Virus record (IMG/VR): IMGVR_UViG_3300014697_000001
Span: 186,516-250,515 of that record
Source: a virus
Lineage: Duplodnaviria > Caudoviricetes
Strand: one strand, 5' to 3'
Length of the DNA stretch: 64,000 bases
Below are positions 1 to 64,000 of the stretch, one piece after another. The notes below the pieces were generated by a model, which ran no database searches, was not told where the DNA came from, and worked only from the letters and a program-made list of their open reading frames with translations. Each line of letters starts with the position of its first letter. Within the stretch, counting starts at the first letter, position 1. The position numbers were made by a program, and so were the translations under genes.

Positions 1-726
1 CGTCGCGAACAACGCTCTGACACAGGGTTTGTGGTTGCCAACCAAATGCAGGCAGATTTCTTTTCGCGTATGGGTGACCTGACCGCCCTGTGGATCAAAG
101 ACCCATCCCTGCGCGAAGACTTCATGCGCACCAGCGATCTTCCGGCCCAAGTCTATATCAGTTGGCTCAGTCAATCGATTGCCAACAAGCTGGGTCTGGA
201 CCTGGATGTGGCCCGTGAAGTACAGATCATTACCGGTGCTTACTATGCCCAGCGTTTCTTCTCGCCTGAAGAGATGCTCTCTGAGCGCGGCCGTGAGAAG
301 CTGGTCAAGCTGCTCCAGCGTTGGACTCGTGCCCCTATCCAACTGATCACCTCGATCGTGGATGACCTGCCGTACATGAGCCTGCTGGATGAGTATGTGG
401 CAGCCCTGCACACCCACTTTGCCCAGAACACTCGGATCAGCCAGATCAATGTCGGCTTCCTGATCATGACTTTGGGGCGTTCGTGGTTCGGGTACGGTGC
501 GCAAGAGATTGCTGCTGTCGCACTGGAATACCCACCCGTTTACCTTGCACTGGTGGAAGCGGCGTGCAATGCCAAGGTCTGGCGTAAGACCCACCTCGGT
601 AAACTGGTTGAGCGTTTTGCCGTGGGGCGTACAGGCGATGAGTTCAGCCGCTCCATGGAAGTGCTGGCCGGTAAGGTCAGGGCACCGGGTTCACCCAATC
701 GTCGCGCCAGCCTGGAAGCGTTCTAA
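1..726 (+). CDS. Virion structural protein, 5'-truncated by the window (phiKZ gp28-like by synteny)
   Basis: The frame is open from base 1. It is the first gene of the run that ends in terminase, matching the remembered phiKZ gp28-27-26-25 order. It ends in ...RRASLEAF, an S-x-E head-protease-type site. Confidence 0.6.
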   Translation, partial: RREQRSDTGFVVANQMQADFFSRMGDLTALWIKDPSLREDFMRTSDLPAQVYISWLSQSIANKLGLDLDVAREVQIITGAYYAQRFFSPEEMLSERGREKLVKLLQRWTRAPIQLITSIVDDLPYMSLLDEYVAALHTHFAQNTRISQINVGFLIMTLGRSWFGYGAQEIAAVALEYPPVYLALVEAACNAKVWRKTHLGKLVERFAVGRTGDEFSRSMEVLAGKVRAPGSPNRRASLEAF

Positions 727-859
727 GGCACTGCTGTCAGCGATGACAAGGGCAAGCTTTACCAAACAACCCCCACTAGCGACAAGCCCATGAACACCAC
801 TTTCGGCCAGTACTTGAAAGACGTCATGGCTGGCAAGCGCTAATTCGATAGGTGTCCAC

Positions 860-3427
860 ATGACCTCCGATGACTTTCTCATCAATCACGCCTACCAGCA
901 TGTCTGGTGTGCGCCGGAGCAGGACCGGCAACATATCCTGAGACCCTCAAGGATCAGTCCAAGAGTCGGTGCACGGGGCAGTATTCAAGTACTCTGGAAC
1001 ACCGTTAACCTGCCGACACAAGGCCCACGCTACCATGTGTTTCAGTTTGGCAACATCGCCCAGGGAACCTTGGGTCTGAAGTTCAAGCGCAACGTCTGGA
1101 CGGCGGTCAGTAATCAAATGGTTACTGACAACATGGTGATCGAGGTCTATACCGAGCGGGGTCTTATGGTCCCGCGGTCGCAGATGTACTTTCTCGGGAC
1201 CGAGGATGGCAACATCGTGGTCGCTGTGCTGGCGCTGCCGGAGATTGGCGACTTCGGGACCGAGGATCTGTACTTCCGGTTTTACAGCAATGCTTTCTTC
1301 GATCGGGCTGATGCACACGACCCCTATGAAGGCATTGAATACCTGTACAACGTGCCCCTAACTGCCAGCCAGATTAACAGCCTAACCTTCCAGCTTCGCA
1401 GGATGCAGGAACGCTCAGGGCATGTTTTCATCTACGTCAATGGTTGGTTTACCAATGATGTCACCACCGCCACTGTGGGTAAAGGCGACCACGTCGAACT
1501 GGTACGCGACAGTTCGGTGGAACGGGTGGTGGAGTTTGCAGTTGCTGATCTGCCGGTATTTCTGTCAGAGCTAGACCAGAAGCAAAAGTACCTGCTACAC
1601 CCGCCGCGAGCTGGTGACGATCTAATCCGTTACCGTGATGATCAGGATCTGTTCCTGGTGCACAAGCGAACCGCACACATTCAAAAGGGTGTGTACTACC
1701 ACAAGAACCTGGAAGACTCCATCCGGATGGTCACCCATCAGGATTACTCGATCCCATCGATCTATGTGGACAGGATGTGTTCGTTGAACCCGAACTGGGC
1801 GCGCAGTAATCAGCTGACCGCTGTGATGGTCCAGCGTCGGTCGGGAATGGACAAGAACCTGGTAGACGAAGCCCACCACATCAAAGAGCTGTACAAGTTT
1901 GATGAGGATGGATTCCATTCAGCTATCATGGGATCGGAAGCTGTCGTGGACGTCTGGCGGGTAGAAGCCCTTGAGAAATCCATGTACACAGCCCTGATGC
2001 GTGCTCCAGCGGGTAAGATCACCCGTCAGATGGTAGAACAGGCGTACGGTTACAATGCCATCACGCGCATTGTGGCAGACACCCCACAGACCGTCACCAC
2101 CCCGAAGGGTTGGGTGGAGTTGCCGTTTGGACTGCGGGGCGAGAGTACAGTCTACGAGTACGACGGCCAAGGTGTGTTGCTTGGGTGGTATGTTAACCAG
2201 AACACGCAGTGGTACGTTCCAAGGTCTGAAACCTGTCGCTATATCGAGGCAATCGTAGGCAAGGGGGGTTCGATCCAATCAACAGTCTACGGGAAAAACC
2301 ACAAGCCGGCCAAAGGTCTGACCTTTCGTTGCTACGTGTGTCCGATAGAGTCAGCCCTCCCCACTGGGGAATGGCGCGATGTGACCGACGACCCGGCGTT
2401 CTACGATTTTCTCGACGATACCGTTCTGTGGAAGGTCGACCCGGCGTTCTATTACACCGCGGTCAAGATGGACGACACCTTCCTGACGTACAACCTGGTG
2501 CTCGACTACCCGGATGGCCTGCTGCGTTTCAGTCTGAACGTACAGGAACTGCGGATCAATGGCCTGTTGTACAAAGGTCTGGTTGAGATTCCCTCTGGTT
2601 TGCTCGAGTTATGGCTGAATGGTCATCCGTTGATTGAAGGGTTGGACTGGCTGATGAATGGTCAGGAGATCTGCATCATCAACAAGGAGTGGCGTAACCA
2701 GGTCGGCACATCGAACACCATCACAGTTCGCGCGACTGGGTTCTGCACCAAGGACATGGAGAGAATCCGTGCTTCTGAGTACGGGATTGTTGAAAACGGT
2801 CTGCTGAGTCGTAACAACCGCTGGAACCTGCGGGACGATAAGGTCATTCGGGTGATTGCGGACGGGCGAATCTGGTCCCGTGATGAACTCAGCTGGGCGG
2901 AAGACAGGCCCGATGTGATTCTGACTAACGTACGGAACGGTGCACCCTACCAGGTCACCGAGCCTCTGATTCCATTGCGTGGTTTGACGCATGAAGAATC
3001 GTACCGGTTAAGGGATCGAGCGGAAACCACCGACCTGCAGATTGAAAACTACATGACCGTGGTCGTCGGTGACGTGCCGGCACAGGAAGTCAATTTGATT
3101 CCACGTCGGCACCGTATCTACAGTCCGTTCGTCGCCAAGTTGATGCACGATCTCATGGATGGGTTCTTTGATCAGATCGAATTGACAGGCCACTACAGTG
3201 ATGTCGAGGTACGCAAGTGGTGCGAGCCTTACGTCTGGTTGCTGCCGTATGAGCCATCTGTTCGAGGCTTCGATCAACGGTACATCGCCATCGAGGCACA
3301 TGAGCGGGAAGCCAAGGTTGAGCTGAACGTCTACCATTACAACTTCTTGGCGCGCGCTATTCGGGTGATGCTCAACGACAAGGTCGACATCACACACTCG
3401 ATCACCATCGATCACCCACCTGTTTAA
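860..3427 (+). CDS. Large virion structural/baseplate protein (phiKZ gp27-like)
   Basis: 855-aa ORF with AGGTG upstream. Beta-rich composition; lies two genes before terminase. Confidence 0.7.
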   Translation: MTSDDFLINHAYQHVWCAPEQDRQHILRPSRISPRVGARGSIQVLWNTVNLPTQGPRYHVFQFGNIAQGTLGLKFKRNVWTAVSNQMVTDNMVIEVYTERGLMVPRSQMYFLGTEDGNIVVAVLALPEIGDFGTEDLYFRFYSNAFFDRADAHDPYEGIEYLYNVPLTASQINSLTFQLRRMQERSGHVFIYVNGWFTNDVTTATVGKGDHVELVRDSSVERVVEFAVADLPVFLSELDQKQKYLLHPPRAGDDLIRYRDDQDLFLVHKRTAHIQKGVYYHKNLEDSIRMVTHQDYSIPSIYVDRMCSLNPNWARSNQLTAVMVQRRSGMDKNLVDEAHHIKELYKFDEDGFHSAIMGSEAVVDVWRVEALEKSMYTALMRAPAGKITRQMVEQAYGYNAITRIVADTPQTVTTPKGWVELPFGLRGESTVYEYDGQGVLLGWYVNQNTQWYVPRSETCRYIEAIVGKGGSIQSTVYGKNHKPAKGLTFRCYVCPIESALPTGEWRDVTDDPAFYDFLDDTVLWKVDPAFYYTAVKMDDTFLTYNLVLDYPDGLLRFSLNVQELRINGLLYKGLVEIPSGLLELWLNGHPLIEGLDWLMNGQEICIINKEWRNQVGTSNTITVRATGFCTKDMERIRASEYGIVENGLLSRNNRWNLRDDKVIRVIADGRIWSRDELSWAEDRPDVILTNVRNGAPYQVTEPLIPLRGLTHEESYRLRDRAETTDLQIENYMTVVVGDVPAQEVNLIPRRHRIYSPFVAKLMHDLMDGFFDQIELTGHYSDVEVRKWCEPYVWLLPYEPSVRGFDQRYIAIEAHEREAKVELNVYHYNFLARAIRVMLNDKVDITHSITIDHPPV

Positions 3428-3469
3428 CTTCCATGGAGCACGGGGTCAATAGGCCCCGTGAAATAAACG

Positions 3470-5146
3470 ATGAGCACAATTTCTGACATTCCTCAGGTCG
3501 GTATTGTTGACCTTGACCGTGAGTGGAGGATCTGGAACATCACCCAGATCTTCACTGGTCTGCCGGGCACTGGTCTACACTGTCCGAACGTCGATGACCT
3601 GATCCTGGACATGACGTCGGGTTACTACCGCGTCACCACCATCGACATAACCACCGGTCGTAGCACCTACATCCCGTGGGAGTTGCCCCCGGTCACCCAG
3701 AACAACGTGGTCATCGATCAGTTGCTTGGTGTGGGTACTGGTCAACAAAGTGAGACATGGCGGGTCTACATTGACACACGTCAGATGCCCTTCTCGCTTC
3801 AAGTGGATGGTCGCCTGCACCTGTATCGGTCTGATGCGGACCATTACAAGGTCTTCCTGGGTACCGACCTCACCGACAACGGTGTAGTCGTCAGCGCCAA
3901 TTACAATGCCTCCGGTGAATTCCTTGGAGAGAACATTCCACTGGAGCATGTCGGGACTGACAATATCAATAACTGGGCGATCTGGGCGCCAGCTGCCGGT
4001 AACACCAACCGCCGTCTCAATGACGGGGAAGTGGTGACCGTGGTGATGTATAATGCCACGGGACACAAGCTTAGCCATTCGTCGATGCTGGTGCAGAACA
4101 CCAGCCTGGTGCGTCGCTCTGCTGCTGGCATGAAACGCATCCGTTCCATCGGCCTCAAGAGCCCGTATCTGTCCGATGCAGACCCAACCCAACTCGTGGT
4201 ACCGATTAACGTCGATCTGCGCACTGTGGGCGTTACAGGGGTTGTACGGTACAACTCCGGTGAAGAGATGGAAGTCCCCATCACGCTGGACGGCTCCGGT
4301 AAGATGAGTCTGCACGGTCTGCGGTGGTTCACTCCGACGATTCAGTCTCACCCGCACAAAATGACCCTGAGCTACCGGATGAGTGAAGATGAATACTCGT
4401 TGGAACACGGGATCACCGAGAACGGTTATATCACTGAAGCCTTTACCATCAAGGCGATTGCGGCAGACAATGCTTACAGCCTTCGTCTGTACGTCTTCCC
4501 GACGTGGAATGGTGCAGCAGGTCGGTATGACTTGGACTTCTGGTTGTTTAACATCGACCGGGACGTTTACTACCGCGTGCCGCGTAGCGTAATCGAGATC
4601 CCCGACAATGAAGTGGCCTTCGATGGCCAGGACTTTGTCTCCCGTCAACGGCTTAAGTTTGGTCTGAAGCTGTCCAACGTCGATCCGATCTTCACCGCTC
4701 ACCGTTTTGTACAAGCGGCTGAGATCTCGCTGACCAAGGCGGGTGATCAGTCAGGTGACCGTTGGCAGATCAAATGTGATCCGTCGCAGGAGAAGTTCTA
4801 CGGTCAAGGTATCGTGGCCAAGAACCGCTTCGTCAACACCAACCTGTCGTACCTGGATCTGAAGTCCGGTGCTACCAGCCTGGATGCGTGGCTGGACAAA
4901 GTGTACCGGCCTTTGAACCATTTATATGACAGCACAAGTGAAGTCGCTGCTCCAGAGCCGACACACTTTGTGATCCATACCAAGACACGCGAGTACACCT
5001 TCTATCGTGATCAGTGGAGCCAGGAGTTCCCGATTCTCAATGATGTTAAAGTTGGCGAGACCATTTACCTGCGGTGGGTGCGCGAAACTGCGCAAGGTCC
5101 ATTGCAGCTTGGGGTCACGGGCATGAGTGTGCAGCAAAGCAACTGA
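3470..5146 (+). CDS. Virion structural protein (phiKZ gp26-like)
   Basis: 558-aa beta-rich ORF immediately upstream of terminase; assigned by synteny. Confidence 0.7.
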   Translation: MSTISDIPQVGIVDLDREWRIWNITQIFTGLPGTGLHCPNVDDLILDMTSGYYRVTTIDITTGRSTYIPWELPPVTQNNVVIDQLLGVGTGQQSETWRVYIDTRQMPFSLQVDGRLHLYRSDADHYKVFLGTDLTDNGVVVSANYNASGEFLGENIPLEHVGTDNINNWAIWAPAAGNTNRRLNDGEVVTVVMYNATGHKLSHSSMLVQNTSLVRRSAAGMKRIRSIGLKSPYLSDADPTQLVVPINVDLRTVGVTGVVRYNSGEEMEVPITLDGSGKMSLHGLRWFTPTIQSHPHKMTLSYRMSEDEYSLEHGITENGYITEAFTIKAIAADNAYSLRLYVFPTWNGAAGRYDLDFWLFNIDRDVYYRVPRSVIEIPDNEVAFDGQDFVSRQRLKFGLKLSNVDPIFTAHRFVQAAEISLTKAGDQSGDRWQIKCDPSQEKFYGQGIVAKNRFVNTNLSYLDLKSGATSLDAWLDKVYRPLNHLYDSTSEVAAPEPTHFVIHTKTREYTFYRDQWSQEFPILNDVKVGETIYLRWVRETAQGPLQLGVTGMSVQQSN

Positions 5147-5218
5147 GTTAGGGTGCCTGGGTCTGTCGGGGGTAATTCCCCGATAGGCCTGGGTATGCCT
5201 TGGGATTGAGGTCCATCA

Positions 5219-7438
5219 ATGGAAACTATTCTTTTTGCTAACGACTGGCAGGAGAAGTACCCCACCGCAATTTGGGATACCAAGACGACCAATACCTCCT
5301 TTTTGGGTTTCTCGGCCCTGCTGAAACACATGGGGGTTAAGAACCACTTGTTCATGCTGGCATTGCTTCAGCCTGATCTTCAAGGGGTCGATCCCTTTGA
5401 TCCGTTACTCTCCGAGGAGATGAAACTCAAGATCAAGATCGAGTGTACGTTCAACCCTTGGTACTTCATTCGTGAAGTCATGCGGGTACCGCCGGCAGCA
5501 GGTGATACACCCATCAAGCTGGAAGCAAACCGGGGTAACATCTCGCTGTGGTGGAGTTTCCTGAACCACATCGACTACTTCCTTGTGCAGATCCGTCAGA
5601 CCGGTAAGTCCCTTAACTCGGACGGTATCTCGGTTTGGTATCAGGTCTTCGGCGCACGCAACTCGCGGTCCAACCTGTTCACCAAGGGTGACTTGTACAA
5701 GGAACACATTGCACGTCTGAAGAAACTCCGGGCATTGCTCCCTAAGTACCTGGTGAACATTGTCAAGAAGGACACGGATAACCAGAAAGAATTCACCAAC
5801 ATGTCCCAAGGTAACCGGATGGTGGTCTACATCCCTCAGAAGGACGAAGAAGCGGCCCGTAACCTAGGTCGTGGTCTGACTGTACCCCACAACCACACGG
5901 ACGAAATCGCGTTCCTGAAGAACGTCCACATCTCCTTGGGTGTTATGCTCGCAGGTGGTGGTGCGGCACGTGAAGAAGCGGCCCGCAACGGCCTGCCGTA
6001 CGGTAACATCTTTACTACCACAGCGGGCGAACTGGACACCCCGGAAGGGGCCTATGCCTACGACCTCATGACCGGTGGGGCCGAGTGGAACGATCACTTC
6101 TACGACTGCACCAATCGCACCGAACTGTACGAGGTGGTTCGCAAGCAGTGCCGTAACAAAGATGCCATCCTGATCAACGGTACCTTCAACCATCGTCAGC
6201 TGGGTAAGACCGATGCATGGCTCAGGACCAAAATTGCAGAATCCCGCCAGACCGGTGACGAGGTTCGGCGTGACTATCTGAACGAATGGACCTCAGGTAA
6301 CGCCAAGAACCCGCTGACCAAAGACTTGTTGCGCAAGATCATGGCCAGTGTGGTCAAGCCCGAGTTCCTTGAAATCGATAAGACGGACTATTATTCGATT
6401 CGCTGGTATGTGCCAGAACGAGAAGTTCGGGAAGGTTTGCCGGGACGTGAACTTGTCATGGGGATGGACACCTCCAACGCAGTCGGACGAGACAACATCA
6501 CAGGGGTGATATTGGACACCAGTACCCTTGAGACAGTCGGGGCATGGACAGTGAACGACTCCAACCTCACGGTGTTTGCCATGTGGCTGGTGAAGTTCTT
6601 TATCCGATTCAAGAAGTTGACCTTGGTGCCTGAGTCGAAATCCACCTGGATCGGTATTCTGGACACCTTGTTGCTGACTCTGCCGTCTCACGGTATTGAC
6701 CCTGCCAAGCGGATCTACTCGACGTTGGTTGATGCCAAGGACCAATCGCCTGAGGACCGTAAGCGCTACCACGAGTACATTGGGGATCGGGATAATTACC
6801 GGTCGTATCGGAAGCATTTCGGTTTCCCAACGAACCAAGGGTTGCGTGAGATCATCTATGGACCCGTCTTGCAGGAAGCGGCCAAGAAGACAGGTTCACT
6901 GGTACGGGATGCCAAGTTGCAAGGTGAGCTGGCACGTCTGGTGGAAAGGAATAACCGGATCGACCACCAGGCATCTGGACACGACGACCATGTCATCAGT
7001 TGGCTACTCTGTCACTGGTTCTTGACGTACGGTCAGAACCTTGAGCATTACGGCATTACCTTGAGCGAGGTCAAACGGCGCGTCTATGAGGCTGAACATA
7101 AGTTGTCCTGGGATGAACAGCGCCGCTACGATAAGCAGCAGCAGATTCGTGACGAGATCGCCCTGCTCAATGAACGGTTGTCCTCAGAGCGCAACGTCTA
7201 CGAACGAACCAAGGTGCAAAACCGGTTAGACCTCTTGATGGCCAAGATCTCCGATGAGTTTGACATGGAGAGTGCGGCATCCATTGACCAGATCAAAGAG
7301 AGTAACCGGGAGCGGCAGATGATCGATACCCGATCGTTTGGACCGGGTAGGGCCTTGGCCTTTGAGCGACCATTGAACCTTGACCTGCGCAGTCGAGGTC
7401 ATTATCAGGCGCCCAGAGGCCAGGTCATGATTCGGTGA
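5219..7438 (+). CDS. terL: Terminase large subunit
   Basis: Walker A QIRQTGKS, Walker B HTDE, coupling motif FTTT, and RNase H-fold nuclease motifs GMDTS and HDDHV. GAGG RBS. Confidence 0.92.
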   Translation: METILFANDWQEKYPTAIWDTKTTNTSFLGFSALLKHMGVKNHLFMLALLQPDLQGVDPFDPLLSEEMKLKIKIECTFNPWYFIREVMRVPPAAGDTPIKLEANRGNISLWWSFLNHIDYFLVQIRQTGKSLNSDGISVWYQVFGARNSRSNLFTKGDLYKEHIARLKKLRALLPKYLVNIVKKDTDNQKEFTNMSQGNRMVVYIPQKDEEAARNLGRGLTVPHNHTDEIAFLKNVHISLGVMLAGGGAAREEAARNGLPYGNIFTTTAGELDTPEGAYAYDLMTGGAEWNDHFYDCTNRTELYEVVRKQCRNKDAILINGTFNHRQLGKTDAWLRTKIAESRQTGDEVRRDYLNEWTSGNAKNPLTKDLLRKIMASVVKPEFLEIDKTDYYSIRWYVPEREVREGLPGRELVMGMDTSNAVGRDNITGVILDTSTLETVGAWTVNDSNLTVFAMWLVKFFIRFKKLTLVPESKSTWIGILDTLLLTLPSHGIDPAKRIYSTLVDAKDQSPEDRKRYHEYIGDRDNYRSYRKHFGFPTNQGLREIIYGPVLQEAAKKTGSLVRDAKLQGELARLVERNNRIDHQASGHDDHVISWLLCHWFLTYGQNLEHYGITLSEVKRRVYEAEHKLSWDEQRRYDKQQQIRDEIALLNERLSSERNVYERTKVQNRLDLLMAKISDEFDMESAASIDQIKESNRERQMIDTRSFGPGRALAFERPLNLDLRSRGHYQAPRGQVMIR

Positions 7439-7439
7439 G

Positions 7440-7480
7440 ACGGCATAGAGAGGGGCGCTCGCCCCTCTCTATGTTGGCCG
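7440..7480. terminator. Bidirectional hairpin terminator between convergent genes
   Basis: CATAGAGAGGGGCG-CT-CGCCCCTCTCTATG inverted repeat, preceded by CGG. Confidence 0.8.
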
Positions 7481-8740
7481 TTACGTTTTACGGTAATGGT
7501 TCATGGTTACAGTCCGGATGACCAGGTATAGTACGATCCCGGTGCGGATGGATTTCATCAGCGAATCGTTCTTGGTCTTGACTGCCTTCTTCACCACATC
7601 GTAACCCACGTCCCTCATTTCCAGCAACAGATCGTTATTGGCACGAGAGGCGGTGTAAAGGTTACGGAGCTTCCCTAGCAGCGAGGCGATGTCCTTGGTG
7701 TTGATGCTGTTGCGGTTAGACGCAATGAAGTCAAACAAGTGCTCCAGGGTCAGGTCCACCAAACGGGTGACGTTGGGGTCACCTTTGAGCTTGGAGGAGT
7801 GTTTGGCCATGTACTCCAAGCACTCGAGCATGTTGTGCAAGGGCAGCTTGGGCATGGTGCCTGCGACGATCTCGGCAAGTTCCCGGATGATGAAACTGTT
7901 ACGGTCTGCCATGACTTCGTCGAGGTAGCGGCGGTACGTGGAGTAGACGTTCTTGCGATTGCGGACCACAACCTCCCCATCCATATTGATCGAGGTGTTA
8001 GAGGTGCTGCGGATCAATGCCGTAGGATCACGACGCACGATCTCGAACTCGTCGCGGATGTTCTTCAAGTAACCCTTGATCCGACCTTGGATGTCGTTGA
8101 CCATGTAGATGATGTCGTAGTCATCGTCAAACTGCTGAAACGTCTTTTGCTTGAAATGTGGGGAGTCCTTGGCCAAGGTAGCGGTGGCACGGTATTCCAA
8201 CAAGGCACCCCAGCTTCCCAACTCCTTCAGTTTGTATTTCTTGGGGAGGCGAGCGTAGGTGGCTACCGCCACCGCCTCGTCGGCCTTATTGGGGAACCAG
8301 TAAGCCAATATGGAGGTGATGAACTTGTACTGCAACACCAACAGGGCATCGACCATGGCCTGTTGTTTTTCAGACTCAGTCAGCTTGGATCGGAAGATCG
8401 CATGGACCAGCCAAAGGCACGACAGGTTCATGACGTTGGTCGATACGAAACGGACCTTCTTGGGGTCGGGTACCAGAGTGCTCAATTCCAGCAGTTCATC
8501 CTGCAGGGAGACATCATCGATGTCCATCACGCTGGTGAACCATTCCAACTGATCGGTGCGGGTGAAACGAACGTCCTGTACGCCCATCAAATGTCCGCCG
8601 AAGAAAGCCACATGGTCTTCATTCTTGTTGGCGAAGTTTTGGCGGTACGTCTGCAGGCGCCGAATAAACTGGCGGTCGATGGTGATGTGTTGACATGCCG
8701 CATCAAACAACGACTTCACGTTAGGGGGAGGCGTGGCCAT
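7481..8740 (-). CDS. Conserved phiKZ-like virion structural protein (gp32-like)
   Basis: About 419 aa from ATG 8740, with CAGGA upstream and a TATG late-type motif near 8778. The FFGGHLMGV segment is typical of this jumbo-phage family. Confidence 0.65.
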   Translation of the reverse strand: MATPPPNVKSLFDAACQHITIDRQFIRRLQTYRQNFANKNEDHVAFFGGHLMGVQDVRFTRTDQLEWFTSVMDIDDVSLQDELLELSTLVPDPKKVRFVSTNVMNLSCLWLVHAIFRSKLTESEKQQAMVDALLVLQYKFITSILAYWFPNKADEAVAVATYARLPKKYKLKELGSWGALLEYRATATLAKDSPHFKQKTFQQFDDDYDIIYMVNDIQGRIKGYLKNIRDEFEIVRRDPTALIRSTSNTSINMDGEVVVRNRKNVYSTYRRYLDEVMADRNSFIIRELAEIVAGTMPKLPLHNMLECLEYMAKHSSKLKGDPNVTRLVDLTLEHLFDFIASNRNSINTKDIASLLGKLRNLYTASRANNDLLLEMRDVGYDVVKKAVKTKNDSLMKSIRTGIVLYLVIRTVTMNHYRKT

Positions 8741-8790
8741 GATAAGTCCTGCTGTGAAAATCAAAGGTGAATATCATACCGATACGAATG

Positions 8791-8825
8791 GAATATTCTT
8801 CAACCCTACATGATCCAGGTGAATA
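8791..8825 (+). promoter_or_regulatory. Early-type phage promoter (TACAT-n-AT family)
   Basis: ATATTCTTCAACCCTACATGATCCAGGTGAA; the same motif recurs about 13 times upstream of genes. Confidence 0.65.
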
Positions 8826-8853
8826 TAACCCAAAATCGTAAGGAGATTTACCC

Positions 8854-9408
8854 GTGTCTACCCAACAAGATCTTTACGCCCCGAAGAACAACGACCGCTT
8901 TGATAACACAGCTTCCACGCTGATGCTGGAAAGCCATACCATCAAATCATCCATCGGTGGAGCCATTGGAGTACGTGAGATGCAAGGGACTTTAAGTAGC
9001 CGGATTCGTAGTCTGACCTGCGATGTAGTCGAAGGAATGACCCAGTACGAATGGCGCGCCAAGGCTATCAAGCACCCGGCATATCCGCTGATCTTTGAAG
9101 AACTTAAAGCCGCCCATGACTTCAAGATCCTTGATAAGGTCATGGATCAGCTGGAGGCCCTAGGATGCATTGTAACGTACGATCGGTCCACTGCCCAACT
9201 CACCGTAGGGTTGAACATCAATAACCTCTGTAAAGGCTTCACAGAGCGTATGACGATGGTGGATGTGCGTAACAAGCGACTCATTGATCAAGCCAATGGC
9301 ATTGGTCCTCTGGATCGGTTCATGGAACCCCAATCCAGGCTGCAAGCGGGCGACATCCAGATCAGTCCTACGTACTTTCTGACGTTCAACCTCAAGGACG
9401 ATCAGTAA
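8854..9408 (+). CDS. Hypothetical early protein
   Basis: 184-aa ORF, GTG start, AAGGAG RBS, downstream of the promoter motif. Confidence 0.8.
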   Translation: MSTQQDLYAPKNNDRFDNTASTLMLESHTIKSSIGGAIGVREMQGTLSSRIRSLTCDVVEGMTQYEWRAKAIKHPAYPLIFEELKAAHDFKILDKVMDQLEALGCIVTYDRSTAQLTVGLNINNLCKGFTERMTMVDVRNKRLIDQANGIGPLDRFMEPQSRLQAGDIQISPTYFLTFNLKDDQ

Positions 9409-9511
9409 CCTACACTTGAAACCCTGTCCGCTGATGTCTTAGTCAGCGGTTCCCCTTTCCATTTCTGACTAAGATGGGCAGGGTTTCTTTTTTGCCCCAG
9501 GAGGCACATTC

Positions 9512-9928
9512 ATGTCCAGCGATGTTATCGGACGCATTGAAACATTCAAGCAACTGGTAAACACCCTCTCTCAGTACATTCATACCGCCATCCCTCCTGA
9601 GATTGAACGGCAGGTATTCACTCACTCTGCTCCACTGATTCAGTCAGTTGCATGGCTCATGACCGGTTTCCACAAAGACCTGACGGCAGACATGTCCGTG
9701 GACGATACTGTCAACCACCTGATGACTTGGCGTGGTGACATCGCCCGGTTGCTCAAAGACAATGAGGTGTCATTCGACATCGTGGTACGGGATAATGAGA
9801 TCTGGGGATACATGAGCGATTATCAGTCAGGGATCGCCATCGGTCACTCCTTGACGAAGAAGGATGAACTCTTCCTGGACAAACTCATGCTGAAGGACCT
9901 CTACATCGCGCCGGTGTGGTTGAACTGA
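9512..9928 (+). CDS. Hypothetical protein
   Basis: 138-aa ORF with AGGAGG RBS. Confidence 0.8.
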   Translation: MSSDVIGRIETFKQLVNTLSQYIHTAIPPEIERQVFTHSAPLIQSVAWLMTGFHKDLTADMSVDDTVNHLMTWRGDIARLLKDNEVSFDIVVRDNEIWGYMSDYQSGIAIGHSLTKKDELFLDKLMLKDLYIAPVWLN

Positions 9929-9944
9929 TTCATCTGACATAAAG

Positions 9945-10007
9945 CCCCTATACAGTCCCTCTCGAAGGCTGTATAGGGGTACTTTATCGGGTGATCTTTT
10001 TTCTTTT
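9945..10007 (+). terminator. Hairpin terminator
   Basis: CCCCTATACAG/CTGTATAGGGG stem, followed by a T-rich tract. Confidence 0.7.
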
Positions 10008-10390
10008 ACAATAGGGTCCATATTGGTATAGGTGTTCATTTCCGCATCTGATCTAAGGGGGGTGGAAATGGGCCAGTAGAGTTCGTTCTGTGTAGTTAAT
10101 ATCTGGGGGGTTTGGAGACTACTGATTTGCGATCCTGTAGCGTAGCGTAAGGGAGACAAATCATCATTGCTGGTGCTCTTAAGAGGGCTTCGCCCTCTAT
10201 ATACACTAAGTAAAACATATAACCATACCATTAATGGATACCGTAATTTATTACGATCCATCGGTAAGTTCAGGACCGACTGAGATCAGCGTGAGCGAGA
10301 TCGAAGGAGGAGTTCTCCCAACTTACCAGCTTCGGGCTGGTTATTTATGTTGCTTCACTGAAATCGTATGGACTACTTACCGGAGTGATC

Positions 10391-11041
10391 ATGAATACAT
10401 TAATCTTAAGTTCCGAACAAGAAAGACTGAAAGGACGTTTTCTACGGGTGTTGGGTAGACCACTCCTTAAAGGCAATGTGAACCTTGGGTACTTTGGTGA
10501 ATTCACCGCTGATGAAGTTATCCATGACCCCACGCTAGTCAGCACCCTGGGACTGACAGCAGGAACTGCACAATGGAACAATGAGAAATGGCTTGGGTTT
10601 AGTTACAGGGGTCGACGGCTTCTAGTCGCTAAGAAACCCAAACGGAATTTCATTTCATGGAATGACCTCAATGCCCGTGGTCTGATCTTTGGCCGAGACC
10701 TGGTCATTAAAGGACTCCCTGCTAAGTGCCGGGTCTTGACCGGTGGTAACGGCAATCCCTCAACTGCGGCGGGAGGCGAATACTCCGCACTGATTGCCAG
10801 TGTGTCCGAATCCACCAATGGTGAGTTTGCCCAATTTACTGCCGCAGCACTGGGGATGGGACCTACACACGCAAGCGAGAATCCAGGTCGTGTAACGATT
10901 TGTCAAGAGACCGGAGTTGATCCACTGAACCGCGTGACGCGCGGGTCTTCGGGCCAAGGTATCATGGCTTATTTCAATCACCACGCCGCTACACTTGCTA
11001 ACGAAGCCACTGGCTGGCGCCCTGTGATTGAATTCACCTGA
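10391..11041 (+). CDS. Virion tail-associated protein, phiKZ gp131-family (C-type lectin-like fold)
   Basis: Motifs GYFGE, WLGF, VAKKP, ISWNDL, CQE, RG and C-terminal GWRPVIE are characteristic of this paralog family. Confidence 0.7.
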   Translation: MNTLILSSEQERLKGRFLRVLGRPLLKGNVNLGYFGEFTADEVIHDPTLVSTLGLTAGTAQWNNEKWLGFSYRGRRLLVAKKPKRNFISWNDLNARGLIFGRDLVIKGLPAKCRVLTGGNGNPSTAAGGEYSALIASVSESTNGEFAQFTAAALGMGPTHASENPGRVTICQETGVDPLNRVTRGSSGQGIMAYFNHHAATLANEATGWRPVIEFT

Positions 11042-11081
11042 TCACTCCTTTCTGTATTATCTGGTTGCGGGGAAGTAAACC

Positions 11082-11429
11082 ATGAGCCTACAGGGTAGCT
11101 ACACTGTCGATGAATTGATTGAGTATGCTAACGGTAAGCCTGTCATCACCCTTGACTTGAATGAACTGAAACACCAGTACCCGCATGACCGAATCAGCAA
11201 GAAGCGCCTGGAGCGGATCGTCATTGATGGCTTCCCGATTATCGTCAAGCGCCATGCTGAAGGCTACCTGTACACCCTGGATGGGTTTCATCGGGCGTAC
11301 AAGGCCATCAAGGAAGGACGTAAGACTATCCAGGGAGTCTTGTTAAGCGACAAAGACATCGAGATCCTGAAGAAAGCCACTCGACCCCGGACGTTTGTCG
11401 AACATAAACCCCCTTCATTCAAATGGTGA
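11082..11429 (+). CDS. ParB/Srx-like N-terminal domain protein with C-terminal PPSFKW tag
   Basis: PIIV...Y.LDGFHR..KA...G signature. Confidence 0.75.
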   Translation: MSLQGSYTVDELIEYANGKPVITLDLNELKHQYPHDRISKKRLERIVIDGFPIIVKRHAEGYLYTLDGFHRAYKAIKEGRKTIQGVLLSDKDIEILKKATRPRTFVEHKPPSFKW

Positions 11430-11435
11430 CCTGAC

Positions 11436-11849
11436 ATGTTCAATGTATTCGTATCACTGGAAGACGTACTGGCTCCGATAGGAGAATCCAAGGCACCTGT
11501 CGTTGGGATGCAGGTGGGTGACTGGGACGATAGCTTCATGAGCACGGTCAATCAGATTGTGGATCTAGGCTATGCGATCAAGGTCATTCCGACTGGTAGT
11601 GCGGTGTCGGCAGAAGCCCTGAATCCTTTGACCAAGGTGATGGAACCTGATGATGGCGAGCCCATGAGCGAACCTCAGGTGGTGTTCTATTACAAGGGCA
11701 AGGGTGCAGAAGACATCTTGGAAGGTATTCCTGTTCTGACTGTCTCTGAGGGCAAGGTCCAGGTCAGTCACGAGGGCCGTGTAAAAGAATTGGCTGAATA
11801 CCTGGGGATGTTGGATCATGAGGGGCCGGACGATGAAAACCGTTATTGA
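11436..11849 (+). CDS. Acidic hypothetical protein with several S-x-E sites (possible head protein)
   Basis: 137 aa; contains SLE, SAE and SHE motifs. Confidence 0.7.
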   Translation: MFNVFVSLEDVLAPIGESKAPVVGMQVGDWDDSFMSTVNQIVDLGYAIKVIPTGSAVSAEALNPLTKVMEPDDGEPMSEPQVVFYYKGKGAEDILEGIPVLTVSEGKVQVSHEGRVKELAEYLGMLDHEGPDDENRY

Positions 11850-12147
11850 ATGGTCGGTGGTGGCTGCCATCCTGTTCATGGCAGTGTTTCCCTACATTGG
11901 GTATTACCGTGATAACAAGACGCTGAAGAACAGCCTCTACGACAATGGAGCGGGGTATATGGAAGTGTTCTTGAGCGCTGTCAAACACCGCTTCTTCGAG
12001 GTCATGGGGACCTTGGTGTTGTTGTTCTTGCTGTGTGCGTGGTCGGTGGTCATTGCACTGGCTTGTGCAGTCTACTTTACAGCTGTCGCTTTCGCGGCGA
12101 TATACGCGCAACGGCAGGGTTATAAAACGCGGGAGCTGGTGGATTGA
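11833..12147 (+). CDS. Small membrane protein
   Basis: Two to three hydrophobic segments. ATG 11833 follows GAGGGG. Confidence 0.7.
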   Translation: MKTVIEWSVVAAILFMAVFPYIGYYRDNKTLKNSLYDNGAGYMEVFLSAVKHRFFEVMGTLVLLFLLCAWSVVIALACAVYFTAVAFAAIYAQRQGYKTRELVD

Positions 12148-12210
12148 TTCGAACATAGGGGAGGGGCGACTGCCCCTCCCCGTTATGCCGCTTGCATGAA
12201 AATTCGATTC

Positions 12211-12245
12211 GAAATAATTTCAACCCTACATAGTACTCGTGACAT
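12211..12245 (+). promoter_or_regulatory. Early-type phage promoter
   Basis: AATAATTTCAACCCTACATAGTACTCGTGAC, following a terminator hairpin at 12155-12190. Confidence 0.65.
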
Positions 12246-12293
12246 GGCAGAATAATCTACCTGTCTAACCATGATCTATCTAGGAGATCCACC

Positions 12294-12668
12294 ATGAGCA
12301 TCGCCACTATGAAAGCCGAACTGACCGCCGCCGTTGAGAACGTGGTTGCTGGCCGTAAAGTTTCAGACCTTCTGAAAGACCGTGCCAACCGCCTGCTGGC
12401 TGTGAGTTCCAAGTACTACAACGAAGAGACCCTCGATAACGACATCATCGAGAAAGTCATCGAGACCTTCAAAGCCAATCCGGAGTTGGGTAGTCACGAC
12501 ATGACTGTGGTCGATGGTGTCATCTATCCGGTCATGATGGATGAGGCAGAAGGCAATCAGGTCATCGATCAACTCGGTGAAATGCTTGACCTGTACGAAC
12601 CTCATCAGTCTGCTACTCTGGCCTTTGTCATCCGCTGGACGTCGGAAGGTTACTTCAAAGCTGCATAA
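12294..12668 (+). CDS. Hypothetical early protein
   Basis: 124-aa ORF with AGGAG RBS. Confidence 0.8.
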   Translation: MSIATMKAELTAAVENVVAGRKVSDLLKDRANRLLAVSSKYYNEETLDNDIIEKVIETFKANPELGSHDMTVVDGVIYPVMMDEAEGNQVIDQLGEMLDLYEPHQSATLAFVIRWTSEGYFKAA

Positions 12669-12740
12669 CCCTTCCTCAACCGCTGCACCCAGGGTAGGAC
12701 GTCCTACCCTGGCTACCCCATTCCCGTAAGGAGCTTTACC

Positions 12741-13130
12741 ATGAACTTCGCTACCATTATCGACACCATCGACATGTTGATCATCGTCGCTACCGTGTTG
12801 TTCGTTTTTATCATCCCACCGATCAAGGGCTATCCGAAAGGTGAAGCTCTCACCGCCCAGAATCTGAAGGAGTTCTTCCTGGGCTATGCGTACGGTTACA
12901 GCCAGTCGGTCTACAAAGGCTTTGTCAGCAACGGCAAGCTGCGGATCGGTCGTACCCTGTTCCAGATCGCATTCACTATCGGTGTCTACCTCATCGGCCT
13001 TGAACTCTATGCTGCCGCTCAGGTGATTATCATCGCCCTGGCCGCACCACTGAGCCTTTTCCCTGAACCGAAACTCTCGGCAATGGAGAAAGTCATGCTG
13101 GATCTTGATATCTCCATGAAGGTCCACTGA
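12741..13130 (+). CDS. Membrane protein
   Basis: 129 aa, about three hydrophobic helices, AAGGAG RBS. Confidence 0.8.
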   Translation: MNFATIIDTIDMLIIVATVLFVFIIPPIKGYPKGEALTAQNLKEFFLGYAYGYSQSVYKGFVSNGKLRIGRTLFQIAFTIGVYLIGLELYAAAQVIIIALAAPLSLFPEPKLSAMEKVMLDLDISMKVH

Positions 13131-13216
13131 CCGACGGCATAGAGAGGGAGCGCAAGCTCCCTCTCTTAGCTGTTTCTTTTTTTCTAATCCGTAAAGAAAT
13201 ACGACAACGACTCATA

Positions 13217-13324
13217 ATGTGGTCGACCTCAATACATCAAAAGGAAGCAGCTACTCACTTAGGGATTAACCGCTCCACTCTTGCTAGCCGACTCAGTAGG
13301 CAGAAGAACAGTGGTATCAAATGA
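13217..13324 (+). pseudogene. Remnant of an HTH (NUMOD1/Fis-like) domain, probably a decayed homing endonuclease
   Basis: 35-codon frame MWSTSIHQKEAATHLGINRSTLASRLSRQKNSGIK, lying between two terminators. It resembles the C-terminus of the GIY-YIG protein at 48941 (EVAAKSLGLSRPTVRKRL). Confidence 0.55.
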
Positions 13325-13372
13325 CTCGGCATAGAGAGGGGCGTGACGCCCCTCTCCACTACTTTTTCTTTG

Positions 13373-14200
13373 TCATCTCCGGGACCCAACAGTATAGCGT
13401 AGGAGTCTGCGATGCTGATCGCGGTTTGCCATCACCCCGCGCTTGCGCCATTCATCCCGCAGGTATTCCTTGTACATTGTGGCAGCGTCGGCATAGGAGT
13501 CGACGACTTCACGAATCCGGCCCAGCGAAGCACCGCCTCGGATTGCACCTTCGTCCAATGGAATGATGGTACGGTTGTAGATGTACGCCTTGGTAGCCAG
13601 AATGCACAGTTCGGAGAAAGCATCCGAATAGCTCATGGGGAGGTTAGCGAGGTTCGGATCGTGGGCAACCATACAGCGCAGGTACATAATGCCTGGCACC
13701 CGGTTCATGTTGGTGACCATGACCACGTTATCTGCTACCAGTGTGCAGTACGCCGACTGCACCTGTGTCCAGGCGGCATTCGACTGCATGAGCCCGGCAG
13801 CCGCTTCCAGTACCATCGAACGGTCTTCGGAGATCACCCCAACATTTCCGAGAGTATGACCTTGACCATAACTGAGTCCATAGACTTCGGTGATGCTTCG
13901 CCCTTGAGTCAGTTCTTTATCGATGGTGTAGACCATTGTCCAGTTATCGACCCGCTCACTCTTGACATTTAGCATCGGGATGAACACCTCAACCCCCGAA
14001 CAGAGGTTGATATCGATCATCACCTTACCCTCAATGATCTGGCGACGAATGATGGTGTCCATGCTGACGCCGGTGCTGTAGTCGCGAATCAGACCATTCT
14101 TCGACGGGTCATAGCGAGTCGGGGAAAAGGTGTAGCGCAACACTTCTGGCGGGATTTCAAACTTGATGGTGTCAAGTGCCCGCGATAGATGATCGACCAT
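13373..14200 (-). CDS. Conserved phiKZ-like protein near phuZ (likely late/virion)
   Basis: 275 aa from ATG 14200, with CAGGAG RBS and a TATG motif near 14230. Confidence 0.75.
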   Translation of the reverse strand: MVDHLSRALDTIKFEIPPEVLRYTFSPTRYDPSKNGLIRDYSTGVSMDTIIRRQIIEGKVMIDINLCSGVEVFIPMLNVKSERVDNWTMVYTIDKELTQGRSITEVYGLSYGQGHTLGNVGVISEDRSMVLEAAAGLMQSNAAWTQVQSAYCTLVADNVVMVTNMNRVPGIMYLRCMVAHDPNLANLPMSYSDAFSELCILATKAYIYNRTIIPLDEGAIRGGASLGRIREVVDSYADAATMYKEYLRDEWRKRGVMANRDQHRRLLRYTVGSRR

Positions 14201-14332
14201 AGTGGTCTCCTGTCTGTTTAAGAACCCATACACACGATTGGCCATTCAAATATTTCATGGACACACATTATCCATATGCTCGCGATCATAGCTTCATCAA
14301 CTAATCGCTCAACCCCAAAGAGGAAACACAAG

Positions 14333-15316
14333 ATGTCCCAAGGTCTTTCTACTCGTCCTGTCGGCCAAGTGCGTATCTATGCGTGTGGCGGTGGCGGCAT
14401 CAACATCGGTCGTGACTACCTGACCCCCGGTCATTCGGCAGACATTGCTGACTTCCAAGTGGCTTTCGTCGACACCTCCGACTCCAACCTCACCGACGGC
14501 CTGGAGAACAACACCTGGCTGTTCAAGGACCTCGACGGTTCCGGTAAGATCCGCAACAGCAACGACAAAGTAATTGCCAAGGCAGTGCCTGACATCCTGC
14601 GTAAGTTCGCTCCGGCTGACATGAACATCGTGATCTTCACGGCGTCGGGTGGTACGGGTTCGGTCGCCGGCCCGCTGATCCTCAAGCAGCTGCTGGAAGA
14701 CGGTCACCAGGCCGTCGGTATCGTCACCGGTTCTCACGAGTCCATCAAGACTGCCGAGAACACCATCGGTACCATCAAGTCGCTCGATGCCATCGGTCGC
14801 ATGACCAACAAGCCGGTGGTTATCCACTTCGGCATGAACCGTCCGAATGTGCCACGCTCCTCGATCGACCGTGAAGCCCACCTGATGATCAACGCCCTGG
14901 CAATCCTGTGCAGCCGCCGTAACCACGGCCTGGACACTGCCGACATCGCCAGCTTCCTGCAGTTCAACAAGTCGTCCGATATCCCGGCGTGCCTGGCTCG
15001 TATCCACCTGTTCGATGACATCGATCAGTTCGAGAAAGTCCTGACCGACCCGATCTCGGCTGCTTACCTCAAGCGCGAGCAGGATGATCCTCAGCCGAAT
15101 GTCTTCGTGCCTTACAGCTGCGATGGCTTCATGCCGTCGTTTGCTCAAACGTCGAAGAGCCTGTTCTTCGGTATCGAAAACCACTCCTTCGGTGCCCTGG
15201 CGCAGGAACTCGAAGGCCTGAAGAAGGAGATGGAGATGCAGCGTAAAACCCGCTCTCAAGCTGTCTCGTTCTTCAGTGACAGCGATGACGTGTCCACTAC
15301 CGGACTCGTGCTCTAA
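14333..15316 (+). CDS. phuZ: PhuZ tubulin/FtsZ-family spindle protein
   Basis: CGGGGINIG, VDTS, GSGK and tubulin signature SGGTGS, T7 loop LDTAD, acidic C-terminal tail. GAGGA RBS. Confidence 0.93.
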   Translation: MSQGLSTRPVGQVRIYACGGGGINIGRDYLTPGHSADIADFQVAFVDTSDSNLTDGLENNTWLFKDLDGSGKIRNSNDKVIAKAVPDILRKFAPADMNIVIFTASGGTGSVAGPLILKQLLEDGHQAVGIVTGSHESIKTAENTIGTIKSLDAIGRMTNKPVVIHFGMNRPNVPRSSIDREAHLMINALAILCSRRNHGLDTADIASFLQFNKSSDIPACLARIHLFDDIDQFEKVLTDPISAAYLKREQDDPQPNVFVPYSCDGFMPSFAQTSKSLFFGIENHSFGALAQELEGLKKEMEMQRKTRSQAVSFFSDSDDVSTTGLVL

Positions 15317-15384
15317 GCAATACACGACAGCGGGAGCAATCCCGCTGTCCTTATGCCGCCATCCCACATCTACGGAGACTCACC

Positions 15385-16087
15385 CATGTCCAAGCAAGAT
15401 TCCAACATTATCCTCGGCGTTGACGGTAAGCCGATGTACGAACTCGTCACCAAACCTCATCAGGAGCAGGCGTTCATTCATAAGCCCGTCTTCGGTAAGA
15501 TCAACTTGCTGCGTGTAGGTTTCCTGTCGCCGGTGCCGCCGCGTCATCTGAACAATGAGGCCTACATCCACGATTCCCGTCCGATTGCATGGCCACTGTA
15601 CCATCCTTACTGGATCGTCCGCATGTCTGACGATGCCAACATGCTGATGGCGTATGTCGAAGAAATCGAGCATGTCAAGCTGTACTGGCCGGAAGCAACC
15701 GAGGTGACCGTCTTCGAGGAGAACGTCACCCACTACTGCTTCAATAGTAACTTCCCTGAACCTATCTGGCTCAAGGACGTGCAAGACCCCAGTTTCCGGG
15801 TCGCACCACCCAAGACTGGCGCGTTCAAGATTACTGAACCTGAATCCGACCTGTCGATCATCGGCTTTAGCGACGACACCGATTACGATATTCAGCTCAA
15901 CTGCCACCAACTGGAATACGGTGTACATGAGCACGAGGCGTTCCAGCGCGAATACACCGACTGGACAGGACTCGAAGTCAACGTCTATGCGACCGAGACT
16001 CTGGAGGAAGCTGAAGCATATGCCCGTAAGCTTCTGAAGTTCGAGAATGCCGAAGACGGTAGCCTGCCTACCACCCTCCCACTCTGA
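15385..16087 (+). CDS. Fusion of a Trp/Pro-rich phage domain and an inactivated GIY-YIG-like domain
   Basis: N-part DSRPIAWPLYHPYW...YWPEA...FPEPIW. The C-part aligns by eye to the GIY-YIG domain at 48941 but lacks its catalytic residues. Confidence 0.7.
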
Positions 16088-16110
16088 CTGATAATGGATG
16101 GAGTTAAGTA

Positions 16111-16746
16111 ATGGATACCACCACCAGCAACCGCCCCACCTATGCTCAGAATGTCGAGCTGTATCGCCACCAGCTGTGGCTGAATGTATTGCGCCAATGC
16201 AGTCAATACCCTCACTCCAGTCGCCCTTCCCGTGAACGCTTCAACGCAAAGCTCATGAAGTACGCTAAAGGGGCCGGTAAGAATTACATGGACTTGTTCA
16301 ATTCCAGTAATGAGAAGGATCAGGACATTCCGGTTGGCTGGGCAGGCAAGAAACGCAAACAGATGATCCGCGAACAGGGACATTTCAATCTGGGTCGCAA
16401 AGCACCTCGTGTAAAACGTACGGTGGTAAAAGGCAACATCGCTCAACTGTCACTGGGTAACCGCTTGTCCATGTTCAAGTACATCCCAATTGAGCCCCTT
16501 GAACCGTGGACAGTCGATGACCTTCATCAGATCATCGACTGCCGCAATGGGAAAAGGGGTTGCCTGCATTTCATCGACAGCGGTATGAACACGATCCGTA
16601 CGATCGAGTACATCCGTGACCAGACCCTTGACGAATCTGAGGTCATCGCGCTGTGGTCCAGCATCTCGATCCCACGTACTCGTCCTGGTTCAGAAGGTGA
16701 GGTCCGACCGCTATTTCGTCGTCCTCATTTTCGCCAGCAGCAGTAA
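16111..16746 (+). CDS. Basic hypothetical protein
   Basis: 211 aa, Arg/Lys-rich, GGAG RBS. Confidence 0.75.
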   Translation: MDTTTSNRPTYAQNVELYRHQLWLNVLRQCSQYPHSSRPSRERFNAKLMKYAKGAGKNYMDLFNSSNEKDQDIPVGWAGKKRKQMIREQGHFNLGRKAPRVKRTVVKGNIAQLSLGNRLSMFKYIPIEPLEPWTVDDLHQIIDCRNGKRGCLHFIDSGMNTIRTIEYIRDQTLDESEVIALWSSISIPRTRPGSEGEVRPLFRRPHFRQQQ

Positions 16747-16781
16747 CAGACCCCCATACCACCCTTTCAAGGACTTTGTCG

Positions 16782-16985
16782 ATGTGTACCACATTTGAAT
16801 GTGAGCGTTGCGGTAACGCTGATTCCATTCATGCCACCCCACAGACTGGAATCGGGTATGAATGTCATCGCTGCAAGACCGGCGAATGGCATCACCTTTT
16901 TCAAGAAACCCGATATAGTTTCGAAATCCACGGTCCTGCTTTGAACAAGGTCAATCCTGACAATTCGTTCACCAGCTTCAGCTGA
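16782..16985 (+). CDS. Small zinc-ribbon protein
   Basis: CERC...CHRC; AAGGA RBS. Confidence 0.7.
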   Translation: MCTTFECERCGNADSIHATPQTGIGYECHRCKTGEWHHLFQETRYSFEIHGPALNKVNPDNSFTSFS

Positions 16986-16989
16986 CCCG

Positions 16990-17038
16990 GTATAGAGGGA
17001 GGACCTAGGTCCTCCCTCTTACTTTTCTTTTTATGCCG
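16990..17038 (+). terminator. Hairpin terminator
   Basis: AGAGGGAGGACC-TA-GGTCCTCCCTCT, then a T tract and TATGCCG. Confidence 0.8.
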
Positions 17039-17091
17039 CCTCAAATACCGGTAAAAACGAACCGCCCGTCCTTATCTTCTGAGGGGGGCAC

Positions 17092-17442
17092 ATGACCATC
17101 CATTTAAACGCACCCAGCGTGCTCATATTCGACGTTTTTGCTTTAACCGATACCCTAGATAGGGGTGGGGAGTTCTCGCCTCTGGCGTGGCAATACGTCG
17201 TCGAGAGGGATCTGGTGGTTTTGGGTAATCTGACCGTTGTATCCAGCTACCCGAAGTGCCCATCTCTGACTGAGCAGTATCGACTTATTCAAGCCCTGCA
17301 AGCCAGGGATAACATCAACATTATCTCATCAATAGGTCAGGTACTCATGGAGCACTTGGCACAGTACGTCATTTCGATTGAGATGACGACAACCGAACTG
17401 ATTGTGACCAAACGAAAACTGGTGACGGGAGTAGTCGTGTGA
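17092..17442 (+). CDS. Hypothetical protein, tandem-array member 1
   Basis: 116 aa, GAGGGGG RBS; overlaps the next gene. Confidence 0.7.
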   Translation: MTIHLNAPSVLIFDVFALTDTLDRGGEFSPLAWQYVVERDLVVLGNLTVVSSYPKCPSLTEQYRLIQALQARDNINIISSIGQVLMEHLAQYVISIEMTTTELIVTKRKLVTGVVV

Positions 17443-18041
17443 AGTTCATCATAGTACCCTTTACTGAGTTGCTCGCATACATTGAGAGCACCCTGGATTT
17501 ATGGCCACACGGTCACAGACTACCAGAAGACAAGCGAGAGCGTGACAATCAGCTGACCCTTGCAGCCGGTGAACTCTGTAAGAACCTGATACTGCAGTCA
17601 GTCAAACATATTCGCAATAAGCCCGATCCGCTGGTCCAGCTGTTGCATGACTTGGGGTATCCGATCAAGTCCTTGTCGACAGAAGAACTCGATAACCTGA
17701 TGATGGAGGTAGATGATCATTACATCTATCTTACGGTCCTGTTCGATGCGGTTGACGACAAGGTGCAGCCGTACCTTGAACGTAAGGTCTTCACCATGGT
17801 CGTTGAAGATGAGGACGTCCTCATTGAGGTGACCGGAGATTTGATCAACCAGCGGTATCAGGCTCTCAAGCGTCGCTTGAAGGACCGTACCCCGCCGAAG
17901 ATCGGAGAAGATGAACTCAATACGCAAGCCATGGCTGAGTACATCGACCGGATGGTGGGTGAAGTCCTTGGCTCGGTCCAATCACCGGCCATGCGCGACG
18001 AACTGAAGCTGATCTTCGACCAGGCCATTAAACGCTACTAG
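17439..18041 (+). CDS. Hypothetical protein, tandem-array member 2
   Basis: 200 aa, GTGA start/stop overlap, GGGAG RBS. Confidence 0.75.
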   Translation: MKFIIVPFTELLAYIESTLDLWPHGHRLPEDKRERDNQLTLAAGELCKNLILQSVKHIRNKPDPLVQLLHDLGYPIKSLSTEELDNLMMEVDDHYIYLTVLFDAVDDKVQPYLERKVFTMVVEDEDVLIEVTGDLINQRYQALKRRLKDRTPPKIGEDELNTQAMAEYIDRMVGEVLGSVQSPAMRDELKLIFDQAIKRY

Positions 18042-18060
18042 CGCCCTAGAGGAGACTGAC

Positions 18061-18501
18061 ATGGCTCGGTATCTACTTGGTGCCAGCGAGCTTGAGCAGA
18101 ATATTGAAGCAATTGTCAATGAGAACCTCGGTGTCTGTTTTGCAGCCGAGGTGACCAATGCCATGCAGCGTCTGGTTGATAGTTATAACCATTGCCAGAC
18201 CGATGAGCTCCTTGATCGACTGGCAGCGCCCTGGACAGACTGGCTTGAAGATTACGCCCCTCTTGACCGTATTGTTGAAAGCTTCACCCAGCTTGTGGAA
18301 AGCTGTATAAACCCCACCACCGACATAGCCGTGCTGGACTACTTGCCCAAGGAAGAAACACTTGTAGTCACTCAGCAACCTAAGCCCGCCCCAGACCCGG
18401 TTAAACACCTGAAGGACGAATACCAGCATGCGACCATGCAAGGTGATTTCTACCCCGAACGGATACGTAGGGCTCTCGACGAACTGGCTGCGTACATTTA
18501 A
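18061..18501 (+). CDS. Hypothetical protein, tandem-array member 3
   Basis: 146 aa, GAGGAG RBS. Confidence 0.75.
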   Translation: MARYLLGASELEQNIEAIVNENLGVCFAAEVTNAMQRLVDSYNHCQTDELLDRLAAPWTDWLEDYAPLDRIVESFTQLVESCINPTTDIAVLDYLPKEETLVVTQQPKPAPDPVKHLKDEYQHATMQGDFYPERIRRALDELAAYI

Positions 18502-18919
18502 GCCCACGCCGTACAAGTACTCACAAGTCACTGTTGATCCAGGCCCCAACACGGTCCGGTATGTGATGGTCAATTCTCCCATGGACCATGATGAGTTCAA
18601 AATCCTGTACAGGCGCCTGGGTAAAATTGGTGTCATGGTGCCAATGGCCGAGATGGCCAACTGCGCCATGTCAGGCCTGAACGTCCTTGACACGCCTGCG
18701 GGCATGGCTTGGACCCGTCTGGTAGCCAGGGATGAGTATGCCAGACGTATCGATGAGATTAAACGTATCACTGAGAGACTCCATAAAGAATTTCATGGAG
18801 TGTTGTCATCCCAACCTTTCGCCTACAAGGTCGTCGAATATTGCGACGGCCTGATGGTATTGGAGGTTCGCGCCCGTGTCGACTGGGATAAGCTCAATTG
18901 CTATAAGGTTGCCATTTGA
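18428..18919 (+). CDS. Hypothetical protein, tandem-array member 4 (start uncertain)
   Basis: Fills the gap between its neighbours and overlaps both. Confidence 0.6.
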   Translation: MRPCKVISTPNGYVGLSTNWLRTFKPTPYKYSQVTVDPGPNTVRYVMVNSPMDHDEFKILYRRLGKIGVMVPMAEMANCAMSGLNVLDTPAGMAWTRLVARDEYARRIDEIKRITERLHKEFHGVLSSQPFAYKVVEYCDGLMVLEVRARVDWDKLNCYKVAI

Positions 18920-19331
18920 TGAGGCATTTTGGACGCTCGGTGAAACACTGGCCGAACGTCTAGGTGCCTCGGCACTCCTTTATGCCGCAATCGCCTATTA
19001 CGTGTTCGATGATTCGTTCTTCGCCGAAGACATCATCGATCACAACCCCGAACTTGCCGAACCCATCGTGGCATGGATGGAAGATCTCTATTGCACGTTC
19101 GGCAATATCCTTTCCCAACTTCGAGTCTACTATGCCAAAGACACGTTTCATTCTGAATCGGAATCAACCTACCAGTTGCTCAAAGTTAACTACGTCAGTA
19201 CCGACGAAGACCTCTACGTCAGTGCCACCTGCGATCCGCGCTATTATCACCTTGGAAACCAGTGGCGAGTTCTTAGTGAACTTGACACATGTGTTACAGG
19301 CCAGCGGCATGTCGCTGGAAGAGCTATTTGA
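18876..19331 (+). CDS. Hypothetical protein, tandem-array member 5
   Basis: GTG start with GGAGG RBS; acidic. Confidence 0.7.
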   Translation: MSTGISSIAIRLPFDEAFWTLGETLAERLGASALLYAAIAYYVFDDSFFAEDIIDHNPELAEPIVAWMEDLYCTFGNILSQLRVYYAKDTFHSESESTYQLLKVNYVSTDEDLYVSATCDPRYYHLGNQWRVLSELDTCVTGQRHVAGRAI

Positions 19332-19572
19332 ATACCTCTCCACCGCACTGTCCGATTACCGGCACGATCGCTTCCCGGAACAGGTCCTATTGAATTCGCG
19401 CTACCCCGATAGCTATTCGATGCAAATTCGAGAGCACCTGAGTCAGTTAATCGACCAGCTGAATGACCAAACGGAATTGATCCAACGGCAGGCCCAAGCT
19501 ATCCGCCTAATGGGGGTAAATCCTGATGATGATTCGGCCTACATTGAGATCGTCCCACTTCCAGACAAGTGA
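19222..19572 (+). CDS. Hypothetical protein, tandem-array member 6 (start uncertain; frame open from 18964)
   Basis: Sequence looks protein-like from GTG 19222 (VPPAIRAIITLE...). Confidence 0.6.
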   Translation: MPPAIRAIITLETSGEFLVNLTHVLQASGMSLEELFEYLSTALSDYRHDRFPEQVLLNSRYPDSYSMQIREHLSQLIDQLNDQTELIQRQAQAIRLMGVNPDDDSAYIEIVPLPDK

Positions 19573-19936
19573 CCGTCCAGCCCTCCCATTGGTGCTGATG
19601 GTCCCTGACAATAAGGAAGCCTTACAGTCCATCCCTAAACCACTGCTGCCCATCGCCGTTGTCTCAGCCATGCGAGGAGTTATTTACAACTGCCTCCCGG
19701 CTGAATATGGGAATGTATTGAGATTCTGGACAAGCTATAAGAACCCTGGCACCCGGTCCCGCGACCTCTCCACAGTTATGGTTCAGGCAGAAGAAGCATT
19801 CGAGTCCGTGGTAGAGATCCTTGCAGATCTCTCCGATCATTTGAGTCTATATAGCGACCAGGATCATTTAGTGATTGATTTGATCCGGTACGACCCTTAT
19901 GATCAAGGATTTGTAGTGAGAATATCCGATGGCTGA
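19526..19936 (+). CDS. Hypothetical protein, tandem-array member 7 (start uncertain)
   Basis: 136-aa ORF overlapping its neighbours. Confidence 0.65.
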   Translation: MMIRPTLRSSHFQTSDRPALPLVLMVPDNKEALQSIPKPLLPIAVVSAMRGVIYNCLPAEYGNVLRFWTSYKNPGTRSRDLSTVMVQAEEAFESVVEILADLSDHLSLYSDQDHLVIDLIRYDPYDQGFVVRISDG

Positions 19937-20264
19937 ACAAATTATCCTAATCGATGGGAGAGACATTTACAGGGATTTTCTTGACGACCTCTCACGGTTG
20001 ATGGACCATTCCTACGACTTTGATGAGATCTTCTCCTTATACGGCGACTGGGCGCGCCGTGGCGAGCATTTCGTTGACGAATTCGCGGCCGGATTGTTTC
20101 CACCTGACTTGGGCGAGACAGCCGATGATTTCGTGGGTCTGCGGAACGCCATGATCAACCTCTATTGTGCGGTGGATCGAGCCACCCGTGGACTGGATCG
20201 CCGATCCATTGTTCACATGGCTTACAGTGAACCTGACGAAACCATCGTAATCACCGCACGTTAA
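19929..20264 (+). CDS. Hypothetical protein, tandem-array member 8
   Basis: 111 aa, acidic. Confidence 0.7.
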   Translation: MAEQIILIDGRDIYRDFLDDLSRLMDHSYDFDEIFSLYGDWARRGEHFVDEFAAGLFPPDLGETADDFVGLRNAMINLYCAVDRATRGLDRRSIVHMAYSEPDETIVITAR

Positions 20265-20292
20265 ATCACCTTCCATTACATCATCGAGTGAC

Positions 20293-20592
20293 GTGATGAT
20301 CCTTATCGGCATTTCTGAAGTTATTGCTGAGTTACTTCCTGAGGTGTGCCATTCTATCGACCCGGACATCCCACCTTCATCTGACCTCCCCCTTGAGGTA
20401 CGCAAATACCTGCGTGCACTGCTCATGCGAGCGTTTCACCGCGCCCTGAGCGAGGAGTTCGCATTTGACATGAGGTGGGTGTTACAAGTGAAACAAGATG
20501 GATTACTCACCCAACTGAGCGATCGTCGCTGGATCGACGTCGAGGTGATGGACACAGATGGCACTTTCATTCTTACATTCGAGGATCTATGA
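20293..20592 (+). CDS. Hypothetical protein, tandem-array member 9
   Basis: 99 aa; its stop overlaps the next start. Confidence 0.65.
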   Translation: MMILIGISEVIAELLPEVCHSIDPDIPPSSDLPLEVRKYLRALLMRAFHRALSEEFAFDMRWVLQVKQDGLLTQLSDRRWIDVEVMDTDGTFILTFEDL

Positions 20593-20984
20593 CCATGATC
20601 ACCAATTACATCGGCTCCACTGTTAAGTTCGACACGGCTGCTCCGGCAGCCCTTGGCTCCAACCGCCAGAACGTCACCGTGTTGGCGGTTTTGGACTTGG
20701 ACACCGCGATGCTTCTGTCCGATGTGCGCGCCAAACACGCACAGGTCAAGAACTACATCACCGACCTACCGGGTAGCGCAGGAGCGTACAGCTACGTCAA
20801 GTTGCGCTACGGCAACGGTGAGGTTGAAGTCCTCGGTGTGCCATGGATTCGTCACGAAACCATCGAGGTAATCGACAACCGCGAGTTGTTCATCCGGGTC
20901 CGAAATGCTACCCCGTCCACTGAGAATATCATTCGACAGGCATTCTTGCAAAATGGGATCGAAGACTTTACATTTGAGGGCTAA
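20589..20984 (+). CDS. Conserved phiKZ-like protein (gp49-like by synteny)
   Basis: MTMITNY..., GAGGA RBS, VLGVPWI motif; just upstream of the DNA polymerase. Confidence 0.65.
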   Translation: MTMITNYIGSTVKFDTAAPAALGSNRQNVTVLAVLDLDTAMLLSDVRAKHAQVKNYITDLPGSAGAYSYVKLRYGNGEVEVLGVPWIRHETIEVIDNRELFIRVRNATPSTENIIRQAFLQNGIEDFTFEG

Positions 20985-21462
20985 ACGCCGGGTAAGCTAT
21001 CCCACCCGGTCCAACGACTTCATTCTCAGCCGCGACCCTAAGCGAGAAACCTTCCTGCTCTATTCGTTTGACGAGGCGTACTTCGATAAGTACGCCGAGT
21101 TCTACGATGCGGTTAAAGCCACCTTGCTTCGGTATGAAATACCCAATGAGATGGTCATGTGTCTTGAACACACCCTATCTCCCTCTGCCATGGTGGATGT
21201 CCTGATGCGCGAGCAGATGGGTAACACCGACATGACCGAGGCCATGATGGATGACATCTATGGATTGACAGACATTGACGACTGTGCATCAGACATCATC
21301 GAGCACGTGGTCAACCTCTGCAACTGTGGCGTTTTCCCGCAAGGTTTTGACAATGTCTGTGACCTCCTGAGGACCAACGAAGGCTTCTACTTGCTGGACT
21401 TCTACCCTGTCCGGGAAGAGGACACCATGGTGTATGTGGTGGCAAATGCTGACAGTGAATAA
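20953..21462 (+). CDS. Acidic hypothetical protein, tandem-array member 10 (start uncertain)
   Basis: Frame open 20905-21462; followed by a terminator at 21469-21508. Confidence 0.65.
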   Translation: MGSKTLHLRAKRRVSYPTRSNDFILSRDPKRETFLLYSFDEAYFDKYAEFYDAVKATLLRYEIPNEMVMCLEHTLSPSAMVDVLMREQMGNTDMTEAMMDDIYGLTDIDDCASDIIEHVVNLCNCGVFPQGFDNVCDLLRTNEGFYLLDFYPVREEDTMVYVVANADSE

Positions 21463-21526
21463 AAACAAAAGGAGCTCTCTCTATGAGAGCTCCTACTTAT
21501 TTCTTTTTCCCCAATTTTAAGGCCGA

Positions 21527-23812
21527 GTGATGGAAAATCCATTTGTTCTTCCCAAAGACCAGTACACGCGCGACCTAGATCTGCTTAAAGGTTATTTCGA
21601 TCAGAATATTCACTTTCTCACGACCATGACAGGTCAGCCCGAAGAGAAAGCCATGAATTTCCTTAAGCGAACCCTGTCGCGTGGTGGTGACTTCCCGCTC
21701 CGTGACCCGAACATGCTGGTCTTGAAGCAAGAAAGCCCAGGTAATCGCGTCAAGGACGAAATGACCCTGCTGACCTACGTCAAAACAGTGACCGATAGCA
21801 AGCGCATCCTGTCGCCGTCAATGGTCTGCTATGAAAACCCCGAAGTGCTTAAGTCTCCGTCTGCCATTTTCGTTGAGAAAGGCATTGCCGGCCGTAAGAA
21901 AGCCAAGACCGAGATGTTTTACGCCAAGGTAGCCGGGGATGAAGTCCTTGAAAAGATCAAGGATGCGGAACAGAACGCCAAGAAGATCGGTATCAACTCC
22001 CTCTCTGGCATGCATGGCTTCTCCGGTAACATCCTGTACATTAAATCCGGCCACTCCAGCCTGACGTCGATGTGCCGGGCGGCAACTGGATACGGCAACG
22101 CCAACAACGAACGCCTTCTGGCCGGGTCGAGGCATTACCACACCCCGACTATCGCTTTGGCCAATATGCTTTCACTGGTCACCACTCAGCCGCACGACGT
22201 TTTCGAAGCGGCCATGGAAAAATGCGGGCTGGTCTACCCCACTGTCGAGCAAACGGCTGACTGTATTCGCCGCAGTACTGACCTGTACTGGCGTAACGCG
22301 GGACAATTCCAGAAAATCATTGACTACATCGCGCGCATCACCCCACTGGAACGTGCCATCATCGTTTATACCGGTGATCTGTACCACATCGCCCAGTACA
22401 ACGATGGTTTTGTTCGCACCATGATGGACAAACTGATCAAGTATGACCCGGCTTCAGACGCCACTGTGATCGAGGACCCGTACGCTATTCTGACGGGTAA
22501 GACATTCGACGGTGATCTGCTGATGCTGGCCACCTACCTCAATGCCGACCTTACCAAGGGGGAGAACTTTGACTCCCTCAAGGATAAAGGCCTGACCGAC
22601 GTACTGGCAAAGGTGGCGAAGACGGCGTATCATGTCCAAGGAGTCCTGGAGGAGTACTTTACCTTTATCCGGGTGTTCCTCACTCCGGTGGGTCTGACTC
22701 CAACGGTGGCCAACATCAAAGGCATCCTGCGACGCAGCGTGCTGGCTTCCGATACTGACTCGACCATTTTCACCACTCAGGAATGGGTGACGTGGTACAC
22801 CGGTACCGACCGGCGGACAAGGGAAGGTGACGGCATTTGGTACGCCACGACGTTCATTGCCTGTCAGTGCATCGTGCATGTGTTGGCTAAATTGTCAGCG
22901 AACATGGGGGTGATCCAGCAGGACCTGCATCGGTTGACCATGAAGAACGAATACGCCTTCCCTGTATTCACCCTGACCAGCCGTGCCAAGCACTACTACG
23001 CATTCATGTCGGCCCGTGAGGGTAACGTCTATAAGGACTACGACATGGAGATCAAGGGCGTGGCGTTGCGGTCATCCACAGTGCCTCCGACTATCATCAA
23101 GGCAGCTAAAGGTCTGATGAAGGAAGTCATGACCCGTGCCGATGAAAACCGACAGTTCACCCTAGAGGAAGTCTATCAGATCGTCTGGCGGTATGAGCAG
23201 GACATCTATACCTCGATCAAGAAAGGTGAGCACCGCTACCTGAAGTCAGCTCAGATTCAGGAGTCGTACGCCAACATGAACAAGGACGATCCGTACAAGG
23301 AGAAGACCAACTACCGACACTACCTGATGTGGGAAGATATCTTTGCCCCCAAGTACGGTCATGTAGAGTCCCCACCCTTTACGGTCATTAAGGTCCCGCT
23401 GGCAGTAAATAACAAGACTGACATGCAGACCTGGTTCAAACACTGCGACTCCATCGACCCTGAATTTGGGGCTCGTCTGCGCAACTACTGCGTCCTGTCG
23501 GAGCGTGAGCAGATCAGCACCCTGATGCTGCCACTGTCTATCCTGTCGGGGACCGGAATGCCCGACGAAGTCATGGCGATGATCGACATCCGTCGACTGA
23601 CCTATGGTATCCTGGAGTCGTTCTACATGATCCTTGAGTCTCTTGGAATCTTCCAGGTCGACAGCAAGTACGTCAGGCTCATCAGTGACATCTATACCCC
23701 GAGCGGCGAAATCAATCTGCAGCCTTCGCCAACAGATGCCAACAGCACACTGGAGGACGATGATGACGATGATTTGTTCGAGGACGACGATGAAGACTGG
23801 CTTCTCCTTTAA
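21527..23812 (+). CDS. Family-B DNA polymerase, polymerase-domain subunit (phiKZ gp50-like)
   Basis: Motif B KIGINSLSG, motif C ASDTDS, KHYY, EIKGV; no N-terminal exonuclease domain recognised. Confidence 0.88.
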   Translation: MMENPFVLPKDQYTRDLDLLKGYFDQNIHFLTTMTGQPEEKAMNFLKRTLSRGGDFPLRDPNMLVLKQESPGNRVKDEMTLLTYVKTVTDSKRILSPSMVCYENPEVLKSPSAIFVEKGIAGRKKAKTEMFYAKVAGDEVLEKIKDAEQNAKKIGINSLSGMHGFSGNILYIKSGHSSLTSMCRAATGYGNANNERLLAGSRHYHTPTIALANMLSLVTTQPHDVFEAAMEKCGLVYPTVEQTADCIRRSTDLYWRNAGQFQKIIDYIARITPLERAIIVYTGDLYHIAQYNDGFVRTMMDKLIKYDPASDATVIEDPYAILTGKTFDGDLLMLATYLNADLTKGENFDSLKDKGLTDVLAKVAKTAYHVQGVLEEYFTFIRVFLTPVGLTPTVANIKGILRRSVLASDTDSTIFTTQEWVTWYTGTDRRTREGDGIWYATTFIACQCIVHVLAKLSANMGVIQQDLHRLTMKNEYAFPVFTLTSRAKHYYAFMSAREGNVYKDYDMEIKGVALRSSTVPPTIIKAAKGLMKEVMTRADENRQFTLEEVYQIVWRYEQDIYTSIKKGEHRYLKSAQIQESYANMNKDDPYKEKTNYRHYLMWEDIFAPKYGHVESPPFTVIKVPLAVNNKTDMQTWFKHCDSIDPEFGARLRNYCVLSEREQISTLMLPLSILSGTGMPDEVMAMIDIRRLTYGILESFYMILESLGIFQVDSKYVRLISDIYTPSGEINLQPSPTDANSTLEDDDDDDLFEDDDEDWLLL

Positions 23813-23821
23813 AGGTGCACC

Positions 23822-24049
23822 ATGATAAACTCTCCATTGTTTGCCGCCACTGAGCTCAGCGGTATCTTCTCAAATCACGCAGGATCGAAAAGGCCAAAGA
23901 CCCGTTCGATCACCGTGAAACATGGGTTCACCAGCACCACCGTTGAAATCCCAGAGGTGGTTGAGCTTGATGAATTGCTGAGTATCTTGGGACACTCGGT
24001 GAGACCACTTGACAGTGACTTGTCAGAGGTTCTCTTGGCCATGACATAA
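23822..24049 (+). CDS. Small hypothetical protein
   Basis: 75 aa, AAGGTG RBS, followed by a terminator. Confidence 0.55.
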   Translation: MINSPLFAATELSGIFSNHAGSKRPKTRSITVKHGFTSTTVEIPEVVELDELLSILGHSVRPLDSDLSEVLLAMT

Positions 24050-24053
24050 GCCA

Positions 24054-24091
24054 GACGGCATAAGGAGGGGCCTCAGCCCCTCTCTATGTCC
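24054..24091. terminator. Bidirectional hairpin terminator
   Basis: GACGGCATA-AGGAGGGGC-CTCA-GCCCCTCTC-TATGTC, between convergent genes. Confidence 0.75.
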
Positions 24092-25198
24092 TTATAGGTA
24101 AGGTTCGATGTGTTCGGCTATAAACCCGGCCACATAGTCGGCAACATTGGCCGGTACCTGGTTGACCAGGTACTTTCCAGACTGTGCTTCCTTAAGGCTT
24201 CGACGGATACGGTTTTTATCCGAATCGTTCTTGGCGTTAGAGCTTACTGCATCGAACTTAAGCAACATGGCAATGACTGGGAGTCTCGCGATGGTCAGCG
24301 CCCAGATCGCCTGGTTGGTGTAAGCAATGTCGGGCATCCGGACTGTCTGAAGCAGGTTGTCCTGACCGAACACGGGAGTGTTACTCAGGATGTCCTTGTA
24401 GAAGCTGGTCTGACTGCTGAACTTGTTGACAATTTCACCCAACCCCTTCGTCAAGCGAGGCCAGAGGTCTGTGGTGAAGAACGGCATCGCCGAATCGATC
24501 TTGGTGTACTGCTCAGCTCCCAGCAAATGATGCGTGGTGTTGAGAACTGCCACATCCAGATGACTGGATAGCATATTCGGGATGATGACTTGTGTGATAA
24601 AATGAGCAGCCGGCAGGGTATGGCCTTCAGGGGCCATGGTGCGCACCGCCATGCGCCAGAGATGATACTGACAGGCCAACAGCGGGATGTTCAATTCCAG
24701 CACGCTCATGGCGCCGTCGGGAAGCCCCTTGAACTCGGCTGTCCCATCTAGCTCAATGATACCACACCCCATCACCGGATGGCTCAGGACCCGAATGGGT
24801 GACATGTCCCGCCAGCCAAACCAGATCTGTGCTGGTGTCAGGTTATCATCGGTCACAGCGATGATGATCTCATTGACTCCCTTGCCGTAGAACTGACTCT
24901 TGGTATTGACTCGTCCGTGGTGGGCTGCGTTGCAGAAACCCATTTGTCCAGCCAGTCGGTTAACGATACTGCTGACTTGTAGATAATAGTCGGGGAGATC
25001 ACCGTCAAATGGAATGTCGATCAGGCCGAGGATCTTAAGGAGTACATGGTCACTTTTGAGGTAGCCTGGGTTCATTGCCCGGTACTGTTTATAGCGCTCT
25101 ACCTGAGTACCCATCAGTTCACGCTTGACGTAATCCAGCCCGAAGACCGTGGTGTTCGTCTGGCGCAACAGCTGGTCGGAGTTAAAAAGCGTGTACAT
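24092..25198 (-). CDS. Conserved phiKZ-like protein (gp52-like by synteny)
   Basis: About 368 aa, AAGGA RBS; divergent from chimallin and located between it and the polymerase. Confidence 0.7.
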   Translation of the reverse strand: MYTLFNSDQLLRQTNTTVFGLDYVKRELMGTQVERYKQYRAMNPGYLKSDHVLLKILGLIDIPFDGDLPDYYLQVSSIVNRLAGQMGFCNAAHHGRVNTKSQFYGKGVNEIIIAVTDDNLTPAQIWFGWRDMSPIRVLSHPVMGCGIIELDGTAEFKGLPDGAMSVLELNIPLLACQYHLWRMAVRTMAPEGHTLPAAHFITQVIIPNMLSSHLDVAVLNTTHHLLGAEQYTKIDSAMPFFTTDLWPRLTKGLGEIVNKFSSQTSFYKDILSNTPVFGQDNLLQTVRMPDIAYTNQAIWALTIARLPVIAMLLKFDAVSSNAKNDSDKNRIRRSLKEAQSGKYLVNQVPANVADYVAGFIAEHIEPYL

Positions 25199-25507
25199 GA
25201 TGATGGAGTCCTTGGGTAAAAGTCTAATCTCAAAGGATTGGCCGAACATGACAAATAGTAAAAAATAACTACCATTCCCCTATTGTATAGGAGATGTGCT
25301 CCTGACAGAGTTTTCACTCTGTCGCCAAGGGAGGGTATTTCCTTTTCCTGTGGATCACGTCGTATTTTTAAACGCAACCGTCGGATTGTACGAGCCTAGG
25401 AATTAGAATTCCATTCAAACAATTCATGGCGCTATATAATCCACGTGAATATCCCTACGATGTTCACTAGGCCTAGTAAACAACGAAACCCCTCCAAGGA
25501 GTACACC

Positions 25508-27418
25508 ATGGCAGTTCAAGATAGCCACGACAACAGCAACAACTCTCAGGCACAGGACCCGTCCTACGAACCGGCTAACAGCCGTTCGTCCCGTCCGACC
25601 CCTCAGGAAAACCCGGTCCTGAACGCTGGTCTGCTGGATATCAACCGTCTGCTCGGCAGCCCGATGTCCCGTCGCACCAGCGGTGAATCCCTGGTCAACG
25701 CCATCAAGGCCGCTAAGTTCTGGTTCTCGGCCGAGCGTCAAGTAGCCGGTGCCGCTGCCATCGACCTGACCAAGATCCAAGTGCTGGGTCTGGACGGTCA
25801 GGAAAACAACGTCAGCATCTCCTCGGTGATCCTGGCGTACCCGATCGAAGATCAGGGCGTTACCAAGGTACTGGTTCACTCGCTGGTGCTGGAAGGCACG
25901 CTGAGCGACGAAACCCCGATCCGCAACGTCGAGATCAACCATCGCACCTACCCGCTGCCGATCATCGCTTCGGATTACGTGACCGAGTCGTACCTCGCCC
26001 TCATCGACGACATCGTCAAGAAGGCATTCGACCAGTCCCGTCGTTCCGTCGAAGTGATCCGTGGCGGCTGGCGTGTGGTTGACCGCAAGGTCGACTTCAA
26101 CGATCCGGAAACTACCGAAGCGCGTCAGGTCATCTTCTACGCGCAGGCGGCTCTGTCCTCGATGTACAACGAGCTGTACCGCAACGACATGTTCTTCAGC
26201 CTCGAGTGGCTCAACAAGCAGTCTACCCTCGAGATCAACGTCGACATGTCCGGCCGTGAAAGCGTCTCCGCCGACGGTCTGCCCCGCCGCAGCGACATCG
26301 CGGTATCGGTTGCAGGTACCGTTCGCAAGGGCGACCAGAACGTCACCGTGCCTCTGGCCAACCTGGGCGGTTACATGAACATCGTGTACACCCCGCCGCA
26401 GAACGAAGAGCGTTGGGCTCGTGACCGTCGTCGCGATCAGCCGTACTTCACCCCGACGTACATCATCAACCGCATGGACACCAGCGGCAACGCCATCACC
26501 CCGGAGCTCCTGCTCCTGGCACTGGCATCGTCCTCGGTGATCTCCAAGAACCAAGCGTGGGCCCGTACCTTCCTGCCGGGCGAAGTTGCCCGTGGTGAGA
26601 TCGATGCTCGCGACAGCGGTCTGCTGAACATTCTCGGCCCGGATGAAGATCCGCAACCGATCGTGTTCGACAACCGTGGTTCGCTGGACGAAGAGAAGTG
26701 GGGTCAGTACTTCTTCAGTCTGGTCGATGAAAACCTGGTATACGCAATCGAGCTGGAAGAAGGTGGCGACAACAGCTGGCTGACCAGCCTGCTGCTGGAT
26801 GCTGCAGACGACACTTCGGCCAACCGCGAAGCTGTTCGCCGTCTGTACGACTACGCTGACCGCCTGACTTCGGGCAACTTCAGCCGTCGTGCTCAAGAGC
26901 TGGGCGTAGAAAACCCGCTCGTGATGTCCGGTGCCCGTTACCTGACTGGTACCTGGCTGGACGAGAAGGGCAACGAGCGCGATCTGCGCGAATGGGACCT
27001 GCTCCGTTGGATGGCGCAGAACCCGAACGATGGTGGTGAAAGCGCCCTGCGTTATCAGGACGTGATCGACCGCACTGACCTGGACGTGGAAATCCGCGTA
27101 TCTGAGCAGTTCGACCAGCTGACCGGCGCCCTGCAGCAGAACGTCAAGTTCTCCCGCTACGTCGACCTGGCCTTCATCAACCCGCACTTCATCGAAGCGC
27201 TGGCACTGGCGGTGGCCGATTGCAAGATCAACATCGATCAGCGTCAAGCTCACTTCACCTTCGGTGCTCGTCGTCTGCGTGGCAACACTCGCATTCGCGA
27301 CTTCCGTGGTGGCGATCTGACCCACGGTCTGCTGAACAGCCGTCGTGTGGTTAATGGCGATCAGCGCAGCCTGCGCAGCCATGTGAGCAACGGCTTCGGT
27401 CGCGGTTCGTCGTTCTAA
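25508..27418 (+). CDS. chmA: Chimallin, phage nuclear shell protein (phiKZ gp54-like)
   Basis: 636 aa with very strong high-expression codon bias, AAGGAG RBS and low-complexity termini. Lies directly upstream of the NADFDGD nvRNAP subunit in a phuZ-encoding genome. Confidence 0.85.
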   Translation: MAVQDSHDNSNNSQAQDPSYEPANSRSSRPTPQENPVLNAGLLDINRLLGSPMSRRTSGESLVNAIKAAKFWFSAERQVAGAAAIDLTKIQVLGLDGQENNVSISSVILAYPIEDQGVTKVLVHSLVLEGTLSDETPIRNVEINHRTYPLPIIASDYVTESYLALIDDIVKKAFDQSRRSVEVIRGGWRVVDRKVDFNDPETTEARQVIFYAQAALSSMYNELYRNDMFFSLEWLNKQSTLEINVDMSGRESVSADGLPRRSDIAVSVAGTVRKGDQNVTVPLANLGGYMNIVYTPPQNEERWARDRRRDQPYFTPTYIINRMDTSGNAITPELLLLALASSSVISKNQAWARTFLPGEVARGEIDARDSGLLNILGPDEDPQPIVFDNRGSLDEEKWGQYFFSLVDENLVYAIELEEGGDNSWLTSLLLDAADDTSANREAVRRLYDYADRLTSGNFSRRAQELGVENPLVMSGARYLTGTWLDEKGNERDLREWDLLRWMAQNPNDGGESALRYQDVIDRTDLDVEIRVSEQFDQLTGALQQNVKFSRYVDLAFINPHFIEALALAVADCKINIDQRQAHFTFGARRLRGNTRIRDFRGGDLTHGLLNSRRVVNGDQRSLRSHVSNGFGRGSSF

Positions 27419-27515
27419 GCAACACCATTAGAGAGGGGGAGCTCCGGCTCCCCCGATCTATGCCCTTTCCATTAATTTTTATACTCACCAATAACCGCCA
27501 ATAAAGGTACTGTAC

Positions 27516-28985
27516 ATGGCCATCAAAGAACGCAATGGCATTTACCTGAGTGTGGTCAACTACGACGACATCTTCCGTCATCAGGCGCATCCTGCGATCC
27601 TCATGAACGAGTTCAACATCGATCTGGAAGCCGATCGTCTTGAGCTTAATAACCTGATCTATGCCAGCCTTGACGGCGATTCGCTGAACAACACCGCCAG
27701 CTGTGACTGCGGTTCCATTGTCGGCATGGACAATTACAACATCCGTTGCAATAACTGCTTATCGCTGGTTGTCCCGGTTACCGAGAAGCCTCTGGAGTCT
27801 ATCCTCTGGCTCAAAGCACCAGCGGGCATTAAAGCATTCATTAACCTTACGGTGTGGCGGATTCTGTCAAAGAACCTCAGCCATTCTAATTTCAACATCC
27901 TCGAGTACCTGACCAATCCCCGTTATCAACCGGCTGCTCCATTGGCTGCCGACAAGATGCGTAAACTTGAACGGCTCGAGATCCCACGCGGCTACAACCA
28001 CTTCATCGAGAACTATGAAGCCATCCTGGTTGCCCTGGCCAAGGCGTCACTGATTGGTCCGTCTGCCAGTGCACGGAAACGCCGCAAGATCATGCGCTTC
28101 CTTCAGGAGAATTTCGACCGGACGTTCTCCGAACACCTGCCATTTCCTACTCGCCTTGGCTTTATCCGCGAGTCGTCCAATAACCGGATCGTGTCCGACC
28201 CAAAGATGGTCCCGGCCATCGATGCGGCACACATCCTCATCGGTATCGACAACCGCGAAAACGCGGAGAACCAGCCCAAGCTTCCACAGGCCAACAAAGA
28301 AGCGCGGATGGTCAATGCCCTCAATAACTTCAGCGAGTACTATAAGTCGTTCGAGTCTGAGGTCATCTTTAAGAAGCCTGGGATCATGCGTAAGCTGATC
28401 TATGGTACCCGGCCATACTGGGGATTCCGTTCGGTCATCACCTCCCGGCAAAAGCCACATCGTCAAGATGGCCTGGAGATGCCATGGTCGCTAAGTATCT
28501 TGTTGTTCAAGGTCCATCTGCAAAATAAGCTCATGGCGCGGGGCTATACACCCAACGAAATGAATGCCCTGATCTACGAGAACACGTTGCGCTACCACCC
28601 GGATCTGCACAACCTGCTCAACGAACTGCTGAAGGAGTCACCCACCGGGACTATCCCCACGCTCTTTGGTCGTAACCCTACCCTCACCCGAGGCAGTATC
28701 GGTTACAACCAGATCGATACATTCAAGACCGACCCGACCGACAACACCGTCAGCATGAGTCCCTTGAACCTGATCGATAAGAACGCTGACTTTGACGGCG
28801 ATGCGCTATGGGGTGAGTTGCCACTGGATAAGAAGAACGATAAAGTAATGAGTCGATTCGATCCAGTGACCGGTATCATGGACCTCAACAAACCGTTCAC
28901 AGTTTCCCGTAACACCACCTTGCCGCCACCACTGATTGCCAGCATGACGAACTGGCTGATCGAAGGTGACCAGGTTTCACGATAA
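27516..28985 (+). CDS. Non-virion RNA polymerase beta'-like N-terminal (catalytic) subunit (gp55-like)
   Basis: Zn ribbon CDC...CNNC, RSVI, GRNPTL and catalytic NADFDGD. Confidence 0.92.
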   Translation: MAIKERNGIYLSVVNYDDIFRHQAHPAILMNEFNIDLEADRLELNNLIYASLDGDSLNNTASCDCGSIVGMDNYNIRCNNCLSLVVPVTEKPLESILWLKAPAGIKAFINLTVWRILSKNLSHSNFNILEYLTNPRYQPAAPLAADKMRKLERLEIPRGYNHFIENYEAILVALAKASLIGPSASARKRRKIMRFLQENFDRTFSEHLPFPTRLGFIRESSNNRIVSDPKMVPAIDAAHILIGIDNRENAENQPKLPQANKEARMVNALNNFSEYYKSFESEVIFKKPGIMRKLIYGTRPYWGFRSVITSRQKPHRQDGLEMPWSLSILLFKVHLQNKLMARGYTPNEMNALIYENTLRYHPDLHNLLNELLKESPTGTIPTLFGRNPTLTRGSIGYNQIDTFKTDPTDNTVSMSPLNLIDKNADFDGDALWGELPLDKKNDKVMSRFDPVTGIMDLNKPFTVSRNTTLPPPLIASMTNWLIEGDQVSR

Positions 28986-29039
28986 GGAGCAACTTATCAT
29001 CCTACTCACCCATTCTCACAAAGGGGGCTAAGTCTCAAC

Positions 29040-29663
29040 ATGGCTATTGCAATGTATGCGGACGAGTCGGAATTTCGGTCGATGCACTATGGGCTTCCGA
29101 AGTCAGAGGACCGGGCTGCCATTCGAAGCCGACTGGAGAACACAGCACGTTCCTTCGGGTTGATGGGCAGTGACCTGTATAACCGCGCCGTTGAGCGATT
29201 CGAGTCGTTTGACTTTGATCGCATCGAGCGCAAGGTCGATGCACTGAAACGTAAAGTCACCCACCTCTTCGACAAGGATTCCATCCGCCCGATGTCGAAG
29301 ATTGGTCAATTCCAGCAAGCCGGCCCGGAACAGGCTCGCTGGCTCATGGCCAACCCACGGGCAAAGCAGTTGTTTGAGAAGGACATGATGAATGGCTGGA
29401 GGGGTTTCCTCAAGCATGAAAATCGTGGCCGGATCGGCGAAGATGACCCTGATTACCAGGAAGTCACTAACGGACTGCTGCAATTCGATGAGCACGGCCA
29501 CTCCAAGTTCGTCGAGTACTTGCATCTGTATGACTCTGATGGACGGACTCAGTTGACGTTTGCCGACCAGGTCACCATCCGTGACTCCATGTGGGCCAAT
29601 TTCAACACCTTCCTCGATGAAGGTTTGGACGACCCGAGTGATCCGGATAACGGCTCGCTTTGA
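29040..29663 (+). CDS. Conserved nucleus-block protein (gp59/Imp3-like by synteny)
   Basis: 207-aa ORF following the nvRNAP subunit; ends in acidic DDPSDP. Confidence 0.55.
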   Translation: MAIAMYADESEFRSMHYGLPKSEDRAAIRSRLENTARSFGLMGSDLYNRAVERFESFDFDRIERKVDALKRKVTHLFDKDSIRPMSKIGQFQQAGPEQARWLMANPRAKQLFEKDMMNGWRGFLKHENRGRIGEDDPDYQEVTNGLLQFDEHGHSKFVEYLHLYDSDGRTQLTFADQVTIRDSMWANFNTFLDEGLDDPSDPDNGSL

Positions 29664-29753
29664 CTGATAGGGTGACACACCTGCCGATTGGTATGTGTGT
29701 CACCCCTTCCGTTACTGCCACCGCAATCCTTTTTCTTTGTCGGAGTCTTCCCC

Positions 29754-30194
29754 ATGTCCCGTGTGATTCCCGTCCTAGGCCCAGCAGGCTTCGCTTCTGA
29801 CCTGACCATTAAAGCCGATGAGGCCATGGCCAACTTCTATATCACGCAGAAGTCTCAGTCGGACATGTACCGTGGGTCCCTGGTCAGTCTAGGGGCCATC
29901 ATCAGTCGGTTTGGTAACAATCCAATTGAGCTGCAGAACGAGACTTACCGCGTCTTGCAGTCTTATTTTGAGCGTCAGTTTGATGCCGTAGATCTGAACG
30001 TCAACGCTGTCACGAAAGGGAACAGTATTGATTTACAGATCAGTGTTATCTTACGAGACGGAGACAAGAGCATTGACATTGTTCACGTGGTAACATCCAC
30101 GGACTCACGTATCCGTAGCATCATCGATTTACAAAACAACGGCCGGCCTTTCATCCCGGCTGATACCTTTAATGTACAAGGAGCTTCACTGTGA
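29754..30194 (+). CDS. Conserved phiKZ-like protein (gp61-like; possibly virion)
   Basis: 146 aa, GGAG RBS, TATG motif at 29692. Confidence 0.65.
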   Translation: MSRVIPVLGPAGFASDLTIKADEAMANFYITQKSQSDMYRGSLVSLGAIISRFGNNPIELQNETYRVLQSYFERQFDAVDLNVNAVTKGNSIDLQISVILRDGDKSIDIVHVVTSTDSRIRSIIDLQNNGRPFIPADTFNVQGASL

Positions 30195-30748
30195 CCGAGC
30201 AAACCAAAGATCAGATCATCGCTGACCTCGAAGCGCGCGTAGCCACCCTCGAGTCCACCCTGATCGCCACCAACGATGCGCTTACCAACATCCAGCGCTC
30301 CATCGTCGAACTGACTGCCGATCATGTTCAGCGTGTCTTCAACGATGACGTCCTGGTCGACTCCATCGCTCACCGCATCATGGTTGCTGGCGCCAACGCT
30401 ATCTCCCACAAGGTCAAGTCTTCCAAGCAGCGCGCTCCCGAGCTGGTGGTAGTGGAAGGTTACGTCCCAGGCGCTATCCGTGTTACCCTGACCGGCGACG
30501 GCACCGTGATCGAAGAGCAGACCGAAGACGGCCAGTGGGTCTCCGGCGACGCCATCTCCGAAGAGCTGCGCCAGCCGCACGTGGTCACCGTGTTTGGCGA
30601 CCTGGTTGTCTCCTACGGCGGTCAGCTGGACCGTGCTTACTACGTGCTGGAATCCACCCACCTGGAAGAGTTCCGTCGTCAGACCTCGGCTCAGGCCATG
30701 GAAGTTACCCGCACTGTTGAAGAAGCAGCTGCTGAAACCATCCAGTAA
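30191..30748 (+). CDS. Hypothetical protein with N-terminal coiled coil
   Basis: GTGA overlap, AAGGAG RBS, strong codon bias. Confidence 0.8.
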   Translation: MTEQTKDQIIADLEARVATLESTLIATNDALTNIQRSIVELTADHVQRVFNDDVLVDSIAHRIMVAGANAISHKVKSSKQRAPELVVVEGYVPGAIRVTLTGDGTVIEEQTEDGQWVSGDAISEELRQPHVVTVFGDLVVSYGGQLDRAYYVLESTHLEEFRRQTSAQAMEVTRTVEEAAAETIQ

Positions 30749-30795
30749 GACGGCATAATGGGGCGGGTTAACCCGCCCTGTTCGAGGATATAGCC

Positions 30796-31386
30796 ATGCA
30801 ACTGAACTCCGATGACTTCGAACGTCTGGAAGCCATGGATTACGAGAACAACGCCCGGTTGCGTGAATCGGACTTTGTTCGTCGTCTCCTGCCTCACCTG
30901 ATCCCCTCGGAAGACGGGCGAAAGCGCGACGTTTCGATCTATGTCGCAGCAGCAGGTCATCCGAACCGCATGATCGATGTGGTCGCCGATTCGGACCCCA
31001 GCAAGCTTCTGTTCACCGTACCGCCGCTGATCTCCCAGACCCCCATGGTCATTCGATCACTCGATGCCCAACCTGGTACCGATATCGGAGAGATCACCGC
31101 CCAGTTCGAAGCCCAGATTACCACCGAGCATCCCGGTTCTGTGATCAACGGATTCGTTCAGCGTCTGATGGCCATCAACTTCACCCCAGCCGAAGCAATT
31201 GAGGTTGCCTACGGCAGGATGTGGCTTCAGATCTACCGTCGGTACAACATCCCACTGGAACGCCTGTTCGGCGACCAGGCCAAAGCTATCGAAGCGGCGC
31301 TCGGTCCTGTAAAGGAGGAGCAACCCGCTTCCTCCACTCGGAACACCATGGATGAAATCGACGAAGACGACCTCGCACCCATCTGA
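30796..31386 (+). CDS. Conserved phiKZ-like protein (gp62-like)
   Basis: 196 aa, GAGGA RBS, LFTVPPL motif, acidic tail. Confidence 0.7.
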   Translation: MQLNSDDFERLEAMDYENNARLRESDFVRRLLPHLIPSEDGRKRDVSIYVAAAGHPNRMIDVVADSDPSKLLFTVPPLISQTPMVIRSLDAQPGTDIGEITAQFEAQITTEHPGSVINGFVQRLMAINFTPAEAIEVAYGRMWLQIYRRYNIPLERLFGDQAKAIEAALGPVKEEQPASSTRNTMDEIDEDDLAPI

Positions 31387-32503
31387 AATTACGATGGCGT
31401 CCATCTCAGATATCCACTTGGCGCATCCGCGCACCAGTACGTACCACATTATCGACAATTTGCGAAAAGCCTTTCCCGATAATGCTGACACCGCCAAGTT
31501 GGATATCCTGTTCTTTGCCGGGGATGTCTTTGACCGGCTGATGAACCTGCCTCAGGACGAGGTGGATGCGATCCAAGAATGGATCGCCGACTTACTGAAA
31601 CTGTGCGTCAAACACAACATCATTGTTCGGGTGCTGGAAGGCACCCCCAGCCATGATTGGCGTCAGTCCAAGCAGTTTGTCAACGTCAACAATTCGCTGC
31701 ACATCAAAGCCAACCTTAAGTATGTCGATACCTTGTCCATCGAGGTGATCGACGAGCTGGGTGGGCTAAGTGTCCTGTATGTCCCTGATGAATGGAATGC
31801 TGACGCATCGGTGACCTGGCAACAGACCCTGGAGCTGTTAGGTATCCATGGGATGTCTCAGGTGGATGTGGCCTGCATGCACGGCTCATTTGACTATCAG
31901 CTGCCTGTGGAGTCAGTCAAAAACCACAACAGCGAACAGTACATGGCCATTGTGCGCAGCTACATCACCATCGGTCACGTGCACATCCGTTCTGAGCGCG
32001 GCGGTAAGATTCTGGCCCAGGGTTCCTTTGACCGACTCTCACACGGTGAGGAATCTCCCAAAGGCCACTACCGTGCCTGTCTGTCTCCATCCGGTAATTA
32101 CCACTGGTTTGTGGAGAACACAGGTGCTCGGATCTATAAGACCCTCGATTGTCGCGAGATGTCGACTGAGGCAGTGATTGCCTTGCTCGAGTCGTACGAA
32201 GATTGTCCTGATCTGTCCCGGTTTCGCCTGCTGATCACCCGTGGGTCTGTGGTTCAACATGGCATCAAGGATGTCCGACGTCGCTTCCCGCAGTTTGTCC
32301 TAAGTACCCAAATGGACGAGCTGAAGACTCAGGAGGACGCTGCGATTATCCAGGATAGACAGCCAGCCTTGAAGCCTATCAGCATCACCCCGACTAACAT
32401 CGGACACCTGGTAGCCGATCGGCTTAAGCGACTGTACCATGATGAGCACGATCCTGAAGTCATCTCGGTTCTGACTGTCCTAGGTAAATACAGTCAAGTA
32501 TAG
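31352..32503 (+). CDS. sbcD: SbcD/Mre11-like metallophosphoesterase nuclease
   Basis: SDIHL, AGDVFD, GTPSHD, MHG and GHVH motifs. The start could be ATG 31394. Confidence 0.88.
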   Translation: MKSTKTTSHPSEITMASISDIHLAHPRTSTYHIIDNLRKAFPDNADTAKLDILFFAGDVFDRLMNLPQDEVDAIQEWIADLLKLCVKHNIIVRVLEGTPSHDWRQSKQFVNVNNSLHIKANLKYVDTLSIEVIDELGGLSVLYVPDEWNADASVTWQQTLELLGIHGMSQVDVACMHGSFDYQLPVESVKNHNSEQYMAIVRSYITIGHVHIRSERGGKILAQGSFDRLSHGEESPKGHYRACLSPSGNYHWFVENTGARIYKTLDCREMSTEAVIALLESYEDCPDLSRFRLLITRGSVVQHGIKDVRRRFPQFVLSTQMDELKTQEDAAIIQDRQPALKPISITPTNIGHLVADRLKRLYHDEHDPEVISVLTVLGKYSQV

Positions 32504-32513
32504 GTAGACACCC

Positions 32514-33383
32514 ATGAGTAACAACGCGCAAGCCATGGCTGTTTTGTCCGAACGAGACCTTGGCCAGATTCCCGTGTCCATCGGAACGAGTCTGGCCCTG
32601 GAAGGAGCCTTCGGGATTCTCGAGGACAACCACAACCCCAAGCCCATCATCAACCAGATCGATGTGCTGTATGTCAATATCCGAACGCTGGTGCGTAACC
32701 TCGCCGGATCATTGAACCCCGAACTGGCGCATTACGTGTACCCGGAAGACATGGCGGCTATCTTGATCAACGAGATGACCGTCATCGACCAGTCCATCCG
32801 TCAGATCACGAATGGACGGGCTCGAACTCAGTTTTACCTTTGTAACTATCGAGGACTGCCGAAACGATTCCCCTACGCTATTTTAAAGGCCGCTAACACC
32901 GAGCGTCAGAAACTTGCCGCCATTCGGGAAGAACAGACGGTCATTGAGCTGCTGGGTCTTCTGCCTAACCATCCGCACCTGAAGACACTTGAGACGGACA
33001 TCGATATCCCTAACGACCCGTACCGTGTACTGATGTTGACCAGTTATGCCGTAGACCTGCTTCAGCGTTATCGTTTCAGTGCCTTGACTTTGTTGGAATC
33101 GCACACGGGTGCTACCAAGGCCCAGACGTTCTGGCACACCAAGCTATCGAACGGTAAAGAGTTGACCAACATCCCTTTTGATCGCATGACCCTGCAATTC
33201 TTTGGGGATGGAAGTAATCTCTTCACCGCATATCCGATCAAATACCGTCGGGTAATGCAGACGATCGCTGATAAAAACAAATGGAACTCACTGACTACTA
33301 AAGACTACATTATCGACTGCATCAAGAAGGCCTATGAGCCCGAACTGGAGCGGCTGGTGATCAATCTCTACGCGAAAAGCTGA
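32514..33383 (+). CDS. Conserved phiKZ-like protein (gp66-like)
   Basis: 289-aa ORF between sbcD and the chmC-like gene. Confidence 0.7.
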   Translation: MSNNAQAMAVLSERDLGQIPVSIGTSLALEGAFGILEDNHNPKPIINQIDVLYVNIRTLVRNLAGSLNPELAHYVYPEDMAAILINEMTVIDQSIRQITNGRARTQFYLCNYRGLPKRFPYAILKAANTERQKLAAIREEQTVIELLGLLPNHPHLKTLETDIDIPNDPYRVLMLTSYAVDLLQRYRFSALTLLESHTGATKAQTFWHTKLSNGKELTNIPFDRMTLQFFGDGSNLFTAYPIKYRRVMQTIADKNKWNSLTTKDYIIDCIKKAYEPELERLVINLYAKS

Positions 33384-33460
33384 GCCTCCTGAACCCCCTG
33401 TTAAAAAGAACCCATCACCTCTATATTGTAGAGAAAACGCCTAGACCGTTGGAGTACACC

Positions 33461-34201
33461 ATGAGCGAACAAAACCAGCGTCCTGAAACCATTCTGGACG
33501 ATCCATCTCTGGCGTTGAAAGCCAAACGTCAAGACGGCATGGAAGGTGAACCTACCCTCCGCCCTAGCTACTACGAGAACAATCCCCGTCTGGTTGTGGC
33601 CACCAAAGTGCCGAACGACAAGAACAACGGCAAGATCGACGCCAAACTGTCGAACCGTGCGTTCTTCTCGATTCTGCGCGCCCTGGAAGCGGTAGCAAAC
33701 AGCAAAGAACCGGTTGTCTGGTTCATGGACAACAAGGGCCATCGCTTCATCGACAAGAAGCGTGACCCGAACCCCTCGATCATGAGCTGCATCAAGATGG
33801 AAAAGAATGCCGAAGGCGTTATCTCCATCTGCATCAGTGCCGGTAAGACCCGTCCCCTGATCGAGTTCCCGTTCCTCGACGACACCTATCACCAGTTCCG
33901 TGATGCGAACGGCTCCATGCCGGTAGCGATCGCTTCCCGCCTGTACTGCCTCGCCTGGATCGACACCATGCGCGAGTACATGGGTAAGGTACTTGAGCGT
34001 CATTACAAGAAGCCCGAGTGGATGAATCGCAACCGTGACAATGGCGGCGGTTTCAACCGTGGCAACGGTGGTGGTAACCAAGGTGGCTGGAATAACGGTG
34101 GTGGTAACAATGGCGGCGGTTGGGGTGGTAATGCTGGCCATACCAGCAGCGCACCCAGCAGCGGCAGCGACTTCAGCTTTGACTCGGACGTGCCTCTCTA
34201 G
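33461..34201 (+). CDS. chmC: ChmC-like nucleus-associated nucleic-acid-binding protein (phiKZ gp67/Imp6-like)
   Basis: Folded N-domain, an Asn/Gly-rich disordered tail and an acidic end; immediately upstream of the gp68-like gene. Confidence 0.72.
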   Translation: MSEQNQRPETILDDPSLALKAKRQDGMEGEPTLRPSYYENNPRLVVATKVPNDKNNGKIDAKLSNRAFFSILRALEAVANSKEPVVWFMDNKGHRFIDKKRDPNPSIMSCIKMEKNAEGVISICISAGKTRPLIEFPFLDDTYHQFRDANGSMPVAIASRLYCLAWIDTMREYMGKVLERHYKKPEWMNRNRDNGGGFNRGNGGGNQGGWNNGGGNNGGGWGGNAGHTSSAPSSGSDFSFDSDVPL

Positions 34202-34382
34202 GACCTGAATACGAATTAAGCCTTGATCATGGATCGACACAGGGTCGTAATGACCCTGTGTCGGCCTTATACCCTATCGAGGTTTCATTCAACCATTTTA
34301 AGGCGATACATTATCAGTCTGATCGCCGATCTATCAATCGGTATAACCATCCACTGATCTATCACCATCCTCGAGGTAATCG

Positions 34383-35948
34383 ATGCAGATCAATGTACAG
34401 GACATGTCCAGCAAAGGGATCTCCATGCTTCGTTTGGAGCACGGCGACAAAACTCTCATGCTGTCGGCTGGAAGTTACTACTCGGCTGCTATCATCAACC
34501 GCGAAATCTTGTTCAAGGAGACCAACGAGTTCATCGCCACCCTACCTGAGGCCGACCAGACCCGCTTGTGGGATCTGTACGTGCGCTCTGCCGAACTTTT
34601 GATGTCCGAGGAAATCCGTTCCTCGTTCCTGGTCCGTGGCGAAATTGAAGCCATCACCAAGGAAATCTACACCATCGTCACCTACCCAGCGCTGCGCAGC
34701 TTCATTGACCGCGCAGGCCTCGTTGTGCCCTCGGATGTTTCTGACAAGTTCGAAGAACACAATGAGTTCGGGAGAAACTACCGCCGTAGCCGCACGTATA
34801 TTCGTTCCGACTACATGGACATGGTTGCACTCGCTCTGGGTCTTCGCTTCATGGTGCCGATCTGGGGCATGTACATCCAGAACGTCGCTCCGATCAATGG
34901 CAACGGCTATAAGGAGTCGGAAGCGGTTAAGTTGATCGAACTGGCTGGACTGGATAAGTGGCCGCCTTATCTGCGCATGGTCGAGTACATCGAAGCCAGC
35001 GTGGATAACGATATCAGCATGACCATGGTCATGGCAGGCCTTTCGAGTGAAGAGGTACCTCGCCACCTGATGTCGATGGCCCTGGTGCGTAAGATCTCCA
35101 TTGGTCCACTGTCCACTCCGGTGGAGCAGAACTCGTTGGCCCGAATTCTGTTCAACTACGTGACTGGTACTGCCATCCGCATGGACGGTCGTTTCCAGTC
35201 GGTAACCGGTGTGGTTCAAGCCAAGCGTCGTCGTTCCATGGACATGTCCGATGAGGATAACTCCTCGGTGTGGGATGACTACAGCCAGGCAACTGAGATC
35301 TCGGAAGGTGATCGACAGGTCATCGAGATCTACACGGAAGGGGTGGAGCACATCGTGGCTCGGATGGCGCCTAATCTGCCCATCGGGCGAGTTGAGCAGT
35401 GCATCTCGATCTGTTCGCGCCATGACACCCGTCCAATCGAGCCGTTCCAGAAAGCCTTGGTGTTCTGGGTTATCCGCACCATCAGTCCCGAAGCCCGCGA
35501 GCTGCTGCAAAAGCTGACGCATTTCCGCCTGATGGGCATTGCCCAAGCCATCCTAGATCATTGGGGGTTCCACGAACTGGCCATCCTGGTGGCAGCCGAA
35601 CAATTCATCGATGCCGACGGTGAATCGTTCATGCCCATGGAGACCCGGAACAAGATCACCCGCCAACAAGCGGAGGTCCTTGACAAGCAATACCCTCACT
35701 ACCGACAAGAGACAAAGCGCCAAGAACCCGGCAAACGGTCCAACGTGGCGGTCATTGCGATCGACATGGTAGTGGACTGGATGTCAGGTAAGGCGTGGAA
35801 GCCTCATGCACCCAGAGACATCATCGAGAAGATCCCCATGCTGGCGCAGACCGGCCACATGTACATCTCCGGTGACATCAAACGTCAACTTGCCGACATG
35901 ATCATTCATGTCAATCAACTACTTGGGAGTCAACATGGAACTAATTGA
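34383..35948 (+). CDS. nvRNAP promoter-specificity subunit (gp68-like, sigma-like)
   Basis: 521 aa, GAGG RBS, own TACATTAT promoter motif at 34307; assigned by synteny and size. Confidence 0.75.
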   Translation: MQINVQDMSSKGISMLRLEHGDKTLMLSAGSYYSAAIINREILFKETNEFIATLPEADQTRLWDLYVRSAELLMSEEIRSSFLVRGEIEAITKEIYTIVTYPALRSFIDRAGLVVPSDVSDKFEEHNEFGRNYRRSRTYIRSDYMDMVALALGLRFMVPIWGMYIQNVAPINGNGYKESEAVKLIELAGLDKWPPYLRMVEYIEASVDNDISMTMVMAGLSSEEVPRHLMSMALVRKISIGPLSTPVEQNSLARILFNYVTGTAIRMDGRFQSVTGVVQAKRRRSMDMSDEDNSSVWDDYSQATEISEGDRQVIEIYTEGVEHIVARMAPNLPIGRVEQCISICSRHDTRPIEPFQKALVFWVIRTISPEARELLQKLTHFRLMGIAQAILDHWGFHELAILVAAEQFIDADGESFMPMETRNKITRQQAEVLDKQYPHYRQETKRQEPGKRSNVAVIAIDMVVDWMSGKAWKPHAPRDIIEKIPMLAQTGHMYISGDIKRQLADMIIHVNQLLGSQHGTN

Positions 35949-37413
35949 TATCGTTTTTCGTGAGCGTTCGGGCTATCGCGAGATGCAGCTGCGACCCTTC
36001 GACGCTGATGCCACGGGCGATCTCATCCGCCAGCTGAACGAAGACACCTCCGGCGGCAGTGACCTGACCCCGGCGGCATTGAGCCGTACAGCTGGGCGCA
36101 TCATCCGTCCAGCCGCCAACGTCAGCGGCAGCGCCCTGATCAGTAATGGCTGGGGTGAAAAGCGCTTCATGTTCATCATGACCGTGCTGGTTCGTGAAGC
36201 TCGTGGTTCCCGTTCCACAGTGGAGATCACCGGACACACAGACCATGCCGATGCAGCCAATACCCTGCGTGGTGTTCGTCTGCCTGACGACATGTGCCTG
36301 TACTTCAACTCGATCACCGAGGTGAACCAAGCGTATCTGGACACCCCGACGCAACGCGGCTGGTGCACCCAGATTGCCGGTTCTCACCACGTGATCGGTC
36401 CACAGACCCGTCCGAACTTCACCCGTGATCGTCTGTCTCCAGGCACAATGACCATGCGCCCCGAGGACGTGTTCCGGAACAACCCGAAGAACATTCTACA
36501 GAACAGCTTCAGCCGACTGGTTGAACGTGAAAGTGATTACCAGGACCTGCGCAACAGCTTCACCAGTGACTCGCTGCGTCTGTCCAACCGCTGGAATGAC
36601 TCCTCTACCCGTTACCTGCACCGCTCCATCAAAGCGCTGGCAGTGGCCAATCAGGGCGAACAGTACGGCGAGGGTATGAGCCTTGAACGTGATCCTGGCG
36701 AGATTCTCAAGGATGCCCGTAAGCAGGTTCGTGAACGTACGGTGAGCCAGATGTCAGTGTTCGCAGACTTCAACCGGGATACCAACATCCTGAGTCAGGG
36801 TTTCATCACCTACGGTGAGCTCTGTGCCATGAACCCGGACTTTGCCTGGGACGATGTCAAGGTGTTCTTCGAGCGTCCGGAGACTGCCCGTGATTATGCC
36901 ACCACCACCAGCAAATGGGATGGGCGGGATAACACCACGATCGCGGCAATTCAGATCGCCCGTGCACTGCCGACGTACATGGCGTTTCACCACATTGCTT
37001 TCATCGACTTTGAAGCAAACAACATGTCCTACGCCGGACAGCCCGTCATCCTCATTCCAGAAGTCCTGCCGATCCTCGGCAAGGCCATCAACCAGAATGC
37101 GCTTCAGGCGTTTGAGCAGCGCCTGATCACCGAGCTGTTTGTGGACATGCTCCCGTGGGAAGACTGCATGTTTGACCTGCGGGTTAAAGCCACGCTCAGT
37201 GGCGATGTAGTCATCAGCATCAAACTGGAAGGGGAAGATCCGGGTGAGTTTGCCTTCCCGGTGTTCTGTGACTCCCTGGTGGCTCCAGTGGTCGTCGACG
37301 ATTCGTCGTGCATCGACCGGATGAGCAAAACGCTGACCAACATCGTAGACCGCATTGGCGGCGACGATCACCTCAGCAACGAAATTATCACTGACAGCAG
37401 CTGTCGCTTTTAA
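35935..37413 (+). CDS. picA: PicA/Imp1 nuclear protein-import factor (gp69-like)
   Basis: 492 aa, overlapping the gp68-like stop. Contains NGWGEKRFMF and MRPEDVF; assigned by synteny. Confidence 0.7.
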   Translation: MELIDIVFRERSGYREMQLRPFDADATGDLIRQLNEDTSGGSDLTPAALSRTAGRIIRPAANVSGSALISNGWGEKRFMFIMTVLVREARGSRSTVEITGHTDHADAANTLRGVRLPDDMCLYFNSITEVNQAYLDTPTQRGWCTQIAGSHHVIGPQTRPNFTRDRLSPGTMTMRPEDVFRNNPKNILQNSFSRLVERESDYQDLRNSFTSDSLRLSNRWNDSSTRYLHRSIKALAVANQGEQYGEGMSLERDPGEILKDARKQVRERTVSQMSVFADFNRDTNILSQGFITYGELCAMNPDFAWDDVKVFFERPETARDYATTTSKWDGRDNTTIAAIQIARALPTYMAFHHIAFIDFEANNMSYAGQPVILIPEVLPILGKAINQNALQAFEQRLITELFVDMLPWEDCMFDLRVKATLSGDVVISIKLEGEDPGEFAFPVFCDSLVAPVVVDDSSCIDRMSKTLTNIVDRIGGDDHLSNEIITDSSCRF

Positions 37414-37428
37414 ATAAAGGAGTCCTCA

Positions 37429-38790
37429 ATGGAACTGCATGATTTCAACGCTCGTCTGTTGAACAGTTTGAACATCATCGACGAGACAGGTGAAGGTCAT
37501 CTTAGCCGTCGCCTGGGCGATAGCTACACCCCGTTTACCATTGGCGGTAAGCGGGTGGTCCTTCCGACCAGTCAGAACCTTCGTGAGGTGGATAAGAACA
37601 CCATCGTATTCCATCCATTGAGTGAGAACATCACCCGTGGCGAATCCGACGTGCTCAAGGCCATGCGCGATTCTATCATGTACGAGCTGACCATGCGGTC
37701 GGTCTCCGTCATGTTGGAGCTGGCCCGTGTGGCTGCCACCCCGAGTGAACACAAGCGCCTCGATCCGTCCTCGTCCAAGTACCTCAAGGATCTTCAGGAC
37801 ATGGATGAGAAGACCTACCTGTTCCTGAAGGACAAAGTCCTGATGCGGGTGGGTCCTGAGCCGGAAAAGCGCCTGATCTCCATCTCCCTGCGCAAGGGCG
37901 ACAAGCGTGACGGCGTGCTGCGTCGCGTGCAATTCAAGTTCCCGGTTCTGGAGGCCCTGCTCAGCGACGAGCCAAGCATTCTCGGGGTGAAGTACCCGTC
38001 CCAGAAAGCTCGCAACACCCTGCGCACCCTGTTCCAGATCGTGCTCGGTGACGAGGAAACGCGCGCAGGCTTCGACTACGGCAGCAAGAACCACACGGCT
38101 CCCTATCTGCACGCACTGCTGATGGGCTACTCCAACCTGGCCGAACACCTGAATCGGGTGATCGCCACCCACAAGAAGCTGCTCACCCCCGAGCTGGCCA
38201 ATGACCTGACCACCGACCTGTCCTGGTTCGAGGGTCTGGAAGAAATGGCCGAGATGCGTCGTGTCGTACCTCCGCAAGAAGGTAACCAAGGTAGCATCAT
38301 CGTGCAAGAAGGTATCGGTGAGCAGGTGACGGAGAAAGTCGCTACTCGTCTGATGCCGGCAGACCGCCGCCATAAGCTGCAAGAAGCCACTGCTGACGAC
38401 AGTGACACCCCGCCATGGGAAGAAACCGTTGTCGAAGACGATCGCCGTGACTCCCGCCGCGCTCCAGCGCCTGCCCAAGCTGCCAAGCCTCGCGGTAAGA
38501 GCTTGGATGAATACTTGGGCCGGGGTCGTGAACCTGAGCGTGATCCGTTTGCGCGGCGTGGCAATCGTTTCGAGGGGCGTGATGATCGCCGGACTTTCGA
38601 TCGCCGTGAGGTCGATCGCTTCTCCCGTGATCGTCGAGACGATGACCGCGGCTTCGGTCGTGGCCGTAACATCGACCTGGGTCGTGACCGGGATGACCGC
38701 GATATCCGCGGTGGGCGCGATAGTCGTTGGGACAGTCGTCGCGATGATCGCGGCTTTGGCCAAGGCCATCGCCACGGCTCGCGCTTCTGA
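37429..38790 (+). CDS. Nucleus-block protein (gp70-like) with Arg/Asp/Gly-rich disordered tail
   Basis: 453 aa, AAGGAG RBS, FHPLSEN motif; the last ~130 aa are R/D/G low complexity. Confidence 0.7.
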   Translation: MELHDFNARLLNSLNIIDETGEGHLSRRLGDSYTPFTIGGKRVVLPTSQNLREVDKNTIVFHPLSENITRGESDVLKAMRDSIMYELTMRSVSVMLELARVAATPSEHKRLDPSSSKYLKDLQDMDEKTYLFLKDKVLMRVGPEPEKRLISISLRKGDKRDGVLRRVQFKFPVLEALLSDEPSILGVKYPSQKARNTLRTLFQIVLGDEETRAGFDYGSKNHTAPYLHALLMGYSNLAEHLNRVIATHKKLLTPELANDLTTDLSWFEGLEEMAEMRRVVPPQEGNQGSIIVQEGIGEQVTEKVATRLMPADRRHKLQEATADDSDTPPWEETVVEDDRRDSRRAPAPAQAAKPRGKSLDEYLGRGREPERDPFARRGNRFEGRDDRRTFDRREVDRFSRDRRDDDRGFGRGRNIDLGRDRDDRDIRGGRDSRWDSRRDDRGFGQGHRHGSRF

Positions 38791-38795
38791 TCCAA

Positions 38796-38834
38796 CGGCA
38801 TAGAGAGGAGGCCTTGCGGCCTCCTCTTTCTTTT
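38796..38834. terminator. Bidirectional hairpin terminator
   Basis: CGGCATA-GAGAGGAGGCC-TTGC-GGCCTCCTCTTTCTTTT. Confidence 0.8.
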
Positions 38835-38836
38835 GT

Positions 38837-39175
38837 TCAGAGCCGGCCTGGAACCTGCCTGTAGAGGGCTTTGAGATTCTCCATCAAGCCCAGGTCTGGT
38901 AACTTCAATTCTTTCATCTCGCGAGTCATCTGCGTGGGACAATCGATGTCATTGACAACCATGAAGAAAAACAAATTCTCCATCGGATAACCCAGTTCTA
39001 CCAGTAGGGAGACAAAGTTGTATTCGAAAGTATGCACCTTGCCAGGATCAAGTGGTGTTTTGACGGACTGGGCCTTCAACAGAGCCTTGTGACTATGAAC
39101 GTACGCCAGAAATTCTGGAGTGTGGTACATGACGTTGCCGCCAGAGATCATCAATTGATTTAACGCACTGCTCAT
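38837..39175 (-). CDS. Small conserved protein, possibly LysM/baseplate-wedge-like
   Basis: 112 aa with AGGAAGGA RBS; N.I..P......L.LPD pattern. Confidence 0.55.
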   Translation of the reverse strand: MSSALNQLMISGGNVMYHTPEFLAYVHSHKALLKAQSVKTPLDPGKVHTFEYNFVSLLVELGYPMENLFFFMVVNDIDCPTQMTREMKELKLPDLGLMENLKALYRQVPGRL

Positions 39176-39264
39176 ACTGTCCTTCCTAATTTGAAATCGC
39201 TGTAGCTACACATTATCTATTCGAGTTAAGATATCTCGAATGGCCATAATCTTGGGAGTTTCAG

Positions 39265-41487
39265 ATGGATGCCACCACTATTCCTTCTGCCGTAGAGCAG
39301 ATCAACCAGCGCTACCATAGCCCATCGATGAATAACCCGGTCGAGTTGCGCCCGGAACTCATGTCGCTCTATGGTCTCAACCCATTCATCCGCCACATCT
39401 CCGCATCCCGCGCCGCCATGTTCACCGGCAACCTGGCTCAGATGGTGGTGATCAAGAATCCGATGCGTAAGCGCATCATGACTGGCATGGAACGTGCCTT
39501 TGGGGATGCAACCTTCTCCATCGAGTTCAAAGACGATGTGGAGATTCTTGAGATTATCCCGCGCTTTGGTCACACAGCCGGTGTCAACCGTATCCGCCAT
39601 TCCCCACAGACTGCAGTGATTTACGAGAACTTCAGTACCGGTGAGATCGGTGTACTGATGTTGACCGACTACAACTGCACACACCAGCACTTTGGTACGG
39701 AGTACAAACGTAACCGCGATAATCTTGACCAACTCCGTAAGGGCGCTCGTTTCCCCAAGGGCACCAAGCTGGCCCAGTCACCTCTGATCGATGAATTCGG
39801 TAACTACATGTACGGGATTGAGACCAACGTCTTGATGGATTCCGACGTGGCAGGGACTGAAGACGGCGTGAAGGTGCGTCGGGGTTACCTCGAGCGACTG
39901 GCTCCCACAGGATTTGAGACACGTGTCTTCGAATTCGGTCGCGAATACTACCCGATCAATCAGTCTTCCCAGCCGGGCGTGTACAAGATCATGCCGGACA
40001 TTGGCGAGAAAGTAGACTCCAGTGGTCTGCTGGTCTCGTTGCGGCGGTACGATCCGATCAGTGCTGTGTCGAACATGACGGTTGAAGCCCTGCAGCAACC
40101 TGACTACATCATGGACCGCAAACGCTTTGTCCAGCATGTCGATGCCGAAGTCGTGGACATCAAGGTTGAGCGCAACACCTCGATCAACATCCCACCGCTA
40201 CCCATCGGGATGGATGACCAACTGCTCAAGTACTACAACGCCGATACCGAATGGTACAAGAAGATCATTGACGTCTGGGTCGACCTGAAGCGCCGTTGCA
40301 GTCAGCGCGGTGTTCAGTTGCGCCTCGAGCCTCAGTTTGATCGTCTGGTATATGAGGCCATTGGTCGTGTAGGTCCTGACTACATCCGTCCCGATGCAGG
40401 TCTGGGTCGTCGTGGCGAGGAACCGGGTAAGGTTGATAAAGTCTACCGGGGCGTCAAGCTCGATGCCTGGCGGGTTGAGGTGACCTTCAAGTACCTGTCG
40501 GTGCCGAACAAGGGTTACAAGATCACCGACATCAACGGCGACAAATCGGTAGTCGTTGAAGTGGTAGATGATGAAGACATGCCCGTCGATGAGAACGGTA
40601 TCGTGGCGGACATCGTGGTAGACCCCAACTCCCGTTGGAACCGGGTAACCCCGGCATCCCCGATTGAGATGGTGATCTCGGCAGCAGGTCGTGACCTGGG
40701 CAAGCGCATTCAAGCCTCCTTCGGGTTTGACATGAACATCCAGTTGACCGAAGATGAAGTCATGGATGCCGTCATGAGTCCTGACAACCGTGACCTGGTC
40801 AAGGTGGCTTACCAGGAGCTGTTGGAATTCTACAAGGTAGTGGTTCCGTTCCAATACGAAGACATGACCGATCCGGCTTTCCTTAAGAAGAACCCGGAGC
40901 ACATGTACGATCACGTGGCCTCGGTGCTGTTGGATCACATGTACGGCCTGTACCTGTTTCACCCCACCGACAACCCGGTGAGCACCCCTGATGTAATCCG
41001 TACGATCAAGGACCGTTGGCCTCCATTTATCACGCCGGTCCGTTTCCGTGGTCGTGATGGTAAGATGAAGGTGTCTCGCGAACCGAAGCTCATCGCCTCG
41101 TCGTATTACATCAACTTGGAGAAAACTGCCGAGGATTCCTGGATGGCAGCCTCATCTTCCAAGTGTAACGTGTTTGGCACTACCGCCCGCCTTAACAACA
41201 ACGACAAGTACGATTCACCCGGTCGACAGTCATCGATCCGAGTCGGCGAGTCTGAGTTCCGTTCGGCAGCAGCAGTCTGTGGAGGCGAACCTATCGCAGA
41301 TCACTACGATGCCAGTAACAACCCCATCGCACACAAGTTCGTCTTGCGTCGATTGTTGACACACCCCACTCCCACCAACATCGACGAAGTCCTTGACCGC
41401 ACTGTAGTGCCGGTGGGTGGACATCGTCCGTTGGCATACGTGCGCCACATGTTCGAATGCTCCGGCAAGTCGTTCACCAACACCTGA
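39265..41487 (+). CDS. Non-virion RNA polymerase beta-like subunit (gp71-73-like)
   Basis: SASRAAM, GTEDG, GYKITDINGDKSVV, DIVVDP..RWNR and RVGESE motifs. Confidence 0.9.
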   Translation: MDATTIPSAVEQINQRYHSPSMNNPVELRPELMSLYGLNPFIRHISASRAAMFTGNLAQMVVIKNPMRKRIMTGMERAFGDATFSIEFKDDVEILEIIPRFGHTAGVNRIRHSPQTAVIYENFSTGEIGVLMLTDYNCTHQHFGTEYKRNRDNLDQLRKGARFPKGTKLAQSPLIDEFGNYMYGIETNVLMDSDVAGTEDGVKVRRGYLERLAPTGFETRVFEFGREYYPINQSSQPGVYKIMPDIGEKVDSSGLLVSLRRYDPISAVSNMTVEALQQPDYIMDRKRFVQHVDAEVVDIKVERNTSINIPPLPIGMDDQLLKYYNADTEWYKKIIDVWVDLKRRCSQRGVQLRLEPQFDRLVYEAIGRVGPDYIRPDAGLGRRGEEPGKVDKVYRGVKLDAWRVEVTFKYLSVPNKGYKITDINGDKSVVVEVVDDEDMPVDENGIVADIVVDPNSRWNRVTPASPIEMVISAAGRDLGKRIQASFGFDMNIQLTEDEVMDAVMSPDNRDLVKVAYQELLEFYKVVVPFQYEDMTDPAFLKKNPEHMYDHVASVLLDHMYGLYLFHPTDNPVSTPDVIRTIKDRWPPFITPVRFRGRDGKMKVSREPKLIASSYYINLEKTAEDSWMAASSSKCNVFGTTARLNNNDKYDSPGRQSSIRVGESEFRSAAAVCGGEPIADHYDASNNPIAHKFVLRRLLTHPTPTNIDEVLDRTVVPVGGHRPLAYVRHMFECSGKSFTNT

Positions 41488-41563
41488 GTGGGTTATTGTC
41501 TCACCCAATAGACGGGGCCGCGTAGCCCCGTCATCACCCCAAGTTTGGCGAGGAAAGTATCGC

Positions 41564-43630
41564 ATGCGCAAAATCAAAGCCAGGGATTTCATGCACCTGG
41601 ATATCCCGAAGACATTTCGCGATATGCCAGATGAAAAGCTGGAAATTGAGTTCGATGACGGTGTTCTGGTTACCAACACCCGACGGACCGTCCTCAGTTG
41701 GTTCTGCTGGGAGCTGCACCGCAAGTTTCCACGCACCCCCTTGAACGTCTGTCACCATGTAGGGAATGCCTTCCCCAGTGCCGACATGGTACCTAAGACA
41801 CTGTCATTGATTGTTCGGGATCTTCATTACACCTACTTCAACACCATCGGCGATGATCACGACGCGTGCTACGACCGTGAGGCGGCGTGGCGGGTCGTCA
41901 AGGACATCGGTAACGAGATTTACAACGTCCTGTCCATCGAGCTGGAAGAGTGGCAGGTGTCGATCAACGCGTTCCATCTGTTGGAACTGTTCGACTACCC
42001 GGCGATTGCCGAGGTGCGCAAGACCCTCCGTCCCAATCAACTGTCGATCACCAACGCCTACGACACGGCTACCGAGATCCTGATGAAGGACCCGGCGATC
42101 CTACATAACCCGATTGTCCGTGGCCTGCGAAGCCGTCAGATCAAGATGGGTCAGTTCCTGCAGATTCTGATCTGCCGGGGGTATCTGACTGACCTTGACC
42201 AGGTGATCTTCCGCAAGCCGATCACGGTAGGGTTCTTCGAAGGCCTGACCACCATGCACGACATCATGATCGAGTCGTGTTCGGCGAAGAAAGCCCTGCT
42301 GTTCACCAAAAAGCCCCTCCGGATTGTCGAGTACTTCAACCGTAAGATGCAGTTGTCGACCACGGTGGTAGACAAACTAATCTGGGATGATTGCGGCTCC
42401 GACATGTATTCGGAGATTCCGGTAGACTCGGTGATCTTCCCGTACCTCGATGGAAAGTTCTACCTGAACGAGAAGACCAATCGCCTACAACCAATCACGG
42501 CCAGTGACAAGGCCGCCTTGGTGGGTAAAACCATCAAGATCCGCTCGGCCTTCTTCTGTCGTCACCGTGGTCGTGGTGAAGTCTGTCACGTGTGCTTCGG
42601 TGAACTGGCCTGGTCGGTACCCCGTGGAACTTCCTTGGGACATGTCTGTGCCACCGAGCTGTGCCGAGAAGGTTCTCAGCGAACCCTGTCGGTCAAGCAC
42701 CTGGACGGCTCGTCAGTGGTGGAGGAGATCGTCATCTCTGAGGAGTACATGCCGTATATCGACGTGTGTGCGTCAGACCCAACTGAGGAGGAGGAGCTGC
42801 AACACCTACTCGATGGTGAAGAACTGCCAGTGTCGACGAAAGACAGTTCGCTGCTGAAGTTCAACCCCCGCATCAAGCCAATGAAGCCTGTGTTGGTTCT
42901 TTCGGCGGCACCGGACAAGGGCATGGACAATGCGGTGAACCTGGCTACCGTGACCAAGGACACTGTGGTTGATCGCTTGAACATCCACCGCTTCACATCC
43001 TTCCGGGAAGTGCAGCTTCGGGTTACCAATCTGCGCGACGAGACCTTGAGTGTGTTCATCCCTGTCTCTCAGGGTGCACGCATGGCTTCACTGTCTCGCA
43101 TCATGTTGCATTACGTACAAGACCACGGCTACACGGTAGACGAAGACGGTAACTATTGCATCGACCTGTCCGAGTGGGAATTTGCAGCCCCAGCATTCTC
43201 CCTCCCACGTCGCCATGCCAGTACGCTGGACTTCATGGCAGCAGTCGAGGCCTTCATCCGGTCACCGGCAAAGAAATCCGAGCGCAATGGTTTCTCCGGT
43301 CGTATGCTGACAGGCTATACCGATCCGGTGGCAGCCCTGTTGGACTTCAGTGATCTGGTGAACTCCCAACTCTGGGTACACATCAGTCACCTAGAAGTCA
43401 TCTTGTTGTCGCTCATGCGGCCAGCCGATGATCCCGACGACTATCGCCTACCGAGTATCGATCAACCCATCAAGTTCGAGGAGCACCGCACCCTCATGCA
43501 GTATCGTTCTGGTGGTCAGCAGTTTGCATACGAGCGCCAGCCCGATACCATCGAAGATCCGGACAGCTATCTGATCACCAAGCGCCCAGCCGGGCTGCTC
43601 GATCCGTTTGCATTGCCGGAAGTCATTTGA
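41564..43630 (+). CDS. Non-virion RNA polymerase beta'-like C-terminal subunit (gp74-like)
   Basis: Bridge-helix-like region, DCGS, RSAFFC...VCHVCFG Zn site, trigger-loop-like SQRTLSVKH. GAGGA RBS. Confidence 0.9.
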   Translation: MRKIKARDFMHLDIPKTFRDMPDEKLEIEFDDGVLVTNTRRTVLSWFCWELHRKFPRTPLNVCHHVGNAFPSADMVPKTLSLIVRDLHYTYFNTIGDDHDACYDREAAWRVVKDIGNEIYNVLSIELEEWQVSINAFHLLELFDYPAIAEVRKTLRPNQLSITNAYDTATEILMKDPAILHNPIVRGLRSRQIKMGQFLQILICRGYLTDLDQVIFRKPITVGFFEGLTTMHDIMIESCSAKKALLFTKKPLRIVEYFNRKMQLSTTVVDKLIWDDCGSDMYSEIPVDSVIFPYLDGKFYLNEKTNRLQPITASDKAALVGKTIKIRSAFFCRHRGRGEVCHVCFGELAWSVPRGTSLGHVCATELCREGSQRTLSVKHLDGSSVVEEIVISEEYMPYIDVCASDPTEEEELQHLLDGEELPVSTKDSSLLKFNPRIKPMKPVLVLSAAPDKGMDNAVNLATVTKDTVVDRLNIHRFTSFREVQLRVTNLRDETLSVFIPVSQGARMASLSRIMLHYVQDHGYTVDEDGNYCIDLSEWEFAAPAFSLPRRHASTLDFMAAVEAFIRSPAKKSERNGFSGRMLTGYTDPVAALLDFSDLVNSQLWVHISHLEVILLSLMRPADDPDDYRLPSIDQPIKFEEHRTLMQYRSGGQQFAYERQPDTIEDPDSYLITKRPAGLLDPFALPEVI

Positions 43631-43691
43631 CCCGATAGAGAGGAGGGCTTCGGCCCTCCTCTCTTTATCATCTACCAAAGGGGCCTCTGCC

Positions 43692-43913
43692 ATGTCGCTG
43701 AACATGACCGTACAAGTTACAGAAAGCTGCACCATTAACGCCCGTAAACTCATCCAGGAGAAGACTGAGACCGATACCAGTGGGGTAGCCCTCATCGTAG
43801 TCAGCGATGTACGCATCGAAGGCGTGGAAGCCTCCTGCGAGGATGTCGTCGTTACCTATGCTGCGGGTGAAGCGGGAGTCGGCACAGCTTCGTTCGAAGC
43901 TGTCCTGATGTAG
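43692..43913 (+). CDS. Small hypothetical protein
   Basis: 73 aa following a terminator; AAGGGG RBS. Confidence 0.45.
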   Translation: MSLNMTVQVTESCTINARKLIQEKTETDTSGVALIVVSDVRIEGVEASCEDVVVTYAAGEAGVGTASFEAVLM

Positions 43914-44114
43914 CCGTGAACGATATCCACGGATAGCTTCAGGGACTTTGTTAAAGACGGTATGGGTGCGATAGACCCAGACCTGTTGACGTTATTCAGA
44001 TAAGCCCTCAGGAGATCCTGATGGATCTCCTGGGACTTCCTTGGATTTAGTTTTTTATCATTTTATCAGGGTTTGATATGTATTAAGCACCGTATGCGTT
44101 TAGGGGAGATCCCA

Positions 44115-46691
44115 ATGAAGATTGACGTTTACAGTCACGCGATCAAAGTAAGGGATGTAACCACAGACCGAGACCTGCAGGCCATGCTGTCGTTCTGTAA
44201 GCCCCTGATCGAATTTGGCTTTGAAAAGAAAGGCAAGAAGTTTTACCCCAAGGCAATGCGTACGTACGCCGCCGCGACCCGCAACCGTAAGGAATTCAGC
44301 TTCCACCGTAACCAACTGGATGAGTTGAAAGACTTCCTCTTTAAACGCCAGGGTTACGTTGAGCGTCTGATCCAGATCACCCACCACACCGTTGACCGTA
44401 GCGACTATCCGGTGGTTGAGTTTGACATCCGCAAGATGCACGACCCTCGACCGATTCAGGTCGGCATCATCGAATACATCCTCGACATTGACAACCCTGC
44501 ATGGGACCCGATCATCAAGATGGTGACACTGCAGACCGGTGGGGGAAAAATGGAACGGGCTACCAACCATGTCCGTATTCCGGGCGGCTGGAAGCAAATC
44601 GGGAAGCTTAAAGAAGGTGATTATGTCATCGCACGGGATGGGAAACCGACCAAGGTACTTGGCGTGTTCCCTCAGGGAAAGAAACAACTTTATCGCGTAA
44701 CCTTCTACGATGGCCGGTTTGTTGACGTCGGAGCTGAACATCTTTGGCAATCGTATTACGTCAATACACAGGAACACTGTCGGTGGAAGGTCAGAGATAC
44801 GCTTGAACTGAAGCGCCTGATTTCAATGCCCAATCCGAGAGTCTACGTCCCCTTGATGGACCCAGAAGATATTCCTGAGCAGGACCTTCCCATCGATCCT
44901 TGGTTATTGGGTGTGCTGATAGGCGATGGTAGTTTTACACAGCGACAAGTAACTGTAACAACCCCAGATCAGTTTATTGTCGATAAGGTTAACTCCAAAT
45001 TGACATACGGACAGAAATTGGTTTGGGCGGGTCGGTATAATTACCGCATCACCGGCAATCGAAGATACAATGCCATACAGGCGGACCTTGAATACCTTGG
45101 TTTGTTCGGATGTTCTGCCGTTGACAAATTTATTCCGTATATGTACCTAGAGTCTTCAATTGAACAGCGTAAGGAACTGCTCAAAGGCCTAGTTGACACA
45201 GACGGTTATGTCAATGGTCACGGTACGATGTCTTACTGCACCATCAGTGAGCAACTGGCCAAAGATGTCCAGTACTTGGTTCGTTCGTTAGGTGGGATGG
45301 CCCGGATTCGTACCAAGAACCCCGTCTACACGCACAATGGCGAGAAGAAAGACGGGCAGTTGGCGTACAACGTCTACATCCGTCTACCTAAGCCCAGCGA
45401 TGCCGTCAGCCTGCCGAAGAAGCTTGAACGTGTGAACGATGCGAATCAGTACTCACACAAGCTGAAGCTGCAGGTCAAGTCGATCGAAGCTGTGGATGTC
45501 GACGACGCTGTATGTATCATGGTTGAGCATCCAGAGCATCTCTACGTAACCAAAGACTTCATTGTCACCCACAACACCTTTCTTGCCCAGTACTGCATGA
45601 ACATGCTCCAGTCACGCACCGTCATCCACTTCAAGGGGGGTTACGTTGAGCGGTGGAAGAACGACTTGGAAGAGACGTTCAATTTCAAGCGTGGCGAGTT
45701 CCTGATTGTCCGTGGCAGTAAGGACATGATTGCCCTGCAGACCATGGCGCTGGAAGGCACACTGAAAGCCAAGGTCATCATCATCACCACCGCCACGATG
45801 CGTGATTACATCAAGGACTATGAGGAGTCCAACGGCTACTCCAAGGTGTACCCGATCGCACCGATGGATTTCTATCCTAAGTTGCAGGTGGGTTTCCGGA
45901 TCAATGACGAATTGCATCAGGAGTTCCACAACAACTACCGGATAGACCTGTATACCCACGTACCCAAATCGCTGGGTCTGTCGGCGACCATGACCAGTTC
46001 GGACAAGTTCAAGAACAAGGTCTATGACATTGCCTACCCATTGAGGCAGCGTCATGATGGTGGTGGTTACAACGTCTACATCGGGGTGACAGAAGTACTC
46101 TACCAGATGGATCAGGATGTACGGATTCGTTACATGGGTGCGCAGGGCTATTCGCACACTACGTACGAAGAATCCATCATGCGCCACAAGGGCCTGCTGA
46201 GAAACTACCTCAAGATCATCGAACATGCGATTTATAACCGCTTCGTTCAACATCGTGAGGAAGGGCAGAAGGCGCTGGTGTTCTTTGCGCGGGTAGATAT
46301 GTGCACCCTGATGGTTGAGCGGTTGAAGAAGCTCTACCCGGAATTGGACGTGGTGCGCTACGTGGGCTCCGAGGGTGACTCGTACGAAGACATCTTGGAT
46401 GCGGATATCACCGTTTCCACGATTGGCTCGGCAGGTACCGCCATCGACATCAAGAACCTGCGCTGTACGTTCATGAGCACAGCGATTGACTCGCGTCAGT
46501 CGAACGAGCAGGTGCTGGGTCGGACCCGTCCCCTTAAGGATTGGCCAGACATCACACCTGAGTTCATCTACTTCAGCTGTGTCGAGATTGAACAGCACGC
46601 CAAGTACAGCCGCAACAAGAAAGAATACTTCAACGGGAAGGTGGTTCACCACAACAGCGTGATGAGTAAGTATGTTCTAGCACTGAACTAA
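44115..46691 (+). CDS. SF2 (UvsW/RAD25-like) helicase containing an intein (gp75-like)
   Basis: Q-motif PRPIQ, Walker A TGGGK|T split by the intein, Walker B DELH, SAT, GTAIDI, QVLGRTR. Confidence 0.9.
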   Translation: MKIDVYSHAIKVRDVTTDRDLQAMLSFCKPLIEFGFEKKGKKFYPKAMRTYAAATRNRKEFSFHRNQLDELKDFLFKRQGYVERLIQITHHTVDRSDYPVVEFDIRKMHDPRPIQVGIIEYILDIDNPAWDPIIKMVTLQTGGGKMERATNHVRIPGGWKQIGKLKEGDYVIARDGKPTKVLGVFPQGKKQLYRVTFYDGRFVDVGAEHLWQSYYVNTQEHCRWKVRDTLELKRLISMPNPRVYVPLMDPEDIPEQDLPIDPWLLGVLIGDGSFTQRQVTVTTPDQFIVDKVNSKLTYGQKLVWAGRYNYRITGNRRYNAIQADLEYLGLFGCSAVDKFIPYMYLESSIEQRKELLKGLVDTDGYVNGHGTMSYCTISEQLAKDVQYLVRSLGGMARIRTKNPVYTHNGEKKDGQLAYNVYIRLPKPSDAVSLPKKLERVNDANQYSHKLKLQVKSIEAVDVDDAVCIMVEHPEHLYVTKDFIVTHNTFLAQYCMNMLQSRTVIHFKGGYVERWKNDLEETFNFKRGEFLIVRGSKDMIALQTMALEGTLKAKVIIITTATMRDYIKDYEESNGYSKVYPIAPMDFYPKLQVGFRINDELHQEFHNNYRIDLYTHVPKSLGLSATMTSSDKFKNKVYDIAYPLRQRHDGGGYNVYIGVTEVLYQMDQDVRIRYMGAQGYSHTTYEESIMRHKGLLRNYLKIIEHAIYNRFVQHREEGQKALVFFARVDMCTLMVERLKKLYPELDVVRYVGSEGDSYEDILDADITVSTIGSAGTAIDIKNLRCTFMSTAIDSRQSNEQVLGRTRPLKDWPDITPEFIYFSCVEIEQHAKYSRNKKEYFNGKVVHHNSVMSKYVLALN
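44550..45575 (+). mobile_element. Class 3 intein with LAGLIDADG endonuclease (342 aa)
   Basis: Starts with Met after GGGK and ends ...IVTHN before Thr+1. WCT triad in EHLW, AVCI and VTHN. LAGLIDADG motifs LLGVLIGDG and LLKGLVDTDG. Confidence 0.92.
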
Positions 46692-46779
46692 GTGGGAGGG
46701 CTTCGGCCCTCCCCTTATGTCGTGCGTCAATGAAAACCAACCTCACCCATTGTACAGACCATCATTAGGAAGTCCAGTT

Positions 46780-47775
46780 ATGATCCCCAGTAACGAAAAA
46801 GAAGTGATCAAAGCCCTTGGGTTGCTGTCCGACAACCTCACGAACAATAACCCCGGTCTAGCAGCCTACCCTCAGCTGCAGGGTACCTTCTACGCCCTGC
46901 AGGCCAATCTGCAGGACCTCGTTGGCGCACTCGTTGCCACCCAGCGGGACGAAGCCCTGTACGGCAAGACCGAAGCTGCAAAACTCTACCTACTTCAACA
47001 CCAGCGGCATCATTCGCTTCCAGAAGGGGTATTAAAGTCGGTTATGAAAGGCATGTATGCTGAAGCCTGCAGACGCCCAATCGGAATGATTTTAGCGTAC
47101 GCGATCGCTTATCGCGGGTTGAGTACGGAACCGTCACTCTGGATTAACGCAGATCAGGCAGCTTCTCGTGTCAAGGTCTTTCCCGATACTCGGGAAGTAC
47201 TGATAAGTTGGTACAATCGCGCCATGACCATCACACTGCCCGATCTTTGCACAGGTGCCGGAGTCGTCAACGCCCCGTTGTTCCACGAACCGATCCCGGT
47301 GGATGTGGACATGACGTACCTGGATAAAGTCTTGTACACGCCGTTGTATGAGCGTCTCGTGGGCGATGAGCACTGGGAGGTGACTGATCCCAAATATTTG
47401 CTCATGGATCACTACTTCTTGAAAGACGGCGAGGCCACTGAGGAGAACCTCGATCATCCACTGGTGCAGTTGCGCGCTCTGCTCAATGGAAGCATGTACG
47501 GTCGTACCGACGCTAGCCATGTGTACGCCGAGTGGAAAGATTATCGACTGCTGTTCTCCACAGAACGCGATTGGAATCATGATCCGTTATTATTGCTAAA
47601 GGTCTCGGTCAATGTACCGTCCACTGACCCGACTGCCCGGCACCATAACCTGCTCCATGGCTGGTGGCATAATCCGTTGCTGGTCAATGACCTGCTCAAG
47701 GACATGGACGGCATCATTGATCAGTTACTGACCCGGCACGAAGCCGAGCTGGCAGATCGACCGGATACCGTTTGA
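46780..47775 (+). CDS. Hypothetical protein
   Basis: About 331 aa, AGGAAG RBS, lying between terminators. Confidence 0.75.
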   Translation: MIPSNEKEVIKALGLLSDNLTNNNPGLAAYPQLQGTFYALQANLQDLVGALVATQRDEALYGKTEAAKLYLLQHQRHHSLPEGVLKSVMKGMYAEACRRPIGMILAYAIAYRGLSTEPSLWINADQAASRVKVFPDTREVLISWYNRAMTITLPDLCTGAGVVNAPLFHEPIPVDVDMTYLDKVLYTPLYERLVGDEHWEVTDPKYLLMDHYFLKDGEATEENLDHPLVQLRALLNGSMYGRTDASHVYAEWKDYRLLFSTERDWNHDPLLLLKVSVNVPSTDPTARHHNLLHGWWHNPLLVNDLLKDMDGIIDQLLTRHEAELADRPDTV

Positions 47776-47904
47776 ATATGAGGCGACATAGCGAGGGGCC
47801 TTCAGGCCCCTCGTGTATTCGATTCGAAAGTTTTTCAACGATACATACTAGGGGTGAGCAAGCTAGAACGATCTAGCCGATAACCTTTCTATGGAATTGA
47901 AATC

Positions 47905-48057
47905 ATGCCTGTACATAATCCAATCCCCGGCACCCTGTCTCTTGAAGAGCTGATGGAGGAGTTTAATTCGGAAGTCGAACGTCTCGAGAATAACCGTCGT
48001 AAACTTGATGAGGATTTCACAAGCGGCCGTGCCTACCTGCGGATGAAGTTCAACTGA
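47905..48057 (+). CDS. Small early protein (50 aa, below the ORF-track cutoff)
   Basis: MPVHNPIPGTLSLEELMEEFNSEVERLENNRRKLDEDFTSGRAYLRMKFN. Has its own promoter motif (47821-47860) and terminator (48063-48114). Confidence 0.6.
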   Translation: MPVHNPIPGTLSLEELMEEFNSEVERLENNRRKLDEDFTSGRAYLRMKFN

Positions 48058-48182
48058 TGCCGCATAATCGGGGGTCCTAAGACCCCCGGAGCTATCGGTT
48101 GGATTTCTTTTTTTGCTTTTGATTGGATGGGTTTACAACCCTACATCATTCATCAGATTAACCATTCGTAAGGACTATCATC

Positions 48183-48776
48183 GTGTTTAATATCAATCTT
48201 ACTTCGTTGCGTAACGCCATTGTGCAGGATTTCTCAAAGGCGTGGGAACTCAATGACGAAGCGCATCGTTTCAAGCATTTCAGTCAGGTTGAACTGTGCG
48301 GCAATGAAATCAACAATCGGCTGGGGTTGGGCCACGAACCAATCCTGATTCTGTTCTCAGCATTCTTCCATGACATGTTTGCATGGAGTCGATTCAATCA
48401 TCATTTACTCAGCGCTGAGTGGATCATGACCACCGATTATGATCCGATCGATACCTTGACCGAACATCAACGGGAACTGGTAGCTGCAGGCTGTCGGGAA
48501 CATCGTGCGTCAGGCAAAGACCCCTTCACCTGTCAGTTCGCTGAGCTGATGTGTGCAGCTGATCGGGAGTTGCCAGGTCGGATTGAGGACATGCTGGAGC
48601 GTGCTATTCAGTATCGAGTAGCGCGCGGCATGACACGAGATGTAGCCATGGCACCGGCCATTGCACACATCAAGGAAAAGTTCGGCACGGGCGGGTATGC
48701 CAGATATCCAAGACTGTATTTGGATGCCTTTGGTGATACTTTGGAAGTACAGCGAAAAGAAATCGATAACCTGTAA
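48183..48776 (+). CDS. HD-domain phosphohydrolase
   Basis: HRFKH...FFHD...NHH...EHR...AAD; AAGGA RBS; promoter motif upstream. Confidence 0.85.
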   Translation: MFNINLTSLRNAIVQDFSKAWELNDEAHRFKHFSQVELCGNEINNRLGLGHEPILILFSAFFHDMFAWSRFNHHLLSAEWIMTTDYDPIDTLTEHQRELVAAGCREHRASGKDPFTCQFAELMCAADRELPGRIEDMLERAIQYRVARGMTRDVAMAPAIAHIKEKFGTGGYARYPRLYLDAFGDTLEVQRKEIDNL

Positions 48777-48797
48777 GAAAGGAGTTTGACTACACAG

Positions 48798-48850
48798 ACG
48801 GCATAGAGAGGAGCCGCAAGGCTCCTCTCTTAGCTGTTTCTTTTTTCTTT
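48798..48850. terminator. Bidirectional hairpin terminator
   Basis: GACGGCATAGAGAGGAGCC-GCAA-GGCTCCTCTCTTAGCTGTTTCTTTTTT; nearly identical to 13133-13184. Confidence 0.8.
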
Positions 48851-48851
48851 G

Positions 48852-48875
48852 TTACTTACCGTAGTAAGCCAGCAG
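48852..48875 (-). pseudogene. Stranded original 3' end (LLAYYGK*) of the 970-aa gene
   Basis: The minus strand reads CTG CTG GCT TAC TAC GGT AAG TAA, matching the current terminus LLAYYGVN* at 49626-49652. Confidence 0.8.
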
Positions 48876-48940
48876 CGTGAAAGATTTTATGGCGATACAT
48901 TACTAACATGATCGACCTACCGATCAAATAAGGAATAGAA

Positions 48941-49582
48941 ATGAGAGTAAAACATGATCCAGTAATTGCAGCCTATAAAATCACAGATACTGAGACCGGT
49001 ACGTTTTATGTCGGAAGCACCACTAATCTTTCCAGGCGACTTGGGGAGCATAGGTTCCGTTTGCTGTCAGGGAAACACCCTAACATTAACCTTCAACAAG
49101 GTTTCACTTGTTGGGATAATATCGAAATAGAATACACTGCCGTGCCGACGGAAGAACTGTCAAAGAAACTTGAACAGAGTCTCTTGGATTTCCACAGAGG
49201 TGATCCAAATTGCGCTAACCTCGGTACTGGCGCAATAACCCCATGGTCTAACGGCATGCCCGATGAAAGTCGCGAGAAATGCCGGCTAGCCAATTTGGGC
49301 AGAACACGTAGTCCTGAGACGATCCAGCGAATACGTGAAGCTGCTCAGCAACGCCCGCCCGTATCAGAAGAAACTCGACGTAAATTATCGATGATCGGCA
49401 AAGGCAGACCTCATAGTGACGAACACAAACAACAAATAGCCGCTTCTCGCCGGAAACAAATTATCATTGACGGCGTTAAATACGACGGCATCGAAGTTGC
49501 TGCTAAAAGTCTTGGCCTATCCAGACCGACTGTCAGAAAAAGGTTACAGTCTCCTGACTGCACCACTTGGAATTTTACATGA
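48941..49582 (+). mobile_element. Free-standing GIY-YIG homing endonuclease with NUMOD3/NUMOD1 DNA-binding modules
   Basis: AAYKIT...FYVGST...RRLGEH...E...N catalytic domain; SPET/SEETRRKLS/HSDEHK repeats; C-terminal HTH. Own promoter and terminator; lower GC than its surroundings. Confidence 0.88.
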
Positions 49583-49625
49583 CATAATAGAGGTAGTCCC
49601 TAAGGACTACCTCTTCTTTTTTTGT

Positions 49626-52538
49626 TTAATTGACCCCATAATAAGCGAGAAGTCCTTGCCGCGCTTTCTCGTTCGGCAGTTCCTTCAGTGCAGTGGTCCA
49701 TTCGGTCAGACGTACAGCACGGTCCCGGTTGGCCGGATCGCACGTGGTCATCAGGATGGCAGTCATGTTCTGGAAATTACGCAACCCTTTCGGGGTAATT
49801 GCCATTTGACCGACGCCTACGTAAAGCTTCTTGGCTGACGTGATGCCAGTACTGTGCTTGTGGAAGAACAGCAGCAGTTCAGTCCAGCCTTGTACGAAGT
49901 CTTCACCTTCCAGACGCAGGACACGGCTGATGCAGCGCTCCAACAGCGTCTGATAGGGTGCAGCTTTGAGCGCGTTGCTCCCGGCAGCCTCACGCCCTTG
50001 GGCGTAGCTGGCCAGGTCATCGGTGACGAATTTAACCGTCATGGTCATTGACTCCTCAGTAATTTCAGCGATGCGACGTTTGATCGAATCATCATCAAGT
50101 AAAGCAGATACCCCAAACAGACGACTGGCTTGATTGACCAGTTCTTCTGAGGAGGCGTTAATACCTGGCAGGATCAGGCCTCGACACCAGGCTTTTATTT
50201 CACGACGGGTCCAGTGCTTGGCAGGCCGCGCATCACGATTGCGATCACGTAGCCAGATACCACTCGGAGTAGCCGGGACCTCGGTGCCATGTAGAACATA
50301 GGATTTGGCATCCTCGCGGTACCAGAACACCGGGACCTTGAACCTGACATAAGTCTCATGCCAGAGTTGTTCTTCAGTGGCTGCTTCAGTTGGCTGAATA
50401 TCCCCGCTCAACCAGGCCTTAAGTTCCACCTCACGCCATTCGCTGGCGCTCCGATAGATACGGGTCGGGTCGTTGAGGTAAACCCCGCTCTCCAATGCAC
50501 GCGGGACGGTTTGCCGTTCCAGGAACATCAAGACTTCGCGATCACTCCAGTTCACATCATTGTGACCATACTGAATCCGGATCAGTTCACGCACCCGAGT
50601 CATAAAGGCAACACAATCGGGAGAAAACTCCGCACTGATCTCGCCCCGGTTGAGGGCTTGCAGTTCTTTCCAGGTCCACTTGACAGGGGTGCTAGTGTCA
50701 CGAAGACGGTCTTCGACCAGGACACCATCAGCTGTCACAGTGGGCTGGGTTCCATTCCTGAAATGGGCCAGTACTTGTTGATCTGTCCAATGGGCATCAA
50801 TTCGGTGCCGGCCTCGGACGAGGTTGAATAACTCCGCTTCCAATTCCGGTGAGACTGTCATGTTACCGTCCAACCATGCCTTGAGTTGTGCATCCGATGC
50901 TATGTTTGCAACTGTGATAGGGGCAATGACCTCTGCCTCATATTCACCATTGGCTACAAACCGCTTGACCTGCTCATCGTTAAGATGCCCCGGCACGTTG
51001 AACCGCACCCGTAACGTCAGCATGATTTCATCAGGTTTTGCAGTGGCTGTCCGAATCTTCCCAGCTGCATAGGCAGTCAGTTCTTCATCAGTCCAGTCAC
51101 CTGGGTGTTTCTTGTCCCGGATAACATCTTCGACCAACATCCCGCTGTCAAAGCCCTCAGGAAGCTCATGGAGAGCAATGAATGACTTGACTGCATCATC
51201 GGTCCAGTTTGTCACGAAAGGCCCACAATGAAGCCGTAGGGCCGCTATGAGGGTTGCCTCGGTAGTATTGAGTCCTGCCGGGATCAAACCACGCGCCCAC
51301 CCGACCAATTCCGCCAGTGACCACCTGGAAGCGGACAGTAAAGTCCGTTGCTCACTGTCTGCAATGATCTCGTCAGAGGTACTTACAGACAACGCATCAA
51401 ACAGAGGTGAATCCTCGGTCACCAAATCGGTCCAGACCGTTGGAGTAACGGGCGGTAGCTCTTCTTCGGGCTCTGGCTCTTCGAGCACTTCTTCCTCAAC
51501 CACTACTTCATCGAGGGTTTCAGGCTCGGGAGTTTCGACTGTCTCGGGCTCAGGTTCTGGGAGCTCTTCTGGTTCGACGACTTCGACCGGTTCTTCTGGG
51601 ATCACCCCATCGAGCAGGTAGTTGCGCCGCTGATCCTCATCCCACCAGCTGTGGTCAATCGCATTCGGTAGCGGAAGACTCTTTTCAAGGACCTCGTATG
51701 CCCGTGTGTCGTTTTCTTCACGCACCAGGCGCTTGAGTTGATCTGTCGAGAAGCGGCTATAATCAAGGTCCACTTCCGGGATCTCTTCGTCCCTGACCCA
51801 AGTCAACAAAGACGCACGGTCCCAGTACCACTCTCCACCGAAGGCATCCAAGGCTCTGGCCAGGAGGGCTTCATCGGTAGAGTCAGGCTCGAGTTCACCC
51901 AAGGCATACGCTTGAAGTTCATCGTCGGTCCAATCGGCGACCGCCTTGCTGGCCCGTCGACGGTCATTGATGAGAACACCATTGCTGGTCAGCTCAGGCT
52001 TGATCCGATCCCTGATATACGCACAGTAGTCTTCAAACGTGATGCCCAGCGGCAAGTCAAACCGTTCGCAGGCCTCATCGAGGATGTAGAGCTTAGAGCG
52101 ATCCAACTCACCGAAGTACCCACACCCAAGATCCACCAGCTCAGAATCATTCCATGTGCTGGCGTCTTTGGTCCAGCGGGCCGGGTCGTTGAGGTAGTTC
52201 CCATTCGGGGTTCTCTCTGGGGTGCGCTCAAACAACAACCAATCGTAAAGTTCCTCTTCACTCCACTTCAAGGCATCTTTATCGACCAATAGGGCCTTGG
52301 TGCGAAGGGTGCGGTAGAAGTCCCCAGTGCCCGGTTGTTGCTGGGTGTAAAGCTCGTTGTTGGCCAGGGCGAACAGTTCGGCCAAAGACCAGTCAGCCAA
52401 ATCGCGGGCTTCTCGTTCGACATCCCCAACCCACAATCCATTTCGAGTCTTGGGAGGTTCCTGCCCCAGCTGCTCGTAAACTGCAATCTCACGTTGCGTC
52501 CATGCTGTGGGATAGACACCGTTGTATTTATCGCTCAT
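49626..52538 (-). CDS. 970-aa Trp-rich repeat protein with acidic Pro/Glu linker and helical C-terminal domain
   Basis: At least seven copies of P-x-x-T-x-[NS]-G-x-x-x-x-D-x-x-R-x(7)-W-x-x-x-E-L-x-A-x-x-x-G. AAGGG RBS. Confidence 0.85.
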   Translation of the reverse strand: MSDKYNGVYPTAWTQREIAVYEQLGQEPPKTRNGLWVGDVEREARDLADWSLAELFALANNELYTQQQPGTGDFYRTLRTKALLVDKDALKWSEEELYDWLLFERTPERTPNGNYLNDPARWTKDASTWNDSELVDLGCGYFGELDRSKLYILDEACERFDLPLGITFEDYCAYIRDRIKPELTSNGVLINDRRRASKAVADWTDDELQAYALGELEPDSTDEALLARALDAFGGEWYWDRASLLTWVRDEEIPEVDLDYSRFSTDQLKRLVREENDTRAYEVLEKSLPLPNAIDHSWWDEDQRRNYLLDGVIPEEPVEVVEPEELPEPEPETVETPEPETLDEVVVEEEVLEEPEPEEELPPVTPTVWTDLVTEDSPLFDALSVSTSDEIIADSEQRTLLSASRWSLAELVGWARGLIPAGLNTTEATLIAALRLHCGPFVTNWTDDAVKSFIALHELPEGFDSGMLVEDVIRDKKHPGDWTDEELTAYAAGKIRTATAKPDEIMLTLRVRFNVPGHLNDEQVKRFVANGEYEAEVIAPITVANIASDAQLKAWLDGNMTVSPELEAELFNLVRGRHRIDAHWTDQQVLAHFRNGTQPTVTADGVLVEDRLRDTSTPVKWTWKELQALNRGEISAEFSPDCVAFMTRVRELIRIQYGHNDVNWSDREVLMFLERQTVPRALESGVYLNDPTRIYRSASEWREVELKAWLSGDIQPTEAATEEQLWHETYVRFKVPVFWYREDAKSYVLHGTEVPATPSGIWLRDRNRDARPAKHWTRREIKAWCRGLILPGINASSEELVNQASRLFGVSALLDDDSIKRRIAEITEESMTMTVKFVTDDLASYAQGREAAGSNALKAAPYQTLLERCISRVLRLEGEDFVQGWTELLLFFHKHSTGITSAKKLYVGVGQMAITPKGLRNFQNMTAILMTTCDPANRDRAVRLTEWTTALKELPNEKARQGLLAYYGVN

Positions 52539-52551
52539 GGTGACACCCTTA

Positions 52552-53859
52552 TCAGGTAAAGGCTTCTGTGATATTGAGTTTGGCGGTCTTCAGTTCTTTT
52601 GCGTGCGCCGAGGCCATCATGATGTCCATGAACTTGGACGCCACTGACGTGTTTTCCGCACCGATGGCAAACGGAATGGCGGCCAGGGCTTCACCGACAC
52701 ACTTGGCACAGAAGTCAGGGCCCTTGGTCCGACAGAACATCGGCGACCGGGTCAAGATAGTCTTGCCTTCCAGTGACTTTGCGCGCTCAGTATCGATCAA
52801 CTTGATCCCACCCGGTACGATCTCCCACAGGCCAGTGTAATACTCGCCTTGACCGGGGTCGATTGTGCGTTCGATCCCAAGCTTGGAGCCACAGTCGTCT
52901 TCACTGATAGTGGTGTTCTGGAACACCCGCATAAAGAACTTAACCGCTTCACCTCCCAGTGCAGTCAATGCCCCACGGTAGAAGGAACCAGCACGGGAGG
53001 AGTTGAACATGTCAACCAGGTAGTCTGTATCCCAGCCTTCGTTGAGGCTATTGACGACCAGCTGTGCATTACCGCCTTCGTTGAAACCAGCCTCAGGACC
53101 GTGAATCAAGAACATCCGCTTACGGGCCGTGCCGAACGACTTTCCTGAACCCAGGAAGAAGCCCTCTGAGGGATCGCCGTCAATCCAGGCCTTGTCCATT
53201 GCGATCAATTCGTTCTGGATCTTGGCCTGAACCACCGGGTCAAACAGGCGGTCTTCGTTCTCTTTGAGCAGTTCGGCGCGGCGTACCCGGACAGCCGGAT
53301 CAGTTGTCAGTGCCTTGGGTGTAAGGGTTGGGACGAATACCTGCACGAAGCCTGCCAAGGCCCCCATGCAGCGCCCATAACGCATGTACATGGACACGGA
53401 GATCTGATCAGGTAATGGTGCCACCCCTTTGACCTTTTCGTCGTCCACCAGGCGTTTGGCGATGATCCGTTCGATCTTACCGATGTTGACCGGCCCCACC
53501 TCGAAGTCAATCCGATTACCGAACGCCTCGACCAGTACAAACCAGTTGAACAGCAGATCCCCATAGGTCGATTCAACTGCGACCTTACAGTTGGGGATCA
53601 TCTCTGGGGTCACGGTAATAGGATCGGCAGGGTAGAAGGCAGGCTCCATGGGTTTAGTGCCATCGAGCGGCACCCACATGTCTCCAGCTTCAGTTGGAAT
53701 GTAGCCTTCGGTATTGTCGCGGTTATACCGGATAGACCAGAGCTTGGGCGCCTCGTCATTTCGAGTTGAGCGCTTGACCGCAAAGGCTTCAACTACCCAG
53801 CCTTTGTAGCGATATGCGCCAGCCTGCAAGGCCTGTACATAGAAGTCAAACTTGTTCAT
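52552..53859 (-). CDS. Virion RNA polymerase beta'-like middle subunit (gp80-like)
   Basis: SLNEG, SRAGS, EDDCGS, RSPMFC...FCAKCVG Zn site, MMASAH. Confidence 0.88.
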   Translation of the reverse strand: MNKFDFYVQALQAGAYRYKGWVVEAFAVKRSTRNDEAPKLWSIRYNRDNTEGYIPTEAGDMWVPLDGTKPMEPAFYPADPITVTPEMIPNCKVAVESTYGDLLFNWFVLVEAFGNRIDFEVGPVNIGKIERIIAKRLVDDEKVKGVAPLPDQISVSMYMRYGRCMGALAGFVQVFVPTLTPKALTTDPAVRVRRAELLKENEDRLFDPVVQAKIQNELIAMDKAWIDGDPSEGFFLGSGKSFGTARKRMFLIHGPEAGFNEGGNAQLVVNSLNEGWDTDYLVDMFNSSRAGSFYRGALTALGGEAVKFFMRVFQNTTISEDDCGSKLGIERTIDPGQGEYYTGLWEIVPGGIKLIDTERAKSLEGKTILTRSPMFCRTKGPDFCAKCVGEALAAIPFAIGAENTSVASKFMDIMMASAHAKELKTAKLNITEAFT

Positions 53860-54688
53860 GGGTAGCGTCCTTCAAGGCACTCAGTCGCACCTTAAGTCGT
53901 TTGTATGTCTTTTGGATGCCCAGAGGGTCGTCCACGATGCTCTCCACGAAGTGCATCACTTCATCTTCCAAGGCATCATGTGGGATATTGCCAAGCAAGG
54001 CGATTGAGAGCAATGCGTCTGCCAGAGTGTCTGCAGACATGGTGACCAAGATCTCGCGGTGCTGCTCGACCATCGTCGTCGTATCTGTCCCGATTGGTAC
54101 GCCAGCCTGCAACGATTCCATACCCACGGTCAGGGCCGTACCGATCAACTGCTGTTGGCGATTGAGCAGAAGCACTGCTTCCTGAACCCCGCTTTGACTT
54201 TCTTCGTTATAGCTCAGGTTGCGTTGAAGCGTGCTCTCGATACTCTGCATAGTAGTCATCGCCACAGAGGCGATTACCGGCAAGTATTCGATGGGGTCTG
54301 CTCCGGTATACACACTTACAACTTCCGCCAGGATCTCTAATGGATCATCGCCTTGCTGTAGAGCTGACAAGGCATATTCGTCCTGATCGTTTGGAGCAAA
54401 GGTCAGAGCATTCAGAATGGCGGCCAGGGTCTGGTGGGTGACCTGATCCAGATCCAGTTCAATTTGCATTTGTCCGAGCAGCGCTGTCACCTGACCGTAA
54501 ATGATGGCAATGACCCGATCCACCAGTGCGGTGGTATCCAGGTTGTTAGCGTCCATGATCAGGTGATGCAGCTGCTCTTTGTACAGAATGGCTTGATGCT
54601 GCTCGAGTGCCCGAGTCAGGTCAAGCAGACCCTCCCAGACCACGGGATCGACCCTGTCTTGGAGAAGCGTAGCAATTTCGTCGAACAT
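53846..54688 (-). CDS. Conserved helical phiKZ-like protein (gp79-like by synteny)
   Basis: 280 aa from ATG 54688 with AAGAGG RBS; overlaps the vRNAP gene start. Confidence 0.7.
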   Translation of the reverse strand: MFDEIATLLQDRVDPVVWEGLLDLTRALEQHQAILYKEQLHHLIMDANNLDTTALVDRVIAIIYGQVTALLGQMQIELDLDQVTHQTLAAILNALTFAPNDQDEYALSALQQGDDPLEILAEVVSVYTGADPIEYLPVIASVAMTTMQSIESTLQRNLSYNEESQSGVQEAVLLLNRQQQLIGTALTVGMESLQAGVPIGTDTTTMVEQHREILVTMSADTLADALLSIALLGNIPHDALEDEVMHFVESIVDDPLGIQKTYKRLKVRLSALKDATHEQV

Positions 54689-54780
54689 AACCGGCCTCTT
54701 GTTCAAAATAAAGTATGCCTAACCTATTATGAGTTAGATACAAATTATTAGCCCAAGAGTTTTAAAAAGGATAGGGGATA

Positions 54781-55182
54781 ATGAACACTACCGCTTCCAA
54801 GCAAACCCCCGCCCAGGGGCTGCATCAATTACGTCAACAGTCACTGCGCATGCTTTTCAATTTCGCTGAATCCACCCAGGCCGTCGCGCGACATAATTGG
54901 GTCAATCCAGATAAGCGTAGCCGCGCCATCAGTTTGGTGGGCTACATCAAGCGTGACCTTGAGGAGTACAAGCGCCGCCTGGATCGTATTGTCAATAAGA
55001 CCGATAGCCTGTCCGGTAAAGTACTGGCACACCCTCACCATCCTGAACTGCTTCAGCTCGGGGGCGAATACCTGAGCTTCATCGACGACGCGACTGCTGT
55101 CATCACACCCCTGATCGGCGAGTTGACCGAACTGCTTTACGATGAACTCGACACCTCTCAGACCACCGCTACGGCCATTTAA
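54781..55182 (+). CDS. Hypothetical helical protein
   Basis: 133 aa, AGGGGA RBS, TATG motifs upstream. Confidence 0.75.
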   Translation: MNTTASKQTPAQGLHQLRQQSLRMLFNFAESTQAVARHNWVNPDKRSRAISLVGYIKRDLEEYKRRLDRIVNKTDSLSGKVLAHPHHPELLQLGGEYLSFIDDATAVITPLIGELTELLYDELDTSQTTATAI

Positions 55183-55196
55183 GGAACCGAAGAACC

Positions 55197-56780
55197 ATGA
55201 GTGAACAAACGCCAAACGACAACGGCGAGCTGGAAATGATCGACGATGTCGTGGAAGATGGCCTGCCTAGCGTGGATGATAATCCGGACGCCTTCGAAGA
55301 AGCCACCCGTGCCCAGGCTCAGGCCCCTGAAGCTGAACAACAGACTCGTCAAACCGAAGACGATCCTACCCTGTGGGACGAGTTCAACACCCCCAACCCC
55401 CACGTCAATCTGGAGTATCCGGTCTACAAGCGTCAAAAGATCGATCCGGCTAAGCCTGCTATCTCCGCACTTAAAGTCGGTGCTGATGAGATGCTGAAGA
55501 TCCTCGAGGCCCGTGGCCTGACCGACCTCGATGAGGAGCGGGTAGCCAAACTCAGCAAGGAAGAACGCCGACTGGTATTCCTTACCCGAAACCTCAGTTC
55601 GATCTGGCAGGATCTCTACTTCGATGGGATTGACAAGGATGGTGATTGGGGTCAGTACGTCCTTCACAACGAAGCCAAACTGGGCGCCGGCAAGGTACGT
55701 CCCGAAAACATGAAAGACCCCGTCATGGCCATTCGGGCTTCTTTCGGTCAAGGGTCTGTTGTTCAGGTCCCGCTATGGAACACTGGTCTCTGGATCTCGT
55801 TCCGGGCACCAGCCATTCAAGCCCTGTTGGACCTGGATCAACGCATTCGCATGGAGAAGATCACCCTCGGTCGTGCGGCCAACGGCATGTCTTTCTCCAA
55901 CACCGAAGTCTACACTGTTGAGACGTACATGCGCTTCGCACTGGAGCACGTGGTGTCGGTCAACTACCAGTTTGAGACTGGGGATACGGTAGATGAATTG
56001 CTGTCGGTGATCCGTTCCCGTGATTACCAGCAAGTGCTGTGGGGTCTGGTCAGTGCCATGTATCCGGATGGCTACATGTTCCGTCAGCCGTGTGTTGCTG
56101 ACAACTGCAGTCACATCGATGAAATGGTGCTCAACTTTGCCCGTCTGGGTGTCGTTGACCGTGACAAGATCAGTGCCAAGCAAGCGCTGCTGATGGCGTC
56201 GCGTAAAACCAAGCGTGACCGTGCCTGGCTGGAGGAGTACCAAAAGGAATTCAGCTTCTACGAGAAACGCGTAACGCTGAACGATACCCTGACGGCAGTC
56301 CTGCGGGTTCCGACCCTGCAAGACCAGATCACAGCCGGCCACCTCTGGGTCGATGGTATCTCCAAAGCCACCAACGAAGCCTTCGGACATCGTTTGGCGG
56401 AAATGGATCGGGTGCGCCACATCATGCGTTCGGGTGCCATGACCAACTTGCGTCAATACAGTCACTGGGTAGCGCATTTCGAGCACAGCCTTGACCCCGA
56501 CACCGAGCCACGTATCATCGGCGAAGTCGAGGACAAGGACCGTGTACTGGAAATGTTGAGTGAATCGCCCGAGCTGTCCGATAAGCTCAGTACCGAAGTC
56601 ATGACATGGATTCAGAAGTCTACGGTATCCTACGTGGGGCTCCCTAAGATCAAGTGTCCGTCCTGTCAGAAAGATCCGGTGGATGAAACCCATCCTCACC
56701 TGATCCCGCTTGACATAGGTTACATTTTTTTCACCCTAGCCGCGTTCAAGATCAGCCAGGTCGAAGGCGCGGCGGACTGA
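55197..56780 (+). CDS. Conserved phiKZ-like protein, possible baseplate-hub/tail assembly chaperone with Zn site
   Basis: 527 aa, acidic N-terminus, CVADNC and CPSC, AAGGA RBS. Slippery site near the 3' end. Confidence 0.7.
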   Translation: MSEQTPNDNGELEMIDDVVEDGLPSVDDNPDAFEEATRAQAQAPEAEQQTRQTEDDPTLWDEFNTPNPHVNLEYPVYKRQKIDPAKPAISALKVGADEMLKILEARGLTDLDEERVAKLSKEERRLVFLTRNLSSIWQDLYFDGIDKDGDWGQYVLHNEAKLGAGKVRPENMKDPVMAIRASFGQGSVVQVPLWNTGLWISFRAPAIQALLDLDQRIRMEKITLGRAANGMSFSNTEVYTVETYMRFALEHVVSVNYQFETGDTVDELLSVIRSRDYQQVLWGLVSAMYPDGYMFRQPCVADNCSHIDEMVLNFARLGVVDRDKISAKQALLMASRKTKRDRAWLEEYQKEFSFYEKRVTLNDTLTAVLRVPTLQDQITAGHLWVDGISKATNEAFGHRLAEMDRVRHIMRSGAMTNLRQYSHWVAHFEHSLDPDTEPRIIGEVEDKDRVLEMLSESPELSDKLSTEVMTWIQKSTVSYVGLPKIKCPSCQKDPVDETHPHLIPLDIGYIFFTLAAFKISQVEGAAD

Positions 56781-57214
56781 GTCTCCACCATGGGCAGCAC
56801 GTATCCGACCGAGGCTTCGGCATCGAGCGGTTGCTAGATAGAGACACTCTCTCCACACTGGACAAGGAGCTTTCGACGTTTGAAGGTACTTTAGACAGTG
56901 TGGCTGCGCATCTGGTGGTGACGGAGTGCTACGATGAATACTTCGGCATCTATGAGAACAGCAGTCAAGGGAGAAGTCCTTTTGCACTAGCGGCTTTGCA
57001 CGAGCCGGAAGACCTGTCGGCGGTTGATCCGTTTGACACGTACCTGGAACGCTACTTGGCAGCGAACGTCCTCAAGTTCACCGGCATCGACTATGTTACC
57101 TTCATGACCCTCCCCCGTGACCGGGCAGAGGCTATCTTGAAGCGCTGTGATTCGATCTCGATGAAAGAGGATGCAAGCGTAGGGCAGTTGATGGATCAGG
57201 TCGGAATCAAGTGA
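56726..57214 (+). CDS. -1 frame extension of the 527-aa protein (listed ORF 56831..57214)
   Basis: The frame is open from the T-TTT-TTC heptamer at 56726. There is no upstream ATG or clear RBS for independent initiation. Confidence 0.65.
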   Translation, partial: FFHPSRVQDQPGRRRGGLSLHHGQHVSDRGFGIERLLDRDTLSTLDKELSTFEGTLDSVAAHLVVTECYDEYFGIYENSSQGRSPFALAALHEPEDLSAVDPFDTYLERYLAANVLKFTGIDYVTFMTLPRDRAEAILKRCDSISMKEDASVGQLMDQVGIK

Positions 57215-57317
57215 TGCAGAATAGAGGAGGGGCTTAGGCCCCTCTTTCTATTTGATTGGATTGAAATCCTACATTATCAAGTCGACATGTTCGTAAACCA
57301 CTTGAGATACTGCACCC

Positions 57318-57944
57318 ATGACGACCATCATCTTAACCCCCACTCACCTTTACGCCGAACGACAGGTCAGTCGCATTGCAAAGAACCAGCATCATCAATG
57401 TACCGACTGCGATGGCACCAACATTGTCGTCTCCAGCAAAACCCGTGAAGACAGCAAGATCACGATCCCGTCAGAAGAGATCCTGTACGGTGGCAGTCCC
57501 ATTCTCGCCATCACATCGTGCGGCTCTAAAAAGGCCGGTGATAAGTACAAGAACCTCATTCTTCAGGGACATTGTCCTGTGAAGATCATCGAGGACTTCC
57601 GAAAAGTCGATAAGTACGACCCGGTGTTATCGTGCCGCTTGTTCGTGGTCACTGAAGAACGTGCCTACCTGCTGCTAATTTCTTCGATCCGGGTAGTCAG
57701 GCAGGCCATCAGCCCCAAACGAGAAATGTCGTTCATGGGGTCGGGTGGATACATAGGTGAAGCTCTGCTCAAGGTATTCCCTAAGATCAAACCCCTCCAA
57801 CTCATGTCCACCATGATTGAACATGACAGTTGCTCGGGCGGGATGGTAGACGTGGTCAACTACCGCAGTAAGCGCAAAATCATCAAAACCCTTGAGCTGA
57901 AGGATCTCCCACCGCCGTTGAAAGACCTTTCTGTTCCCCGTTAA
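57318..57944 (+). CDS. HslV/proteasome-beta-like Ntn hydrolase
   Basis: N-terminal MTTI, SKI, MGSGG and HDSCSGG motifs; inserted CTDC. Confidence 0.7.
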   Translation: MTTIILTPTHLYAERQVSRIAKNQHHQCTDCDGTNIVVSSKTREDSKITIPSEEILYGGSPILAITSCGSKKAGDKYKNLILQGHCPVKIIEDFRKVDKYDPVLSCRLFVVTEERAYLLLISSIRVVRQAISPKREMSFMGSGGYIGEALLKVFPKIKPLQLMSTMIEHDSCSGGMVDVVNYRSKRKIIKTLELKDLPPPLKDLSVPR

Positions 57945-57958
57945 GGAGAAAGTTTTAC

Positions 57959-58426
57959 ATGGCATTGACGATTTTACAGGAGGATCTATTTAAAGTACCG
58001 GCCGATACACGAGTTATAAGTATCAACCTTAAGGGTGCAATGGGTGCAGGTGTTGCTAAAACCGCAAGGGACACCATCCCAGGGCTTTACACGCACTACA
58101 AGAAGATGTACCCAAAGATCCGTCCCGATCAGTTTATCCTGTACCGTCATGAGGGAACCAACTACCTGCTGATCCCCACCAAGATCGACTGGAAGAAGCC
58201 CTCTCCCCGTGACCTGGTCATCCATAACCTTAACCGTCTGGTCATCATGTCCAACCGTACCCGAGAACTGGGGACCATTGCACTTCCTCCTTTAGGGTGT
58301 GGCAATGGCGGCCTTGATTGGGAAGATGACATCCGTTACGTGTATATGGCTCTGATGTCTTTTGTCCAAACTGAATTTATCGCCTGTCTAGGAGAACCGA
58401 AAGGTACCCATGGCCAAGCCCTTTAA
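57959..58426 (+). CDS. Macrodomain protein (DarG/TARG1-like ADP-ribose glycohydrolase)
   Basis: DLF, N..GAMGAGVA, IPTK..W, IALPPLGCGNGGLDW. Confidence 0.85.
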   Translation: MALTILQEDLFKVPADTRVISINLKGAMGAGVAKTARDTIPGLYTHYKKMYPKIRPDQFILYRHEGTNYLLIPTKIDWKKPSPRDLVIHNLNRLVIMSNRTRELGTIALPPLGCGNGGLDWEDDIRYVYMALMSFVQTEFIACLGEPKGTHGQAL

Positions 58427-58574
58427 CTACAGTCCATTCGGCGCGCAGTCTGCAGTCTGTGACATCTGTAACCACCGCCGGTGCGACCCCCGCTATAGCC
58501 ACGTAAAGTGTGCAAAGATCCGCAGTAAACGTCCCATCAAGGCACCTACGCCAATGAAAGGAGCATCGAAATGA
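58410..58574 (+). CDS. Small basic zinc-finger protein (54 aa, below the ORF-track cutoff)
   Basis: MAKPFNYSPFGAQSAVCDICNHRRCDPRYSHVKCAKIRSKR...; overlaps both neighbours (ATGA with the next gene). Confidence 0.65.
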   Translation: MAKPFNYSPFGAQSAVCDICNHRRCDPRYSHVKCAKIRSKRPIKAPTPMKGASK

Positions 58575-59008
58575 TTCAAGTCACCAACATCGCCAAGGAC
58601 AAAGTCGGCAGCATCCCCATGGATGCACCGCTGATCAGCATCTCGGATAAGTATTCTTACGGCGCAGCCATCCCCAACGAAAAGAACCGCCCCCTGTTGA
58701 AGCTGGACTTCTTTCCCGGTGATCACATCGATTTCGACAACCGGGACCACTGCATGCGTCCTGAACTCGCCAAGAAGATCTTTGACTTCATGGCTAAACG
58801 TAAGGACGGTGAAGTCGTTTACATTCAGTGTGGTGAAGGTCGTTTTCGTTCTTACACCTTGTGCACGATGCTCGAACATCTACTGTACCCCAGGGTCCGT
58901 CATAACCGCGAGCTGGCCACTGTCAAGCAGGGGAATGAAGATCGGTACACCGCCCGTGAACTGGTCAAGTATTACGAACGACACATTGATGATGGCGAGG
59001 ACTCGTAA
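58571..59008 (+). CDS. Cys-based (CX5R) phosphatase, PTP/DSP-like
   Basis: LISISD, LDF, and P-loop VYIQCGEGRFRS; AAGGAG RBS. Confidence 0.8.
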   Translation: MIQVTNIAKDKVGSIPMDAPLISISDKYSYGAAIPNEKNRPLLKLDFFPGDHIDFDNRDHCMRPELAKKIFDFMAKRKDGEVVYIQCGEGRFRSYTLCTMLEHLLYPRVRHNRELATVKQGNEDRYTARELVKYYERHIDDGEDS

Positions 59009-59027
59009 AAAAGTCCACACGTGAGAT

Positions 59028-59250
59028 AGGGTATGAGAAGTACCCCGATTCCAAGTTTGGAGGGGGTTGTGTCATGGGTGGTGGTGGATAGGGTCTCAGC
59101 ATCCCTGTCAAGGAACTTCCCCCAGGTAGTCACTACTTGCGACACGATCCCCTCCTCCTAACAGGGGGCTCCTTCAGAAGAGCCTATCTACCTCTGCTCG
59201 ACCGTACCCTCCCCGTCGGTACCCATGGTCGACTGTCGAGAGCCCCCGCC
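59028..59250 (+). ncRNA. Candidate structured RNA (unknown family)
   Basis: 15-bp stem 59059-59073/59141-59155 with G-U pairs and nested hairpins; second domain closed by GGGGGCTC/GAGCCCCC. Confidence 0.45.
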
Positions 59251-59280
59251 TATTCTGCTGTATAACTGGAGGTCCTCCCA

Positions 59281-59808
59281 ATGAAGATGTTTGTCGGTAC
59301 CAAGATTCTCAAAGCCCGTCCCATGACCCTTGGTGATTACAACGATTATCGCGGCTGGTCTCTTCCTGATAACGAGGACGGGTCCTCGGCAGGCTACCTG
59401 GTCGAATACTTGGACGGTGGTAAGCCGAACGATGAACGCCACAGTGGCTATATCAGCTGGAGTCCAGCTGTACAGTTCGAAATGGCTTACATCGATCTGG
59501 CTGACGATGCGATCCAGGCCCTTACAGGGGACCTGATCCTGGACGATCTACCGCCTCACCTGACACGACTTCTAGCCGAACGCGCGCAGCTGGCAGATCG
59601 ACTGGTTAAGTTGAAAGCATTCATCGACCTACAGACGGCTCATCATAACAACGATGGGGATCTCGATCAGACCATCGCTGATAAGCTCAAGACTGTGCCA
59701 AAGGTACCCCATGCCCAATGGCGCCTACTGGTCGAACAGTCGCTGATCATGACCCAGCTCCTGTCTGTCCTTGATAAACGAGTGGTAGCCACCACCACTG
59801 CCCAGTAA
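59281..59808 (+). CDS. Two-domain phage protein (GYLVEY/SWSP domain plus helical hairpin domain)
   Basis: GTK..ARPMT.G.Y...GYLVEY...YISWSP..F..AY, followed by a PPH..RL..E..QL..R..KL..F helical domain. GGAGG RBS. Confidence 0.75.
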   Translation: MKMFVGTKILKARPMTLGDYNDYRGWSLPDNEDGSSAGYLVEYLDGGKPNDERHSGYISWSPAVQFEMAYIDLADDAIQALTGDLILDDLPPHLTRLLAERAQLADRLVKLKAFIDLQTAHHNNDGDLDQTIADKLKTVPKVPHAQWRLLVEQSLIMTQLLSVLDKRVVATTTAQ

Positions 59809-59959
59809 AGGTCAGTATGATCCCTCCTCCCCGCTGCCATGATACGGACAGCGGGGACTTATGTCTGGTAAACGCGCGGAACAGCACGACGCCAGTATCT
59901 ATTCGCCAAACATTGAAGGACCAGATCAGGTCTAACACAAGGTAGCTAAGGGGTAATTA

Positions 59960-60352
59960 ATGCAGTATTTCATTCTCCATCCGGTTCTTACCAATGCGTT
60001 CTCAGACAGCAATGAGCTGCTTCGTCGGTTCATGTGCATCGGTGATTCATTTCCGGCTGTCCTTGAACTAGGTGCCGTGAAGCTCAAGTCTGATGAATCG
60101 GATGAAGATGGCGAGGGCCTTGCCGAACTGGTACTGTCGGTCGAGGTCGTCAGTGTCAGCCGGGAACACAATGCAGTCATGGAGAAGATCGTCAGGCGAT
60201 TCGGGTGGGACCTAGAACCTAAAGTGAAGGAGGATGCCAGTGCAGCGTCCATGGTCGCCTGCTTATTGAAAGCAGAACGTTTCGATGTACTCGAACAAAT
60301 TGTCGAAGGTCGGATGGCTTCCGTGAGTGAACTGTCCACGGTAATCTGCTAA
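59960..60352 (+). CDS. Hypothetical protein
   Basis: 130 aa, AAGGGG RBS. Confidence 0.7.
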   Translation: MQYFILHPVLTNAFSDSNELLRRFMCIGDSFPAVLELGAVKLKSDESDEDGEGLAELVLSVEVVSVSREHNAVMEKIVRRFGWDLEPKVKEDASAASMVACLLKAERFDVLEQIVEGRMASVSELSTVIC

Positions 60353-60414
60353 CATAGCCCACCATGGTCCTGAATGGATCGTGGTGGGACTTATGTCCAT
60401 TCGGAGAGATAGAC

Positions 60415-60900
60415 ATGGTTAAATTATTCAAAACGGTTTACAGGCGGTTTCAATATTGGCATGGACATCGAGTTGGATATAAGAAAGGTCTGGCACAAGC
60501 CAAAGTGCTCGCAGAACTGATCGAACGTTTCGGAACATTTGGCGATATCCCGACTCGAGAGTTTCGGGCAATGGGCGACATGGCTGAGGAAATGGCGCAG
60601 CGTCAACGTCTCCTGATTGCCATCGATACCCTCTCCCTCGTACTCGAGCGACTAGGAATGTCAGGGATACCTAACCTCAGTCTAGCGACCGCCCAATTCC
60701 TAGCCCTCGATCCTACCGGGACCTACAACGAAAACTTAAAGGTCATCATGCAGTCGTCTTCGGTGTTTAAAGCACTGGTCGATCATGCAGTCGTCACCGA
60801 TGATCTTGACAAGCAGCTCCTGGATGAACGTCTACAGCAGTTTAACATGACGCCGGTTTACTACCAGCTTTGTGAAAACAGCTACTACCTCGTCGACTGA
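60415..60900 (+). CDS. Hypothetical protein
   Basis: 161 aa from ATG 60415 with GGAG RBS; followed by a hairpin at 60904-60941. Confidence 0.7.
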   Translation: MVKLFKTVYRRFQYWHGHRVGYKKGLAQAKVLAELIERFGTFGDIPTREFRAMGDMAEEMAQRQRLLIAIDTLSLVLERLGMSGIPNLSLATAQFLALDPTGTYNENLKVIMQSSSVFKALVDHAVVTDDLDKQLLDERLQQFNMTPVYYQLCENSYYLVD

Positions 60901-60981
60901 TACATAGGTCCCTCTTAGCACTTAGCTAAGAGGGACCTATGTCAGTACGCTTTCTTATTTGGATTCCAATATTTTTCAACC

Positions 60982-61024
60982 ATACATGATAGCGGTGAAC
61001 CTACCCACGATCTAAGGAGATCGA
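60982..61024 (+). repeat. 43-bp direct repeat, copy 1 (promoter plus leader plus RBS)
   Basis: ATACATGATAGCGGTGAACCTACCCACGATCTAAGGAGATCGA, identical to 62454-62496. Confidence 0.95.
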
Positions 61025-61025
61025 C

Positions 61026-61616
61026 ATGATTCGTAAAAGTAATTTGATGGCCATCCAGAATGAAATCAGTAATTTTGCTGATGGTCACACAGTCGTGTTC
61101 AACGATGAGACGTCTTTGGTCGCTCACGGCGCCCTAGAGACAATCACTACGGCTGGCATCGATGTAAGCGCCACGTTGTTCGCCAAGATTGCTAAAGCAA
61201 TTGGCAACACCATTCAGACCAAGAAAGGTCGTCGCTTCATGTATTATCGTCACGATGTGACGATCTATGAGGGGACCAATCTCGGAAAAGAGATGGTGGA
61301 TGGCTTGTGGGTATATCCCTTCAAGAGCATCAAGGCTCGTCTTGAGATCATGGGAGATCGTCGCGATATTCGCCTGCCGGAAGTCAAGACAGTTGTCGAG
61401 GAAATAAAGGACGAGAAGGTTGTTAAGACTTTCGATAACCTGACCGAAGAACAGGCCGCCTTCGAGGCCCGCTGTAAGGCAGCTGATTGGTACTACGATT
61501 ATAGCGATGACATCAATGTATTCCGCCGTGGTCGTGACCAATGCAATGGTCTTAAAGTAGAAGCCACCGAAAAGGGGGGAGTGTACTTGGATATATATGA
61601 GTACTACTCTAAGTAG
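61026..61616 (+). CDS. Hypothetical early protein
   Basis: 196 aa; C-terminal DWYYDYSDD motif of a kind common in phage proteins. Confidence 0.8.
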   Translation: MIRKSNLMAIQNEISNFADGHTVVFNDETSLVAHGALETITTAGIDVSATLFAKIAKAIGNTIQTKKGRRFMYYRHDVTIYEGTNLGKEMVDGLWVYPFKSIKARLEIMGDRRDIRLPEVKTVVEEIKDEKVVKTFDNLTEEQAAFEARCKAADWYYDYSDDINVFRRGRDQCNGLKVEATEKGGVYLDIYEYYSK

Positions 61617-61709
61617 ACATAATGAGGGAGGGGAGGCGCGCCTCCCCTCTTTTTTTGTACCTGTTCCTATGGATTTATTTTATAACGAGATCGATTAAGG
61701 GTATTTGAC

Positions 61710-62336
61710 ATGAAAAGAAATTATTTCCATGGATCTGATAAGAAGTTGACAATACTTAAGCCTGTTGGTGTAAATATGGGATATAGGTGGTCTAAACCAG
61801 AGTGGGCTATATATTTTTGGGGTGATTATGATAAGGCATCTTTTTGGTCAGTTTACCAATATGCTAGAAGAAACACCAAGATAAAAACACTTTACCACAT
61901 ACCCACTGGCGAGTTTGCCATAATGGAAAAAGATAGGAAAGAACTTAATCGCCTACTTAAAGGTAAAGCAACCTATGTTTACAGTAAACGACTACCTGTT
62001 CTTTCAATGGGGTTTGGATCGAGCCCAGATATAGAAGAATACACGTACAGTAAGGAAGTAATCCCCGATTCTATACATGAAATCATTATAGATTCTAACG
62101 TACTCGATAAATCATCTATCTCCATGACAGATCTTGAATTTAAGACTTATCATCAGGAGTTAATAGATGGTAAATACCGTGGTGGAAGAGGATTCCTTTT
62201 CAGACTTATAATGGATTCTGAAAAGGATATGATCAGACACAAATATAACGAGAAGGTTAAGAATGGGGAACTTTCTCCAGGTGATGATCTTTCCGAAGTA
62301 TCGTTGGAGTCATTACCATCTTCATTCAGATGGTGA
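61710..62336 (+). CDS. AT-rich putative ADP-ribosyltransferase-fold protein with C-terminal SLESLPSSFRW tag
   Basis: YFHGS, IYF, YVY and EEY pattern resembling H-Y-[E/D] ARTs such as Arr; markedly low GC. Confidence 0.55.
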   Translation: MKRNYFHGSDKKLTILKPVGVNMGYRWSKPEWAIYFWGDYDKASFWSVYQYARRNTKIKTLYHIPTGEFAIMEKDRKELNRLLKGKATYVYSKRLPVLSMGFGSSPDIEEYTYSKEVIPDSIHEIIIDSNVLDKSSISMTDLEFKTYHQELIDGKYRGGRGFLFRLIMDSEKDMIRHKYNEKVKNGELSPGDDLSEVSLESLPSSFRW

Positions 62337-62453
62337 TAAATAGTGAGGAGGGCAACTGCCCTCCTCACTATGTCGTTAAGCCTTAACTTCAGGTGTTTCT
62401 TTTTTGTATTTCACCTACTATTAACACAGACTTGATTCCAATTTATTACAACG

Positions 62454-62496
62454 ATACATGATAGCGGTGAACCTACCCACGATCTAAGGAGATCGA
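62454..62496 (+). repeat. 43-bp direct repeat, copy 2
   Basis: Identical to 60982-61024. Confidence 0.95.
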
Positions 62497-62497
62497 T

Positions 62498-63220
62498 ATG
62501 TACAATCAAAACAAGTTCCATCATGATAACAACGACAACGTGATCGTAACCGACGATGAAGGTCTGGAAATCAACTACGGTCGACTGAGGCTGATCAGCA
62601 CTGAGTCGGGTATGATGTTCGTGACCGACCTTCGCAATTATGGGGATATGGTCGAAATCTTCATGAAGGATTCGCTCTCCATGGAGCCATTCGATGGGCG
62701 GGCTAATTTCCACCTTACCATCGAAATCGGTGAGCGAGGGGAAAGCAACTTCGTACGTCTATGGCCGGTGCTCAATGAGGATGTCGATCGCCTCTGTCGA
62801 GTGCTGACCGTGGAAACAGGTAACATCGTCGAGGTGTCGAACGAAGGTCATGTCTTGGCGACTTATGACCGCCACGAGTTGAAGGAACAGTCTCACAACC
62901 TGGACCACTTCGATAGCGAAGCCACTCCAGATGTCCTCGAGGCCACTACCTGGCCTCGACTGGAAATGGACTTCGACCTCGCGGCGAAGATCCTCAGTGA
63001 GTCCATCCGTGACGAACTGCGCGATCACGCATTCGGCGATAAGGAGATCTATTGGCGCAACAACTACGGTCACCAAGTTGCTACCGGTTACGTAGGGTCT
63101 AGTGGTGCCGAGTGTGGTATGGCTGGTTTTGATGTCTCATTCAGTGAAGCTGAAGCACGAGAACTTGCTAAGCTTGGCACACTGGGTCAGGTTGAACGAA
63201 ACGATTCGCTCGACGATTAA
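62498..63220 (+). CDS. Acidic hypothetical early protein
   Basis: 240 aa; starts directly after the repeat's AAGGAG RBS. Confidence 0.8.
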   Translation: MYNQNKFHHDNNDNVIVTDDEGLEINYGRLRLISTESGMMFVTDLRNYGDMVEIFMKDSLSMEPFDGRANFHLTIEIGERGESNFVRLWPVLNEDVDRLCRVLTVETGNIVEVSNEGHVLATYDRHELKEQSHNLDHFDSEATPDVLEATTWPRLEMDFDLAAKILSESIRDELRDHAFGDKEIYWRNNYGHQVATGYVGSSGAECGMAGFDVSFSEAEARELAKLGTLGQVERNDSLDD

Positions 63221-63300
63221 GAAAGAGGGTGACGGTTAGTCCGTCACCCTTTCTTTTTTCTTTGGTATCGGTATGAACATAACCCACACGGTCACGCATC

Positions 63301-63867
63301 ATGATCTCCATGGAATCTTCCAAGAAGACCTGGCACCCTGACTTCACCCCATCCTTCACACCTGAAGAGATGTTGAAGATGGGTGTCTTTGAAGGCAAGT
63401 ACATCAACATCATCAAGGGTATCCCCGCCGCTTGGAAGAACCTCCCCAAGGTAGTCGGCCCTAAAGACCCTCCAAACGTAGAACTTAACTACTACAAGGT
63501 CAAGTCCCGCCAACCCCTGTCAGCATGGAAGAAGAACGGCTGGATCATGACCGATGAGGGTGGTTGGTTTCACTGGTACTGTCTGTATTACTTGGGTCGT
63601 CGCCTGGGTAAAGAAGATGACAAGCAGGTGGCACGTTGGAAGAGCTTTGTTGCGCGCCACATGGGGCAAGTCAGTGCGGCCTGCGACCTGAAGACCGCGT
63701 CCTGCCACACCAAGCAACGTCAGGGCCTGCTGCAATGGGGTTGGGATTCGACGACCTCCTTCACCGACCAGCAGCGTGAAAAGAACCTCAAGCGTATGCT
63801 TCAGAAGACAGGCACAGCTGTAGATGATGCCTCTCTGGAAAGCTTGCCTCCTGCATTTAAGTGGTGA
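63301..63867 (+). CDS. Conserved protein of unknown function with N-terminal SME and C-terminal SLESLPPAFKW
   Basis: TPEEML.MGVFEG.Y, GWFHWYC.YY.GRR and QRQ.LLQW motifs; TATG late-type motif upstream. Confidence 0.8.
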   Translation: MISMESSKKTWHPDFTPSFTPEEMLKMGVFEGKYINIIKGIPAAWKNLPKVVGPKDPPNVELNYYKVKSRQPLSAWKKNGWIMTDEGGWFHWYCLYYLGRRLGKEDDKQVARWKSFVARHMGQVSAACDLKTASCHTKQRQGLLQWGWDSTTSFTDQQREKNLKRMLQKTGTAVDDASLESLPPAFKW

Positions 63868-63901
63868 TCATAGAGCCAGGGCATTGCCCTGGCTCTATGC
63901 C
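63868..63901. terminator. Hairpin terminator
   Basis: CATAGAGCCAGGGC-ATT-GCCCTGGCTCTATG. Confidence 0.75.
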
Positions 63902-63967
63902 CGATTCGAATTGACTGTAGTGATACATGATAGTCGTGAATAATCCAGTATCTAAAGGAGATACATC

Positions 63968-64000
63968 GTGGCAAAATTCATGAACGCTGAACTTATAGCC
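63968..64000 (+). CDS. Start of an early gene, truncated by the window
   Basis: GTG after AAGGAG, with the GATACATGATAGTCGTGAA promoter motif upstream. Confidence 0.6.
   Translation, partial: MAKFMNAELIA

Follow-up and report, generated by a model that had tools for sequence, protein, structure and literature searches.

The window analysed here is the terminal 64 kb of a virus record 250,515 bp long (IMG/VR IMGVR_UViG_3300014697_000001), and the positions given below are those of the window. On its plus strand, an open reading frame spans 15353-16087 when the longest start is used. All 24 homologues identified in databases (53-97% identity) are proteins of 230-240 aa, typically ~233 aa, whose alignment begins at the methionine encoded at 15386, and a GGAG sequence is situated 8 nt 5' of this ATG. 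These features place the gene at 15386..16087 (stop codon included), with a product of 233 aa, termed here the fusion protein. Only one relative is named: PA10_00130 of Pseudomonas phage pPa_SNUABM_DT01, a hypothetical protein with 59% identity whose gene is not discussed in the paper on that phage. Scans of the whole 233-aa protein and of each half against Pfam and PHROG gave no usable match.

The protein begins with an extension (residues 1-37; 15386..15496, plus strand) that carries an invariant D-G-K-P-x-Y motif (D13, G14, K15, P16 and Y18). This is followed by a Trp/Pro-rich domain (residues 38-130; 15497..15775, plus strand), hereafter the N-domain, which is part of a large family of small phage proteins that has no name. 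The second domain, hereafter the C-domain (residues 143-222; 15812..16051, plus strand), has the element order beta-beta-alpha-alpha-beta-alpha and was identified as a degenerate, acidic GIY-YIG domain on the basis of homology, fold, active-site residues, dN/dS and pI. A tail (residues 223-233; 16052..16084, plus strand) with a semi-conserved G-x-L-P-T motif, of which T229 is 94% conserved in the family, closes the protein. Both motifs fall in regions of the AlphaFold2 model with low confidence (pLDDT 37-63 for the extension and 41-53 for the tail), and from their sequence conservation they look like candidate short docking peptides.

Upstream of the fusion gene lies phuZ, encoding the phage tubulin (14276..15316, plus strand; PHROG 4733, E 4e-81; Pfam Tubulin and TubZ_C_2), with a gap of 69 nt between the two genes. 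This gap contains a hairpin with a perfect 10-bp stem and a GCAA loop (15326..15349, plus strand) that starts 10 nt past the phuZ stop codon. Its predicted RNA fold has an energy of -24.2 kcal/mol (z = -4.0), with none of 200 shuffled sequences being equally stable, and there is no U-run behind it. The hairpin could terminate transcription by the phage polymerase, be a site of processing or act as a stabiliser. A scan of the region for sigma-70 promoters and terminators gave matches at shuffle level only; these phages use their own polymerases. No close DNA relatives of the region were detected with megablast against the phage collection.

The first-pass annotation of this DNA had proposed that 15818-16036 aligns without gaps to an endonuclease encoded further downstream in the window, and this was reproduced. 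The gene in question (48941..49582, plus strand) encodes an intact I-TevI-like GIY-YIG homing endonuclease (Pfam GIY-YIG, NUMOD3 and I-TevI_DNA-bd; PHROG 314) and was the only match to PF01541 in a genome-wide scan. BLASTP between the fusion protein and this endonuclease yielded a gapless alignment with 24% identity over 82 aa (E 3e-6, the value for a single comparison). A profile HMM of the C-domain, constructed from 25 family members and searched with all filters off against the 2107 ORFs obtained from the 250-kb genome in six frames, identified besides the C-domain itself only this endonuclease (E 7.9e-11, 39 bits), the next match being at E 0.17. The match is thus far beyond chance, and its higher score with the profile than in the pairwise comparison is what true homology would produce. 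Two other GIY-YIG endonucleases in related loci were likewise matched by this HMM, together with P0031 (59 bits), an I-TevI-like endonuclease assigned to the GIY-YIG family by Pfam. When the single C-domain was searched with phmmer against 1.84 billion representatives, P0031 was again recovered (E 1.5e-4), with the remaining genuine matches being members of the same fusion family. Two further strong phmmer matches (P0025 and P0028) were discarded, these being beta-helix/fibronectin repeat proteins with many short matched stretches.

Comparison of the family profile with a profile of the endonuclease using hhalign gave a probability of 98.7% (E 3.8e-16, 85 columns), both profiles being small and that of the endonuclease being built from four sequences. 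A search of PDB sequences with the full-family profile ranked the I-TevI catalytic domain first, at a borderline E of 0.02. The Pfam model PF01541 found no match at E up to 10, either in the whole protein or in the isolated C-domain, and this blindness of the model explains why the domain lacked an annotation.

Structure prediction gave a concordant result. The AlphaFold2 model of the fusion protein has a mean pLDDT of 81.5, rising to >90 over residues 140-220, and its pTM of 0.75 suggests a defined arrangement of the two domains. The C-domain is modelled as strands at residues 145-151, 156-162 and 197-202, with helices at 165-178, 184-189 and 206-221. Foldseek with this model placed I-TevI chains at ranks 1-3 (probability 1.0, TM 0.71), and a Foldseek-independent search (VIA) aligned 80 of 92 residues to the catalytic domain of I-TevI (1ln0_A; Z 9.7, rmsd 2.5). 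In the latter ranking, I-TevI was followed by UvrC, PD-T4-3, a plant Grx N-domain, T4 EndoII, Eco29kI and HIGLE, so that all of the top seven are GIY-YIG folds. Nearly all matches in a viral structure library were entries named 'intron-associated endonuclease', that is, GIY-YIG homing endonucleases. On six independent lines of evidence, drawn from sequence and from the AlphaFold2 structure, residues 143-222 are genuinely homologous to the GIY-YIG nuclease domain, as had been proposed from the letters of the window.

The residues required for catalysis were examined at I-TevI positions read off gapless alignments in 34 distinct family sequences. The tyrosine of the GIY motif (Y6) is Phe in 22, Tyr in five, Trp in four and Val in three, the protein of the window having Phe. 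At the tyrosine of the YIG motif (Y17), the proposed general base, Ile (25), Leu (8) or Val (1) was found; R27 is replaced by Ala (25), Asp (8) or Gln (1), and H31 by Asn in 28 and Gln in two, with His in the remaining four. The metal-binding glutamate (E75) has given way to Ala (20), Tyr (11) or Gly (3). No Arg or Lys at position 27 and no Asp or Glu at position 75 occurred in any of the 34 sequences. The equivalent of H40 is retained in all 34 (H181 in the window), as is the Gly of the YIG motif in 31. The substitutions first read from the window, namely Y to F, Y to I, R to D, H to N and E to A, are therefore as described, with the addition that the His40 equivalent survives. With regard to Asn90, the structural alignment stops near I-TevI residue 86, and no conserved Asn is present in the tail.

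Cleavage by I-BmoI and I-TevI is lost when Y17, R27, E74/75 or N87/90 is changed to alanine, and even the substitution Y17F suffices to inactivate I-BmoI (PMC2853131). Given these mutants and the replacement of Tyr17, Arg27 and Glu75 in 34 of 34 sequences, the C-domain has no access to the canonical one-metal mechanism. The earlier description of the domain as catalytically dead thus holds for every family member as far as the canonical catalytic set is concerned, and from these residues nuclease activity has most likely been lost. The loss of the catalytic residues appears to be older than the divergence of the family.

The relationship to I-TevI-type homing endonucleases (PDB 1LN0/1MK0; PF01541) is one of shared fold, topology and demonstrable sequence homology, with the YIG glycine and the His40 equivalent kept, but Tyr17, Arg27 and Glu75 replaced in all members and Tyr6 in most. 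Further differences lie in the architecture, as the GIY-YIG domain is C-terminal in the fusion protein rather than N-terminal, and the NUMOD/I-TevI DNA-binding half is missing. The protein ends 11 residues past the C-domain, and no NUMOD or I-TevI_DNA-bd region was matched by Pfam after it. The C-domain is in addition acidic, where its active relatives are neutral or basic, and it is missed by the Pfam model.

The N-domain has relatives of its own, bearing out the proposal that the nuclease fold had been joined to a separate Trp/Pro-rich domain. In a tblastn search of the phage collection, it was found alone in phage PaBG (PaBG_00027, 98 aa), Klebsiella phage 05F01 (gene_258, 80 aa) and Ralstonia phage RsoM2USA (RsoM2USA_77, 76 aa), all annotated as hypothetical, while a 180-aa protein of a crAss-like phage has it at the N-terminus, ahead of a coiled-coil-like tail. 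A profile search identified at least 689 protein clusters, which carry neither a Pfam domain nor a name. Relatives are encoded at 364 IMG/VR loci and are mostly 79-90 aa in length, beginning right at the first strand. The family is abundant in ~150-kb phages of the human gut, where it takes the form of 176-180-aa proteins that include a coiled-coil tail, and its motifs W-P-x-x-H-P-Y-W and W-P-E-A recur at loci including L014, L015, L017, L018 and L020-L099. The analysis thereby points to a very widespread, unnamed phage protein family with carriers among hundreds of unrelated phages.

The stand-alone proteins are homologous to residues 38-130 of the fusion protein, begin at the MIRxRF strand and lack the extension of residues 1-37. 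The PaBG protein also matches in fold (TM 0.77, rmsd 2.2). Invariant positions of the N-domain are mainly Trp, Pro, Tyr and Phe, together with a single Asp and a single Arg, and the stand-alone proteins share them (D, R, P, W-P, P-Y-W, Y, W-P-x-A and P-x-W). Each consists of a single domain or, in crAss-like phages, also possesses the coiled-coil tail, and none bears a GIY-YIG module. The occurrence of the same N-domain head with different C-terminal additions across phages favours the dead nuclease fold being an appended accessory module.

The N-domain itself had no match in Pfam or PHROG, and a search of the ESM Atlas gave no usable match. A word-indexed search for short relatives with the sequence of the window alone returned no candidate, and succeeded only when an alignment of distant matches was used as the query. 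A separate model of the domain has a pLDDT of 83, and no fold family could be assigned to it, the matches in Foldseek/PDB and VIA-wide searches being generic ferredoxin/ACT/acylphosphatase-like (E >=0.2, Z <=4.7). Neighbours of the stand-alone genes encode NUDIX, dNTP diphosphohydrolase, C5 and N6/N4 methylases and dUTPase, as well as an adenylosuccinate-synthetase-like protein, RecA, DUF2400 and terminase. This weak association leans towards nucleotide or DNA metabolism and modification and is too unspecific to name a function.

The fusion was found only in one clade, that of the relatives of pPa_SNUABM_DT01 (contigs of 260-277 kb), and tblastn of the phage collection identified full-length homologues only in pPa_SNUABM_DT01. 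One member thus resides in a cultured Pseudomonas phage, making it accessible to experiment.

Homing genes were observed around phuZ in this clade. Locus L001 (IMGVR_UViG_3300018411_000019), 97% identical to the window, has a gene for a 255-aa GIY-YIG/I-TevI-type homing endonuclease (4188-4955) inserted at the 5' end of phuZ, the insertion region 4056-4995 corresponding to window positions 14380-14392. The first 38 codons of phuZ are doubled in L001, with the old copy at 4056-4169, and the intact phuZ (4888-5931) bears a diverged new N-terminus, which looks like the work of a homing gene that brought a replacement phuZ end along. Another GIY-YIG/I-TevI-type gene is situated upstream of the DUF7484 gene in L011. 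Live GIY-YIG homing genes thus insert and vanish around phuZ in close relatives. Since the C-domain is closest in sequence to I-TevI-like endonucleases found in this phage group, and such genes occur as live copies around phuZ, its descent from a selfish homing endonuclease is supported, in agreement with the origin first suggested for it. In the simplest history, a homing gene would have landed beside a gene for the N-domain in the phuZ region, with its catalytic domain being fused to it and later repurposed.

Selection on the C-domain was assessed using the Nei-Gojobori method on codon alignments of 14 copies (the window and 13 IMG/VR loci), restricted to pairs with dS <0.8. In these unsaturated pairs dN/dS ranged from 0.04 to 0.26, with values of 0.04 for the window and L001 and likewise for L004 and L005, 0.08 for L011 and L012, 0.09 for L012 and L013, 0.12 for L003 and L005, 0.16 for L008 and L010, and 0.22 for L002 and L003. 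The open frame was intact in 38 of 38 copies, down to 44% identity. Mean pairwise identity is 49% in the C-domain compared to 67% in the N-domain; the C-domain evolves faster than the N-domain, yet these substitution patterns are clearly non-neutral and indicate purifying selection. Neither of the two outcomes that the first-pass annotation had named as refuting it, a predicted structure without the GIY-YIG fold and neutral evolution of the domain, was therefore observed.

Ten columns are invariant in an alignment of 25 family sequences (alignment A1), and conservation of the C-domain peaks at residues 163-187, comprising helix 1, the following loop and the start of helix 2. In this segment Y167, Q170, L176, Y178 and H181 are invariant, with H174 (31 of 34), D164, D166, L171, G179, F186 and Q187 being nearly so. 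Helix 1 is the element that formerly bore Arg27 and His31, and its Y167, Q170, H174 and Y178 align with lysines K26, K29, K33 and K37 of I-TevI. Helical periodicity in the alignments would place Y167, H174 and Y178 on the face of the helix opposite the hydrophobic core, beside the old cleft. This face looks like a new interaction surface, which could be directed toward the N-domain, a partner or a ligand.

Several functions had been suggested for the repurposed fold at first reading (decoy, nuclease inhibitor or interaction module), and an interaction module is the most economical of these. The reading favoured here, regarded as reasonably probable rather than assured, is that the fusion protein, which a single clade of jumbo phages has retained, is a binding or scaffolding module without catalytic function. 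It would be a soluble, acidic, three-part protein of nucleus-forming phages, whose C-domain has as its ancestor the catalytic domain of a GIY-YIG homing endonuclease of the I-TevI type. In its descent the C-domain has shed the general-base tyrosine, the arginine, the metal-binding glutamate and the DNA-binding half, and turned strongly acidic. Given the lost residues, the lost DNA-binding half and the acidity, it most likely neither binds nor cuts DNA now. It may instead act as a binding or scaffold module for the N-domain, by analogy with the coiled-coil tail that follows the same N-domain in crAss-like phages.

Other homing-endonuclease folds have been domesticated or inactivated, as in the LAGLIDADG maturases and WhiA, and Odn of phage ICP1 is reportedly a domesticated yet active chimeric nuclease. 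The fusion protein resembles these in that a selfish nuclease module has been kept by its carrier for a new purpose. It differs in that the LAGLIDADG maturases, WhiA and Odn retain nucleic-acid binding (and Odn even cleavage), whereas the DNA-binding half of the fusion protein has been shed and its C-domain is acidic, making nucleic-acid binding unlikely. A homing endonuclease gene would normally be expected to spread into a genome, reach fixation, degenerate and be lost; the catalytic domain studied here has instead been kept for long, in copies down to 44% identity, without its chemistry or its DNA-binding half. The fusion protein would accordingly be a clean case of a part of a selfish nuclease exapted in a virus, with an inactive GIY-YIG domain as its product. 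No description of a non-catalytic GIY-YIG derivative in phages was found in a limited literature search, and a 2006 survey of the GIY-YIG superfamily mentions no inactive branch (PMC1564403). Until a partner or phenotype is found, the protein is a curiosity rather than a breakthrough.

A different function, considered unlikely while retaining some plausibility, is that of a DNA mimic or decoy, in which the acidified fold would fill the DNA-binding site of a host defence nuclease, of a host protein that binds DNA or of an endonuclease from a competitor phage, and so serve as an anti-restriction or anti-homing protein. The acidity on which this would depend, and on which the favoured reading also draws, had been noted at the outset and was corroborated. 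The C-domain of the window protein contains 20 D/E versus 6 K/R (pI 4.2; net charge about -14, counted over 93 residues), compared to 12 D/E versus 11 K/R (pI 6.4) for the catalytic domain of the endonuclease at 48941-49582. In 25 of 25 aligned members its pI is 4.2-4.7. Asp or Glu makes up at least 74% of the residues at nine positions, among them an S-D-D-x-D loop before helix 1, the equivalent of which approaches DNA in real GIY-YIG enzymes. The proteome of the phage is acidic overall (median pI ~5.7, 5th percentile ~4.5, from a crude ORF set), so that the C-domain lies at the extreme of the range and not off the scale, and acidity alone is weak evidence.

The decoy reading would also accord with the stand-alone N-domain proteins residing amid small accessory and DNA-metabolism or modification genes in unrelated phages, and with homing endonucleases being active at the same locus in close relatives. 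Ocr, Ugi and ArdA are small acidic phage inhibitor proteins or DNA mimics, and the fusion protein is like them in small size, strong negative charge and an early or accessory-type gene context. No homology or fold match to these or other known DNA mimics was found, however, and conservation in the fusion protein is not centred on carboxylates, being led by aromatic, His and Gln residues in place of a regular carboxylate array. Furthermore, I-TevI-type enzymes are reported to act as monomers (PMC3664794), making a dominant-negative mode of action unlikely.

It is improbable, though less so than the readings that follow, that the protein is still an enzyme, with the fold re-tooled around a new site (Y167, Q170, H174, Y178, H181, D164 and D166) for another hydrolytic or ligand-binding reaction. 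Residues 163-187 could in that case mark a new ligand, metal or catalytic site and not a protein interface, in keeping with their being better conserved than the rest of the domain and including four invariant polar or aromatic residues, the nearly invariant H174 and two nearly invariant aspartates. Unusual GIY-YIG active sites do exist, as exemplified by R.Hpy188I (PMC2630997). Against an enzyme stands the absence of both the arginine and the metal-binding glutamate from all 34 sequences. To our knowledge, the variant GIY-YIG sites known so far keep both of these residues. In addition, Y167, H174 and Y178 would sit on the side of helix 1 that is exposed to solvent, outside the cleft, if the alignments are a guide.

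Rather improbable also is an immunity or decoy device against the homing endonucleases of co-infecting nucleus-forming phages or a host nuclease, shielding the phuZ region, into which homing genes demonstrably insert. Such a module would bind and neutralise the incoming nuclease or its cofactor and, if real, would be the first case of a homing endonuclease turned into an anti-homing protein.

Less probable again is a factor linked to PhuZ, in which the protein would work with the tubulin spindle and its position would reflect a shared function. The position beside phuZ that had been remarked on is true synteny, as the order of DUF7484 (minus strand), phuZ and fusion gene is kept in 13 of 13 IMG/VR loci and in pPa_SNUABM_DT01, with the short gap in the window adding to the impression of a link. 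However, an extra ORF of 158-169 aa, absent from the window and L001, intervenes between phuZ and the fusion gene in pPa_SNUABM_DT01 and most other relatives (for example at L016:4515-4991, which is PA10_00129 of pPa_SNUABM_DT01, and at L007:5477-5986). Direct adjacency in the window is thus a local state and not a rule, and the synteny need not reflect a functional link to PhuZ. The stable hairpin between the two genes also speaks against such a link, as does the lack of full-length homologues in other PhuZ-encoding phages such as phiKZ and Noxifer (tblastn of the phage collection), and genes in these genomes generally keep their order over long stretches.

The least probable reading, that of a functionless decaying remnant of a homing gene or a chance resemblance, has the expected degeneration of fixed homing genes and the faster evolution of the C-domain in its favour and is refuted by the selection and homology statistics: the low dN/dS, intact frames and ten invariant columns argue against a remnant, and the HMM, Z and hhalign scores exclude chance.

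Beyond the fusion gene, homology between the window and L001 was found to end exactly at its stop codon (16087) and to restart at 16764. The intervening sequence is a variable cassette of 676 bp (16088..16763, plus strand) that carries ORF 16111-16746, encoding a basic protein of 211 aa for which no Pfam or PHROG family was matched. This ORF is found in some relatives and missing from others, and in L001 the site of the 676-bp cassette is occupied by 308 unrelated bases.

Follow-up and report, generated by a model that had tools for sequence, protein, structure and literature searches.

The locus and its features

The window, a stretch of 64,000 nt from the IMG/VR record IMGVR_UViG_3300014697_000001 (positions 186,516-250,515; Caudoviricetes), comes from a phiKZ-like jumbo phage with a 250-kb genome. 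Around the 3' end of a long virion-protein gene on its minus strand we assigned the following features, listed from left to right with the basis of each assignment (an asterisk after a peptide denotes a stop codon; L numbers are loci of relatives).

48183..48776, plus strand: HD-domain hydrolase gene (phrog_3921), which borders the insertion site on its far side; a conserved neighbour, also present in phage DT01 and L049
48796..48851, plus strand: hairpin terminator (T2) of the HD-hydrolase gene with its A-tract/U-run, both native, assigned by folding (hairpin at about 48796-48839); putative right-hand homology arm
48852..48875, minus strand: relic of the native gene end, LLAYYGK*, 24 nt, out of frame and predicted to be non-coding; with the following 15 nt, 39/39 identical to L047
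48876..48940, plus strand: 65-nt leader preceding the nuclease gene and containing a Shine-Dalgarno sequence as well as a promoter-like motif (48894-48913); length and a 20-nt core conserved in L021, function putative
48941..49582, plus strand: free-standing, I-TevI-like GIY-YIG homing endonuclease gene, 213 aa (Pfam, PHROG), convergent with the 970-aa gene
49583..49625, plus strand: element-borne hairpin terminator of the nuclease gene, possibly bidirectional (stem-loop 49589-49614, U-run 49615-49624)
49626..49664, minus strand: tail of 13 codons (ARQGLLAYYGVN*), in its last part certainly and in its first part probably foreign; differences from L045-L048 cluster here
49626..52538, minus strand: 970-aa target gene of a virion structural protein family with Trp-rich repeats, ending LLAYYGVN*

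The 970-aa protein matches phrog_18270 ('virion structural protein') at 4e-59 and has a homolog with 56% identity in Pseudomonas phage pPa_SNUABM_DT01 (DT01), and its C-terminal YYG motif is invariant in 10 relatives. The relation to DT01 makes Pseudomonas-like hosts probable for this clade. The gene is conserved, looks essential and adjoins an RNA polymerase subunit gene. An earlier sequence-only reading of this DNA had placed two versions of the gene's last codons, LLAYYGVN* and LLAYYGK*, on either side of a GIY-YIG cassette, and both are indeed there: the back-translated LLAYYG pattern matches the window exactly twice (49636-49652 and 48859-48875, both on the minus strand), compared with zero matches expected from 100 shuffles of the window. 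As that reading had noted, five of the six common codons differ synonymously, and all of the changes fall at third positions. The inserted copy is in frame with the host gene and ends in a stop, since the ORF 49626-52538 reads through to LLAYYGVN*, and no intron model matches the region; the gene is thus kept whole without splicing, as had been proposed. The LLAYYGK* copy is probably dead, because in-frame stops lie a few codons upstream of it and it has no start codon.

The cassette between the two copies was correctly recognized: its 213-aa ORF has a GIY-YIG match (PF01541, 30.5 bits; cut-off 22.6) and a NUMOD3 match (27.4 bits; cut-off 20.4) above the Pfam cut-offs, an I-TevI_DNA-bd match of 22.5 bits that is below the cut-off of 27, and a match to phrog_314 ('homing endonuclease') at 6e-27. 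The strand of this gene, opposite to that of the 970-aa gene, was absent from the earlier reading. The protein consists of a GIY-YIG domain followed by NUMOD3 repeats and a putative C-terminal helix-turn-helix, and Pfam gave no match to a zinc finger in the linker. Its profile aligns to residues 5-55 of the I-TevI catalytic domain (1mk0), including two Tyr motifs and an Arg/His region that are invariant in the three aligned homologs, and profile positions 10-60, the GIY-YIG core aligned to I-TevI, are conserved. The gene is present as a single copy in the 250-kb genome, and its GC3 is 0.41 compared with 0.66 for the genome.

Upstream of the nuclease gene, the 9-nt core of the leader motif recurs 11 times upstream of genes on the plus strand of the genome versus twice on the minus strand. 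A scan for sigma-70 promoters in front of the nuclease gene gave no relevant match, and a phiKZ-like phage would in any case not be expected to follow the host consensus. The native relic stands 18 nt upstream of the promoter-like motif. A k-mer enriched in the leader, ATGATCGAC, was dropped as a candidate signal, as elsewhere it is a coding Met-Ile-Asp word. Hairpins are present at both places where terminators had been noted, with -19 to -20 kcal/mol (z -4.3/-5.2) for the nuclease hairpin at 49589-49614 and -19 to -35 kcal/mol (z -4 to -6) for the two hairpins together. Because both U-runs are on the plus strand, however, the hairpins are classical terminators for the nuclease and HD-hydrolase genes and at best bidirectional for the 970-aa gene. 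T2 belongs to a terminator family with at least five other copies in the genome, in contrast to the nuclease terminator, which has no other copy there.

Endonuclease-free relatives and the origin of the gene end

Comparison with relatives reveals, at the level of sequence, an empty allele in the window's own lineage that matches the relic, a foreign patch at the tail of the gene, and homologous nucleases at the gene end in three other lineages. The four own-lineage genomes L045, L046, L047 and L048, with 98-99% nucleotide identity over the gene, have no nuclease and end LLAYYGK*; the corresponding cluster members P0052-P0055 are 969 aa long. Nuclease-free relatives had been predicted to end in this way directly before the terminator, and the simple empty site (tail, terminator, HD-hydrolase gene) is found in the more distant L049 and phage DT01. 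The site is thus polymorphic for presence and absence, with the nuclease carried by the window and lacking in L045-L048 and with the differences clustered at the junction, and the pair L041 and L020 behaves alike. The window is the only nuclease-carrying genome that we found in its own lineage. Searching the GenBank phages with the region by megablast gave no match, and neither did an exact IMG/VR scan for the window's left flank joined to the relic, in which real empty alleles differ in codons that were fixed in the query.

The relic corresponds to the native last eight codons. It is identical to the DT01 gene end at 22 of 24 positions, it is colinear with the L049 tail in an alignment with a 40-nt overlap, and, together with the A-tract, it is identical at all 39 positions to the live tail of the lineage-mate L047 (last 24 nt and next 15 nt). 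The relic therefore fits the element-free relatives better than the inserted copy does, which matches the relic at only 13 of 18 positions over the common codons. To the right of the relic, T2 and the adjoining ~250 nt are ~96% identical to L045, L046 and L010. The 5' two thirds of the HD-hydrolase gene is a mosaic, divergent allele, and the hydrolase gene and the 352-aa neighbour gene, being both mosaic, give an ambiguous answer as to which flank is native. In relatives, accessory ORFs (151/198, 121, 196 and 245 aa) separate the hydrolase from the counterpart of the 970-aa gene; they gave no Pfam match and no informative PHROG match.

The remainder of the 970-aa gene differs from L045 by 0-2 nt per 290 nt, and the changes then cluster in the last codons. 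Judged from these alignments, the last six codons including the stop (49626-49643) are certainly foreign and the seven codons before them (49644-49664) probably so. The earlier reading was right that the tail had been replaced, but the tract of foreign sequence probably begins 12 nt before the point that it had supposed, at 49664 and not at 49652. It was also right that the tail came with the element, although what it had called a recoded tail is a foreign allele and not a designed recoding. The codon preference of the foreign tail is low (geometric mean 0.18 and 0.26, versus 0.37 and 0.63 for the native versions), and among the tails compared, TAT TAT is present only in those left of a nuclease or in GVN alleles. 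By eye, an I-TevI-like cleavage motif, CNNNG, can be seen in the TAC TAC GG of native tails; the window and L021, with their TAT TAT tails, no longer have it, and neither allele of the L041/L020 pair contains it.

GVN ends in nuclease-free genomes had been named in advance as evidence against this account, and such ends occur, in L010, L028 and P0051. The genomes are otherwise 97-99% identical, however, and their differences cluster in a GVN patch of 18 nt or more, so the GVN end is derived and not native. The nuclease-free GVN genomes are best read as conversion or loss footprints. A scan for the AYYGVN* ending returned, beyond the L010 contig, only two unrelated chance matches.

Homologous nucleases at the same gene end

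L021 carries a 52%-identical nuclease at the same point, with a relic at the same 8-codon position that is of the L021 lineage's own type, and despite the modest protein identity its leader is likewise 65 nt long and retains a conserved 20-nt core. L041 has a homologous nuclease at the gene end with duplicated terminators; it is ~100% identical to its nuclease-free twin L020 until about 9-10 codons before the stop and then diverges abruptly. The target sequence is duplicated in both L021 and L041. In L016/17, a nuclease of the same family is inserted just behind the terminator. A JGI annotation names the L016 homolog 'group I intron endonuclease'. None of the four homologs has internal stops, the window's ORF being intact, and the subfamily was found at this locus only. 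A single-protein locus search with the nuclease returned elsewhere only 26-28% relatives. Tails would be expected to follow the nuclease tree, but tail similarity does not track nuclease phylogeny. Four lineages with different junctions at one gene end require repeated mobility.

Weighing the alternatives

We consider it very probable from these comparisons that a free-standing homing endonuclease element of ~0.78 kb (about 48876-49664) occupies the last codons of the virion-protein gene. A narrower element is rather less likely: only the last five codons and the stop (49626-49643) would have come with it, the codons at 49644-49664 (CTT CTC etc.) would be lineage-native, the relic's first two codons (CTG CTG) would belong to the right end of the element and stem from a previous host, and the insertion would be flanked by a 5-nt repeat inside the Ala-Tyr codons. 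Five of the six lineage alleles, including the GK-ending L045, L046 and L048, have the window's codons -12 to -7 and only L047 differs, which leaves the left edge of the foreign tract uncertain, and the element leader ends homologously in the window and L021, which makes the right junction an old one. However, L047-type codons in the outgroups L049, DT01 and L012 make the L047 type look ancestral, the window-type codons are the rare ones (the 0.18 versus 0.37 above), and L047, besides its full identity to the relic, has four more native-type codons upstream of the part that the relic covers, which means that the lineage pool contains a complete native allele.

The other explanations depart further from the wider element. 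A single block comprising the nuclease, relic, terminator and hydrolase could have entered from a different phage through recombination in the A-tract and come to lie next to a native GVN end; the GVN ends of L010 and L028 (97.7% identical), whose identity to the window breaks exactly after the A-tract, the mosaic hydrolase gene, and a nuclease-free relative that natively ends GVH (L029) would all fit. This reading is nevertheless very improbable and already largely refuted, as four lineage-mates and an 81% outgroup end GK, the GVN changes are tightly clustered in otherwise near-identical DNA, T2 and the 250 nt next to it are lineage-native, and TAT TAT has the restricted distribution described above. 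It is also improbable, if a little less so, that the nuclease is degenerate or domesticated, for example as a regulator or as a weapon against competitors without mobility, and that the structure is the fossil of one old illegitimate recombination. The single carrier in the lineage would agree with this, as would the fact that I-TevI also acts as a repressor (PMC2988022), but the uninterrupted ORFs, the conserved GIY-YIG core, the different junctions in four lineages and the existence of an allelic series of conversion tracts argue against it. As for a group I intron or an intein-like element whose splicing would restore the LLAYYGK end, I-TevI-type nucleases are classically intron-encoded and the JGI label would agree, yet we regard it as extremely unlikely: neither strand of 48600-49900 matches an Rfam intron model at E<=1, the nuclease gene and the host gene lie on opposite strands, the insert comes after an in-frame stop and a complete conserved tail, and the relic has no upstream reading frame.

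Discussion

Taking the wider element as the preferred reading, we infer its cleavage, target site, carrier immunity and promoter activity from sequence, and propose the following mechanism. During co-infection, an allele lacking the nuclease gene would be cut by the enzyme within codons -13 to -4 or close to them, and the break would be repaired from the nuclease-carrying genome with the gene body as the left arm and the relic, the terminator and the 3' end of the hydrolase gene as the right arm. The repaired gene would run into a foreign tail with its stop, followed by the A-tract and hairpin, the antisense nuclease gene and the 65-nt leader, whose promoter-like motif is of phage type. The foreign tail supplied by the element would keep the gene whole, the native tail would remain as a silent relic, and splicing would not be needed. 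The carrier would be immune because neither junction reconstitutes the target after repair, and the synonymous differences would represent divergence between phage lineages, kept because they block cutting. Nuclease-free genomes with all or part of the foreign tail would be products of conversion without insertion, or of excision.

More tentatively, the locus may be the record of an ongoing arms race between jumbo phages that infect the same cell; the tail would serve in it as a transferable immunity allele independent of the nuclease, and the relic half-site as an operator. L010, L028 and P0051, with the full tail, and L045, L046 and L048, with a hybrid tail, would then be survivors of attack or excision footprints, and the native half-site 18 nt upstream of the promoter-like motif would, by analogy, be an I-TevI-style operator for self-repression.

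A replacement gene end would be a third route into coding sequence, besides an intron or intein and the splitting of a gene; a limited literature search found no phage example of this layout. At this one gene end, a single nuclease family occurs in four arrangements: in one it lies beyond the terminator, in one the terminator is duplicated, and in two the tail is. Plausible stages on the way from an intergenic to an intragenic position can thus be seen. One lineage, moreover, offers a natural allelic series of four (the native and the hybrid form, the converted form that lacks the nuclease, and the carrier), whose members differ at about 16 positions or fewer and separate the two halves of the predicted target. 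Through such elements, conserved virion genes of nucleus-forming phages acquire short foreign patches as well as breakpoints of recombination, which bears on phage competition, on phylogenies from virion genes and on gene calling, where relics and atypical gene ends are met.

Comparison with known systems

The nearest precedent is found in fungal mitochondrial mORFs that carry a foreign gene C-terminus, in atp6 of Allomyces macrogynus, in atp6, atp9, cox2 and nad3 of Glomus sp., in atp9 of Rhizopus and in cox2 of Mortierella (PMC3630166). There, too, an endonuclease ORF sits in the 3' part of a conserved gene, the element supplies an in-frame, nucleotide-divergent C-terminal copy, a relic of the native C-terminus remains downstream and agrees with relatives that lack the element, most of the differences are synonymous, and the inferred source is gene transfer between lineages. 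In contrast to the phage element, the mORFs mostly encode LAGLIDADG enzymes, with GIY-YIG confined to atp9; they share the strand of the host gene, with which many of them are joined in frame, and their duplications span tens to hundreds of codons instead of eight codons and the A-tract. The phage nuclease is antisense, has its own terminator and leader, and resides in a dsDNA jumbo phage.

The free-standing seg and mob endonucleases of T4-like phages, which spread by 'intronless homing' (SegF/gene 56, SegG/gene 32, MobE/nrdA-nrdB; PMC2988022), resemble the present element as free-standing GIY-YIG genes beside conserved genes that spread by double-strand-break repair in co-infection, with co-conversion of resistance-giving flanking polymorphisms and with use of phage promoters and terminators for expression. 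The T4 elements, however, occupy intergenic positions or break a gene up into two polypeptides (mobE in Aeh1 nrdA, mobA in gene 60), and a text search of that review found no mention of gene-end duplication or replacement. I-TevI, the endonuclease of the T4 td intron, shares the N-terminal GIY-YIG domain, the NUMOD3-type linker repeats and, putatively, the C-terminal helix-turn-helix, and it is an autorepressor that binds a half-site over its own promoter (PMC2988022), an arrangement that the relic upstream of the promoter-like motif resembles. Unlike the 213-aa free-standing enzyme described here, whose DNA-binding-domain match is below the cut-off, I-TevI is intron-borne and has 245 aa.

The gp210 endonuclease of PhiPA3, a nucleus-forming jumbo phage, is reportedly an HNH enzyme that targets an RNA polymerase gene. 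This intron endonuclease is reported to interfere with a co-infecting phage (PMC11620839). Both systems would comprise a homing endonuclease in a phiKZ-like phage with a conserved gene of a co-infecting relative as its target, and a role in interference competition is plausible. Whereas gp210 is encoded in an intron, the gene for the GIY-YIG enzyme described here is free-standing and occupies the 3' end of a virion-protein gene that itself lies beside an RNA polymerase subunit gene.

Genome setting and anatomy of the locus

The window makes up the final 64 kb of an IMG/VR virus record of 250.5 kb, and the source virus is a phiKZ-like jumbo phage. The 970-aa gene, assigned to a 'virion structural protein' family, follows directly on a gene for a multisubunit RNA polymerase beta-type subunit (52552-53859; phrog_2962, 1e-127). 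The nearest GenBank phage is Pseudomonas phage pPa_SNUABM_DT01 (DT01), with 56% protein identity across the entire 970-aa protein. A degenerate LLAYYG pattern has exactly two matches in the window, both on the minus strand (49636-49652 and 48859-48875), where none is expected by chance.

49626-49628, minus: stop codon of the 970-aa ORF, whose live end reads LLAYYGVN
48941-49582, plus: 213-aa nuclease ORF with GIY-YIG and NUMOD3 domains, between both LLAYYG copies
48852-48854, minus: stop codon of the relic, LLAYYGK, with in-frame stops just upstream and without a start

As the sequence-only reading had described, the two strings form a duplication around a GIY-YIG gene, and of the six codons in common, five carry synonymous differences, always at the third position. 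The relic is also predicted to fold into a small perfect hairpin (48855-48870, minus), its 6-bp stem spanning the Leu-Ala-Tyr-Tyr-Gly-Lys codons.

The nuclease matches phrog_314 'homing endonuclease' and, by profile, the structure of the I-TevI catalytic domain; its match to the I-TevI DNA-binding domain is sub-threshold. The GC3 of its gene is 0.41, versus 0.66 in the surrounding genes. Strong hairpins lie on both flanks of the nuclease gene; with their U-runs on the plus strand, they are terminators of that gene and of the HD-hydrolase gene. The terminators proposed beside both tails are present as these hairpins, which could serve the 970-aa gene only as bidirectional terminators. No intron model matched at the insertion site, in agreement with the proposal that the target protein is kept without splicing.

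The empty site in nuclease-free relatives

The LLAYYGK ending predicted for endonuclease-free relatives was found. The DT01 homolog ends in LLAYYGK; an A-tract comes immediately after it, then a hairpin, one small ORF and the HD-hydrolase gene. No nuclease is present at this gene end, to which the relic is identical at 22/24 positions. At 90% identity the 970-aa protein falls in a cluster of six sequences: two are 970 aa long and end in GVN, four are 969 aa long and end in LLAYYGK. The loci of the latter (L045, L046, L047 and L048) contain no nuclease and share 98-99% identity with the window across the gene; the final 24 nt of the L047 gene and the 15 nt behind them equal the relic and A-tract (39/39).

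The next outgroup, L049, whose protein is 81% identical over the C-terminal third, has a simple empty site of tail, terminator and hydrolase. The relic is colinear with the L049 tail from its first base, so that 40 nt of L049 are present twice in the window. On the right, T2 (the native terminator of the HD-hydrolase gene) and the adjoining ~250 nt of that gene are ~96% identical to L045, L046 and L010; together with the match of the 970-aa gene on the left, lineage-native DNA thus brackets the element on both sides.

Origin of the live tail

Along most of its length the 970-aa gene shows 0-2 differences per 290 nt from L045; almost every variable position differs in the closing TAT TAT GGG GTC AAT TAA and in the bases directly beyond. 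Differences clustered in this way in genomes 99% identical rule out point mutation as their source, so the end of the live tail is evidently a recombination patch. The patch codons are rare (geometric mean relative usage 0.26, versus 0.63 for the native version), and the seven codons preceding them are likewise rare (0.18 versus 0.37). That the foreign tract might be only six codons long is supported by the agreement of five of the six lineage alleles with the window at 49644-49664, where L047 is the sole exception, with 8 differing positions inside 16 nt. However, the L047 version is common to the outgroups L049, DT01 and L012, and the window-type codons are the rare ones; for these reasons our preferred reading is a foreign tract that begins at 49664 and spans 13 codons, with the narrower tract kept as a rival.

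Allelic states within the lineage
State 1: L047; fully native
State 2: L045, L046, L048; hybrid, upstream part window-like with the native ending
State 3: L010, L028, P0051 (contigs); full foreign tail without nuclease
State 4: window; full foreign tail with nuclease and relic

GVN endings without a nuclease, named beforehand as evidence against the insertion, do occur (state 3), but the native state 1, the hybrid state 2 and the outgroups argue clearly that GVN is derived. Since identity between L010 and the window stops exactly after the A-tract behind the foreign tail, state 3 is best explained by A-tract recombination between a carrier and a non-carrier, or by repair of a break in which the resistant tail, but not the nuclease, was copied. 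The hybrid tails fit a crossover in the few identical bases common to live tail and relic, that is, excision or short-tract repair.

Proposed mobility and expression

Beyond the demonstrated anatomy, existing empty site and foreign origin of the tail, we propose a mechanism modelled on the established behaviour of the free-standing GIY-YIG endonucleases of T4-like phages (PMC2988022). During co-infection the nuclease would cut nuclease-free alleles near codons -13 to -4, and the cut allele would be repaired by copying the element from the carrier genome. The carrier would be immune because its left copy has the foreign tail and its right copy lacks everything upstream of codon -8.

The promoter ascribed to the element is represented by a motif, and is putative: a 9-nt core of the leader (the 65 nt 5' of the nuclease gene) has 11 plus-strand copies upstream of genes versus 2 on the minus strand in the genome, and is also conserved in L021, a related locus. 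The copies include repeated promoter-RBS modules near 62454, and two plus-strand copies in the terminal repeat are probably one site counted twice. The motif CGATACAT[G/T]A, with a T-rich stretch before it, is found repeatedly in front of genes on their coding strand and is a candidate phage promoter core.

G000:C1 (whole record) 45, 2445, 73275, 100996, 154257, 178838, 220820, 235409, 248968, 250437, plus: CGATACAT[G/T]A motif

The identical context of positions 45 and 250437 suggests a terminal repeat of the record.

Homologous nucleases in other lineages

When the nuclease and a profile of its homologs served as queries, this subfamily turned up only beside homologs of the 970-aa gene, and the other lineages show it to be a mobile family tied to the end of that gene. 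In L021, beside a ~67%-identical target gene, the nuclease is 52% identical and has the same orientation. Its live tail also has TAT TAT, its 8-codon relic (ILSYYGK and stop) is of the type of its own relatives and begins at the same codon position as the window relic, and its leader is likewise 65 nt long with a conserved 20-nt core. L041 and its nuclease-free twin L020 are 94.6% identical overall and ~100% over the last 300 nt up to 9-10 codons before the stop, then diverge abruptly through the stop, spacer and first terminator; in L041 the nuclease and a second, 100% L020-like terminator follow, and the duplicated part is the terminator, not the tail. In L016 and L017, compared with L018, the nuclease lies directly behind a single terminator, and its start codon overlaps the stop of an upstream 121-aa ORF (ATGA; L016:5945-5955). 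The last residue of this ORF is changed from Ile to Ala relative to nuclease-free L018; the family thus rewrites the gene end on its other side as well. Taken with the window, these loci resemble successive stages between an intergenic nuclease gene and residence in coding sequence with a duplicated target, and the site has demonstrably been occupied repeatedly, across four lineages. At a distance of a few kb there are further GIY-YIG homologs or fragments, more remote in sequence (34-36% identity; L021:8558-9226, L011:8660-8911, L014:5909-6190); the region is rich in homing endonuclease genes in related phages.

Mosaicism around the element

In nuclease-free lineage-mates the same slot, from the gene's A-tract to T2, holds another cassette.

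L045:6917-7535; L010:5360-5990; also L046, L047, L048, L014: first terminator T1 and a 151-aa ORF, opposite strand
44549-45539: LAGLIDADG intein, ~1 kb, inside a helicase-like gene (44073-46691); Pfam LAGLIDADG_3 on the homologous L045/L046 product
G000:C1 70238, 75950, 183105, 199645, 73220, 96352: copies of the terminator family

The 151-aa ORF has no assigned family, and its cassette is flanked by duplicated A-tract/terminator sequence. ORFs of 121, 196 and 245 aa fill the slot in other relatives, and it is a hot spot for accessory cassettes. The intein, 4 kb from the nuclease element, is a second presence/absence mobile element: it is precisely missing in L049, whose flanking sequences join without a gap and whose 516-aa product has helicase domains, and L047 has a different ~650-nt insert at its position.

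The native terminator (48794-48851) belongs to a family of A-tract and GC-rich hairpin with at least 6 genome repeats (82-89% identity), and related phages have the same design after the 970-aa gene homolog. Recombination seems to make use of such shared tracts. The HD-hydrolase gene (48183-48776) is mosaic, its 3' ~250 nt being ~96% identical to lineage-mates whereas the remainder, only 55-70% identical to them, is closest to L011 (86% at the protein level). In the 352-aa neighbour (46717-47775), the C-terminal 200 aa share 90% identity with L012/L013. The surroundings of the element are dense in recombination breakpoints.

Comparison with known systems

As an I-TevI-like enzyme, the nuclease itself is ordinary. 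Descriptions of free-standing endonucleases in phages place them between genes or have them split a gene; a review of those of T4 does not mention duplication (PMC2988022), and we found no phage case of a tail-replacing endonuclease in the literature, where our coverage was limited and absence is no proof. In fungal mitochondria, mobile endonuclease ORFs supply an in-frame, mostly synonymous-divergent C-terminus and leave the native one as a downstream relic, as in Allomyces atp6 and Glomus atp6, atp9, cox2 and nad3 (PMC3630166). The phage locus resembles these in that the element supplies the gene end and the native end is left as a relic. The concept is therefore anticipated by the mitochondrial elements; the architecture (antisense, with its own terminator and leader, and an 8-codon relic) and the host are new. 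With its natural allelic series, which makes the target directly testable, the phage locus appears to offer a clean, well-supported and experimentally tractable case.

Follow-up and report, generated by a model that had tools for sequence, protein, structure and literature searches.

Two overlapping open frames in the window, as we call the whole 64,000-nucleotide stretch of phage DNA analysed here, raise the question of whether they represent two genes or one gene with two products. The upstream frame, ORF1, ends shortly after two phenylalanine codons that form part of a run of T, and the -1 frame continues beyond its stop. An earlier note, made from the letters of the window, had proposed that a programmed -1 frameshift at this run links the 527-aa ORF with the ORF that follows it, with a stem-loop as stimulator and a tail chaperone gene of the lambda G/GT type as its nearest likeness. 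The coordinates of ORF1, of the heptamer and of the open -1 frame all hold, as do the predicted products of 527 aa and 510 + 162 = 672 aa (Table 1). The zero-frame codons around the heptamer are TAC ATT TTT TTC ACC, and the -1 frame, in which the stop before the site is at 56711-56713 and the open stretch spans 56714-57214, translates at the site as FFHPSRVQDQ... From the comparison of related loci described below, we consider it very probable that a slip of some kind at the T-run recodes this locus.

Table 1. Features of the gp77-family locus, in positions of the window
Feature	Position	Strand	Remark
ORF1, zero-frame product, 527 aa	55197..56780	+	homologue of phiKZ gp77
Slippery heptamer T_TTT_TTC (mRNA U_UUU_UUC), codons F511-F512	56726..56732	+	T7 run 56725-56731
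-1-frame extension, H-P-S-R... to TGA 57212-57214	56732..57214	+	would be read after the slip
Hairpin, six nt 3' of heptamer, 8-bp outer and 4-bp inner stem	56739..56773	+	outer stem 56739-46/56766-73, inner GAUC/GGUC; possible local stimulator
Zero-frame stop TGA, end of short product	56778..56780	+	16 codons past heptamer
TTG, first canonical start in -1 frame	56831..56833	+	35 codons past heptamer
Terminator-like GC hairpin with T-rich tail	57224..57247	+	directly past -1-frame stop

ORF1 is a member of the phiKZ gp77 family, a core gene of the Chimalliviridae, with the homologues phiKZ gp77, PhiPA3 gp074, 201phi2-1 gp136, RAY gp267 and Goslar_00081 (phrog_4585). Its AlphaFold model has a pLDDT of 79 and a pTM of 0.78, and four cysteines are invariant in the family (C299, C304, C487 and C490). 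The -1-frame extension consists of a roughly 20-residue linker of low confidence followed by a helical domain (phrog_12109). Since the TTG lies 3' of a conserved H-V-x4-F-G motif, the downstream protein probably does not begin there, and the PHROG profile match gains 19 N-terminal positions once the codons upstream of the TTG are included. The terminator-like hairpin past the -1-frame stop would mark the end of the transcription unit.

The site within the window

Judged from the window alone, the heptamer, the hairpin and the open frame are not above chance. In-frame X_XXY_YYZ heptamers occur 31 times across the ORFs of the window, and the hairpin, which is predicted exactly as it had been drawn, has a centroid energy of -18.7 kcal/mol with a z-score of -0.64 against shuffled sequences, 51 of 200 shuffles being equally stable. 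The 35-codon open stretch upstream of the TTG has a probability of about 0.13, as calculated from the -1-frame stop rate within ORF1. The significance of the site thus comes from its conservation across relatives and from codon usage, and not from the window alone.

Codon usage in the window favours TTC for phenylalanine (499 codons, 69%) over TTT (221 codons), and just one of the 26 FF dipeptides, namely the gp77-family site, is spelled T_TTT_TTY; in the window genome, 24 of 26 FF pairs open with TTC. Based on a crude ORF call of the 250-kb genome, sense-strand runs of seven or more T occur only twice inside ORFs, once at the heptamer site and once 7 nt inside a called ORF. This amounts to two such runs in approximately 231 kb of coding sequence, compared to 11 T/A runs of at least seven in approximately 19 kb of intergenic sequence.

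Conservation of the T-run and nature of the proposed slip

We compared 34 related loci, about 30 of them distinct and sharing 19-99% identity, which were sampled through GenBank records and contigs encoding homologues and included 17 annotated public phage records; scans with a single protein found no more than three loci in IMG/VR and three in metagenomes. The set includes phiKZ, PhiPA3, 201phi2-1, RAY, Goslar, an SPN3US-like phage and a Bacillus phage, and covers phages of Pseudomonas, Erwinia, Klebsiella, Salmonella, Escherichia, Xanthomonas, Ralstonia, Vibrio, Aeromonas and Bacillus as well as metagenomic phages. A run of T6-T9 was present at the same FF codons in all 34 loci, 10-25 codons 5' of the ORF1 stop. 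The in-frame heptamer T_TTT_TTN was found in 29 of the 30 distinct loci, the exception being PhiPA3 with an imperfect G_TTT_TTT. All 30 distinct loci (30/30) use TTT for the first F, and the codon before FF ends in T in 29/30, though the residue that it encodes varies (V, I, T, L, Y or F). The site is thus conserved well past the needs of the protein. The comparison with orthologues, which had been set beforehand as a check on the proposal, thus found the heptamer kept and most downstream ORFs without an ATG or ribosome-binding site of their own.

The proposed stem-loop fared differently as a stimulator. Among 11 close relatives, 5 bp of the window hairpin are kept with zero compensatory changes, and across 16 genomes the hairpin z-scores ranged from +1.4 to -2.7 without a common position, so that no hairpin common to the family was found in these genomes. 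A conserved upstream Shine-Dalgarno-like element was likewise not found in the family, and positions 56500-57300 gave no match in Rfam and hence no frameshift element.

We favour a -1 ribosomal frameshift as the most likely mechanism of the slip. Sites of the U_UUU_UUY type read by tRNA-Phe are known ribosomal -1 sites, as in P2 E/E+E' (T_TTT_TTG) and T7 gene 10. On the gp77-family mRNA, most ribosomes would read ATT TTT TTC ACC and stop at the zero-frame TGA, releasing the 527-aa protein, while a fraction would slip back one base with two tRNA-Phe on U_UUU_UUC, both of which would re-pair perfectly with UUU UUU. These ribosomes would then read the -1 frame to its stop, giving the 672-aa protein with the junction ...DIGYIFF/HPSR... 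The long form would lose the terminal helix of about 16 residues that ends the short form, and would carry instead a flexible linker and a helical domain of approximately 140 residues that has no start codon of its own. The outcome would be two proteins with a common body of approximately 510 residues, in a ratio set by the efficiency of the slip. The predicted junction peptides are ...IFFHPSR for the window phage and ...TFFYFGGLEVK for phiKZ, the latter with the tryptic form ...TFFYFGGLEVKPDGVVNDLR.

The main rival is transcriptional slippage, in which the polymerase would stutter on the template A-run and add one U to some transcripts, so that the edited mRNAs would encode the 672-aa fusion in a single frame for a normally reading ribosome, with the same protein outcome. 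For a middle or late gene, the polymerase in question would be the phage's own non-virion RNA polymerase. Runs of 7-9 are known to make viral and bacterial polymerases stutter, as at the Ebola GP editing site, in Thermus dnaX and in IS elements, and the element is here a homopolymer of T7-T8 in most lineages and T9 in one, with T7-T8 being lengths at which RNA polymerases can stutter, in phages that use unusual RNA polymerases of their own. That no conserved RNA stimulator was found, and that sense-strand runs of at least seven T are nearly absent from the ORFs of the window genome, as expected if such runs are error-prone in expression, also fits this explanation. However, Vibrio Yong MS32, Aeromonas D3 and PhiPA3 carry only T6, which is short for efficient stuttering, and in the first two the run is exactly T_TTT_TTC with nothing extra. 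What 29 of the 30 distinct loci share is the in-frame heptamer and not a run of seven or more, and this heptamer is of a type associated with ribosomal slips. We therefore regard transcriptional slippage as possible but somewhat unlikely.

Conservation of the -1 frame

In 34/34 loci, the run is followed by 151-175 codons of the -1 frame without a stop, and the first ATG, GTG or TTG of this frame lies at +10 to +89 codons, often within the conserved domain. An H-[VI]-x4-F-G motif is encoded 5' of any start in most loci, and in phiKZ, RAY, AgentSmith and pEa54 a second motif, E-x-Y-D-x2-F-G-I, also precedes any start. When the -1 frame was used in tblastn, the alignment began at residue 1 in five distant phages. 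The probability that the frame would stay open to its first start by chance is 3e-8 in phiKZ, 2e-8 in AgentSmith, 6e-4 in L032, 8e-4 in JM-2012 and 1.5e-3 in pEa54. The proposal that the two ORFs are joined by recoding is thus strongly supported by a T-run at the heptamer position and an open -1 frame in every locus, and by conserved residues upstream of the starts.

These data also bear on the explanation that there is no recoding, and that the downstream ORF would be a gene in its own right, with translation from a weak or non-canonical start or by termination-reinitiation, with the T-run simply encoding Phe-Phe. Two genes are annotated in 17/17 GenBank records, and a start is found near the ORF1 stop in RP31 (an ATG overlapping the stop), LucasX (GTG), RSF1 (GTG) and 201phi2-1 (TTG), where some independent initiation is possible; in the window itself, the open stretch before the TTG is within chance. 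On the other hand, 29-30 of 30 loci agree at the synonymous positions of the run in spite of the codon bias, no start is conserved, and the first start falls inside the conserved domain in phiKZ, AgentSmith, RAY and pEa54. Moreover, the open frame is highly improbable by chance in the AT-rich members phiKZ and AgentSmith, and the distance between run and stop stays at 151-175 codons in contrast to the widely varying annotated lengths of the downstream gene. Taken together, a separate gene appears improbable as the general explanation.

The lengths of the ORF1 homologues fall between 491 and 557 aa in 54/54 proteins, and a fused single-frame form was found in none of the 54, indicating that the short form and the frame change are both maintained; a search for longer proteins holding the extension also found none, which is weak evidence. 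Errors of sequencing and of replication are common at homopolymers, and the length of the run differs between lineages (T6-T9). Nevertheless, we rejected as highly improbable a mistake in sequencing or assembly, a pseudogene, and a hypermutable tract that would switch between fused and split forms, since the same frame relationship recurs in 34/34 independent assemblies obtained with different technologies, no clustered homologue is fused, and both frames are under protein-level conservation.

Annotation of the locus and significance

The earlier note did not know of such a slip having been reported in phiKZ-like phages, and our literature searches also found no paper describing it. The name 'gp77' in the literature led to three different proteins, namely a Goslar capsid decorator, the PCH45 small terminase and a PhiPA3 vRNAP subunit, which were set aside. 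No joined CDS is annotated at the locus in any of the 17 public phage records, in which the downstream 'gene' carries names such as phiKZ gp76.4, PhiPA3 gp073 and RAY gp266. In phiKZ, 219 nt that count as 'intergenic' separate the stop of gp77 from the ATG of gp76.4. If the recoding reading is right, this gene is mis-delimited in all 17 records, and every member would make a further protein, of about 670-690 residues, from one core gene. This long form, missing from the 17 annotations, would then also be missing from the proteome databases, Tn-seq maps and interaction maps built on them.

The Chimalliviridae, with phiKZ, PhiPA3, 201phi2-1, Goslar, RAY and SPN3US-like phages, are leading models of phage cell biology and candidates for therapy, and share a core of about 70 genes of largely unknown function. 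The gp77 finding offers a handle on a poorly understood assembly step in these phages, and bears on recoding in phages with non-canonical RNA polymerases whose mRNAs are exported from a nucleus-like shell. Proteomics and ribosome-profiling data that already exist would allow a direct test.

Comparison with known systems

The designation 'tail or baseplate assembly chaperone' had been given to these genes on the grounds of a G/GT-like slip. The designation itself is plausible on other grounds, namely a weak fold and motif similarity to T4 gp26/gp51, which makes it probable that the ORF1 body acts in the assembly of the baseplate hub or tail without being part of the virion. In Foldseek searches of BFVD, the ORF1 model matched many T4-like hub assembly proteins of approximately 250 aa (E 9e-5 to 2e-2, target-normalised TM about 0.5), named 'baseplate hub assembly protein, T4-like', 'hub subunit' and 'hub assembly chaperone'. 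Using hhalign, the motif V-P-x-K-C-P-x-C...T-H-x-H-[LV]-I was aligned to T4 gp26 with 52% identity over 29 columns (E 2e-4, prob 46%). A further block, collinear with this C-terminal one, had a prob of 17%; T4 gp51 matched the ORF1 family at CPxC only. The extension was matched to T4 gp51 and gp26 in its E-x-Y-D-x2-F-G region with a prob below 1%. The PF12322 (T4_baseplate) HMM gave zero matches at E <= 1 in 28 family members and zero at E <= 10 in the genome of the window, where the controls were equally silent and the power therefore low. Searches with PDB sequence profiles, and of PDB with Foldseek at E <= 0.001, returned zero matches, and the best hit of a wide VIA-align search (Z 5.1) was within noise.

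The likeness to T4 extends to the end of the protein, as T4 gp26 terminates in ...FFELL with FF at the same position as in the gp77 family, and T4 gene 26 is also annotated with two nested products, gp26 and 26'. In T4, however, the second product arises by internal initiation and not by a change of frame, and gp77 is 2.5 times longer than proteins of the gp26/gp51 type. The T4 FF is written TTC TTT in an AT-rich genome, without a slippery run, which indicates that the FF motif as such needs no T-run. A T4 gp26-gp25 fusion was considered, as gene 25 lies in the -1 frame of gene 26, and was rejected for want of such a run.

Membership in the lambda G/GT family, on the other hand, is not supported by these comparisons. 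Neither ORF1 nor the extension matched a TAC Pfam family, and searches of 28 ORF1 members against Pfam and NCBIfam and of 26 extension members against Pfam gave scattered chance matches only. The similarity of the extension to TAC clusters in the ESM Atlas (0.77-0.80) was at chance level, and the score of YqbN (3klu; Z 4.7) was within noise. ORF1, with about 530 aa, is about four times the size of G, the tail chaperones having about 100-150 aa, and G/GT genes lie between the tail tube and tape measure genes, whereas the neighbours of gp77 in the window and in 17 annotated relatives are homologues of phiKZ gp78/gp79, an RNA polymerase subunit, a helicase and small accessory genes, with an accessory operon among them. 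The proposed strategy nevertheless resembles that of lambda G/GT, P2 E/E+E' and Mu gp41/42, all of which use a conserved -1 slip at X_XXY_YYZ close to the 3' end of an assembly gene whose product is not in the virion, P2 at a heptamer that is nearly the same U-rich site. As proposed for gp77, a single start yields two proteins, one short and one with a C-terminal extension that lacks its own start, and the change of frame persists in sequences that have diverged beyond recognition.

A further parallel is E. coli dnaX (A_AAA_AAG), where a homopolymeric heptamer gives two products, tau and gamma, with a long common N-terminal body in a set ratio. Some bacteria arrive at the same dnaX products through transcriptional slippage, an ambiguity that gp77 shares. 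In contrast to gp77, where the shifted frame would give the longer protein, the shifted frame of dnaX stops at once and yields the shorter protein, and dnaX has a strong upstream Shine-Dalgarno-like element and a downstream hairpin, of which no conserved counterparts were found in gp77. We tentatively suggest that the gp77 slip may be the Chimalliviridae counterpart of the near-universal tail-chaperone frameshift, placed on a T4 gp26/gp51-type scaffold, with a fixed ratio of short to long form that would meter the assembly of baseplate hub or tape measure in these nucleus-forming jumbo phages. If true, this would link two chaperone systems that have so far been treated as unrelated, lambda G/GT and T4 gp26/gp51. 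Should it instead be the phage's own RNA polymerase that slips, this would be the first programmed transcript editing known for such polymerases.

Predicted Slip Site and Reading Frames

Close to the end of ORF1, a 527-aa zero-frame gene of the phiKZ gp77 family, the zero frame reads TAC ATT TTT TTC ACC CTA, which places a slippery heptamer inside a T7 run. The -1 frame has its last stop at 56711-56713 and is thereafter open up to a TGA at 57212-57214, its earliest ATG, GTG or TTG being the TTG at 56831, 35 codons past the heptamer. Slippage at this heptamer would yield a product of 510 + 162 = 672 aa with the junction ...DIGYIFF/HPSR. The heptamer, the open -1 frame, the hairpin and the predicted junction described in the earlier note were thus all reproduced by sequence reading and RNAfold. 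A frame-0 ATG ten nt past the end of ORF1 begins an ORF of just 15 codons (56790-56837), which is out of frame with the downstream domain and not conserved in relatives. Across all relatives examined, the 133-aa ORF ahead of ORF1 corresponds in position to phiKZ gp78, PhiPA3 gp075 and 201phi2-1 gp137, hence the gp78-gp77 pair is syntenic family-wide.

Features around the slip site (window coordinates)
Feature	Position	Strand	Remark
133-aa ORF	54781-55182		Ends 14 nt ahead of ORF1
ORF1	55197-56780	+	527 aa
Slippery heptamer T_TTT_TTC	56726-56732	+	Within T7 run 56725-56731
Hairpin 3' of heptamer	56739-56746/56766-56773		8-bp stem plus inner GAUC/GGUC (RNAfold); begins six nt past heptamer
Terminator-like hairpin	57224-57247		After -1-frame stop

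Within the window alone, these slip-site features amount to no more than chance. The window ORFs contain 31 in-frame X_XXY_YYZ heptamers, the hairpin shows no excess stability over dinucleotide shuffles (z -0.64), and 35 open codons have a probability of about 0.13 at the -1-frame stop rate inside ORF1 (29 in 508 codons). The choice of Phe-Phe codons is locally unusual: the window uses TTT 221 times and TTC 499 times, TTC comes first in 24 of 26 FF dipeptides, and the slip site is the sole T_TTT_TTY. When ORFs were called crudely across all 250,515 bp of the genome, sense-strand T runs of at least 7 occurred only twice inside ORFs, one of them 7 nt inside a called ORF. A/T homopolymers of this length are strongly depleted in ORFs (4 in ~231 kb) as compared to the intergenic 8% of the genome (11 in ~19 kb), where many are terminator tails. 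Outside the window, a plus-strand T9 run (G000:C1:59052-59060 of this genome) lies within the minus-strand ORF 58668-59082 and is therefore a sense-strand A9 close to the gene start; it is the longest homopolymer in any ORF of the genome and a further candidate slippage site.

Conservation of the Predicted Slip Site

The ORF1 ends of 17 annotated phage genomes, three IMG/VR loci, three metagenome loci and 11 contigs encoding ORF1 homologues (28-83% identity) were compared, in total 34 loci of which about 30 are distinct. In all 34, the same Phe-Phe codons (motif [VITLY]-F-F-T-L) contain a run of T6-T9, 10-25 codons ahead of the ORF1 stop, and from this run the -1 frame stays open for 151-175 codons. 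TTT is the first F codon in all 30 distinct loci, and a T ends the preceding codon in 29/30, though its residue varies among V, I, T, L, Y and F, while the third base of the second F-position codon is free (TTT 16, TTC 12, TTG 1, TTA 1); the common element is therefore exactly T_TTT_TTN. It is present in all distinct loci except PhiPA3, which has G_TTT_TTT, so that the check on orthologs proposed in the earlier note came out in favor of recoding. The six bases 3' of the heptamer (56733-56738 in the window) are ACC CTA in 18/30 distinct loci across distant lineages and ACC CTG or CTT in three more, encoding T-L (with CTA as Leu codon) in the zero frame and Y/H-P in the -1 frame; this conservation may reflect either dual coding or a role of these bases in slippage.

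Probable Mechanism of Recoding

Recoding of some kind at this locus is, judged from these comparisons, very probable. The earlier claim of a -1 frameshift joining both ORFs is thus strongly supported as recoding; the comparative data alone do not separate ribosomal from transcriptional slippage, since either would yield the identical protein. We consider a ribosomal -1 frameshift the probable mechanism, because the common feature is an in-frame heptamer rather than a minimum run length, because two of the three T6 lineages have exactly T_TTT_TTC, and because perfect pairing would be available again to both tRNA-Phe in the shifted frame. The first two points speak against a polymerase stuttering on the T-run. 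However, T7-T8 runs prevail among the lineages, and transcription in these phages relies on divergent polymerases of their own, making such stuttering a real, if less likely, rival, which is also favored by the failure to find a conserved RNA stimulator in 11 close relatives, 16 genomes or Rfam. A 5-bp GCCGC/GCGGC stem is kept in the 11 close relatives with 0 compensatory changes, in a stretch coding in two frames; downstream folds in the 16 genomes differ in place and stability (z +1.4 to -2.7), and Rfam gave nothing in the slip-site region. The stem-loop put forward as stimulator is a predicted hairpin that may act locally, but one lacking excess stability, covariation in the 11 close relatives and a common fold across the family.

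The Downstream Reading Frame

Ribosomal frameshifting, the preferred reading, also has to be weighed against independent initiation of the downstream gene. Public annotations of this gene are mutually inconsistent, and none of 17 annotated records gives a joined CDS: phiKZ gp76.4 starts 87 codons past the T-run (L008:2478-2981), RAY gp266 overlaps gp267 by 135 nt (L011:2643-3191), and other records use assorted TTG or GTG starts. phiKZ gp76.4, AgentSmith_12 (L014:2802-3035) and Aeromonas phage D3 gp201 (L017:2901-3110) are cut to the last 70-80 codons. Among the loci, the earliest canonical start in the -1 frame is found at variable distances, between +10 and +89 codons; the starts of phiKZ, AgentSmith, RAY and pEa54 fall within the downstream domain's conserved core, and in most loci the first start lies downstream of an H-[VI]-x4-F-G motif kept family-wide. 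The PHROG profile match reaches further N-terminal once upstream codons are supplied, and five distantly related phages give tblastn alignments that begin at residue 1 of the -1 frame. The chance of an open stretch between T-run and first start was 3e-8 for phiKZ, 2e-8 for AgentSmith, 6e-4 for L032 (a related locus), 8e-4 for JM-2012, 1.5e-3 for pEa54 and 5e-3 for RAY. These data leave very little room for independent initiation, which is thus highly unlikely. A DNA-level artefact or phase variation is the least probable explanation of all, as sequencing error, a pseudogene and a DNA-level switch are ruled out by the comparative data. All 54 clustered ORF1 homologues are 491-557 aa long, and no in-frame fused form was found among them or in a search for longer extension-bearing proteins.

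The earlier note knew of no report in phiKZ-like phages, and our full-text searches (phiKZ, Chimalliviridae or jumbo-phage frameshift, gp77/gp077 and tail assembly chaperone), of incomplete coverage, likewise found no description; the word "frameshift" is absent from the core-genome paper and from the 2025 Annual Review on nucleus-forming phages. Family-wide recoding of a known kind, apparently new in this core gene of model jumbo phages, is strongly supported by the comparison of loci.

Gene Family and Possible Function

The PHROG family is phrog_4585 for ORF1 and phrog_12109 for the downstream frame; neither product matches Pfam. By tblastn, ORF1 is present in 253 phage records, including phiKZ (PHIKZ077), PhiPA3 (gp074), 201phi2-1 (gp136), RAY (gp267), Goslar, SPN3US-like Salmonella phages, and Ralstonia, Vibrio, Aeromonas and Bacillus jumbo phages. 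Given this spread and an RNA polymerase beta/beta' piece directly upstream in the closest GenBank relative, the window derives from a genome of the Chimalliviridae (phiKZ-like, nucleus-forming phages), of which ORF1 is a family-wide core gene.

AlphaFold gave a confident model of ORF1 (pLDDT 79, pTM 0.78) that places the slip site at the start of its last helix (residues 507-526), so the long form would have a linker and a helical domain in place of this helix (extension model: pLDDT 63, residues 1-20 disordered, helices 33-159). Searches of solved structures gave nothing usable. Among predicted viral structures, ORF1 matched, after its own family, a long series of ~250-aa proteins named T4-like baseplate hub assembly protein, hub subunit or hub assembly chaperone (E 9e-5 to 2e-2, target-normalised TM ~0.5). 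Profile comparison with T4 gp26 gave a pair of local matches in collinear order, of which the stronger is a C-terminal V-P-x-K-C-P-x-C ... T-H-x-H-[LV]-I block (E 2e-4, prob 46%). A baseplate-hub or tail assembly factor, close to the tail or baseplate assembly chaperone suggested earlier, is hence a reasonable inference; membership is unproven, since the matches are weak and the Pfam T4_baseplate model found none in the ORF1 family. Unlike their neighbor gp138, 201phi2-1 gp136 and gp135 carry no mass-spectrometry note, and the labels gp81 and gp82 (relevant if gp numbers follow locus tags) are absent from the Goslar virion structure preprint; both fit a non-virion role. One study lists the Churi homologue of phiKZ gp077 among the proteins seen in early-infection proteomics (PMC11849849), a timing somewhat at odds with a role late in assembly.

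Comparison With T4 gp26 and Lambda G/GT

T4 gp26 and the gp77 family have in common a C-terminal K-C-P-x-C ... T-H-x-H-[LV]-I ... F-F-x-L arrangement. As T4 gp26 ends in ...EFFELL, the Phe-Phe itself is common to both; however, T4 encodes it as TTC TTT without a slippery run, in contrast to the T-run of the ORF1 family. In T4, gene 26 (L034:1803-2429, minus strand) is followed by gene 25 in the -1 frame, overlapping its stop by one base.

The proposed membership among lambda G/GT chaperones found no support: no tail assembly chaperone (TAC) domain was found in ORF1 or the extension, which is linked to TAC clusters by chance-level look-alike scores only, ORF1 has roughly four times the size of G, and its gene context differs. 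The likeness to lambda G/GT would rather be one of logic, in which one start, two C-termini and a fixed ratio serve a non-virion assembly factor.
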